A stretch of 64,000 bases of DNA, from NCBI RefSeq assembly GCF_009914755.1, contig NC_060945.1; one strand, written 5' to 3'. How positions within the stretch are numbered: position 1 is the stretch's first letter; the number at the start of each line of letters is the position of its first letter. Position numbers and translations under genes: made by a program. The DNA is from the human T2T-CHM13v2.0 reference genome, Homo sapiens. Of the stretch, positions 1-64,000 are shown in pieces. Under the pieces are notes generated by a model, which worked only from the letters and a program-made list of their open reading frames with translations, was not told the DNA's origin and made no database searches.

Positions 1-39
1 TAGGGTACGATTATCTAACTCACATCTCTAGCAAAGTCA

Positions 40-980
40 ACTTGTCAGTGCCTACTTGATGTCTCCACTTGGATTCTAACTAGCGTCTTAATTTAAGATT
101 AAAAAAATGTAAAATCAATCACACATATGCACCTACCCACACCTCTGTCACTTGCAAACTGCCTCATGTCATCAAGATGTTGCCATATCACTAAAAGTGA
201 CCATAATCCCCCATGTCCCTAAATCCAAATACCTTGATATAATTCTTGCTCAGTAAATTCAATCATCTTCAAATCAACTTCCAATCTCAACTGATTTTCT
301 CCAACTTTATTGCTACAATCATAATCCCAACCACCATCATCCTTCAACTGGACAGGTGCTAAATGAACCCCTTCCTTCACTATTGTACCCTTCCACAATA
401 GTACACCCTCCTAAGAGCTAACCTCATCATATCACATATCCATCATACACTTTTCAATGTAGTTAATTTATATTCACACTTTGATATAAGATCTAAATTT
501 GGTCCCTGAGGGCACTCATGTAATATCTCTCCATGCTCTTCCTTCATGGACATTCCAGCCAAACTGGCCTTCTTTTCTTTGTAAGAAACTATCAAGCTGT
601 CTTTTTAAATTACAGAACTTTATATCTGCCCTTCTTTCCACTCAGAGCACCCCAGATCTTCAAAGTACCTTCCTATTTGTCTCCATTCAACTCTCAAATG
701 AAATATTACCTCCTCAGAGAGAAAAATTCTCTGAAATACCTATAGCCTGATCAGTGCCTTCCTACTTGCCAGTTTTACTCAGCCATGTTATCACATGTAA
801 TCGTCTTCATAGTAGTGTACCTTATAGCCCTTCACACCATTGCTTTGTTTAGGTATTTGTATGTCTTCATCCTCTTTCCCTCCTCACTACAGCATAGCCA
901 ATTGTGTCTTTGCCTTCTTCACTGCTATATCCCCTAGTGCCTGGTAGGCTTTCTATAAATAGCCATTTATTGACTTATTG
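40..980 (+). mobile_element. L2 LINE fragment(s), ancient
   Basis: L2-like motifs (cctacttgatgtctccacttgga; ctatatcccctagtgcctgg near 930). Boundaries approximate. Confidence 0.6.
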
Positions 981-1789
981 ACTACATGTATATGCTAATC
1001 CTTTTTACTAATTTGTGTTATACTATATATTTCTTTTCTCCCTCTCTTTGCTTCCCTCTCTTCTCATGTCCCTTGATGCTTCCTACTCAATATTAACATG
1101 TGCATCATTTTGTGTCTTCAGCATTTCTCTTTTCATTATATTATGATAGGTTAATTTTCCTAAGAAGACACTATTTTGACAAAAGCAAAGCATTAAAGTA
1201 AAGCAGCATAGGATCAATTTTTTCCTGGTGGAAGGAAACACCATCTTTCCAAGAAGACAATTCCGCCATGAAACAAAACAAACCAAAACATTTCTGGTAA
1301 GTCCTAGTTCCCAAGACTTGAAGCCAGTATGTTTTTCCACTTTCAAGTATCCTTGACTGTAGAGACAAAAGGTATCCACTTAGAGATATTAACTCATTAG
1401 CACTGCCTAAATTTGGGTTCCAGAAACACAACTTAATATGAAATCAATGGATGTGATAATCATTTGAAAGTAGCTTTATCAAAATCATCCGACAGAACAA
1501 GTTACTTTTCTAATTAGCATCTTCAGTTAAATACCTAAATCTGATGAATAATAAGTTATGCATTATGCTAAATTGCATTGGCTCACTATTCTAGAATGCT
1601 TTCAAATTAATTAAAAATGAGATATTCAGTAATGAGAAATATAAAAAGATAACCTATTTCAATCAGTTTAAGTTAGAATTTAACATTTCTTCAATACACT
1701 ATTTTGTAGTCAATTGCAAGAGTAATAAAGCAAAATTATTGAGTCTTTAATAGTGACCATTCAAAATTCATAATGAATTATTAGAAAGA

Positions 1790-2225
1790 AAACTAAGGTC
1801 CCTACCAACTTTCCACCTCACTTCAAACCATAGCCAAGGTCCTTACAACAGCAAGTAAGACTCCACACAATTCCCACTTCTTCACCTCTATTCTGTTACT
1901 TCTGGAATCTTCTACTACTCCAAATTGTGTGTTTTGCTCCAGACTCAGCAGTTCTCACTATCTTGTTCTTCCAATTGCCATCTTCTCTGTGTGGCCTTTC
2001 TTGACTCTCCAGTTAAAAATTACCCTATCAAAATTATCTGACCCCCATCCAGGATTACGTTTCACCATCTAACTTACGATACTTCACATATTTATGTGGC
2101 TCATTGTCTGTTATCTGTCTCCCTAAGTTAGAATGCGAGCTTCATGATGGCAGACTTTTGGTCAATTTCCTTCACTCAATAATTCCTGACCCAAAGTAAA
2201 CACTTCATAAGTATTTTTTGAATAT
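1790..2225 (+). mobile_element. L2 3' fragment
   Basis: ttgtctg...ctccctaagttagaatgcgagcttcatgatggcaga resembles the L2a 3' end. Confidence 0.55.
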
Positions 2226-3302
2226 ACAAATATATAATACAAATTATCAAGGAGCTTATAAATAAGTAAAGACACAAACCAGCATTATAATGCAGTTTGA
2301 GAAATATCAATATTGTGGTATAGGAGGACGTATGTAAACTATTAGAAGCAACAGTTAAATAAGAAGCAATTCAGAAAGACACACAGTGTGGGTGATATCT
2401 GAGTTAAAGGACAGAAAGTAAGAAGATAACCAGATGGAGAAAAGAGAGGAAGATCTTACAAACAAGCATCAGAAGTTACCATAAGAAAAGCAAGTACAAA
2501 ATAATCGTAAGAAAAACAATTGCATCCCAATTATTATGACAAACATAATTAACTATGAAAACCCAAAACAGTTCATGCTTTGATAATGCTAAAGTTGATA
2601 AGTAGATTAAGATGTGATAGAACAATCTGTAAATCTTAGTGCTTCCTAACTTTTGAGAAAACATTTTTAGGCAAGATATGCTGATTTAAGGAAGAAAAGT
2701 TGTTAATGGATGAGGCATGTCCCTTAAAGACAAACACTATGAACACTGTTTACAGCCTTTATAATGCAAAGGTGCCAGGTTTTTTTTTTAAGTCCTTGGA
2801 ATCTCAGTTGGCAACTTTGAAATTCATGTGTAATTCATGAGTTTTTTAAAAGAAATGTAATAAGTAACACAAGTGATTCTAGAGCTTGTCTTTAGGCTGA
2901 GGTAGATATTGGCATTATAAGTTGAAGTGTTAGAAAGGAACAATAAGAATTAAGAATAAGCAGTAATTTCTGCCAAGATCTGTGGCACCCAGTCTCACAC
3001 ATAAGGCTTTTTGGAATTTCTTGGTTTCCAAGGTTCAGGCTCTCATGCTTTAGTTTGTACATAAAGGACTTAAGTTATTCTTAAAGCACAGTTTTAGCAC
3101 TTCATACCAGGAGATGGTTATGAGACTGATCACAGGATAAAGTGAAATAGGATGTGTGCCTGCTTGTAGAAGGAACCTCTTTCCTTCTGCCATTCTATTC
3201 CTACTTTTCTGGCAGGAAAGTCCTAGAAAACATTTCATATACAGATTAATTTTAAACAATTTACATTATATTTTACTATTATTCGCTTCTAGAATATATC
3301 TA

Positions 3303-3622
3303 GGCTGGCCCTGGTGGCTCACACTTGAAATCCCAGCACTTTGGGAGACTGAAGTGGGTGGATCACCTGAACTCAGGAGTTTGAGACTAGCCTAGCCTAG
3401 CCAACATGGTAAAACCTAGTCTCTACTAAAAATCCAAAAATTAGCTGGGTGTGGTGATGCGTACCTGTAATCCCAGCTACTCGGGAGGCTGAGGGAGGAG
3501 AACCATTGAGCCTGGAAGGTGGAGGCGGCAGTGAGCCAAGATTGTGTCACTGAACTCCAGCCTGGGCAACAGAGCAAGACTCTGTCTCAAAAAAACAACA
3601 AACAAACAAAGAAACAAAAAAA
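3303..3622 (+). mobile_element. Alu SINE (AluS/J), full length
   Basis: ggctggccctggtggctcac...cccagcactttgggag, mid A-linker, second arm, A-rich tail. Confidence 0.95.
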
Positions 3623-6040
3623 TCTTAGCTTATATATTTCTCACATCTGATCCTACCATTTTACTTCTTTTTTCCTGTTTATGCCAATTATTTCTATTCC
3701 TCTTTACATATAGGCAGAGAGATTTGACTAAAATGCGTCATAGACAAGGACATCTACTAAATTTACCTATTCTTCATGTTGAATTCCACAACAGATTTCA
3801 AATACAACCAAAATCTCCAAATGAAATCTTAATTCTAAATTGAGTGCTTGTAGTCTTCAAATATGTTCAAATAGAACATCAAAGCTCAATAAAAATAGTT
3901 ATACCACTTGGGATGGTATTTAAAATATTTTTTCCTAAATAAATTCAGCTTCAGAGGATGAGAAAACCTTCATTAGGAGATGTATCTTAAAGGACAAATT
4001 AAGTTAAATAAATGTGAAAGAAATCATACTTTATTATGTTGACTAGTAAGATACTTTGTGTTACTATTGTGAATTAATGCCATCCAAATATTGAGTGATG
4101 TAATTCAATTTAGTAAAAGAAAAAAGTCTAAATTATCAACTTCTTTCCTTATAAAAATGAAATATGCTATAACTTGCATTGTTTCCATGGCAATGACCCT
4201 GATGATCAGAAAGAGAGGTTAAAACATAAAAACATTTAAAATCATCTAATCTAAATTATAAAAAAGAAATCCCTTTCTTCAGAAAAAATAATTTTTTAAG
4301 GAAGCACTCAAAAACAAATCTCTACTAGTAGATACACAGCATACACATCTCTTACTATCTCCCATGCAGACTGCATAAAAAGGCTTGCTGACTACTTTTA
4401 AGAAAACAACATTCAGATGTCTGGAAAGTATCTGAAATGCATGATTAATCTACACAGATAATTTTCTCAAGAAACTAAATTTTGAAGACAAGTAATTCAA
4501 AAGTATATTGTCTTTAAAGTAAATCCACTGGTATTCTTAAATTGCTGTAATACTTTCTCTGTTTACCTTATAGTGTGAACCTCTCAAGCTATGGGAATGC
4601 ATGTAATCTCTAAGAATAGCTGACTTCTTTTGTAGGAAAAAGCTGTTAGAAATGACTGTTAGGATTTCAAATGTTTGGGAGTGTGTATTCATGTGGGTTT
4701 TATGTGTTGAATATTTGCATTTATAATTTTAAGATGCTTAAATCCAAAACTAAAATGACCCATGTAACATAATTCTGCCATAGGATAAATTAAATTCAAT
4801 TAAATTTTTCCATACAAATTATTATCTACCACAATGCAAAAATATTTATATATCATAAAGATGTAAGAAACACTGACTTCTGTAATACAGCAGAGTTCAA
4901 TTTCACTGCTACTTAGCTTGATGATATTTTAAGGTCATGTCTCTTGGAATACACATTCAATATTCATTGCCAAATGTCTGAGCTCACCTCTCTTGAAGCC
5001 ATATTCAATTATCAACTGAAAATAATTTACCAAGCAACCTCACAAAACACAAACTCTAGGTAGCATTAAGGTTTTTCAAAGTGATTATTCCTTACTGGTA
5101 GTGATCCTAAGATATTAAAACTCATAGATCACATGATCTGAGATTTTCTAATTGAAAAGCTGTAGCTGTAAACCTTTAATTCAAAGTCGGATACCACCTT
5201 CAGCTGTCAAAAGAATTACATAATCACTTAAATTTCTGGAATGAAAGAGAAAATGAAGAGAACAATAAAAGTAACTTTGAAATGCACTGGGAAACAATTG
5301 GAAGGAACCAAATGGAGGCAAAGACAGAGAGAGGGCTGTTTATCTAACCTTTCCTTCTTGAGTAGGTTTTCTCTGATATCTCTAGAGAAAAATTGGACGT
5401 GTAACAATGAAATACAAAATACAAGATATTGTCTTGGTATAATTACTTGCAATGATTCCAAGATGGCAGAATTTGAGAACCTGCTAAATAGGACAACAAA
5501 GTGATCTGCTTTTCCAAAATTTTGCCCCTTAACTTAAATATTATTTCATGGTGAAGATCAATAAAACTGAAAATTGGAATTGCCAGATATTATCAGATTT
5601 TATTTTTTGAATGCTTAATAGCTGACCCAAAATCTGGTCATAAAAATGGAAGTTAAATTAAATTGTCCTCAAAATTTAAGTTTGCTACATTTGTAAGCGC
5701 CACTTCCTTCTTCAAAATTTCAAACTTTCTCATATCTAGCAGCAACTTGAAATTAGCAATTTAAGCATGTAAATTCATCTTGGAAACCAAATTGATTAAA
5801 ATTGTATGTGTATTCATGATAATGTTTAAAATTTTTGCTACATTTAAACCCTAAGTTAGTTACAAAAACTCTAAAATTATGCTTGTTTAAAAACTTGGGA
5901 TAACTTGCTTTTGAAAACATACTGACATATTCATTCCATTCTTATAATTATTTTTGTATCACTCCCAAACAGCACACCATTGTATATGTCCCCAAAATGG
6001 CACTTCTTTGCTAAAGCCACTAAGACAGAAATACTTTTGA

Positions 6041-6310
6041 GCCAGATGCAATGGCTCATGCCTATAATCTCAGTACTTAGGGAGGCCTAGGTTAGAGGAC
6101 TGCTTGAAGATAGGAGTTCGTGACCTGCCTGGGCAACATAGCAAGACCCAGTCTTTACAAATGAAATGAAAACAAAATATAAAATAAACGAGCTGGGCAT
6201 AGTAGTGCACACCTGTGGTCATAGCTATCAGGAGGCTGAGATGAGAGGACCATATGAACCTAGGAGTTTGGGGCTGTGATGAGCTATGATTGCACCACTG
6301 CACCTCAGTC
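6041..6310 (+). mobile_element. AluJ-like SINE, 3' truncated
   Basis: Diverged two-arm Alu with J-type motifs (ggcaacatagcaagacc, gagctatgattgcaccactgca). Confidence 0.9.
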
Positions 6311-9166
6311 AGAACTACGGGTTGCTGAGTTAGAAATAAATTCTCAGTTCTGAATATAATAACTGCTCCTGACACTCCCCAGAATCCTGCAAATGAGCTG
6401 GGTTTTCTGGTGCCTCTCTATAGTCCCTCTTTCTCAGGAAACACCCCCATGGTTTTCCCTGCTGTGCTATTAATTACACCCATGCTTATTATATGTCAGT
6501 TCAGTTTTATCTAGATTCTCCCGAAGTCAGTGCTGAACTTAGTTGTTTGAAAATGTATATATTGTAACAGTTACCAAAAAGACAAAATACAGCTAGATAT
6601 TTATGCTATTTGTTTCATTTCTATCGTAGGTATATTTCCTTTTAAAATTCATATGTATCTTTCTCTAAGGATTGTCTCCATTTTCAGATGTTAAACACTT
6701 TCTCATGCACAAACCACCTAAGCAGCATAGACACAGAGTCCGTGTCAGGGAATGTTACATTCAGGATAGGCACCTATTATTCTGTAACTCAGAAGCAGGA
6801 AAATGGATGTCCTCAAGCAGATGCTTTTCTTGACAGATACAAAAAATTGACAAGGATCATTGACTTACTTCCAACCCACCATTCATCTCTTTTCTCTTAT
6901 TTTGACCCTAAGGGTCCCAGAGGGATAATGGCCCTACATTGTTATTTAGAATTCAGATTTCAGACTGCATTTCTTATATCATTTTTTATAAGTAGTGGTT
7001 GCACACAGTTGAGACAATACTATGATATTAATCTACATTCCTCGTTAAATTGATTTTTTTGTCTTCTATTTTTTTAGCTTAGGTACAATTTCTCACACGG
7101 TTTCTCAGGAAGGAACATTGGGATTTCCCAATGACTTAAACATTTAGAACATAGTCTATTCATATATATGAAGAGCTTGTGTAGAAAGTATAATTTACTT
7201 ATACTATTACGCTTAAGAAATTATGTGAAATAATGTGAAAATAATCTTATAACATTTGCATGCATATTTGCCGCAAGAGTCATACTTCATTGATACTTAA
7301 TCATAATCTTGGACATTGCGGGTTCCAATAACCAATATTTAATGCAAGACTGTAAACTTACTAGAGAGAAAACCTTATTTATAAATTTTCATGTATTCTT
7401 TTCTTGACAATAATAATGAGCTATGAGATTTGTATTTTAAGATACTTAGTAATAAAAAGTTTAATTTTTAAAACTTTTATTTTTAAATTCTGCTTAATTG
7501 CATAAAAGTTAAAAGGTAATATTTAATATTTAATGAGGCTTATTGATCTAAATGATGATATGCAGCTTGGGTTATACTTGCAATTATAAGATTTGCTCAT
7601 TACACCTAAGCAATCTCCTTCACTCAATCTAGCTACCACAAAGGAAGCAAAATTCCCTGAATGATAATATCAAAGCATTCCATTATGTTTTCTATTAAGG
7701 TGTTTTGTTCTTTGAATCATTGTCTATTTTAATTTATCCTTTTAGAAAGAAAACAAATTACTTAACTTGCATTTCCCACTAGAAGCTTCACTGCAGCTAG
7801 ACTTGGAATTGATTTCAGGCCATTTTTTAATAAATGATGGTCCCCAGTGAAGGATAGAATATTTGAGCAATCAATACTGAGTAAATAAAAGGGTTTTTTG
7901 GGTAAATAAGAGAGAAGATACCTATTTTTTTCAAATATTTTAAATATCTAATAACCTATTCCTCATCTAAAACAAGCCACAATTACTGGAAATGATGGTC
8001 AGAGGAAGGTTTTATCAACCCTGTGTAATACTACACGTCATGTTGGATCACTATTACAGAGAAACAGTTGTCATGCTGCATTGTAATAACTCTACACATT
8101 ACCAGAGAAATAAACAACTCTATAGCCACAGAAATCCAACATAGCTACTGTCTACATATTCTTGTTTTAGACCTTTGGTGAAAATACTATGTGTATTAAA
8201 TATATTTTACATTAGTTTTATCACAAAAAATAAAAATGAGAATTCTATTAAATGCTAATATAAACTCTGGCATGAAAGAAAAATTAAAATCAAAGCTGAT
8301 CTTAATTAACAAAGTGTATTATCTGCTTACATGTATATACAACTATTCATATACAAAGGCACACATGCACTTGTGGTTTTGAAAAATATCTATTTCATTT
8401 CAAAAATTCATTGAACAATATTACATATGGCAAGAAAACTGCCCTTTTTGAAGGATCTTTTAAAAAGTGTTAAACTTTATTAGATACTTCAAACTAGCAA
8501 AGCTCAACTTCATCACAATTATATAATAACACTGCACGCTTTCAATTTTATCTCTAGAAATATACCTATCCCTTGAAATAAACTCTGTGAACTTCTTGCT
8601 CACAGATTTCATTTCAAGCCTTGAAAATGCAGAAAATCAATGCCAAATATACTTGACCCAAGAGGAAAAGAAAATTTCAGGGGTGTCAGGATGTTTTATC
8701 ACATAAAATACAGAATTGCAATTTGTATCTGAGCAGGCAACACACCTCCAAAAATAATACAATACTTATCACAAAATACATTCACAGATACTAGATTTGG
8801 CACAAACCACTCCATACAGCTATTGATCAAGTCAATATTGAAAGCCTTATTACAAAATCTATGGCCCTTTTCTACTCTCCAACAGACATTTCAGGATGCC
8901 ACAAACTTGCAGCTCCACTCTATCATTAATTTCCCCTAAATACGCTTGGCAGAAGAATGAGAAACGTCACGTTTTTTCATTTAATTTCTAAAGAACATCA
9001 CATCCTTTAAGAATAGGTTCTTGAAATTTTAAAATGTAAAACATAAAAACCCTAAAGAAAAGAAACAAACATCCAAAAACTTTTCTTCAAAATCACAACA
9101 ACTTTATATGCTATGTGTTCTTGTAAAATACCACACACACAAACTCACATGCATACCCACCCCCCC

Positions 9167-9170
<4 letters not shown>

Positions 9171-9203
<33 letters not shown>
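9171..9203. repeat. (CA)n microsatellite
   Basis: Pure CA run read directly. Confidence 0.97.
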
Positions 9204-9205
<2 letters not shown>

Positions 9206-9230
9206 AGCCTCATAATACCATATATATATA

Positions 9231-9364
9231 TTGACGTTTAAGCAATTTGTTGTAATCTTCTGCCAGGTTTTTGTTACAGGGTATTGTAATGCCTCTACAC
9301 CAGTTAAATTGAAATAGAGTTAGGTGTGAGTAAATGCATCAAAATTGAAGCCATCTTTCCGAAA
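9231..9364. repeat. Left arm of 134-bp inverted repeat (partner 10888-11021)
   Basis: Manual alignment to the reverse complement of 10888-11021 gives 130/134 identity, no gaps. Confidence 0.95.
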
Positions 9365-9400
9365 AATGCAGCATGACAACTGTTTCTCTGTAATAGTGAT
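9365..9400. repeat. 36-bp inverted copy of 8047-8082
   Basis: aatgcagcatgacaactgtttctctgtaatagtgat is the exact reverse complement of 8047-8082. Confidence 0.95.
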
Positions 9401-9411
9401 ATACATATCTG

Positions 9412-9414
<3 letters not shown>

Positions 9415-9464
<50 letters not shown>

Positions 9465-10862
9465 TATTCATATATATATTCATACACATATATTCATATA
9501 TATATATTCATACACATATATTCATATATATATATTCATATATATACATATATATTCATATATATTCATATATATATTCATATATATATACATATATATT
9601 CATATATATTCATATATATATACATATATATATTCATATATATATACATATATACATATATATATTCATATATATATTCATATATATATTCATATATATA
9701 TTCATATATATATTCATATATATATTCATATATATATTCATATATATATATTCATATATATATTCATATATATATATTCATATATATATTCATATATATA
9801 TATTCATATATATATTCATATATATATATTCATATATATATTCATATATATATATTCATATATATATTCATATATATATATTCATATATATATTCATATA
9901 TATATATTCATATATATATTCATATATATATTCATATATATTCATATATATATATTCATATATATATTCATATATATTCATATATATATATTCATATATA
10001 TATTCATATATATTCATATATATATATTCATATATATATTCATATATATATATTCATATATATATTCATATATATATATTCATATATATATTCATATATA
10101 TATATTCATATATATATTCATATATATATATTCATATATATATTCATATATATATATTCATATATATATTCATATATATATTCATATATATTCATATATA
10201 TATTCATATATATATTCATATATATATTCATATATATTCATATATATATTCATATATATTCATATATATATTCATATATATTCATATATATATTCATATA
10301 CGTATATTCATATATATATTCATATATATATTCATATATATATATTCATATACATATATTCATATATATATATTCATATACATATATTCATATATATATA
10401 TATTCATATACATATATTCATATACATATATTCATATACATATATTCATATATATATTCATATATATATATTCATATATATATATTCATATATATATATA
10501 TGCATATATATATATATTTATATATATATTCATATATATATATTCATATATATATATTCATATATATATATTCATATATATATTCATATATATATATTCA
10601 TATATATATTCATATATATATTCATATATATATTCATATATATACATATATATTCATATATATATTCATATATATACATATATATTCATATATATATTCA
10701 TATATATATTCATATATATATATTCATATATATATATTCATATATATATATTCATATATATATATTCATATATATATATTCATATATATATATATTCATA
10801 TATATATATTCATATATATATATTCATATATATGAATTCCAACAGAATTCCATATATATATA
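9415..10862. repeat. AT-rich micro/minisatellite: (TA)n then CATATATATATT-type units of about 10-16 bp
   Basis: About 1.45 kb of TA runs punctuated by TTCA or TACA; almost no G. Confidence 0.98.
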
Positions 10863-10887
10863 ATGAATTCCAACAGAAAAAAGCCAA

Positions 10888-11021
10888 TTTCGGAAAGATA
10901 GCCTCAATTTTGATGCATTTACTCACACCTAACTCTATTTCAATTTAACTGGTGCAGAGGCATTACAATACCCTGTAACAAAAACCTGGCGGAAGATTAC
11001 AACAAATTGCTTAAACGTCAA
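10888..11021. repeat. Right arm of 134-bp inverted repeat
   Basis: Reverse complement of 9231-9364 with 4 transitions. Confidence 0.95.
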
Positions 11022-11099
11022 ACCAAAGACTCACATAATTTCATCATAAAGTGAAATTTGCATCCAACTCTCAAAGAATTAGAACATCCTTGCACTTAC

Positions 11100-11221
11100 C
11101 TTGGCCTTGTCCATTCCCCTGATGACCCCAAAAGACCACAGTCATCATCAACAGTCCCGGAGCCCACGTCCACATCCTTCTAGTGACACTTTCATGTCTT
11201 CTGGCCATTGCATCTTAAACT
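11100..11221 (-). pseudogene. ROBO2: Duplicated first coding exon of ROBO2 isoform a (signal-peptide exon), unprocessed fragment
   Basis: Minus strand: acceptor ...atatgcAG, 13-nt UTR, ATG at 11208, MARRHESVTRRMWTWAPGLLMMTVVFWGHQGNGQGQ plus G (109 coding nt), donor G|GTAAGT at 11099. Matches the remembered ROBO2a N-terminus (MARRHERVTRRMW...). The upstream block ends at 14786, suggesting a paralog. Confidence 0.9.
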
Positions 11222-11929
11222 CTGCATATTCAGTGGGGTGGATGTGAAAGTACAATAAATTACATTCTTAGAGAAATATACTACGACTCAAATCCCATAT
11301 CTAATATGCACTTTGCATTTCTGAATTATCCTGCTTACAAGGAGGTACATTTGAAAATCATGCTTCCCTTTAGGATTGTCATATTGATGATTAATATGAA
11401 AGCTCATTCATCTTTAATCTTTATTCTAAGCATTCATCTGAATTACATTTTTAATATCATTTTCCAAAACAGGCCATTTAACCTATGAATGTTAAAAAGT
11501 ACTCCCAATATACATATTGGAGTTCAGTCAAGCAAAAAAATTGTGTATGGACAGTACTTAAGTATAACTTGATATTTAGGCAAATTGATGAATTTAACAT
11601 ACCATGTAATCTCTACATATATACAAAAGGACTTTTCAACACACTTATGTAAGTTTAGCATAAATACCCTTGAAAATATTCTCAAGTTTTAAGTGGTATT
11701 CTAATTATGGCAGTAATTAACTGAATAAAGAGATTCATCATGTGCAAAAACTAATCTTGTTTACTTAAAATTGAGAGTAAAATTAATTATAGAAGTTACA
11801 AAACACTTGTAATTTTGGTTTCAGATATATAACCCACAGGACTTTCATATATACAAACATTATATATGACAATGTATATTTGAATGTTCATTTTGAAACT
11901 GCTTTTCATACTGACACATGAAAATACTT

Positions 11930-12130
11930 AAATGTCCACCAAAGCAAGGTTATTTATTCATACATTTGAATGATATACAGTAGCTCAAAAGAATAAACTT
12001 GAGTTGCATGTACTAATATGGATGTGTCAAAAATGAATAGTGAAGCAAAACTAGCAAATTGAATAATAAGTTCAAAACTATACCTTTCATATGTAAACAT
12101 GTACAATAGTTAAAACTATACATTTTATGT
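11930..12130 (+). mobile_element. Old L1M 3' fragment
   Basis: aaatgtccacc...tattcatacatttgaatgatatacagtag is an L1ME-like 3' motif. Confidence 0.5.
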
Positions 12131-12659
12131 TGCATAAATATATAATACAGTATAATAGCGCATAAGAATGATAAACACCTTCAAGACCAAAGTTAGGAAA
12201 TTACAAGACTACAATTTAAATGATTAACAGGTGGAATTTTAAATCAGAGGTTACTCCTAAATCCCAATTTTTCCACAGTTGACAAAATACGGAGTTAAGA
12301 AAAGTAAATTTAATGATTTCCAGAATGAATGCTTTATTCAAAATGCTACATAATTACAATTCTAATAAACTTGCAAGGGAATCCAGTTACCCAGAAGTTT
12401 TCTTTCTCCCTTTCTCCTACATCACGAAAGGGGAAGATTTAATTACCAACTTTGCATTACTTAACTTCAGACTCATAGTATCAGAGCTAAAGAGAAATGT
12501 AAGAAACACCTAACTCAACCTTTCCATTTTAAATGACCAAATGATTTGAGAAGGTTACAATGACATTTCTAAGTTCATATGTAAAAACAGAATTTTGATG
12601 ACAATGACAGTTTAAGTACTAATAAACACTCCATGAAAAGTTACTGTAATCCAGGTTAT

Positions 12660-12830
12660 TTTACTGTGCTAAATGCCTTACATTCTTTACCCAGTTTGGT
12701 TTTCACAGAAATCCTATGAACAAAGCACTTTCAAAATTTACCACTTCACAGCTAAGAAAAACAAGGCTTAGAGAAATGCTACACGATCCCCTAGTCATGA
12801 GGTTAGTAGGTACTATTGTGGAGACTGAGG
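12660..12830 (-). mobile_element. MIR SINE
   Basis: acttcacagctaagaaaaacaaggcttagaga resembles the MIR core. Confidence 0.55.
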
Positions 12831-13182
12831 CAAAACAGGATGATTTCAATGCCTATGCTCTGAACAAGTAAACACTAAGCAGGAATTTAGTTCTAGATCT
12901 CCCAATTGTAATCCAATAATCAGCCAAAAAATGATTCTGAGGGGAAAAAAAGATGTCTTGTGTACGGAGCCTCAAGTATTTGATCCCAAATACATCTTCA
13001 AATTGAAAATCATTCGAGCATAAGGCAATAGAATTACTGTTTCTAAAATCATCAACCTTTCCCAAGTTGAACATACAAGTATATTTTATCATACATATAC
13101 TATATGTATGTATAACGTGTGTTTATATAAGTATTCCTGTGGTTTATATATCTGGACTTGGAATCAGAAGTATTTTGTGATA

Positions 13183-13458
13183 TATTTATTTATTTTTTAA
13201 AGTCTCCCTCTTTTGCTCTGGCAGGAGTGTAGTGGTGTGATCATAGCTCACAGCAGACTCCAACTCCTAGGCTCAAGCGATACTTTTGCCTCGGCCTCTC
13301 AAGTGGCTAGGACTACAGGCACGGACCACCATACCCAGCTAATTTTTTTATAGAGATGGGGTCCCACTGTGTTGCTTGACTGGTCTCAAACTCCTTAGGT
13401 CAAGGGATCCTCACACCTAGACTTCCAAAAGCAATGAGATTACAGGTGTGAGCCACCT
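13183..13458 (-). mobile_element. AluJ-like SINE
   Basis: T-rich tail then gatcatagctcac...gattacaggtgtgagccacc. Confidence 0.9.
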
Positions 13459-13584
13459 TGTGTTTTTTGATTTCTTCCATTAATTCTACTTTTAAATTTA
13501 ATTACACAAGATTAATTTTGTATACATAATGAATCTCTTTTGAGGTTTAAATTACTGATATAATTAGAGTAACACTTAACATGA

Positions 13585-13658
13585 CTGTAATCCCAGCACT
13601 TTGGGAAGCCGAGGCGGGTGGATCACCTGAGGTGAGGCATGAGCCACCGTGCCCGGCC
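13585..13658. mobile_element. Rearranged 74-bp Alu 5' remnant, two pieces in opposite orientation
   Basis: 13585-13633 is Alu nt ~24-72 on plus; 13635-13658 is Alu nt ~1-24 on minus. Confidence 0.9.
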
Positions 13659-14637
13659 TATATACATTCTTTTAACTACTACTTGCAGATATTTGTTCCC
13701 TTATAATTATAGGGGAACCACTTTCACTTAGTATCAAAATATCCAGATCCACTCATCAAAGTGTAAATAATCCTTGAGTAAATTACTTTTGCAAATTTAT
13801 TTTTATGTAATATTTACTTAACTTCCTCTTACCTACATCCAGTAGTCAATTTAAAAGGCAGAATTTTTACTATTTTATATAGAACTGAGGCAGTATTTGA
13901 AAAAAATCTCAAAACACTCTTCAGGAAGGACTGGCATCTAAAACACCAGTTCCAATACATATTTTAGTAACATTTTAATGGACAGATGGTTTTCAAAATG
14001 TTATTATAATTAAAAAAAAACCTTCCTCTGAGTTGATGTTTATGGAAAACTAATATTTCATAAATGCCAAGTTACTATGATGTATTATCTGAATGCTGCC
14101 CCTGCCATTCTATAAATATAAAAATCATAGCCTTCTAGCTAACTTTGGTATTAGTCAACAGTTGTGCTGATGAAAAGTAAAATCAATTCATTTAAAAAAA
14201 ATTTTCATGAAAGAAAAAACAAGTAACTTGTAAGAAGCATGGTAGATGAACCAAAAAATAAAGTAAGATTAACCATAAAGACATGCCATGGACTTCTCTT
14301 TTTTTGGAACACCCTTTTCATGCATATGAGAATAAAAATTAAATATTAAATACCTACTTTATGTATGTACTTTTACTTGTACCTATTGCTCTTTAAAGAT
14401 TAAAATAACTCCTAAAGCCTGGATAGTTGAGCCCATTGTGCTCTTCTGCCCATAAAATTGCTAAGCTGTGAATGGAAGTCCACATTAACAATATGAAGAT
14501 GTTCATCTCTGTTTTTGCAAGTTAAAGGAAAGAAGTTTGTTTTAATCTAACCAGATAGAAATGAGGCTGGACACGTTTAAAAAAATAAGCCCCAAAGCAA
14601 ATGCTATCAAATGCAGAATAGAGAGAAGAAATCCTTA

Positions 14638-16510
<1,873 letters not shown>

Positions 16511-16649
16511 AAAATAGTGGAGATGGGGTGGAAGGCGGCACAGCTTGGCATTGCTGGAGTGTGATGTGATAGGAAAAGTGCAGCCGAAGACAAAAAAAGA
16601 TGTAAGTAGGCTTGACTCAGTGCAGCTAAGAACCTAGATGTTATCTTGA
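16511..16649 (+). repeat. Right flank shared by both GC arrays, copy 1 (copy 2 at 49103-49242)
   Basis: Direct repeat, roughly 90% identical by eye (about 13 differences in 140 bp). Confidence 0.93.
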
Positions 16650-18929
16650 GGGTATTAACTAATAAGCAGTTTAAATCAGAATGCCACATTCTGATTTTTT
16701 GTATGTTCACATTTGGCAGGCATAGATACTGTTTGAAGAGAGGAAAGTCAGTAGATAGACCTTACAAATATGTGCCAAGTCTAGAAACAAGAGACTAGGG
16801 GGATAAGGACCTTTCAAAATAAAATGCAAGATTTGAAAACTGATTGGCTGGGGCATGAGGAAAAGGCAGGTCTTTAAGGTCAATCCCTGTTTTGCTTTAA
16901 GTTGTTAGCAGGTGGTTTTATCACATATTGTAGAATATGTCATTTCAGTTTTGAACATCTTGAGTTAAATTGTCCTAACGTATCTTATGAATTTGATTTT
17001 CTTCCCTGGGAAGCTAATATTTCAAAAACTTAAAGAGTATAGATTTCCAACTTGTATCCAATTTATAAAATTATCTGTAGGGTGCTGGTTTCAGGAGGAG
17101 GCTCATGACTATTCTATTTGCAGAGGATATATCAGGAGTTAACAACAGCTTCAATATTTGTGGACGACCAGTTAACTAAGCCACCTCTTAGTGTATTTAG
17201 ATGGGAAATCTTAGCTGAATATATTCAATAATCAACCAAGAGTGACTAAAAAATTCAATATTTAAGTATATTTCATTGTAATTAATTTGAATTGAAGCAG
17301 CCATATACAGCTAGTATTTACTACATTGAACAATGCAAATACGAGGAAAAAATTAATAACCATCTCTAATACCACATGCCAAAATCTTCATAAATTTATT
17401 CTAGCTAAAGGAGTTTATCAGAAGCAGCAATTGAAAGCACTAACTAAACCAGCTGGGGTTAATTCACTGTCATTCTCTCAGAACCATCTCTTCTCTGAAC
17501 AAAACAAGTAGAAGAGTTCATTGTGAATCTACATTCTCCTTGCCTATTTTAAGGTTTTGATGTTGACACTAATTTGTGAAATCCCTCCTGTGGTGTGATA
17601 TTTCGTTTTCCTTGCTTTCTGTTAGGACAAGAATGCTTCAGCTCTTAATTTAAAATTATGTTTCTCCTTCCTAGGTTGAGTGAACTTAGAATGCATTCTC
17701 TGACATATCCAAGTTTTTGTTAATATGAATTTGGGGGAAAAAGCATACTTAATTAGCTAAGACTTCTTATTCTAGGCTTGACCCTGTGTTTGACATCTTT
17801 TGAATCTGTAGTTGCATAGGCTGCTCTCTGACACCGGTTAGTGGCCTGGAAGCTATATTAACGTTAGGGGAGGTGGTGTGTGAGCATTACAGGTATCCTT
17901 GCAAGGAAAGACTTGTCTTATCTCAATACGTCTTTTTTTTGCACACAAGAAAGTCAGTGTTTGAGTCTTCTAAAATCTTCCTATTTCCAAGTTGCAGAGT
18001 ACCATTGATTCCTAAACAAAGATCTAATTTTTGAGTCAGAGACGTGGTAAGGTAGTGAATCACCATTATAATTTAACAGTCTTCAAGATAAAATTATCTC
18101 TCTGATAGTAAGATTTTGCCCAACTATTAAGATATTTGGGTGTTTCGTTAAGAATGGAAGACGCTAGTCTCTTGAGCAGAGACTATAAAGGCCTCAGATG
18201 ATCATTTATAATTATATGCTCTTTTCTTTAACACCTTCAACACAGTTGGAAGCAGCCGATATTCCCCAGAGTTGTTGTGTTTTTGAAACCAAATGCATGG
18301 TTCAGTGGTAGAAAACTGGGTTGATCCAAGCTGTTTTCAATAAACACTTCATTTCAGGTGACCTATTTCATATTAAATAATCTCTAGATCCTGTCTTCCA
18401 AACTAACTAGATCAGATAACCTACCCTGGATTTTCCCCTTTTAGGGTCTGTGAGCTGCAGTCACTTTTGTGAAAATGATTGCAATGACAAGATAGAGGTG
18501 TAGACCGGGAAAATGTTTTGACTAATTTAAGCATAGTGGTATTTCATATGAGAATTTAAGTGACACACATTTGAAAATTATAATGGAGTCTCTTGGCTGA
18601 GCTTTAAAGAAAAATAGCGTGTAGGCTAAAAAGGGAACTGTTACCTCTCCTAAAATCAGAAAGATGTTACAGTAATTCTCCATTCTCTAGAATTATCAGG
18701 AAGCACCTTTGTGATGATTTACTTTTGCTCTTGGGAGTGTGAGCCCGTGTAGTTGTGGAACCATCAATTAGAATGATGGCTTTCTGATCCCAAAGTCATT
18801 CGTTTGGAAAACAATATTTTTCATAAATTTGAAAGTGAGAAGGTTTGATCTTGCCATTCCCAAGTAACTCTCTTAATGAGAGGCATCAGCCTGCTTCAGT
18901 GACAGCTGTCACCTTCCAGTGCTGAGAGT

Positions 18930-19680
18930 CATCTTTGAGTTCTCCATTTCACTCCCTACACTCCAGTTTAGCTGCAGTTCTCTTGGCCAGTCCTCTGAAA
19001 TACATCTATGGCCTGACGACTTCTCACCACTAATACCACTCATCCTGACAGCATTCTCACCTAAGTCACTACCTATTTTCTGTGGACTACAATAGCCTCC
19101 GAATTTATTTGCTCACATAACCTATTTATTCTTCACAGTGCACGAGATACACCCCTTTGAAATGCAAACACAGTCATGTTATTCTCTGGTGAAATTATCT
19201 CATATATTCCTATCGCATTTAAAATTAATTCAGAATCATCCCATGATTATCAAAACCCTACATGCTCTTCCACAACATGGTTTACTTCATGTTTTTTTTT
19301 CCACTGTACTGAATTGGTGACTAATAGTCATATTTTTGTTTTTGCTCAAAAAGTCTTGACTTGTAAATTTTTCAGTTTTTCTTTTATCTACAGGTAACTC
19401 TTTTTTCGTAAGGCGAATTGCTTGCTTCCTTGAGTTCTGCTCTCAAAGATACCCTTCATTTTCTACCTAATATTAATAACTTTAATCACTCATTATTCCA
19501 TTACTATGCTCTATAGTGTATACAGTTTCTGTTCTTGCTCATGTTATTAACTAAAGTATTTATTGGTTCCAGTAATTTATTCCATAAATATTGTACACAT
19601 AAAAATTATGTTATTTTTATTGCTGTATGCTCAGCTGCCCAATAACTGTTTGAGGATTAACATATTTGTTAAATGCACAA
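18930..19680 (+). mobile_element. L2 fragments
   Basis: Degenerate L2-like motifs (cttctcaccac...ggactacaatagcctcc). Confidence 0.45.
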
Positions 19681-20009
19681 ATACATTCTTTCACAAATAT
19701 TAGTTTAATAATTTTATATTAAACTCCCTATATACTTACAATATGAATTAGATAACTCAGAATAAACATTCCGTTGGAGAAAACTAAACAATTTGTTATA
19801 AAACATCCTTAAAAGCATCAGAAAGTTAATACAGCAATGAAGAATTACAGGACCAAATTAAGAATGGTATGCAAGCCTGTTTGTGAGGCTTATGTTTGGG
19901 TTATCTCTTTACTTAGAGTGACTATAAATCTCAAAAGAGAACTAAAGGGAGAAATAACCATATCTACTAACATGGTAAGGGTATTTAAACATCTCTTAGT
20001 AATTGAGAA

Positions 20010-20155
20010 AATTGAAAGAAAAGAAAAAAGAAAGGGAGAAAGAGAAACAGTGAAAGGGATAATGAAGGAGAGAAAGAAGAGAAAGGAAGAGGACGAAAAG
20101 TAAAAAGATGGAGGAGGGGGAGGGAGGAAGAAAGAAAGGTGGAAAGAAAGAATGG
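20010..20155. repeat. GA-rich low-complexity tract
   Basis: Polypurine run read directly. Confidence 0.85.
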
Positions 20156-20179
20156 TAAAGTTTTCAACAACATAATTTA

Positions 20180-21720
20180 TCCTTCTAGAATATGAATGTT
20201 GGTCTATTTGATGATGTCCCACAGATTCCTTAGTCTCTGCTCATTTTTTATTTGTTATTCTTTCTGTTTCTCAGAGTCAGTATTTTCCATTTTCTTATCT
20301 TCAAGTTCATGACTTCTTCTGTGTGTGCAAATATACTCTGAAATCCCTCTGGTGATTTTTGAATTATTATCATTGTAGTTTTCCACTCCAGAATTTCTGT
20401 TATCTCTTTGTTGATATTCCTACTTTTTAATATTTTTTCTGATTCCTTGATTTCTTTGTTTATGTTTTCCTTTTGACATTTGAGTATAATGAAGAGAGTA
20501 GTTTTAAAGTCTTTGTCTAATAAGTTTGAAGTCTGGGTTTCCTTAGAGATACTTTCTGTCAGTTTGTTTTGTTCCTTTGAATGAGCCATACTTTCCAATT
20601 CTTTGTATGTCTTGTAACTTTTTTTGAAAACTGGACGTTATAATAATTATAATTACTATGTGGTTATTCTGTAAATCAGAACCCCCCCCCCCACAAACAC
20701 AGTAATGTTTTGTGGTTTTAAATTTTATTTACTTATTATATTCTCAAGGTTTTTATTTTTAGTGAAATTTTCCAAAGTGATGTGCAAAACTGTTTGCTTT
20801 ATAAGGTGTGGTCACTGAAGTCTTTTTGTTTCCTTAACAAATGTTAAGCTAATGTTTTGACAGTGATTTTCTTGTATGTCAGGAATTAAGCAAACAGGCA
20901 AATACAACAAACACAAAGAAAAACAAGTAATCATTATCCAGCAAAATATGTCTCTAGTCCATGCAGACTGGCTTTGTGCTGGGTTCTTTAAAGCCGACAC
21001 AAAGTGTGTGTTCACTCTTGCACTGAGTGAAGTTCAAGTTCACTCTTGCACAGAGCCTGCACTGAGGGGAGGGATCGGCCAAGGTAAAAGTGTAGGGTCT
21101 TCTTATGACATTTGTCAGCATGTGGCTTAACCTATGCATACATGTGACTTTCTAGACTGTCCCATGTACGTGAATGATTTTGAATGTCTTAGTTTTCCAA
21201 ATACTCTTCTCCAACTTTTCTTCCTGTGCTGAAGGTGATCTACTATATGTGTAAACTCTAATTTTTGCCCTAAGAGTCTCTGGTTTGTTAGGTATCCTTG
21301 CAGTTTCTTAATAATGTCCATTCCTTATCTGTTCTGTATTCTAGCAACACAGAAAAAAAAAAAAAAGCCTTTCATTAGTCCTTTAGGTATCCCCCAGACC
21401 AGTCAGAACAGACACATAATAATTTGCGAGTAAGATCTTCTCTTGTTCCTTTGGATCATGGACCAGGGTTTCTCACTGGGAACGTGGGCTTCTGACACCT
21501 CAAAACTGCCAATTTGCTGGGGCAAAGGCAAGTTAAAAATGTCATAAAGTTTTCCAGTTGTCTTTTTCTTGAGTCCACTATCACTCGGTTGTTGTAATCT
21601 TTTGACCATTTTCCAGAGTTTTGGCAAAGTTTATTCGGACAGTTTCTCTTAGTTGTCTGATGTTTCTGTGGGGAAATGAAAGATTGCAGCTGTCTCCACT
21701 ACCATTTTGCTGATGCTCCT
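20180..21720 (-). mobile_element. Old L1M 5' region with degenerate ORF1
   Basis: ORF 20248-20598 (ESMAHSKEQNKL...LLDKDFKTT...EILEWKTTM) resembles mammalian L1 ORF1p. Confidence 0.75.
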
Positions 21721-21767
21721 CTTTTGTCAATTTTTGCTTCACGTTGTTATGCTTTGTTATTAGTTCA

Positions 21768-22192
21768 TGTATTAGTTTTATAGGGCTGCCATAACCAAGT
21801 AACACAAACTGGGTGCCTTGAAGAACATACATTTATAGTCTTATAGTCCTGGAAGCTAAAAATCTGAGCTTGAGGTGTCAGCAGGGATGGTCCCTTCAAG
21901 GGCTATGAGAGAAAGTCTGTTCTATGCCTTGTGTCTAGCTTCTGGTGGTTTAGTGGCAGTCTTTGGCATTCCTTGGCTAATCTCTGCCCTCATAATCACA
22001 TGGTACTCTCCCTGTGTGTATGTCTCCCTCTACTCAAATTTCTTCTTTTTATAAGGACATCAGTCATATGGAATTCAGGCTCATCTGATTTTATCTTAAC
22101 TTGATCACCTGCAAAGAACCTATTTCCTCATGAGGTCATATTCAGTGGTTAGGATTTCAGCATCTATATAGAGGAAACAATTTAGCTCATAT
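21768..22192 (-). mobile_element. MLT1 (ERVL-MaLR) solo LTR
   Basis: tgtattagtttt..gggctgccataac..aca..aaactgggtg..ctagcttctggtgg..ataaggaca are MLT1B/C motifs. Confidence 0.85.
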
Positions 22193-22865
22193 CTGTGCAT
22201 ACATGATTGTAATAGCTATGTCTTCCTAAAGCGTTGACCCCCTTCTTACTACAGTATAAAATTTTAAAATCCTATTCACATTTTTAATAGTCTATGTTGT
22301 GTCTTATGAGTATAATGAGTTCAGTGTTCTTATGATTGCCCTTTGCATGATATTTTTTGTCATCTTTTTACTTTCAACCCATTAGTATCCTTGCATCTCA
22401 GCGTATATTGTGATCACTTGTTTTAATCCAGTCTGACAATCTCTCCCTCTTGATTGGATTTTAATCTGTTCACATTTAATATTATAATTGGTATAATTCT
22501 GTTTATGTCTGCCATTTTACCGTTTGTTTTGTATATTTCTCAAATATTTATCTTTATTGCTTTATTTTGCAATGAATGAATATTTTCTGAAATAGGGAAC
22601 TTTAGATTACTAATGAATTATTTTACTATATATTTTTGAGAATTTTTGTTGTTGTTGTAAGTTTACCATATAGGTATATGGAAAATTAATTAATCAAATC
22701 ATCTTCCAACTTATACTAGTAAAATTTTAGTAACACATAGAAACATCATTCTTATACAAATCTCTTTTATTTCCTCCATTTTAAAGTATTATCACTTTAC
22801 ACATTACATCTATTAAAGTTACAAAGCCAACAATACATTTTAGTAATTATTACTTTACCATCTAG

Positions 22866-23301
<436 letters not shown>

Positions 23302-23779
23302 ATTATACACATATTATTTTATAAACAATTTATGATAAACAGAAAACATGCATTTCTACTGTCTTATAATGTTAATTTTACCTATACCAGTGCTTTTTTA
23401 AAAAAAGTGGATTCAAATGACTGTCTTGTGCAACTTGCTTTTAGCCTTAGGAATTTATTTTGGTGTTTTTTCTTTTTTTGTTTGTTTGGTAGGTCTGCCA
23501 GCAACAACTTCAGTTAATATTTCTGTTTCTCTGGGTAAGTCTTTGTGTTATCTTCATTTTTGAAAACTAATTGCTGGATAAGGAATTGGTGGCTGACAGT
23601 TTTTTTTCCTTTGCATTTTTTGAATATATTATCCTCCTACCTCTTGCCTTCCATTGTTTCTGTTAAATCAGCTGTTAATCTTACAAAACATAGGTGCACA
23701 AAAAATAAACATGTGCATGAAGTGTGAGAAGGCTACATTCCTGAGACCCTGAGAAAAAGTACCTGCATAAGACTGAGAT

Positions 23780-24440
23780 GAAATTACCTACTCTAGTTAT
23801 AATTGAAATCCCAAAAAGAAAAGGGGAAAAAATAATGGAGCCAAAGAAATATTTTTCAAAATAACTGCCAAAAATATTCTAAAAGAAGTGACAGAAAATC
23901 AAACTTCAGATATAGGAAACTCAGAGAATGTCAAATAGAACAAAAACAAATAAGAATTACATCTTGAAAAATCTTTAAAAAATCAACTCTAAATTTTATA
24001 TCTTGCTCCAAATATATAGAGATATAAATAGGTTATCTTCAAGATATGGAGAAAGCCATATCATGGAAACACTAAAATAAAGCTGTGGGAAGGACCACAT
24101 TGATATTAGACACAACAGAGTTCAGAACAAGAAATAGTATCAGAGATGAGAGATAATAGATAATATAATCATCAATTCTCAAGAAGATGTAAACCTCCTA
24201 CTAATTAGGGTATGCAGCTAACAACAGAACCTCCAAATACATGAGGAAAAACATGAAAGAAATCAAAGGTGAACTAGAAAAATCCAAAATTATATTTGCA
24301 GACTTCAACACTTTTGTCTTAGTAATAGACAGACTAGGCACAATCTCAGTAATCATGTGGAAGATAAGAACAACAATATCACCAACAAGACATCCAATCT
24401 GCAATGGCAGATACTCTTTCCTTTCAAGTGAAAAAAAAAA
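23780..24440 (+). mobile_element. Old L1M fragment with an ORF2 endonuclease remnant
   Basis: KNMKEIKGELEKSKIIFADFNT is similar to the L1 EN motif IIVGDFNT. Confidence 0.7.
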
Positions 24441-24494
24441 AAAAAACAGTATGGCGTATTCTGCAACAAACCCAGAATTTCTAATATTTGCGGT

Positions 24495-25060
24495 CTTCCT
24501 TCCTTCTTTCCATCTTCCTTTCCCTTCTCTTCCCTTCCCTTCCCTTCTTCCTTACTTTCTTCTTTTCCTCTTCCTTTTCTTTTTTCTTTTCCTTTCTTTT
24601 TCTTTCTTGTATTCTCCTTCCTTCCTTCTTTCTTTCCTCTTTTGCTTCCTTCCCTCCTCCCTCCCTTCCTTTCTCCCTCCCTTCTTTTCTTTTCTTTCTC
24701 AATTTCTTGCTTTCTTTCCTTTTTTCTCCCTTCCTCCCTCCCTCCTGTTCTTCCTCCCTCCCTTCCTTTCCTCCTTTTACCATCCTTCCTTCCCTCCTTC
24801 TCCTCTTTATTTTCTTTGTTTCTCTGCATTCCTCCCTTTTACCATTCTCTCTTCCTCCTTTCCTTCCTCCCTTCCTCCTTTCTTTCTTTCCTTCTTTCTT
24901 TCTTGTGTTCTTGCTTTCTTTTTTCTCGCTTTCTGCCTTTCTCCCTCCCTCCCTCCTTCCCTCCCTTCCTTCCTTCTCTCATTTCCTCGTTTTCTTTCTT
25001 CTTTCTTTCTTTCCTTCCTTCCTTCTTTCCTTCCTTCTTTTTTGTTTCTTTTATTTCTCT
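24495..25060. repeat. CT-rich polypyrimidine tract
   Basis: About 570 bp of TTCC/CTTT-type repeats. Confidence 0.95.
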
Positions 25061-25151
25061 TTACTACAATTCACATTATTTAAAAAAAATTAAGAGAGGG
25101 AGGCAGAAAAATAAAGAACACTTTAATCTGCAGGTAAATAGATTATGTCTG

Positions 25152-25950
<799 letters not shown>

Positions 25951-26943
25951 GAAGCTTATATAGTAATTGTATCATGAAAATGAGAACCATAATTTACAAC
26001 TGCTTTTAATACTGCACTTGGATGTTTGAAATCACATACATGGAAATGATCTCTATGTGTATGAGGGAGGATAGCAAATTGATGCCAAAATAATGCAAAT
26101 GCAAATCTTACACTCATTTCTATGTAGGTTTCATTTAATCTTTGAAATTAAAATGAAATAAAAAATTATGATATTTTGATGAAATTAGACTAAAATGAAC
26201 AATAACAAAATAAGAACTTATTTATATTCTTTATATGGTCAGTAAAGAAGTGATAGTGGAAAAAAAACAAGATCAAATGAAGGTGATGATTTAGGAAGTT
26301 GGAAAGATAGCTTAAACTACAAAATGGTATATAACTAGTGGACACTTAGACACATTGATTGATGAACTTCAGCTTTTGGCTTGCTGAGAGCATAAAATGA
26401 GAGCAGCTGAGGTTTGCAAATTTGTAATCTCCTTGTGGAAAAACAGGCAAAAACACATCTCAGCCTAATAAGATTTATCTACTAAAGAGTCAAGACTTGA
26501 TCCATTTGTCCTTGTAATTGAAAAGCTAATTCAAATACTGATTTGATGTATTGTGTGAACAACCATTGCTGATTATCATTGCATACCTCGCAATGTCTTT
26601 AATCTGATATCTAAAATATTTGGTAATTCCTAGACTTTCTCTTTTCAAACCCAGTACGGTTTAATTTCAATCTTAGAAGAGTTGTCTTTGAGAAATTCTT
26701 CCCTCTACTGCATCTGTGAATGGGCATAGCATGGTTACATACATACTGTCACCCCAGAGAACATTTGTTAAATTAGAGCCAAAGTTTAAAGCAACAGCTT
26801 TAACTCACTGGTTTTACTAACGTTTTCCTCCCCAATAGCCACAACAACATTGATACCCTCACACCTTTTAACATAAAGCTTAGTGTTGTCTATTTTTCAG
26901 GTGCTGTCATCTATATGGTCTCAGTATTTTAAAAATCAGCTTC

Positions 26944-27254
<311 letters not shown>

Positions 27255-28815
27255 TCAACTCCATTGATTTCTACATAAATATGCACAGGTGATGTCCATA
27301 CAGACATAAATAATAATATGTCTGACAATGATTCCATATGATCTTCAAAATGTAAAATGCCTATCTGTTTAATTGGTTAGTCTCATTAATGAATATAGAT
27401 TCAATTCTACTTTCTTGTTCTAGATAAATTATATAATCTAGCTTTTGGTTTCACTTATTTACTGATAACAACAGGAAGAATGACAAGATATCTATTTTGG
27501 AAAATTACTCTGGTAGGAGTAAAGATGAAACTGATAGAATTGCATGGAAAACTAGAAAAAAGTATGGTCTTCTGATATTCTATCACATCATATACCAAAG
27601 GCCTCATAAAACTCATATATTTTATCTAAAAATGTTATTTTCACCTTAGGATCAAAGCATGAGACTGGAATTGTATTAAAATGTGCTTGTATCACAAGAA
27701 CATGTGCTAAAAAGGAGGGGAAAACATCACTACTGATATTTTAAACATATGTTTTACTTTCCATCAACATGAACCTCAACTTGATATGATGCAGATTGAA
27801 GGAAATCACCCATAATTCCATATGAAGAAGGCCTGTGATATTTTATGGGAAAATAAATAGAGAAAATGCTAACAGCAACCCTATTAAGCATGAAGCTTTA
27901 TGGAGCAAAGACAAATCCAGTGGTGAAAGATACACACTCGAGTTCTGTTTGTTGTCTTGGAACAATACGGTTTAGAGGTGACTGGCGGGTGAGGAGAACA
28001 TATGCAAGTTCACCAAAGAGAAAAGCTGAATGAGGCAATGCCTCTTCCTGACTATATCTCTTACTCGGATAACTATATAATTTATTGTCCAGTAAAGGGT
28101 ATATTAAAAAATCATATTAAAAGTCATGCAGTGAAGTTGTCCAGGGAAATCAAGACTTAACAGTCTCACTCTGACAATAATGAATAGGGGGGTTCCCTCA
28201 AGATAGACTAGGACATGACCCCACACTGGCAGGTAGTAGTACCAGAAAAGAACCCATGGAAAATCTTTACCTTATGCTTGAGGTAAGGACCAGGCTAAAG
28301 TGAAAGCCAGACATAAAATTCTATCTAAAATATATCCACAATCGAAGAAAATATGTGGTGTACAGGCATAGAATGTCTTTACTGGATCATTGAAATAGTA
28401 AGATAAATTCAACATTTTACGTTGTTTTCTTTTCCTCCAGTTAGGGCTTGAGGTTTGTCTCTGGAGAGTGACTGTCAATTGGAGCCCTGCTTTTCTGGGG
28501 TTCTGGGCAGGGGGTTGTGGATGCTTAACATGTGCCTTTCACAGGACACTTCCTTACCCCAGCAGTGGCCAGGTGTGCATCCCACGACCAGGCCTCCCTC
28601 TCACAGAACATCTGTTGAGACTAGGAAATGCCTGGTGACTGTTGCCTGACCTGTGTCCTGTGTATTTCTGACAAGAGCCACTCTCAGAGACCCTGACCAG
28701 GAGGAGAGTTAGGTTCCAGTGTAGCTCAGCTCAGACACATGGAGGCCACAGGACCAAACGTGGGAAATCATAGAAGTAGGTTTATTACTCACAGATCCAG
28801 AGAGAAGAGGGTAGC

Positions 28816-29162
28816 TGAGAAGAGGGTTTAGCTGTGTCCCCAGCCAAATCTCATCTTGAATTCCCACATGTTGTGGGAGGGAACAGGTGTGAGGTAATTG
28901 AATCATGGGGGCAGGTCTTTCCCATGCTGTTCTTCTGATAGTGAATAAGTCTCACAAGATCTGATGGTTTTATAAAGGGGAGTTTCCCTGCACAAGCTCT
29001 CTTGTCTTGTCTGCTGCCATGTGAGACGTGCCTTTCACCTTGTGCCATGATTGTGAGGCCTACCCAGCCATGTAGAACTGTGTGTCTATTAAACTTCTTT
29101 CTTCTGGAAATTACCCACTCTTGGGCATGTCTTTACCAGCGGTGTGAAAATGGACTAATACA
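28816..29162 (+). mobile_element. THE1 (ERVL-MaLR) solo LTR
   Basis: TG...gctgtgtcccc..caaatctcatcttgaat...ggactaataCA with 5-bp TSD GTAGC (28811-28815 / 29163-29167). Confidence 0.93.
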
Positions 29163-31496
29163 GTAGCACACCTCATAGGGCTGAACAAAATGGGGAAGAT
29201 GAGTGGGGAGCAGGAGAGAGAAAAGGGGTCTGTGGGACTCCAGCCTTTATTAGGCCCAGAGCATTACCCAAATAAGTTTTCCACGGGGTCTAGTCGGTGG
29301 GGTGAGTGCCAGCAGGCACATTTCTTGGCTCCCGCTGCAACTAAGCAGGTCACTCTGGCATGTGGGGGCTGTCCATGTGGGCTGTGAGGTCTGTGGGGTG
29401 AGTCAGGTAGGTTGTATCCAACGGTTCTGTAGTGGGTATTCATCAGGAGGAGGCAACTGTGTAGGGTGAATTTCTGGGCCAGCCATACTGAGAAACTGTG
29501 AGGGTTAGAACTGGAAATTGTCAACGGAATCTGAACCCAGCTACCATATGAGAGAGTTCGACTTACGTTCAATGTGAATGCCATGGCAATATTAAAAGGT
29601 AAGAAATGGCTCCATAAGTGCTTGAGGTATATAGGAGAAACCTAGAATTTATGCAAACAGTGAGAAGATTGGATTGGTTTTCCATCACATATTTTAATAC
29701 TAGCAGCATATTATATATGTCAATCCATCAGACATTCAGAAATACATGCTTATGAAAATTTTTTGCACCTTCAGACAAAAGACAAGGGTAGAAGACATTT
29801 GTAACCCTATAAACACTAGTAAATTAAAAACAGAAGGACCTTATGTCCTAACATATTTGTGTTGGGAAAGGCTGCCCTGTGAAATATGGGATTTCTTAAA
29901 CATATTTTAAAAATCATGGGTGTCAATATTTTTTAGAAATCCATTTAAATTTTCTCTTGCTATTTTACAATGCCTATTTATTTATTTAGTGGCTCTGCTG
30001 ATTTTGATGTATATCCTAAACTTTACATTCTCTTTAAAGGATGTTTTATACAACTTTATGTAAAATGTTTCAGTGTCTTCACATTCTCTCCCTGTCCTTT
30101 TGTTTTGCTCTTATATGGTGGTCCTGAGTCTTTTCTCTGGCTTTTCAAACCTAGTAAGACTAAGACACTAAAGTAACTTTGCCCGTGGTTTGGTAATATT
30201 TTCTAAAGCACATCCTAAGCTCTCATGCATACAGGGGTCTCCTTTGAGCTCTGTGCTTTTGAGATCCCATATACCTAAATTCCAGTATTGGAAATCAGTA
30301 CTGCTCAGTTTCAGTTACTACGTTTAAAAATGTATTTTAATAGCAAGTTAGTTTAGTGCACTCTTGCTTCTTTCTTGACTGTTTGTATACATGTATATTC
30401 CTTTAAATGAATCTTGGAATTTATTTAAAAATTTTAAATTATACTAATGAAACTGTATATTGTTGTGAATTCACAGGTGAATTTGGAAAGAATTTGTTTT
30501 TATGATACTAAATCCTTTTTATCCAAGAATCATGTGACTTTATATTTATTCCAGTCTATATTGATATCACTGAGTAAATATATAGAAATGTAGATACATA
30601 CAGCTGTAGTTATAGATACAAATATAGATATAACATGTTAAATCTATATCTATCCCATATAACATATATACACGTTATATGTGGGTGTGTATATATATAT
30701 GTTTATGTTATTAAAGAGCTCCCTTAAAATTTTTATTTTATTTCCTATATAATTTTAGGTCGAGCTTGAATTTTCCTTGTATAAACAAGCAAATATTTAT
30801 ACTAGTTTTAACACTGATGTTTAGACATTCTATCTTATTTTAGCATTGAATATTTTCACAATTATTATAAATATTATCTAATATTAATAATGTACCTGTT
30901 AAAAATATTTAAAATTTTACCTTTGAATTATTTTATTGTTGAATTTAAATTCCTTTAATATGACAGTAAATTTCTATTTTATGCTTTCTCTATGCATATG
31001 CAAATTAATCTATCCACTTCTCTATCTCTATGTAGTAACACATGAAAATCAGGCCTCTCTTCTTCTAATGGACATACACATGTTTGCATATAGAATATCA
31101 GACTCTTTATAGCATTTAAAATCTTTAAAGACATGAATATTGCCTTTTAACAAATATATTTTAGCATGTACTGAGAATCCCCTATTTATTTTTAATTTGG
31201 GCTAATCAATATGATTATTAATATTATTGGATTGCCAAATTTGGAAACACATTTTCATCCCCAAGGTGGATATTTGTTGTTTTTTTTTTTTTTTTTTTTT
31301 TTTTTTGCCAATTTCTTGTCTTACTGTTTCAAATGTTGTTGTATATTATTTTTATTTTATTTGGGATTTTACTATCAACATTTGTAAGTGATGTACTCTA
31401 CATATTTTTTCTTCAATATCTGGTGGGTTTTATAATGACAGCCATATTGGATTTGTAGTAGACATTCACAAAAATTATTCCTGTATGTTTTATAGC

Positions 31497-32045
31497 TGTA
31501 TGAAGGAAACTAATATATTTTACCCCTAAATATATTTCCTTGATATATTTCAAAATGGCTATTGAGAAGGGCTGGAAATGCAAACTTAGCTGCAAAGCTG
31601 TCTTGGGGAGATTTGCACTGTTAGAGAATCTGCCTTGATGCAGCCAGGCTTTCTCTGAGTTCTGCCCCCTTGTCTGGATCTAGGAAAGGTTAACTGAGAG
31701 TCTGAGGTCTCCAAAGGTCTGAAAGAAACATTTTCTGTCCATTCTCTCTGAGGAATGCTCCCAGTGAGGTTCCACCTATGTAATAAGTCCACTGTTGCTA
31801 GCCAGGGTCGTTTTCTCACATAACCTTTTTTTATTTTCCCTGTGATCCAAGACCCCATTCTTTCTGTAAACTTCATGTGGTAGATAAGCTTCTGCACGCA
31901 TCGTGTGTCTGGGTCTTCGTTCTAAGGGCTCCAGTGTACACACATTGCAGAAACCTGTATGCCTTTTCTACTATTTATCTGCCTCCTATTAGTGATTTTC
32001 AGGGAAACTTCAGAAGGCAAAAGGGATATTCTCCTTTAGCCCATA
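31497..32045 (+). mobile_element. ERV1-class LTR (MER34/MER101-like)
   Basis: tgaaggaaac..tattttacccctaaatatatttc..ggagatttgca..gagaatctg motifs; subfamily uncertain. Confidence 0.65.
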
Positions 32046-32253
32046 CTCAGACAAAATCCCCCAACATTTAACTGATTCCTAATAGCTTAACATCACTTTG
32101 AAAAATCCATATATTTATAACCTTTTCTTCCCTCTATGATTTCTGGTCAGCTTGGGTTTTGTTTTTCATTCCATTTACTTCATCCTCAAAAAAAATCTAT
32201 TTTGCATCTATTTATTCTCATTTATGGACATGGAGAAAAGAAAATAACTTTCA

Positions 32254-32687
32254 TGTGAGAAATGCAAGTCCTTTTAAATAATCAGGCCCAGAGAGACATT
32301 CAAATGAGACAGCAGTTCTGTCCTGCTCCTCTTTGAGCTGTGTGTTCATCTAGGCTGCTTGCTGTTGCCACAGTAGCTATAAATTAACCAATAACGCCAT
32401 ACCAGACACTATAATCCACACCAAATTATAGTGTAACAGTGTATAGCCAGTCACTAATAAATGTTATTTCCATAAGCCAATGAGAATTTGTGACAAACCT
32501 CTTTGCATCATCCCACTTCTGGACCCTTTTTTGCCTTTAAGAAACTGCTTGTTGCAAAGCTCCAAAGGGAGTTCATATCCAAGGATACTTGGGTCTGTTC
32601 CTTCCAGGCAGCTGTCCTCATTGTGGCTCAAGTAAACTCTTTGAATTACGTTTTGTGCTTCAGCCCCTTCCACTTAGATTAATAACA
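32254..32687 (+). mobile_element. ERV1-class solo LTR, family uncertain
   Basis: TG...CA ends, agccaatgag box, ggcagctgtcctca...gtaaactctt 3' motif. Confidence 0.6.
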
Positions 32688-32799
32688 TGGATTTGTGTCA
32701 CCATGTACAGCAATTAAAATGTTTACACTTTTCCCCTCGAGGGCGCTGATGTGTTTTCCTGAGCACTTGGAATAGCTACGTAGTGTTTACTGTCTAGAT

Positions 32800-32995
32800 T
32801 ATGGTTTCTCAACCTTGGTGCTACTTACCTTTAGGACCAGAGGATTCTTTGTTGTGGGAGGCTGCCCTAGCAATGCTAGGTGTTTCGTTTGACCTCTAAA
32901 TTTCACACCTCCACCAGTCTTGACATCCCCACAATAACCCTAGACATTGACAAATGTCTCCTGGGGAAAACTCTCCACCAGTTGACAGCCAAAGT
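32800..32995 (+). mobile_element. MER20 (hAT-Charlie) DNA transposon
   Basis: tggtttctcaaccttgg..ttctttgttgtggg..ctagacattgacaaatgtc. Confidence 0.8.
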
Positions 32996-33964
32996 TCTGG
33001 AAATATTGGAATTGTCAATTGAGATTTTATGTTATCCAAAACAAATATTTTTCTTTGTTTTTAAACATCTACTTCCATCTACTTATCTACTTATTTTTAC
33101 TTTTATTTGTAACTTAATTCCATCAAGGAGAGAGAGTGCATTTTCTGTTATGCTAAATTTTTGAAGAATGTATTGATTTTTTCTGACCTGATATATGGAT
33201 GATATGTAGATATTACATGTTTGTATTATCAAATTTCAGGGCGATAATAAAATAAATACTTATAATATTTATATTGTCACTGTATATTAGTTATTTTCTT
33301 TCTTCACTACAGGAGTTTTTCAACCTATAGGCTATTTTTCAATTCTAGGTTATCCAGTAGATTTTGAAATGTTATGATTAAATATCTACTTCTCAAGCAT
33401 TCATCTTTGCAAATGAAACAATCCCAAGCTCTTATAATGCACATCATATAAAGGGCAGATTAGTCAATATATGGTTCAGAAATAATTATGTAATATTTAT
33501 AAGAAAATTAAAAATTTAGATCCTTAACTCAGATAACAATAATCCAAATTAAAATTTGATTTCATTACATAATTTTAAATGACACCAGAATACTAGTAAA
33601 AATGTAGATAAGTTTATATAATCTATTTTAGCTGTAGGACTTTATTAGCATAAATTCAAATACAGGAACCAAAGTAAGATTGTGACCTATAGTCAAAGGT
33701 TAAAATGTACACATTATAGGGGCATGATTAAACTAATTTAAAGCATAATAACATGGAGAAATATTGCAAAACATACATTTTACTGAATTAATTGTTAATA
33801 TCTAATCATTATGTCAGAACAAAATTAAAGAGTAGCTACACACGCACACACCCACACACAAGTGCAATATTGTCAAATAAACGATGTTCAGCTACACTAG
33901 AAATCACACCTGTGTTTTCTCCACAGAAAAGATTAAAAATCACAATAATATTTATTGTACATAT

Positions 33965-34900
<936 letters not shown>

Positions 34901-36265
34901 AGAAAAGACAAATATATAGGTGACAAATAATATTTAGAGTGTAAGACGCTTTTTAAAGGTGTATTTGCAATTTGTGTCATAACATTTAAATATACATTTA
35001 TTATTTTAACTATAAAATTTCAAATAATTTAAGCCAAATACATAGTATATGCAGAAAATTTAGCAATATATCTATGTAGCACCTTACTGTGCATTACTGT
35101 AACCAGCTGTCTAATATAAAGAATTAATTAAGGTAGCAGCTACTTTTCAAATAGCGCATTTTTTTCACAGACATATAAATAAGACAAATAACATTAAACT
35201 TTATTTTTAAATTTGCAGAATAGTGGTTTTCAGCAGATGGTTTATTTTAGCAAATTCCATCTTCACATTGTGCTATGCTTTTAAGAGTTCCCGCTGTTAA
35301 CGGATAATATTTTACTGCTGAAACTATCATGTTGTGATATAATTGCTCATTATGGGCCTTAAAACACAAGCAATATAATTATTTTCAACTTGGAGCAAAT
35401 TAAAATCTCATCGCAATTTAAAAACTCTAGAGTCTTCTTCTTCTGGTTATTTTAAACTTGTATTTTTCTCTTTATGTTTTTAGTGAGTTGTCTTATCAAG
35501 GAGAAGAACTCCAGCTGATTATTCTTTTTTTTCTCTTCCATCCACCTCGCAGGTGTGTTAATAATTTCATTTCTCAGAAAATGTTCTTTCATATCCATCT
35601 TACAAGATGAGAGACCTTTTAACATCTTCCATTCGGATGTGATACGAGTAATGGAAAATATTCCAGCTTCATGAATATGGTGATACAAATAGTTATCCGT
35701 CTAACCTCTTTCAGTGCCAAATGTTTACTTGACTCAGTGAATTACTCAGTTGACTGGTAATTTCTTCTGAAATCACTAATGAGAGGATCAGAGGTCTGGC
35801 TGTTGTCTGTACCTCATGTGACTCCCAGTGCAGACAATTGTTTCTATGGAGCACAGACAGTTGAAAGGATTGACTTCCTGCCTAGAATAGTTTCTGCTGT
35901 GCTTCTTATCCTTCTTGTGGAGATTTCAGATTGTCTGAATTGCTTTTCTTTCTTAAGAAAAAACGCAACAATTCTCCCACCTGAGAGGAATGTAAACTGT
36001 AGAAAGTTAGCAGAACCAATCCGTAAAGCTTTTACATTGTTTTTTGCAAAATGCAGCGCTGGTGTCTCCATCACTAACCTTTTCTATCCCTCGTTGCTCT
36101 TTCTATGACTGCAATAGGATACCTTTAGGCAAATCTGTATTCCCGAGACAGAGTGCCCTTTTGGTGAGCTATAAGCACACTCAATGGTAGGCTGAAATAC
36201 TAGCTTTTATCTATGGCGAAATGGAATCATATCAGTGATTTTTTTTAAAAAGGAAATTTAACTCT

Positions 36266-36400
36266 TGCTATGGTTTGAATGCTTGCCCCTTCCAATCTCA
36301 TGTTAAAATTTGATCCCCAATGTCGCAGGTGGGGCTTACTGGGAGGTGTTTGGTCATGGGGTTGGACCTTCATGAATGGATAATACCCTCCCTTAGAAAT
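36266..36400 (+). mobile_element. MST-type MaLR LTR 5' fragment
   Basis: tgctatggtttgaatg..ctcatgttaaaatttgatccccaatgt..gggaggtgtttggtcatgggg. Confidence 0.75.
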
Positions 36401-38984
36401 CTAAAGTTATCTTCCCTCCTCGGTGCCCTCAGGAATGAGTGTACCATTCTTTATTCACCTATAATTCCCCCACCCATCCTTTTTGAGATGTTAATTACAT
36501 GTATGTTACACTGCTGCATATTGTCTGATGTATCAGTGAGTTTCTGGCTTTCTTATTTTAGTTTACCCTTTGTCCTTTAGTTTGTAAAGCTTCTATTTTT
36601 TTTCTATAAATTTTCTGATGTTAGGGTAAAATCCATTACTTATTCCATCTCATGGAATTTTTATTTCAAATATTTATTTTTCATCTATACGTGTCACATT
36701 TTTCATTTTATAACTTCTATTTTTCTCCTATGTTCAATTTTCATTTAAGTACATTGACATATATATGTATTTATCTGTATGTATTCATAAAATATATTTA
36801 CTTTAAGGACCTTGAAATTTCCTTCTTTTCTGTCATTTATAAATGACTTATTTTTATCCTGTTAATATATATCTTAATTATATATATCTTACGGCTTCTT
36901 TGCATGTCAGAGTTTTTTTTTGGGGGGGGTATTTTGATGTTATGCTATTGAATATCTAGATTTTATTGGCTACCTTTGAACAATGTTGTGGCAGGCAGTT
37001 CAGTAACTTCAGGATGAGTATTTGTCTGTTGTTGTTTTAAATCTTCTCTTTAAACTTTGTGGAGTTAGTCTAGAGCCATCTGTAACTTGGAGCTAAATGA
37101 GCACTGTCACTAGGGTATGAACCTCCAGTGGTCTTTACTGAATATCCTGGAGGTGCAGAGGGGATTCCCTTCTCTGGCTGGTCAGAGCTAACGTGTCTTC
37201 CTGTCATGTGATTCCAGAGAAGTGTTCTTCTTCCAACTCCCTGGTAGTGTCCTTTGCTGAGCTCCTTAGAATTTCATCCTATGTACATTTGGCTTAGGGA
37301 CTTGAGAGAATCCTTAGGCTGATTCTTGGTTCCTTTTTCTGTAAACGTTCTCTTCTACTACACATTCCAGCTGCTTAACCTTTTTTGATTTTTATCTGGT
37401 TCCTCAGTGCAATGACAACGTCTGCTCTCTCTGTGATTCCTCTCTACTGCTGTCACGGAGAATCTGGGAATAAAGCAGGACTCATTCTGGCTCCTTCTCT
37501 TCTCTTGCTGAGCACAGTCCTGTGCTGCCTGATGTTCAGTACTTCAAAAAAATGTTTCATATATTTTGTTCAGTTTACTATTCTTTAACTCTAAAAGAGT
37601 AACTCCAGTTCCAGTTACAGCATCATGTTCTGTAACTCTACTCCTTGTTGCTTCATTCTGCCATTGTCTGGTATGATCGCCCCTTTCCCTTCTGTAATCA
37701 GGCCAAGAGCATAATATAATACTAGTTATAACTGCACAGGTTGCCTCCGTTGTGTAAAAAAATCACTGAGACTTAACTGTGTCCAACTTTTAAAATGTGA
37801 ATATAAGTACAACTAAAGCTATATTTTGGTTAATATTTGCATTGCATGCTTTTCCATTATTTACTTTCAACATATGTGAAATATGAATATAAATTATAAA
37901 AACTTTAAGAGAGTCCATTTAAAAAATCTGGTCTGGTTATGTTTTACCTGGTTTAATACAACGTTCATTCTTGAATTCAGGGTCTAATATAATTGGTACA
38001 TTTGTCTATTTGCAAAAAAAAAAAACCTTGACAATATTTTAAAATTAATTTATCCAACTCACAACTTATATGCTTCTGCCGTTGTATGGAAGATACATTT
38101 TAAACTTTATGTGATAGCATCCTGTTATACAGTCGATATCCAATTAAATTTCTCTCTATGTTTATTTCTTTCATTAAAAAATTGTTCTTCTAACTGCAAA
38201 CTTTCATCAGGGATCATGGCTCTTCTATCTGAAGAATAATCTTCAGTATTTCTTTTCCTGTGGGACTGCTTGGGAGAAATTCTTTATTGTATCTTTGCTT
38301 TTGATGGATATGTCCACCAAATAGACAGTTCTAGGTCAGCACTTATTTTATTTCAGGACTTGAAAGATATCAATACCTCACTTGTTGGCTTTCGTTGTTT
38401 CATTTGAGAAAGTTGTTATCAGTCAACTCTTTCTCTTTGTAGTTACCCCAATTTTTTTATCAAGTGCTCTTTACATTTTTCTTTTACTTTTCAGAAATTG
38501 TACCATTATGTTTCTAGATGTGTCCTCTGTGTGTGTTTTCCTTTGCTTTGAAAAGCCTCCTGAACCTGTGGTTTAATATTATTGGTCAATTTTGATAAAA
38601 CCTCTAACATTGTCACTTAAAATGTTGTTCAGAGAAGCTGTTTTCTCCTTCTTAGATTTCAACGTGTTAGATTATTACTCTATCCTTCTTATTTTTTAAA
38701 TGACCTTACTCTACAATTTTTTTAGTTGGTTAATCTGTATTAGTGTATATTTTGTTATTTTATTCTATTTTATTTTATTATTATACCTTAAGTTTTAGGA
38801 TACATGTGCACCATGTGCAGGTTTGTAACATAAGTGTTCATGTGCCATGTTGGTGTGCTGCACTCATTAACTCGTCATTTAGCATTAGTTATATCTCTTA
38901 ATGCTATCCCTCCCCACTCCCCCCACCCCACAACAGTCCCTGGTGTGTGATGTTCCCCTTCCTGTGTCCATGTGTTCTCATTGT

Positions 38985-42803
<3,819 letters not shown>

Positions 42804-42866
42804 TATGATGTTAGCTGGTTATTTTGCTTGTTAGTTGATGCAGTTTCTTCCTAGTCTCGATGGTCT

Positions 42867-43883
42867 TCACAATTTGGCATGTTTTTGCAGTGGCTGGTAC
42901 CAGTTGTCCTTTTCCATGTTTAGTGCTTCCTTCAGGAGCACTTTTAGGGCAGGCCTGGTGGTGATAAAATCTCTCAGCATTTGCTTGTCTGTAAAGTATT
43001 TTATTTCTCCTTCACTTATGAAGCTTAGTTTGGCTGGATATGAAATTCTGGGTTGAAAATTCTTTTCTTTAAGAATGTTGAATATTGGCCCCCAATCTCT
43101 TCTGGCTTGAAGAATTTCTGCCGAGAGATCAGCTGTTAGTCTGATGGGCTTCCCTTTGTGGGTAACCCGACCTTTCTCTCTGGCTGCCCTTAACATTTTT
43201 TCCTTCATTTCAACTTTGGTGAATTTGACAATTATGTGTCTTGGAGTTTCTCTTATTGAGGAGTATCTTTGTGGCGTTCTCTGTGTTTCCTGAATCTGAA
43301 TGTTGGCCTGCCTTGCTAGATTGGGGAAGTCCTCCTGGATAATATCTTGCAGAGTGTTTTCCAACTTAGTTCCATTCTCCCCATCACTTTCAGGTACACC
43401 AATCAGACGTAGGTTTCATCTTTTCACATAGTCCCATATTTCTTGGAGGCTTTGTTCGTTTCTTTTTATTCTTTTTTCTCTAAACTTCCCTTCTCCCTTC
43501 ATTTAATTCATTTCATCTTCCATCACTGATACTCTTTCTTCCAGTTGATTGCATCGGCTCCTGAGGCTTCTGCCTTCTTCACGTAGTTCTCGAAACTTGG
43601 CTTTCAGCTCCATCAGATACTTTAAGCATTTCTCTGCATTGATTATTCCAGTTATACATTCGTCTAATTGTTTTTCAAAGTTTTTAACTTCTTTGCTATT
43701 GGTTTGAATTTCCTCCTGTAGCTTGCAGTAGTTTGATCATCTGAAGCCTCCTTCTCTCAAATCGTCAAAGTTATTCTCTGTCCAGTTTTATTCCATTGCT
43801 GTTGAGGAACTGCGTTCCTTTGGAGAAGGAGAGGCACTCTGCTTTTTAGAGTTTCCAGTTTTTCTGCTCTGTTTTCTCCCCAT
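42867..43883 (-). pseudogene. L1 ORF1, disrupted
   Basis: ATG at 43883; only the C-terminal part 42867-43364 (…YPAKLSF…) is a long open frame. Confidence 0.9.
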
Positions 43884-44454
43884 CTTTGTGGTTTTATCAA
43901 CTTTTGGTCTTTGATGATGGTGATGTACAGATGGGTTTTTGGTGTGGGTGTTCTGTTTGTTAGTTTTCCTTCTAACAGACAGGACCCTCAGCTGCAGGTC
44001 TGTTGGAGTTTGCTAGAGGTCCACGCCGGACCCTGTTTGCCTGGGTATCAGCAGCAGTGGCTGCAGAACAGCGGATTTTCGTGAACAACAAATTCAGCTG
44101 TCTGATCATTCCTCTGGAAGTTTGGTCTCAGAGGACTACCCGGTCGAGTGAGGTGTCAGTCTGTCCCTACAGGGGAGTGCCTCCCAGTTAGGCTGCTCGG
44201 GGTTCAGTGACCCACTTTAGGAGGCAGTCTGCCCAGTCTCAGATCTCCAGTTGCGTGTTGGGAGAACCACTACTCTCTTCAAAGCTGTCAGATAGGGACA
44301 TTTAATCTGCAGAGGTTACTGCTGACTTTTTGTTTGTCTGTGCCCTGCCCCCAGAGGTGGAGCCTACAGAGGCAGACAGGCCTCCTGGAGCTGTGGTGGG
44401 CTCCACCCAGTTCCAGCTGCCTGGCTGCTTTGTTTACCTAAGAAAGCCTGGGCA

Positions 44455-44709
44455 ATGGCGGGCCCCACTGCCCCAGCCTCGCTGCCGCCTTGCAGTTTGA
44501 TCTCAGAGTGCCATGCTAGCAATCAGCAAGTCTCCATTGGCATAAGACCCTCCAAGACAGGTGCAGGACACAATCTCCTGGTGTGCCGTTTTCCAAGCCT
44601 GTTGGAAAAGTGCAGTATTAGGGTGAGAGTGACCCGATTTTCCAGGTGCCATCTGTCACCCCTTTCTTTGACTAGGAAAGGGAACTCCCTGACCCCTTGT
44701 GCTTCCTGA
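44455..44709 (+). CDS. L1 ORF0 homolog (antisense ORF of the L1 5' UTR), 84 aa; expression unknown
   Basis: MAGPTAPASLPPCSLISECHASNQ... resembles remembered ORF0 (MAGAPPPASLPPCSLISDCCASNQ). Confidence 0.7.
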   Translation: MAGPTAPASLPPCSLISECHASNQQVSIGIRPSKTGAGHNLLVCRFPSLLEKCSIRVRVTRFSRCHLSPLSLTRKGNSLTPCAS

Positions 44710-44907
44710 GTGAGGCAATGCCTCGCCCAGCTTCGGCTCCCACACGGTGGGCTATACCCACTGTCCTGCACCCACTGTTTGGCACTCCCTTAGTGAGATG
44801 AACCTGGTACCTTAGATGGAAATGCAGAAATCACCCGTCTTCTGTGTCACTCACGCTGGGAGCTGTAGACCGGAGCTGTTCCTGTTCGGCCATCTTGGCT
44901 CCACCCC

Positions 44908-45257
44908 TCATTTCATTATTTCATCATTTCACTTCATTTCATCATTTCATTTCATCATTTCATACCATTTCTTCATTTCATCATTTCGTTTCATTTCACC
45001 ATTTCACTTCATCATTTCATTTCAGCATTTCATTTCATTTCCTCATTTCATTCCACCATTTCATTTCATCATTTCATTTCATCTCATCATTTCATTTCAT
45101 CATTTCATTTCAGCATTTCATTTCATCATTTCACCATTTCACTTTATCTCATCATTTCATTTCATTTCATCATTTTATCATTTCATTTCATTTCATCATT
45201 TCATTTCATCATTTCATTTCATTTCATGTCATCATTTCATCATTTCATTTCATTTCA
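44908..45257. repeat. (CATTT)n / CATCATTT satellite-like islet
   Basis: 350 bp of degenerate CATTT pentamers, an AT-richer relative of the HSat2/3 CATTC pentamer. Confidence 0.9.
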
Positions 45258-46129
45258 GTGATACATGTATTTAAGTACTAATGTGATGCCCAGGAGACAC
45301 CCTATTTCCCTTTGTAAAACACCTCCTTCAACAAAAGTCAACCTCTCATGGCTGGCTAAGTCTACAGGGATACCAGCCTCTCTTCAACCACCCAATTTGA
45401 TTCAGAACCTCAAACAGCACCTCAGTTTCATAAAAACCTAAAACATAAACACAACACTTGGTTGTAAGTGAGCCAACAGTTTCTTGTCTCTTTCTCCACT
45501 CAAGGCTTAAGGCCGTGTCTACCCAACTATGTTCAGTGGAAGAAAAGATCCCCTGGACGAATAAGTTTGAGAACTGTTTTTGCAGGACTTCTCAGAACCT
45601 TTAAAACACAAATAGTCATCCGCAGGGATCTTCAGGAGGGAGATGGCTGATGCACAACAAATTTCTTTCACAGGAGTATCTTACAGAATACAGTATGAGA
45701 CGCAGAAATGCTGCATTGAGTCTTTTTAAGGGCCCGGGCCTTTGTGGCATTGGGGTAGGAGCTGTCCAGATAGCATCTAATGAGTAGGAACATTCAGGTT
45801 GCTTTTTTTTTCCTTACTGGCAAAACTGTGTGTGCATCATGAATGAAGCCAGTCTCCCTTATCCATATCAAAACTAAACCCAAATTAATTGGCTAAATTG
45901 GCACTCAACATCTCCAGGAGCCATGCGGAAGAAAGCCCCACCACACTTTAAAGTAGCTTACCTCATATTTGATGAAAGCAAAACACTTATGACCAGTGTG
46001 CTGCTAATACAAGTCAACAGATAATGCTGTATGAAAAATTATTTTTCCCAATTATAGCTAGCATAGTCCACATTTTGCATTACACTTTCCCCCCTTTTTT
46101 AAAATTTTAAACACAGGTCCTTTTCTCTC

Positions 46130-46273
46130 CTTTTTTTAAATTTTAATTTAATTATACAAGACGGAGTCTCAGTATGTTGCCCAGGCTGGTCTTCAACTCC
46201 TGAGATCAAGCGATACATCCGTCTCCGCCTCCCAAAGTGCTGAGATTACAGGCCTGAGACACTGTGCCTGGCC
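46130..46273 (-). mobile_element. Alu monomer (FLAM-like)
   Basis: Single arm ...tgttgcccaggctggtc...gattacaggc...cctggcc. Confidence 0.85.
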
Positions 46274-46644
46274 TTAAACACAAATCTTAATTCATTCTTA
46301 CAATTATCCTGAGGTTAGAAAAATGGAAGGCGAAGAAAAATGGCAACATTATTTGGAAGGCTGACTTCGGCTACATTATTTGGAAGGACAGTTTGCTCGG
46401 TTAAAACACACTACTGCCCACAAAGGCCAAGACAACAGAAAAATACAGACATATAAATAGATTTTATATGTGACAGCAGTTTGAATGGAGACTTTTTCAA
46501 TGCAAATGACAAACAGCTGTCCTTGGGAATAAATGACAACGAATTTTTTTTATCTCAACAGCTGTCCTGAGAGCATGTCTCTACATCTCTACCTGCATTC
46601 TGGAATCAGGGAGAAAGCCAAAACGGACGACAAGACACTAGATC

Positions 46645-46834
46645 AGCTGTGTCCAACCCTTTGACTACAAGGACTTTTCCGCCTATCTGTGGTGGTGGGT
46701 ATCAGAAAATTATGCAAAAACCTTTTTTTTTTTAAGCTCATAAGCTATTGTTAGCAGTAGTGTATTTTATGTGTGGCCCAGGAGCATTCTTCTTCCAATG
46801 TGGCCCTGAAAAACCAAAAGACTGGACACCTGTG
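46645..46834 (-). mobile_element. MER30-like DNA transposon
   Basis: Reverse complement reads ggtgtccagtcttttgg..gggccacattggaagaag..gggccacacataaaatacacta. Confidence 0.75.
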
Positions 46835-46949
46835 CACTAGATCAAAAGGCTACTCCTTCTGGAAGCAATTGTAAAGAATTTCTGACATTATCTTGACATG
46901 AAAACCAATGGATAGTGGGACAGAATGAAAAATCTTCAAGAATTTTTCT

Positions 46950-47222
46950 TGTTTTTTTTTTTTTTTTTTTTTTTTTGAGTCAAGGTGTTGCTCTGTGGCT
47001 CAGGCTGGAATACACTGGTGAGATCACAGATCAGTGCAGGCTCAAGTGCTCCTCCCGCCTCAGCCACAGTAGTAGCTAGGACTACAGATGTGCACAACCA
47101 CTCCTGGCTAAAATTTTATTTTTTGTAGACGTAGGATCTCACTATATTGTCCAGGTTGGTCTCAAACTCCTTGACTCAAGGGATCCAGGACAGGATAACA
47201 GGCATGAGTCACCACACCTGGC
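46950..47222 (-). mobile_element. AluJ-like SINE
   Basis: Poly(T) then a diverged Alu body ending ccacacctggc. Confidence 0.9.
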
Positions 47223-48047
47223 TATGTGCATGAACTTTTAAGACAAATACAAGGCTCCACAAAAGTTAAGGTTTTCCCACCTAATTTCCAGGGGATCTTT
47301 TGGTGCAAGGATGAGAAACCCTTAAAAGTACACAGACAACTCCAAAGATTCAAGAGAGTTCATTTGGGCTGAGCCAGCCCACTGGGCAGACTGACCTTCA
47401 AACAAGGCCCACCCATGACATACACCAGATGGCTCTCCAAGAATCTCTCCAGTTCTCAGGGTCGCTAAGGTACTGGACAGAGCTAGGAAAGCAAACCCAT
47501 TTGCTTCTTCCTGCACGAACCCCCTTGAGGTCAAGAACCCACAATCAGATGAGGATGGAGTAGCTCACCCTCAGTCAACAGTCCAGACTCAAGGTGGTAT
47601 AATGTCTTAACCAAGGGTGTGGGACTCCAGGTCTGAATCCCAACTCAGTTCTCCTTTGATAACCACACTTTGTTAATTTTCCTTAACAGGGGTTCCTGGC
47701 AAGTCATTTCTCCCTCAGGCCTTCGGTTTCCTCACCTACAACATGAGAAGGCTGCACCAGATGGAAATTCAGGGCATAAGGGGACGTCCGCGCACAGCCC
47801 ACCCCGCCCACGGGCCCCTCGAGCCTCCATCACAGTTCCCAACACACACCCGCCCCACAAATCCTGCCCAAGGTGAGGGCTGGTCCCCGGTCCTCCGGCT
47901 GCTGCATCAGCGAGTGCAGGAGGGAGGAGAAGCCTCCAAGGGAGCGACGCGGGCTCAAGGATGCAACTCGGCCAGGAGTGAACTGGGGCCTCGAGGGAGA
48001 TGTCCAGTCCGGTGCTGGAGCCCAACCCTGGTCCCCGACCCCGTTAC

Positions 48048-48430
48048 CTCCATGGTCCTTATCTTCTGCTGGGTGAGGTCCTTGGACACAGCGCACTTGG
48101 TGCGCAGCCCGCGCAGGCTGCCAACGGAGATGCGGATGAGCTTCTGGAGCTGCCCGCACTGCCGCAGCGCCTGGCTGGCCGCGACTCCTGCGCCTCCCTC
48201 CGCGATAGCCCTGTTACCCCCGCCACCGTCCTCCTTCCTCTCTCCCATCGGGGCCGAGCGCAGCGCTGCTCTATGCATGCTGCAGCGGCCCAGGAGCGGA
48301 GCCTAAGGCGTGGGTGTCTAGGCAAGGAACCCCCAAACCGGGAGAGCTGGACCAGGAGCGACCCTCGGCACTGCCTTAGCCAGGACGCCAGTAGATCTGG
48401 CAGCCGAATCTGCCGATCCCGCCCTCAGAC
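48048..48430 (-). pseudogene. KSR1: Duplicated KSR1 exon 1 (coding 48048-48278 plus GC-rich 5' leader), unprocessed fragment
   Basis: [21 protein letters not shown]...[41 protein letters not shown] is colinear with remembered KSR1 aa 1-77 (about 80% identical). Phase-0 donor GAG|GTAACG at 48047. No second exon recognised. Confidence 0.92.
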
Positions 48431-49102
48431 CCGCGGCGGTAGGGGCAAAAAGCTGCGACGGCGGGGTTAAAAAGCCGCAGCGGTAAAAACCTGCGGCGGC
48501 GGGAGTAAAAAGCCGCGTCGACAAAAAGCCGTGGCGGCGGGGAAAAAGCCGCGGTGGTGGGGGCAAAAAGCCGCGGCGGCGGGGGCAAAAAACCACAAAA
48601 AGCCGCGGCGGCGGGCGCAAAAAGCCGCAACGGTGGGGGCAAAAATCCGGGGCGGTGGGGGAAAAAGCCGGGGCGACGGGGGCAAAAAGCTGCGGTGACG
48701 GGGGCAAAAAGCCGTAAAAAGCCGCAGCGTCGGGGGCAAAAAGCAGCAAAAAGCCTGGGCGGCGGGGGCAAGAAGCTGCGGCGGGAAAAACCTGGGGCGG
48801 CGGGGGCTAAAAGCCGTAAAAAGCCGCGGCGCCGGGGGCCAAAAGCCATAAAAAGCCGCGGCGGCGGTGGCAAAAAGCCGCGGCTGAAAAAGTCGCGGTG
48901 GCGGGGCCAAAAAGCCGCGGCGGCGAGGGGAGAAAGACGCAAAAAGCTTCAGCGGCAAAAAGCCGCGGCGGCGAGGGCAAAGAGCCCCAAAATGCCGCGG
49001 CGGCAGGGGCTAAATTCCGCGAGGCTGGGGGCAGAAAGACGTAAAAACCCGCAGCGGCGGCAGGAAAAATCCACGGCGGCAAAAAGCCGCGTCGGCGGGG
49101 GC
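48431..49102. repeat. GC-rich CAAAAAG-type tandem array 2
   Basis: Same unit and orientation as 14787-16510, about 670 bp. Confidence 0.95.
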
Positions 49103-49242
49103 AAAATAGTGGAAATGGGGTAGAAGGCCAGCACAGCTTTGCATTCCTGGAGTGTGATGTGGAAGGAAAAGTGCAGAGGAAGACAAACAAAGATGTAAGT
49201 AGGCTTGACTCAGTGCAGCTAAGAGCCCAGATGTTATCTTGA
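49103..49242 (+). repeat. Shared array flank, copy 2
   Basis: Direct repeat of 16511-16649. Confidence 0.93.
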
Positions 49243-49252
49243 TGTTATCTAT

Positions 49253-49379
49253 CAGCTAATTTTTTCTATTTTAGTAGAGAAGGGGTTTTACCACCTTGGC
49301 CAGGATGGTCTCGATCTCCTGACCTCATGATCCACGCACCTCAGCCTCCCAAAGTGGTGGGATTAGAGGCATGAGCCAC
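49253..49379 (-). mobile_element. Half AluS (left arm only)
   Basis: cagctaattttt..gtagaga..gatctcctgacctc..ggcatgagccac. Confidence 0.88.
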
Positions 49380-50415
49380 AAAGTGCTCAAAAAATCTATT
49401 AATTAAAAATGTGTATGTAGCCGTCTTTAATCTACCATGTCCATTAGCAGATAAATACTATAAGCAAAATAACAACAATGAAAGAAACATAGACTTAGAG
49501 TAGATACTCTGATTTATTTAATAAAAATTTGAAAATAGACCAAATTACTCTATGATAAAAAAAAATCAGTTACTATTGAGGATGAGGGTTAGTGTTTGGA
49601 AAGGGGCAGAAGTATCTCTATTTTTAGTAATGTTCTATTTTCATACATGGTTATAAGCAAATACATGTGTTTCATTAATGAAGCTATCCATATTTAATCA
49701 TTGTACTTTTCTGCATGTATGATATATGTCAATAAATGTCTTAAATTATATACAGCAAAAATAGACAAAAGCACAAGAAGACATACACAAATGTTAAACC
49801 TAGAGAGAAATTTGAATATAAGTAAGTCTCTGAATGACTGGTAGAACAAACCGAAAAATAGGATGGAGAGGTTTGGAACAGCATGATTAGCAAAATTGAC
49901 ATATCTGTCTTTTAATATAGGTAGAAACATAGATAAAAACAGGATTTGTCTCGGAGCATGATTTCTGAAAATAGTGGAATCGAGTTTGAATCTAGTAAGT
50001 ACATATAAATAAATGTCTTAAAACTCCTCTTATGTTAGCTAATTAAGAAATATTATTGTAATAGACATTAGAAAATATTTTAATAAATTGAATGCATTTC
50101 ACATGCTAAGAAAATGATCTTACTTGCATTTGATAGTTCAATTAGATACATATATACCTATAGGTAGTTTAAAATATTTCTAATAACCTTATATACTTTT
50201 AAAAAAGCATTGATATCTGTTTGCACTATCTGGTCTATAGAGTACACATACCAAACATGATTATAGCTCTTCTGCTATAAACTTCAAATGTCTAATTAAT
50301 ACAAAAATCTAGAATGAGAAGAGTTCTTTGCAATTTTTTTTTTTTACGAAATAGAATATAGGAAAGATAGCTGCAAATATACCTGACACACTTATCTGTG
50401 AGTATGGTGGTAGCC

Positions 50416-50717
50416 TTTTTATTTTATTTTATTTTATTTTGAGAGAGGGTCTCACTTTGTCACCCAAGATGGAGTGCAGTCATGTGATCAGAGCTCACTG
50501 AAGCCTTCACATACTGTGCTCAAACGATTCTCCCACCTCAGCCTCCTGAGTAGCAGGGACGGCAGGTGCATGACACCATACTAGCTAATTTTTGTAAAGA
50601 TGGGGTTTCACCATGTTGCCCTGGCTGATCTCCAACTCCTGGACTCAAGAGATCTGGCCACCTTAGCCTCCCAAAGTGCTGGGATTATAGTTTTGAGGCA
50701 CCGCGATCAGCCCAGCC
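50416..50717 (-). mobile_element. AluJ-like SINE
   Basis: (ATTTT)n tail and full diverged body. Confidence 0.92.
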
Positions 50718-53700
50718 TTAAAAAAGGCTGACTAGAGATCTTTATCTATGTATATCTATATCTATTTATAAAATAAACATGTGTTTATTATATAAAATAT
50801 ATATTATTAATATATAAATTTTTTTTCAAGGTAGAAATATATAAAGAGGGTACATGTAGAGCCTCGGTCATTGTGTAGTAAAGCTCAAGGCCTTTGAAGA
50901 AATGCCCCTTGCCTCTTTTGTCTGTGCTAGAATCCGAGAAGGGAAATCAGCAGATGCACTGGTTCCCAGGTTCTTGGCATCCTACAGAGAGAAACATGTT
51001 TGAGCTAGGGTAGCGTTAAACACCCTTGTTCTTACTCTCCTGTTTTATGTAGTGAGCACAGACTAGCTTCATGAGAACAGACTGTGACAGTCGAGGCTGT
51101 CTGTTATTTTGTGCAGCATTAATTGAGAAATTCTAGTACCTGAAGACCCCTGGGCCATTTGAGGGTAGGTGCTGGGGAGGAAAGGGAAGTTTGCATCCCT
51201 CCTGCTGTGGAGAGAACCCGTGGGAAGCACAGACCTTGTCCTAACTGAAGGCAGACCCCTTGCTAACCAGCTTCTCATCAGCCAACCCTGGATGAGTTTC
51301 CATGTCTATTTACTAAATAATCCTTATTGCTTTTCTTCATATGGGCAAAGTATGGTTTACAGGGACTATTGTTCCTTTGAACACCCATCGTGCAAACTGC
51401 TTCCTGTTGTGGGAAAACAGGTTTCCATATGTGTCTTATTGGGAAACACATAGGCAATTTCTATGTTTTTACTGCATCTATTTCATGGATATGGGAACTG
51501 AATAGTGCCCATCAAAGGCTCTCCTGCTGTTGGAAATTGATCTGAGAGCGCGGAAGGACATAATTCTTTCTTTGTTCCTGGGCAGCGGTGGTTGAGGGAT
51601 CATTTTGTGGCAGCTACAGTGGCAATGATGGAGGCAGAATGGAGGGATCAGTACCAAGACAAGGAGAGACTTGGCCTCACAATGGCAGCATTGCAGGGGT
51701 GCGCTCTACAGAGCATTTGCTCACATGGTTTTGGGCATTGTCTCTAAATACATTGCTTCCCCAATAGGTTGACCCATTCTAAATAACTCCTTTTCTCTTT
51801 AAAAAAGGAAACTTCATTTGTATGACTTGCAATTGTAAATGACACCAATTGGCCAGTTATCATTCAAATTCTCTGTTACTTAATCCTGTCTTTTCCTGAC
51901 GTATGCAACTTCCCCTAAAAAATTGGACACTTTGTTGCTTACTCATTGTCTTTACACATTTTAAAATGTTGCTTTATGCCCCCAATCCCTAACTACATTT
52001 TCAATGTTTTGCAAGTGGAGTCCATGTGTTCTTGATTTACGTGAAGCTCAAAATAATGGTTATAGTAACTAGTACTTCATAATTAAGCAAAAAGCTCTTA
52101 TTGAAAAATGACAGAACTATACATAGAGATGACAACATGGAGAGATATTTCCTGAGATCACAAAGTTATGGTATGGCAGAACTAGAACGTTGAGAAGAGA
52201 CTCTGTGTTCCCAATCATTATTTCTACCAGCAGCTTTCTATTTGGATATTAATAATGTTCTTATGTGGGCAACCCTACATATTTGCCAAGGTTTAGTTCA
52301 TTGACAAAGAAATAGAAAGAGCTTCAAGAACACTCTAATCTTTAAAAAATAAAATATCTATAATTGGCCATATGAAAAAAAATTGGTACTTGACATATAC
52401 TGAGATCGTTTTATTTTGTGCGAGACAAATGAAGTCATAGAACAGAATGTGCTTTAAGTTTTATGAATAGTGCTTGCATGTGTGTGTGTGTGTCTATAGA
52501 TGCATATTAGGCCGTTGAAAAGTTTTATTATTCTTTCCAGAAGAGAGACTGCCAACTTTTGAACCTAATTAGAACAAGTAGATTGCTTCTTCATATTTTT
52601 ATGAAGGCAAAGAGAGTCTAGTTAAAAATAATTCAACTTATCGTGGAAACGCTATAAATTGCTGTGAAGTGAGTTGCTGGCTATGGCTTGTCAGAGCACA
52701 TATATTGTACAAATCTTAGGGGAGAATTAGTGCTTATGCATTAAAATCAAATCATCTTGCAGCACACCGAGAAAAAGGTTAGACTTTTAAAATAATTTCA
52801 AAGTCATGAAAAGAGCAAATATGCTCAAGAAAGAGCCTAGCAACGCTCAATGACCAATTCCCCTTTTATATAGTTTGGTATCTGAATTAGAATGCCAGAA
52901 TCTACAAATTCCTCTGGGTGAGGGTGCTGCATTTTGAGGATTTTATAACACTGCCATCACCAAGCTCTCTTTTGTTATTCACTTTAAGGAGATAATTTAC
53001 GGGCAACCAGGGAACATAAACCAAAGTAGATGTCTATCTAGATATATAGATACATCTCCATATCATTGACAAGATACCTTCTGGCCTAGTGTGAGTACAA
53101 TCTATGGGTGTGGTTGGAGAGAACATGTGTTCCACCTGAATGGCAGATCAAGATTATTCCTTCTCATCTGCTGCAATGGCTCAGTGTGTTAAGGAGAGGA
53201 GCGAGACAGCAAGAACTGCATTCACTTAGTCATACAGACCAAAAGGAGGAATGTCGCCCAGCCCTCTTAACTGACCCAGAACACAGCTCATGTCTCAACT
53301 GCTACCTCTACTATTTAGAAAGAAGTGACTCTGCCAAATCAGGGTTCTGGACAAATATATTTTTATTGATCACATACAAATAGATGAAGATGGACTTGGA
53401 TGTTAAGAAAAATAATACTATACAAAATCAAGAGTAGACAGTCACTCCTAGACTTAAATTAAGAGTGTGTACATTAGATAATTTAATCCAATGTATCAGG
53501 TAAAAACTTGAACAAACCTTTTGGCCTCTTCCATACAATTCAGGGAAGCATGTCCTCCACAAAACAGTATCAAAATATAAATAAAAGACTGGCTTAAGAT
53601 GAAAGGAAACCTTATGAATGAAAAGAAGCCAGATGAGAGGCACTTAACTGAGAATGAAAAGAAACTGAGTGGACAAAATAATTATGAGAAGATGAACCTT

Positions 53701-54689
53701 CAAATCAGAAAGAGGGAAAAAAGCTTATTTGATACTATGGGAACTCAAAAGAGAGTGAACACAAATGTGAAAATTCCAGGAGTAAAGAAAAGTAGCACAG
53801 CTGAATTAAGAGCATGAGAAAATGTATACAATTTTGAGTAATAAGAACAGAAATCAAAAGTAACTATTGTATGTTATATTTTAGTAGAGCAACACTGAAG
53901 AAGAATGAAAACAAGAAATAATATTAAATATGAACATAAGGAGAAGAGAATAATATTTTTAAAATTTTGAGTTTCTAAGTTTACCTGAAATTTTAATTTT
54001 GGTTTCTTATGTAATACCAGAGTTATTAGGAAGTTATTAGCTAATAACACTATTTTCAGTGATATTTTAAGTATTTGTCCTAGAAAAATTTCTATTTTTT
54101 AAAAATGTATATTTAAAAATACATTAAATGTGTATATATATCAATCATATGTATCGATTTCTGTTTTTTTTTTGAATTGCAAATGAAATCTGTATTTTTG
54201 TGTTCCTGGAAAAAAATAAACTTGACTGGATCGTAATATATTATTCATGCTGTAATTCAATGTATTTGAATACTTTAAGAATGTTACATTTATAGTTAAC
54301 AGACATTGACCTATAAATTTTCTTTCATATAATGATGCTGTGAGACAATCTAAGAAGAATTAAAATTTAAATTCATGTATTCCTACATTTTCCTCTGTTC
54401 TCTAACTGTAATATATTTTAATTACAGATGGAGGAACAGATAGATGTTAGATAAATAGGTATATAATAGATAGATCATCCAAAATTCTTATTCTTATGGT
54501 TTTATGCAGTCAGTATTTACCTCTATTTTTCTACATGTTTATCCTTCCAATTTAGTTAATTACTTCCTGCACCTTTGATGTCATATATATAAACAGGAAA
54601 TAACACGTGGTGGCCAGAATGTAGAGAGAGCCACAAGACTTGTGAATAAAATCCACAGGCAAGCATGTGGCGATTCCTTTTGCAGTTTT

Positions 54690-55332
54690 GGAGGGAATGC
54701 CAAACCCTATGTTTGCTGTGGAAAAGAGTATGGTAGTTCCTCAAAACATCAAAATGATATTGCCATATGACTCAGCAGCGCCACATCTCAGGATAGCAAA
54801 AGAATTGAAAGCAGAGTCTTGAAAAAATATTTGCACATCCATGTTTGCAGCAGCATTATTGGCAATAGCTAAAACGTAGAAGCACGTGAAGTGTCCAACA
54901 ACAGATGAATGGATAAGCACAATATGATATATACATACAATAGAATATTATTCAGCCTTAAACATGAGGGAAATATTCTGACATATGTTGCAACTTGGAT
55001 GAAACTTGAGGATATTATGCCAAGTGAAATAACTTAGTCAGTGAAGGACAAATACAGTATAATTCCATTTGTATAAGGGACTTAAAGTGGACAGAATCAC
55101 AGAGATAGTACAATGATGGTTGCCAGAAGCTGGGGGGAGGAAGAAATGGGGAAGTATTGTTTAATGGGTATAGAGTTTCAGTTTCACAAGATGAAACGAG
55201 TTATGGAGATGGATGGTAGGGATGGCTGCACAATGTTATGACTATATTTAGTACCACTGAACTGTACTCTTAAAATGGTTAACAGAGTACATTTTATGTT
55301 ATGTGTATTTTATCACAATAAAAAAAATAAAA
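54690..55332 (+). mobile_element. L1MB-like 3' end
   Basis: acagatgaatggataa...gtttaatgggtatagagtttcagttt...cactgaactgtac..aaaatggtta, A tail. Confidence 0.85.
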
Positions 55333-57399
55333 TACCTTAGGAACATTTTCCTGAAAGAGTCCACATAAAATTCGTTTTAATGCATGTGTTTATGCATAGC
55401 TTTCTATTTTTCTCTTTTCTATTTATATTCCAAATTAGAATATAATGCTAATCAAGCATAGTGGCTGTGTTTCTTGCTTCCTGTAGTCTGCAGGTAGCAT
55501 ACAAATGTAATAAACTACTTATTCATGTCACATCTATTTATTTTCTGCCTTATACCAAGCTTGTGGGATTCTCTTAAATACAACATTTTTATACTTACAT
55601 CTAGGCAATACCCATTAGCATCGCCTTCCTAAATCAGGGGAAATTGAGCCTCTGTAAGGTGGAGTAACTTCCTAAGATACAAAACTCAGCATTAAAGTCT
55701 GTATACTTCAATATCCTGCCCCCTTCTCATTTGTCTTTACTGCCTTTTATGTATGTGTTAGATATTCAATAAATTCTGTTTTTTAAACTGAATTTAAGCC
55801 GTGGAGCAGTGTTTTGTTGAACAATAAATATGATATAAGACACTCTTCCTCCCTTTCATTTATGATGCAGTTCATGAAAAAGAGAAACTCTTTCATTGTG
55901 CTAGAAGCTTAAAGTAATGAAAATGCCACGTTCTATATTAAACAGAAACTGAAGGGAATCAAGGTGAATTGCATGAGACATAGAAAACAAGTGGGAAAGA
56001 AATCTAGTATAATTTGCCCTTTGTGTACCTTTATTATTTAGCGTTTGAGTAAATGTTTCCCCCAAATATCTTCCCATCTTAATTCATGTCTATAAAGTAG
56101 ACATTTATGTCTCACCTTGTCAAGAAGGGCAAACTCTAACATAAACATTTCCCAAAAATGCTTCCTGCTAAAACGTAAGCTCAGTCTGGCTAGAAATTAA
56201 GCTCACTTCATAAAGATTAATTGGTAGCTAATCTTTGCATGCTGTTCTCTGAACTTGAGTGAAAGCTGTCCATCAGGCATACAGGGAATGATGGAAAAAG
56301 TGACAACAGAAGATGAATGCTATGTCACTAACCTTCAAATATGACCTTCCTTGTCTTTTAAATTCTTGATATCTTAAGACTTCATTAATTCATCTCTCTT
56401 TGCCCTGGGTTCAACATTGTGCTATACCAAAACTCATGTAAAACAATGATCTAAGGTAATAAAAATGGCATTTTTCTTTCATGTGGATGCAAGCTAACTG
56501 GCATTTTTACAATCAACATATTTCCTTTGTCAATTTTTGATTCTGTATTGGAAGTAATTCATGGGTATTTCTGAAGGGAAGATGGTGTTTCTGTGTTCAT
56601 TGTGATCCAAACTGTTTTTAGACCTAGTGGCGTTTGTAAAACAATTTGTGCCAGCTGACCAAGGACCACTGTGGCAGAAAGCAGCAAACTTGCGTAAGAT
56701 GTCACTGCCTCATCAGTTGGCTTTGAAAACTAGGGGCTTACTCTATAGTCTTATGAATCAAAGACATTGATAGATGTAGTATAAGATTACAATCATATTT
56801 TCCTTTTGACAGTCACATTATAAAGCATGATGTATTGTAATTAATCTCAATTAGCTGATCACAATTAAAATTAATAAGGTTTCTTATTGCTGATAAAAAT
56901 CATGACTCTCCTGTTCTCAAATGTGCAAGAAATTCTTGTAATTTTAATACAAATTTGCATATTATTACTAATTGATTTAATCTCATTGGATTTGGTTCAT
57001 GGACCCAATTTATTAAAATATTGATAATGGGGTAATGATTTGTCTCCCCATTTCATTTACACTAAAAGCCACAATTCTTACAATGGTCTGCAAGCCCATC
57101 ATTATCTGCCGCATGTTAACCGCCAAAATTCTTTTATATCTTCACCCTTCATCTTACCAGTGTTCCTGGCCACCTCACTGTCCTATAGACATGCCAACAA
57201 GCTGCTGTCTTATGACGAAGACTAGTTAATTTCTTGGCCTGGAAAGATAGCCCTCCATATATCCATTGATGATCTCATTCAACTTCCTCAAGTCTTTACT
57301 GAAACCTCACATTCTCGATGAGACCTATTCAGTATTTCAAACTGCCTCCCAGTTGCAACATTCCAAAACCCCTTACTCTTCTGTGTATTTTTGAAAGGA

Positions 57400-59960
57400 T
57401 TTTTTGAGATATAATTCACATAGAGTGCACACATTAATGTCTACAAGTCAATGGCTTTTCGTATATGCACAGATAAGTGGAGCCATCATCACAATGAATT
57501 TTAGAGCATTTTCATCACTTCAAAAAGAAACCCCACCTTCTCTAGCTGTTAACCTCCTATGAACCCATCCCCTCCTCAATTCTAAGCAACCGCAAATCTG
57601 TTTTCTATCTCTATAGATTTTCCTATTCTATTTTCATCTAAATAGAATCATACAATAGGTGGCCTTTTGTGCCTGGCTTCTTTCAGTTGGCATAATGCTA
57701 TCAAGTTTCATATACGTATTGGTACTTTATTTCTTTTTATAACCGTATAATATTCAATTTCACGGATATAACATTTTGTTTATCCAATAATATTTTTATT
57801 GACATTTGAGTTGTGTTCAGTTTTTGGCTATTTTAAATACTGCTGCTAAAAATACTTGTGTACAATTTGTGTTTGAACACCTCTTTCCAATAATCTGGGT
57901 GTATACCTAGGAATAAATTTCTAGGTCATATGACAATTCTATGTTTAATATATTTAGAAGCCATCAAAGTATTTTCCAAAGTGGCCAATTCTAGCCATAG
58001 AGTGTCTAACTGTGGTTTTGATTTGTAGTTGCCTGATGAGTGATGCTATTGAGTATGTTTTTATGGGATTATTGACCGTTCGTGTATCTTCTTGGGAAAC
58101 ACATCTATTCCTATCATTTATCAGTTTTGAGTTGGGATATTTGTTACTGAGTTAAAACAATTTTTCTATATTCAAGATACATATATATACAGACATATAG
58201 ATACGTGTTTTTCAAATATCTTCTCACAATTTTTGAGCTGCCTTTTGACTTGCTTGGTTGTCCTTTGAAACACCAATGTCTTTAATTTTTAACAAATTTT
58301 AAATATCTAATTTTTATTTTGTTGCTCATGTTTTTGGTGTTACAGCTATTTCCTTGCTAGATCCAAAATCGTGAAGATTTTCCCATATGCTTTATTCTAG
58401 CTCTTGCATGTATGTATTTAATTCATTTGAGTTAATATTTTTGTATGCTTTGGGGTAAGGGTTCCAATTTATTATTTTGCAAGTGGTGATCCACGTGTAC
58501 GTTGTTGACCCAGTTTGTTCAAAGACTGTCTCTTCCTCATTGAATTGCACATGTCACCACTGTAAGAATCCATTGACTATAGATACATAGTTTCATATAT
58601 GGACTCTCAATTCTCTTCCATCAATCTATATATTTTTCCTTCATCAGTATTGTGTTTTCTTGATTACTGATGCTTTGCCGTAAGGTTTGGAGCAGGAGGT
58701 GTTAATTATCCTAATATGTTTTCTTTTTTCAAGACTATTTTGGCTATTTTGAGTCCCTTACAATTCCATGTGTATTTTAGAATCACCTTGTCAGTTTCTA
58801 GACAGAAGTCTGTTGGGATACTTGTACGGATTTCATCAAATCTGTAGTTCAAATTGTAAAGTACTACAATATTAAATCTTCCAATTCATGGGTGTAAGAT
58901 GTTTGCTAATTATTTAGATCTTCTTTAAACAATAATTTTTAATTTTCAGAGTAAAATCTTGTATAATATTTTCCAAATTAATTATTATTTCTTTTTTTGA
59001 TGCTGTTGTAAATTGAAATGTTTTCTTAATTTCATTTTGGGGTTTTCATTGTAGATGTGTGCAATTGGTTTTTGTATATTTACCTTGTATGCTGTAATAT
59101 TGTTGAAATAATTTACTAGTTCTATTGATCAGTGGATTCCTTAAAATTTTCTATATACAAGAATGTTATTTGCAAATAAAGTTTCATTTCTTCCTGTTCA
59201 ATATAGGTGACTCTTATTTCTTTACTTGCCGATTAGCCCTGCATAAAATCTTTAGTACAGTGTTGACTAGAAGAGGTCAAAGTATATATCTTATTCTTAT
59301 CTCCGACCATTGCGGGAAAGTATCCTTTCTTTCACCACTAAGTTGAATGTTTGTTGTTGGCTTTTCACAGGTGCCATGTATCTGGTGTAGAAAGTTCTCT
59401 ATTCCTGGTTCATTGAGTTTTAATTTTTATTTGTAATTATTAAAGCATTTGGATTTTCTTAAATGTCTTTTCTGAATCTATCGAGATGATCACGCAATTC
59501 TTGTTTCTTATTCTATGGATAAGATGTATTATCTTAGTGGGTTTTAGGCTGTTAAACCAACCTGGGATGACTAGTATTAATTTCACTTTGTCATAGTGTA
59601 TAATTCTTTTATATGTTGCTACATTTGATTTGTTAGTATTTTTTAAAGAATTTTGCATTTATACTTATAGTAGTTTTATTTTTCTATGCTATTTGGACTA
59701 AATTTCGTATCAAGGTAACACTGGCCCCACAGAATAAATTGGGAAGTGAATATTTCTCTATTTAAAAAAAAGTTAGTCAAGAATTAATATCAGTTAGTCA
59801 ATACCAACAAATATGATCAATATTATAAATTATTAATTTCTCTGATTTTTATTTTCTTCCTTCTGCTTGCTTTAGGTTTAGTTTGCTATTTTTTCCAGTA
59901 CCTTAATGTGGAAGGTCATCTTATCTCATCCTTTCATTTGTCTTTTCATTTTCAAAATAG
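57400..59960 (-). mobile_element. Old L1M 3' region (ORF2/3' UTR remnants)
   Basis: ORF 59440-59658 (HYDKVKLILVIPGWFN..CVIISIDSEKTFKKIQ) is degenerate L1 RT; L1M 3' UTR motifs near 57420-57800. Confidence 0.8.
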
Positions 59961-59974
59961 TGTCTTTTTAGCAT

Positions 59975-60290
59975 CAGGTGAGCTCCCCAGGTTGGTAGTA
60001 CTCCATGTTTATTGCTGTACAACAATGACAGGTAGTACGTCCTGAAGACAATGGAAACAACATTCAAAATCCTCCTAGATTCCACCTTATGTGATATGTC
60101 CCTTCCTTTGATTGGTTCTAATTTCTACCCTTTCTCTATTATAAACCATGAATACAATGGCATTCAATGAGTTCTGTGAGTCTTTCTAGTAAATTCTTGA
60201 AACTGAGGGTGTTCTGGGGAAACCCCTGAACTTGCAGTTGGTGTCAAAAGTGAGAATCGTATATGGCCTCTTCCTTTGAACTTTGCAGCT
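59975..60290 (+). mobile_element. MER21-like LTR fragment
   Basis: tgagttctgtgagtctttctagtaaatt..gaaactgagggtg..cccctgaacttgcagttggtgtca. Confidence 0.65.
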
Positions 60291-60871
60291 GGACCCAAAC
60301 TCTGCACAATTTGGGCCAGAAGTCTCGTGTTGACTTTGCAGCCTAAATTATCTTGTAGTTTGTCTAACCCTTAATAAATTTGCTTTCATCAAATATTGTA
60401 TTTGTTATCCCAAAATTACCATCATGTTTTTTTCTCCAAATAACTAAAATTGGGAGAAATAGCCAGCTGAATCTGTAACTCAACAGAAACAAGTGATCCA
60501 TATACCATATAAGTGGCCATTTCATTTTGTCTCCTTCCACCAAATCTTAGCAACCTCAACCATTACCATGAGCCACTGTAGGCCTACCGGCTACAAACAA
60601 ACAAGTGTCTTTAAAAACATTTCACACTCCCATTTGATAAATTTCCCAGCAAAGAGATGACTGCTTTAACTCTATGCACGTGGGTCATATTCGCAAAGTC
60701 TGGAGATATTATTCATGTAGTGTGAGAAAATCATCCCAGCGATGCCAGCACATTCTCCTTCCCATGATCTGCTTAGTTTGCAAACATGTTCAGGCCATAG
60801 GTGAGAGATTTGCATTTTACAGTACAACAATTTTATGGAGGACATTGAAACCTAGATTGAGCATTTTAGTA

Positions 60872-61212
60872 CAGTCACACATCACTGAATGTTAGGGATA
60901 CGTTCTAACAGATGCATCCATAGGCAATTTCATCGTTTTGTAAACATCACAGAGAATATTACAAACACTTAGATTGTACAGCCTACCACTTCTAGGTTAT
61001 ATGGTAGAGCCTCTCTCTCCTAGGCTACAAACCTGTGTACTACATTACCGTACTGAATACTGCAGGCAATAAGAACACAGTGATAAGAGTTTATGTATGT
61101 AAACATACTTAAACATAGAAAAGTATGTAAAAATATGTATTATAATCTCATGGACCACTTTTGCATATGTAATCCATCTTTGACAGAAATGTTATTATGC
61201 ATTACATGACTC
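60872..61212 (+). mobile_element. Tigger3a/MER7A-like DNA transposon
   Basis: cagtca...catgactc termini flanked by TA; ctcctaggctacaaacctgt internal motif. Confidence 0.8.
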
Positions 61213-64000
61213 TAAGACAAAAATAAAATAACACATTGTAAAAAATGTACACATGTACCAAACATATTAATATTATAAAAATAAAAATATTCAGTGTAAG
61301 AATTTGTAGTGATCACAAAATATTCACAGCTTATATTTTAGTACAGTTGCAAAAGCCTAGTGCAATTACTATTTATTTCTGTGTGTATATTAAACATGTA
61401 TATAATAAATATTTTTCAGGTTCAACAATATATATCAATCCTACTGGCTCTTATAAATATTAGTTAAAATCAATTAGTAAATTCATGTATATATATACAC
61501 ACATGTGTATCAGTGAGTGTGTGTGCATGTATGGGTGTGAATGTAATTGTAGGTGTGTGTAAATGTAATTGGATGCATCCTAATATTTATCCTACCTACA
61601 AGATTTCCAAGATTCATTTATTATCTTTAGATGATGTGCATTTAAAGATTTACCAAATAAAACTCTAATCGTGGAAAATCTCAAGATGTTATTAAATTCA
61701 CCTTGTGCACATAATTGTTTCTTTAAATTTATGTTTCTTGCAAAACCAGCATTAACGCTCATGCACAAAATAATTTTCTAAATAAAAAATGAAAACATTT
61801 TCTCAGTCATTAATTCTTAATAATTATTTCTCTCCAATAATTAATGTGAATTGATTCTTAATTCTTAACTATAGAATAATGTTGCCCTTCAGAATTCTGA
61901 AACTTTTGCATGTTGTATACATTTCACTAACTAGTTAGAACAACTTCTGGAATATTGGCATTAATTAATGTCACTCAGCAATTATTGATTTCAAAGAAAT
62001 TAAATACCTGAATCACAAGGGTATTTTGGCATCTAATTTAATCAAGCTCTTTGTATCATCATCTACACGTTAATTACTTAACAAACATTTCTCTGTGTGA
62101 GAAAGTTTGAGCAGGTTATTGTGCTTTGTTAATATGCAACTTTTGCTTAATCTAGAGATAGGCAACGCTCCCTGTAAGGGACAAAGAGAAAAATGAATGA
62201 GCAATAGAGATGTGACAGGCATGGAAAAAGACAATACATTTATAAAACAAATAGGGCCACAGATGACGATAATGGGGATAAATCTTGAGATACTGACTCA
62301 GTTTACAACCGCACTGTATAATAGAGCAAATCATTTGTTAATTTTTTTACAAATGGAATTTAATTTAATTAAGATGAATAAAGTATTTTAAACAAGGCTT
62401 GTCATCTTAAAATAAAATAGTGGAATAAAGTGATAAAACCAATGTAAAAATCATAAACATTGTATAAAGAATTTTTTCAGGTAATTTAATATTTTTGTTT
62501 ATTTAAAATCACCCTAATCAAAATAATATTATCTTAATTAACAAGTAATCATCAGAAGTTTAACTAATTTTTACTTTATAATACTAGGTTTAAAAATTCT
62601 TAACTATATTTTTAAGCATATATGCTTATATATAAAATAGACACAGGATATATATTTACATGTTCACAATATTATATTGTAATTGTTCCTATGCATGCGG
62701 GTTTTCAATAGAATTAATAAGTACTTTTAAAAGGTTCCAATTTCAATGATATATATGCTTGATTTTTCTTTGACAAAGCATACATATATTGATAGGTAAT
62801 AATATGAAAATCTTCTAAAGACATTACAGGAACATGAAAATGTAATTAAATACTCAATAATTTGTAATGTTTTATGTAAGCAGAACACATTTAACTGAAA
62901 ATCGCTTTTATGTAATACTCAAACGAGACTAAAAACATTTTAACTAGCGGAGTAAGTCTTCAAATTGATAATCTGAACTACATAAGAGTAGAAACTTCAG
63001 GCACTCAAATATTTGAAATGCTACAAAATACTTATATAAACTAATATTTAAAAATTTCTGTTTGTAGAGTGCTACACAGTAATCAATATAAATGACATCT
63101 CAAGTCTTTCTATAGCTTTGACCACATTTACCTCCTAATTTTAATTATTAATATGTTGGAGCAGTACATACAACAAGACTCCGATCTTCCTTTTTAATGA
63201 GTAAAAATATATCCTTTGAGACAGCATTAAAGAAAGAGCACCTTGTATAAATTCAATTCAAAGAGACAAGATATTCTTGACTCTGAAGTCTTGTTCGTTG
63301 ATACAGCAATGTAATTAATAATAAGAAGAAAAGCAGGACATAGATGTGGAGACTATTTTAATCAAAAATTGTCTATAGATTTTGATGATAAAATTTAAAA
63401 ATCTACTGTATTTAGTTAGTTACAAAAAACTAGGTTATAGGAACATATTTGGTCAATAAAACACCCCTACCAAATGCTGACAAGAAAAAAAGTTAGGTAT
63501 CACCTTTCTTCTCTGCAGATGGCCTGAGATGGGTTAATTTAAAGGAATGCTTCCAAACCTGAGGTGACCCCTGAGAACAGCATAATCCACTGCTGTCTCC
63601 TACATTCAGTTTCTCAGTCTGTGATCTTTTAATTTTGTGGGGAGGGAAGCCAGTCCTTTAAAGCGATCTTCAGCATGATGGCAGAGCCAAGGAGTGTGGA
63701 CAGGTGGCACGGTGTCTGACTTTGTTCCAGCAGCCACTTGGGCTTTCTCTGGGTCTTCTGTGACCTAGGGATAGCACCACTATTGAAAACATGTCTTTGT
63801 GACATTCTCTATGCCAGGAACTCCCAACACATTTTCCTTGAAACTGATGAAATGAATAAAAATAAACCAAGAGGTGTGCTGTTTGTTTCTGTTTCCTCCT
63901 TTCTGCAGCCCTTCTTGATCATCTAATATTTTTAAATACATTGTCGATCACCAAAAGGAGCATAAGGGCTTTATTGATTTGTAGTAGATGTATTAATAGT

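What the first reader, a model, noticed from the sequence alone, without database searches (positions are those of the whole stretch)
8047..11021. Multi-step template-switch scar around the AT-rich array
Seen: 9231-9364 is an inverted copy of 10888-11021 (130/134), joined with no spacer to 9365-9400, a perfect inverted copy of 8047-8082. At the far end of the array ATGAATTCCAACAGAA occurs twice (10832-10847, 10863-10878). Two inverted inserts thus derive from opposite sides of the TA array. Inference: this fits serial template switching (FoSTeS/MMBIR or Pol-theta templated insertion) at a fork-stalling TA tract.
Basis: partly seen in the sequence, partly recalled or inferred. Interest (0 to 1): 0.75.

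Follow-up and report, generated by a model that had tools for sequence, protein, structure and literature searches.

The report
Ancient copy-paste repair scar, acrocentric chromosomes
A 1.6-kb insert of backwards-copied neighbouring DNA plus an AT-rich repeat sits in four copies of a duplicated segment and is missing from two older copies; it is likely the scar of one DNA-repair accident millions of years ago, a known kind of event with no sign of function.

Summary
The segment has six copies in T2T-CHM13. Four (chr21, chr13, two on chr22) carry the insert; chr3:75.99 Mb and chr20:26.23 Mb are empty, with only a 19-27 nt TA run. So 9231-10862 is a 1,632-nt insertion, flanked by a duplicated 13-mer, and the 1.4-kb array lies inside it rather than pre-dating it. 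Donor A lay 26-159 nt from the insertion point, donor B 1.15-1.3 kb upstream. Junction overlaps are 0-1, 2, 2, 3 and 3 nt; the 2-nt A/B overlap shows only against the ancestral donor. Diagnostic bases show local copying after the chr20 split and before the four copies diverged (roughly 5-14 My, recalled rate). Best reading: serial template switching in replication-based repair (MMBIR/FoSTeS-like, 0.62). Polymerase theta fits less well, as a 134-nt tract and a kilobase reach exceed its usual range. Transposon ends and assembly error are excluded. Complex germline templated insertions are a known, common class. One oddity: three substitutions beside donor B all match donor A (post hoc P about 0.002), as if the donors had paired. 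Interest low to moderate.

The parts
8009..8163 (+). Single 155-nt hybrid unit left by collapse of a ~156-nt tandem duplication (two units in chr3 and both chr22 copies; one in chr20, chr21, chr13); holds donor B
8047..8082 (+). Donor B, template of arm B (38 nt against chr22 unit 1, including the 2-nt overlap with arm A)
8083..8090 (+). Cluster of three substitutions (8083, 8086, 8090) at the donor-B edge; found in acrocentric unit 2 and the chr21/13 hybrid, absent from chr3, chr20 and chr22 unit 1; all three match donor A / arm A in one register
9218..9230 (+). Left copy of the duplicated 13-mer (CC plus TA run); native insertion site
   Evidence: empty sites in chr3 and chr20
9231..9364 (-). 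Arm A: inverted 134-nt copy of donor A
9365..9400 (-). Arm B: inverted 36-nt copy of donor B
9401..9414 (.). 14-nt linker: TA-like bases plus CTGGTG, possibly a fold-back copy of arm A 9296-9303 (weak, shuffle 1050 of 20000)
9415..10833 (+). AT-rich array, unit about ATATATATTCAT (10-14 nt), starting with a 42-nt pure TA run; 511-1519 nt across the four copies; absent from the empty sites
10832..10847 (+). Extra direct copy of the 16-mer that follows the native TA run
10848..10862 (+). Return segment: TTCC, then the right copy of the 13-mer (10850-10862); two back-slips on 3-nt overlaps, or a short fold-back
10863..10878 (+). Native 16-mer; colinear sequence shared with chr3 and chr20 resumes here
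10888..11021 (+). Donor A, native sequence present in the empty paralogs; 26-159 nt past the insertion point in the pre-insertion allele
10951..10968 (+). Stretch of donor A whose reverse complement matches 8080-8097 at 15 of 18 (12 of 18 before the cluster; arm A copy 9284-9301 matches 16 of 18)

Best explanation
9231-10862 is a 1,632-nt insertion into a short TA run, absent from the chr3 and chr20 paralogs and built from inverted and direct copies of nearby sequence, likely in one replication-based repair event with several template switches (MMBIR/FoSTeS-like). Shown: the empty site, the donors, the junction overlaps, copying from the acrocentric lineage's own donor, and inheritance by four copies. 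Inferred: a strand end in the TA run copied 134 nt from just past the site, switched on a 2-nt overlap to a site 1.15-1.3 kb upstream for 36-38 nt, fell back onto TA sequence, re-copied the 16-mer and rejoined through two 3-nt overlaps, duplicating the 13-mer. The direction of synthesis cannot be told, and the reverse order fits equally. The array unit was probably seeded by a fold-back copy of TA plus TGAA and then expanded by slippage as a variable tandem repeat. No function is indicated.
For: 6 of 6 genomic copies of the segment were examined: 4 carry the insert and 2 are empty. The A/B junction pattern hits exactly those 4 places, with 0 for the reversed control. The flank tree is (((21,13),22b),22a),20),3, with 0-0.05%, 0.3-0.5%, 0.7-1.1%, 2.7-3.5% and 3.9-4.1% divergence from chr21. 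All arm-A copies with a base there share the acrocentric-derived donor bases at 10892 (4 of 4) and 10933 (3 of 3; deleted in chr22a), so they were copied in cis after the chr20 split. Site 10903 (donor changed, copy ancestral) and site 10955/9297 (copy changed) are shared by all 4 copies, so the insert pre-dates their divergence. Junction overlaps are 0-1, 2, 2, 3, 3 nt. Complex multi-template germline insertions with this layout are described: 33 of 103 and 26 of 99 events in two people, with up to five templates (PMC8421209, section 10 part 1 and passages). Polymerase theta tracts are rarely over 10 bp and usually come from within 30 bp (PMC7165422, passages), unlike arm A and donor B.
Against: The first junction has only 0-1 nt of overlap, which is chance level, and 2-3 nt overlaps in AT-rich DNA are weak on their own. 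The empty-site TA run is short (19-27 nt), so a stalled fork is not shown. The order of steps and a single event are inferred; no intermediate allele was found among the 6 copies. The same array motif occurs at 14 unrelated loci, none with a long inverted insert next to the array (0 of 14; one 31-nt inverted pair at chr17:11.49 Mb lies ~1.2 kb away), so the array need not come from this event. The 14-nt linker is not resolved. Sequence alone cannot name the polymerase.
Confidence: 0.62

Rival explanations
1. Polymerase-theta-mediated end joining of a double-strand break in the TA run made the insert by repeated aborted synthesis, possibly only the short right-end pieces, linker and array seed.
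For: The short AT-rich direct and inverted pieces at the right end, with 2-3 nt overlaps, match described TINS: AT-rich, direct and inverted, several rounds (PMC7165422). 10800-10900 folds into a hairpin, z -4.64, 0 of 200 shuffles as good. Polymerase theta repairs breaks at TA repeats and favours templated short duplications on ecDNA (PMC13645644).
Against: Arm A is 134 nt in one tract and donor B is 1.15-1.3 kb away. The paper finds first-round tracts rarely over 10 bp, templates typically within 30 bp, and distal templates in under 0.1% of repair.
Confidence: 0.18
2. The structure built up in two or more separate events at an unstable TA site along the same branch: for example arms first and array later, or the right-end duplication first.
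For: The branch is long (69 substitutions in 5,894 columns). The array motif arises independently at 14 other loci. The arrays differ strongly between copies (511-1519 nt; a different variant unit in chr22b), so growth of the array after the event is certain.
Against: All 4 filled copies have the same non-array junctions, apart from one base in the chr22a linker. All inserted pieces sit between the two copies of one 13-mer. No partial allele exists among the 6 copies.
Confidence: 0.12
3. Pre-made fragments, such as a lagging-strand (Okazaki-sized) piece or a cut flap, were ligated into the break by end joining rather than copied by a switching polymerase.
For: The first junction has 0-1 nt of overlap. 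Arm A is 134 nt and is the reverse complement of the strand just past the site, the geometry of a leading-to-lagging strand join (inference; Okazaki size recalled).
Against: Both donors remain intact in place. The other junctions have overlaps, and the right end needs re-copying of 16 and 13 nt.
Confidence: 0.07
4. The arms are the terminal inverted repeats of a non-autonomous DNA transposon, or the structure is an assembly fold-back.
For: A 134-nt inverted repeat encloses an AT-rich interior.
Against: The right arm is native sequence in the empty chr3 and chr20 sites and was found at only 6 places in the genome. No duplication flanks 9231-11021 (extensions). Four loci have different array lengths and substitutions that follow the flank tree, and the copy keeps an ancestral base its own donor has lost (10903).
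Confidence: 0.01

Closest known systems
Complex germline MMB-TI (MMBIR-linked templated insertion), PMC8421209
   Same: Insertion from several local templates in inverted and direct orientation, short overlaps at junctions, return to the original site, germline and gene-neutral.
   Different: Fixed in a reference segmental duplication and datable with paralogs; one template is 1.15-1.3 kb away (their search distance was 100 bp); a 0.5-1.5 kb AT-rich array sits inside the insert.
Short-range template switches in great-ape genomes (four-point model), PMC7954356
   Same: Inverted copy of nearby sequence creating a near-perfect inverted repeat; evolutionary time scale.
   Different: They model one switch out and back, median tract 12 nt, maximum 128, template within 100 nt. 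Here there are at least five junctions, a 134-nt tract and a kilobase jump.
Polymerase-theta templated insertions (TINS), PMC7165422
   Same: AT-rich direct and inverted pieces, 2-3 nt overlaps, several rounds; fits the right end well.
   Different: Arm A length and donor B distance are far outside the usual range.
Structure-forming AT/TA repeats at fragile sites (FRA16D Flex1 type), PMC11797062
   Same: TA run at the site; the chr21 and chr13 alleles now hold 42 and 46 nt of pure TA (21-23 units), near the stated ~22-unit threshold.
   Different: The empty sites hold 19-27 nt; the long array is interrupted every 10-14 nt and is a product, not the cause.

Membership tests
Complex locally templated insertion (MMB-TI / MMBIR-like) | Inserted sequence absent from the ancestral allele | tested here: met
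   Empty sites at chr3 and chr20
Complex locally templated insertion (MMB-TI / MMBIR-like) | Insert copied from two or more nearby templates that stay in place | tested here: met
   Donors A and B, 16-mer and 13-mer; copying in cis shown by sites 10892 and 10933
Complex locally templated insertion (MMB-TI / MMBIR-like) | Microhomology at the switch junctions | tested here: inconclusive
   0-1, 2, 2, 3, 3 nt; present at 4 of 5 resolved junctions but short, in AT-rich DNA, and two rest on an inferred pre-insertion allele; the linker junction is unresolved
Complex locally templated insertion (MMB-TI / MMBIR-like) | Origin at a collapsed or stalled fork in one event | not testable with these tools
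   Inferred; no intermediates among 6 copies
Polymerase-theta TINS | Short synthesis tracts (rarely >10 bp) from templates within ~30 bp | tested here: not met
   134-nt tract; donor B 1,148-1,303 nt away; met only by the right-end pieces
Polymerase-theta TINS | Dependence on POLQ | not testable with these tools
   Needs experiment
DNA transposon / MITE | Both terminal inverted repeats absent from the empty site, with a target-site duplication outside them | tested here: not met
   Right arm is native in chr3 and chr20; the duplicated 13-mer bounds 9231-10862, not the arms
DNA transposon / MITE | Dispersed family of copies | tested here: not met
   Only the paralogous segment was found; the search skips very common words, so counts are lower bounds
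L1-mediated (TPRT) insertion | Target-site duplication with poly(A) tail and TT/AAAA-type cut site (features recalled) | tested here: not met
   A 13-nt duplication is present, but no poly(A) tail or such site is seen
Cruciform-forming TA fragile site as trigger | Pure TA run over ~22 units before the event | tested here: not met
   27 and 19 nt in the empty paralogs; the length at the time of the event is unknown

The most novel reading that the evidence does not exclude
The scar records its own intermediate. The two donors, 1.3 kb apart, paired as an imperfect 18-nt inverted stem and exchanged bases in both directions: three substitutions at the donor-B edge match donor A, and the one change shared by all arm-A copies matches donor B's unit. 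The same event also founded a hypermutable AT-rich tandem repeat by fold-back copying of the flank. Template-switch repair would then edit its templates and found tandem repeats, and flank fold-back could be a general source of interrupted TA arrays (4 of 14 unrelated arrays end in the same TA-GAA edge).
Probability: 0.22. Interest if true: 0.6.

Novelty: new member of a known kind. Interest (0 to 1): 0.3.

Why it matters
As a known class it matters little: non-coding, no annotated gene in the window, no Rfam match. Its value is as a well-resolved fossil. Paralogs give the empty site, the ancestral donors and a time bracket, which patient rearrangements rarely offer. The junctions are also a marker separating the chr21/13/22 copies from chr20 and chr3, useful for tracing the duplication in ape assemblies. 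If the donor-pairing clue holds, it gives a testable reason why a polymerase jumps to one site a kilobase away on a 2-nt overlap. The derived allele also carries a 134-nt inverted repeat around an unstable AT-rich array on short arms where heterologous acrocentric chromosomes recombine (PMC10172130, passages; whether this place lies in a listed pseudo-homologous region was not checked), so it is a candidate fragile spot; that is untested.

Tried and rejected
Transposon ends and assembly fold-back: rejected by the empty sites and lineage-consistent substitutions. A pre-existing large array as trigger: rejected. A blunt A/B join: rejected once the ancestral donor was used. Linker source: no full-length match in the window; the best local pieces are 7-10 nt of TA-like sequence; the 8-nt match to arm A is reached by 1050 of 20000 shuffles, so it is weak. 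Stable pairing of the ancestral donors: not supported; duplex energy -6.8 kcal/mol from 5 pairs, with 12% of 608 local 30-mers as good or better. Flank-seeding of the array motif: 3 of 7 loci in the first set but only 1 of 7 in the second (P 0.16 alone), and all four positive arrays hold inverted units internally, so the edge call is uncertain. Rfam at gathering thresholds: 0 matches in 7500-12000. The repeat finder was swamped by the array and gave nothing on the arms. Literature: ten searches listed no paper whose title or abstract start describes this locus, a templated insertion founding a tandem repeat, or altered donors. Searches returned none; the library lacks most subscription papers, and most hits were seen only as listings. 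PMC12767296 has no mention of ROBO2, chr3 or chr20 by term search. A paper on template distances at deletion breakpoints was not held, so that comparison was not made. No supplements were read; those of PMC8421209, PMC7954356 and PMC10172130 could bear on whether this place is listed.
Full report
Observation. 9231-9364 is the reverse complement of 10888-11021 at 130 of 134, 9365-9400 is the reverse complement of 8047-8082 at 36 of 36, and the 16-mer occurs at 10832 and 10863. With the array masked, the two arms are the only inverted matches of 90% or more in 7500-12500, at E 4.9e-61 and 2.9e-13. The array runs 9415-10833 with a unit of about 12 nt, and carries C but almost no G on the + strand.

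Paralogs. Searches of the genome with the flanks found six copies of the segment: this one, chr13:10.98 Mb, chr22:11.22 Mb (22b), chr22:6.46 Mb (22a, inverted), chr20:26.23 Mb and chr3:75.99 Mb (inverted). Four carry both inverted arms; a 26-nt pattern across the A/B join hits exactly those four, with none for the reversed control. chr3 and chr20 are empty: between the same flanks they have only a TA run, 27 and 19 nt pure. The insertion is therefore 9231-10862, 1,632 nt, bounded by two copies of CCATATATATATA at 9218-9230 and 10850-10862. The array is part of the insertion. Before the event donor A lay 26-159 nt past the site, and donor B 1,148 nt upstream, or 1,303 nt if the first unit of the tandem duplication was used. 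That chr3 is the source copy follows from its being the outgroup here and is an inference. The ROBO2 label was not tested beyond a compatible GRCh38 interval in PMC10551147 (passages).

Order and age. Over 5,894 gap-free flank columns chr21 differs from chr13 at 1 site, from 22b at 22, from 22a at 50, from chr20 at 187 and from chr3 at 236. 69 substitutions fall on the branch shared by the four filled copies. In arm A the copies share the acrocentric-derived donor bases at 10892 and 10933, so they were copied from the local donor after the chr20 split; 10892 is a CpG site and weaker evidence. At 10903 all four donors changed while all four copies kept the chr3/chr20 base, and at 10955/9297 all four copies differ from all six donors. 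The insert therefore existed before the four copies diverged. An assembly fold-back could not keep a base its own donor has lost. A simple likelihood puts the event at 0.5-1.4% divergence per lineage before the present. With a recalled rate near 0.1% per million years that is roughly 5-14 My. Exchange between acrocentric short arms (PMC10172130, passages) can make the younger bound look too young.

Junctions. Left flank to arm A: 0-1 nt overlap. Arm A to arm B: blunt against this window's donor, but 2 nt (AA) against the ancestral donor state kept in chr3, chr20 and chr22 unit 1; a later change at 8083 hides it here. Arm B to TA-like sequence: 2 nt. The 14-nt linker has no full source; its 8-nt match to the reverse of arm A 9296-9303, which includes the derived base, is reached by 1050 of 20000 shuffles. 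Right end: the 16-mer, then TTCC, then the 13-mer can be read as two back-slips on 3-nt overlaps (GAA, CCA), or as a short fold-back with one extra base; 10800-10900 folds with z -4.64. These last overlaps rest on an inferred pre-insertion allele.

The array. It measures 1417, 1519, 511 and 1067 nt in chr21, chr13, 22b and 22a, although the chr21 and chr13 flanks differ at one site, so it behaves as an unstable tandem repeat. 22b has a second variant unit. Its unit is the reverse complement of TA followed by TGAA, which is how the array ends. Four exact-pattern searches found the motif at 14 unrelated loci, all 14 examined. None has a long inverted insert beside the array. 4 of 14 end in TA followed by GAA, against a background of 224 of 9036 (binomial 3e-4). 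But this was 3 of 7 in the set where I noticed it and 1 of 7 in the second set, all four hold inverted units inside, and my edge rule is crude (the chr12 5' edge still looks like array). So the motif is generic, fold-back seeding is plausible, and birth in the same event is inferred only from its position between the templated pieces.

An oddity at donor B. Donor B lies in a ~156-nt tandem duplication: two units in chr3, 22a and 22b, collapsed to one hybrid unit in chr20 and in chr21/13. The acrocentric second unit has three substitutions within 8 nt (8083, 8086, 8090), directly at the donor-B edge. No such triplet occurs among the 69 branch substitutions in the flanks, though 2 occur among 142 chr3-versus-rest differences. 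All three match donor A in one inverted register, raising 12 of 18 to 15 of 18, and the change shared by the arm-A copies matches the unit, giving 16 of 18. The observed bases are the unique best of 27 combinations. 6 of 3000 random triplets and 1 of 452 other 134-nt window segments do as well, and it is the only register at 14 of 18 or better within about 2.5 kb. Against: the test was post hoc; the ancestral duplex is unremarkable (-6.8 kcal/mol, 12% of 608 local 30-mers as good); two of the three changes also perfect a 7-nt local inverted repeat with 8052-8058 (seen in the sequence); and the cluster cannot be placed with certainty on the same branch as the insert.

Mechanism. The best fit is one replication-based repair event with serial template switches (0.62). 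Germline multi-template insertions are common: 33 of 103 and 26 of 99 events in two people, with up to five templates (PMC8421209; section 10 part 1 of 2 and passages). Polymerase theta tracts are rarely over 10 bp and usually come from within 30 bp (PMC7165422, passages), which fits the right end but not the arms (0.18). Stepwise build-up (0.12) and ligation of a pre-made lagging-strand fragment (0.07) remain open. Fork stalling is not shown. Cruciforms are said to need more than ~22 units (PMC11797062, passages), while breaks at tracts of 6 or more units were mapped on ecDNA (PMC13645644, passages). The four-point model for ape genomes covers single short switches, maximum 128 nt, template within 100 nt (PMC7954356, passages), so this event is larger than that class.

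Verdict. A real, non-coding, fixed repair scar of a known kind, not found described in ten literature searches of an incomplete library, and unusually well resolved by paralogs. Interest 0.3. The donor-pairing and repeat-birth reading has probability about 0.22 and would deserve 0.6.

Noticed in passing
window 8009-8163; L011, L014, L015 (two units); L012, L013 (one unit): A ~156-nt tandem duplication collapsed to one hybrid unit twice independently (chr20; chr21/13), given the flank tree.
   Followed up: yes
window ~14460-14790: The match to the chr20 copy ends near 14458 and a GC-rich CAAAAAG-type repeat begins at 14789; beyond it the window matches a different, many-copy duplicon (chr2, 7, 9, 10, 13, 14, 17, 21, 22). 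The scar lies ~4-5 kb from this boundary. The chr3 end was not located (no hit over 200 nt).
   Followed up: partly
window 14789-16464 and 48431-49058: Two blocks of the same GC-rich ~22-nt repeat; recalled as typical of pericentromeric duplication boundaries, not tested.
   Followed up: no
L016, L019, L024, L044, L046, L047, L052-L059: The same interrupted TA array motif at 14 unrelated loci; the reversed control patterns gave 0, 0, 0 and 3 hits against 81, 2, 29 and 55, so the TTCA interruption seems favoured. 4 of 14 end in TA-GAA and 3 of 14 begin TTC-AT.
   Followed up: partly
L024 (chr11:125.05 Mb), 5' edge of the array: A 7-nt inverted copy of the flank across a short TA run, a small fold-back switch.
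   Followed up: no
window 9415-9456; chr13 copy in L013: A pure TA run of 42 nt (46 nt in chr13) at the array start, absent from both chr22 copies (longest 14-15 nt), so it grew after the chr22b split and is near the stated cruciform threshold.
   Followed up: partly
window 44908-45257: A degenerate TCATT satellite-like patch of ~350 nt.
   Followed up: no
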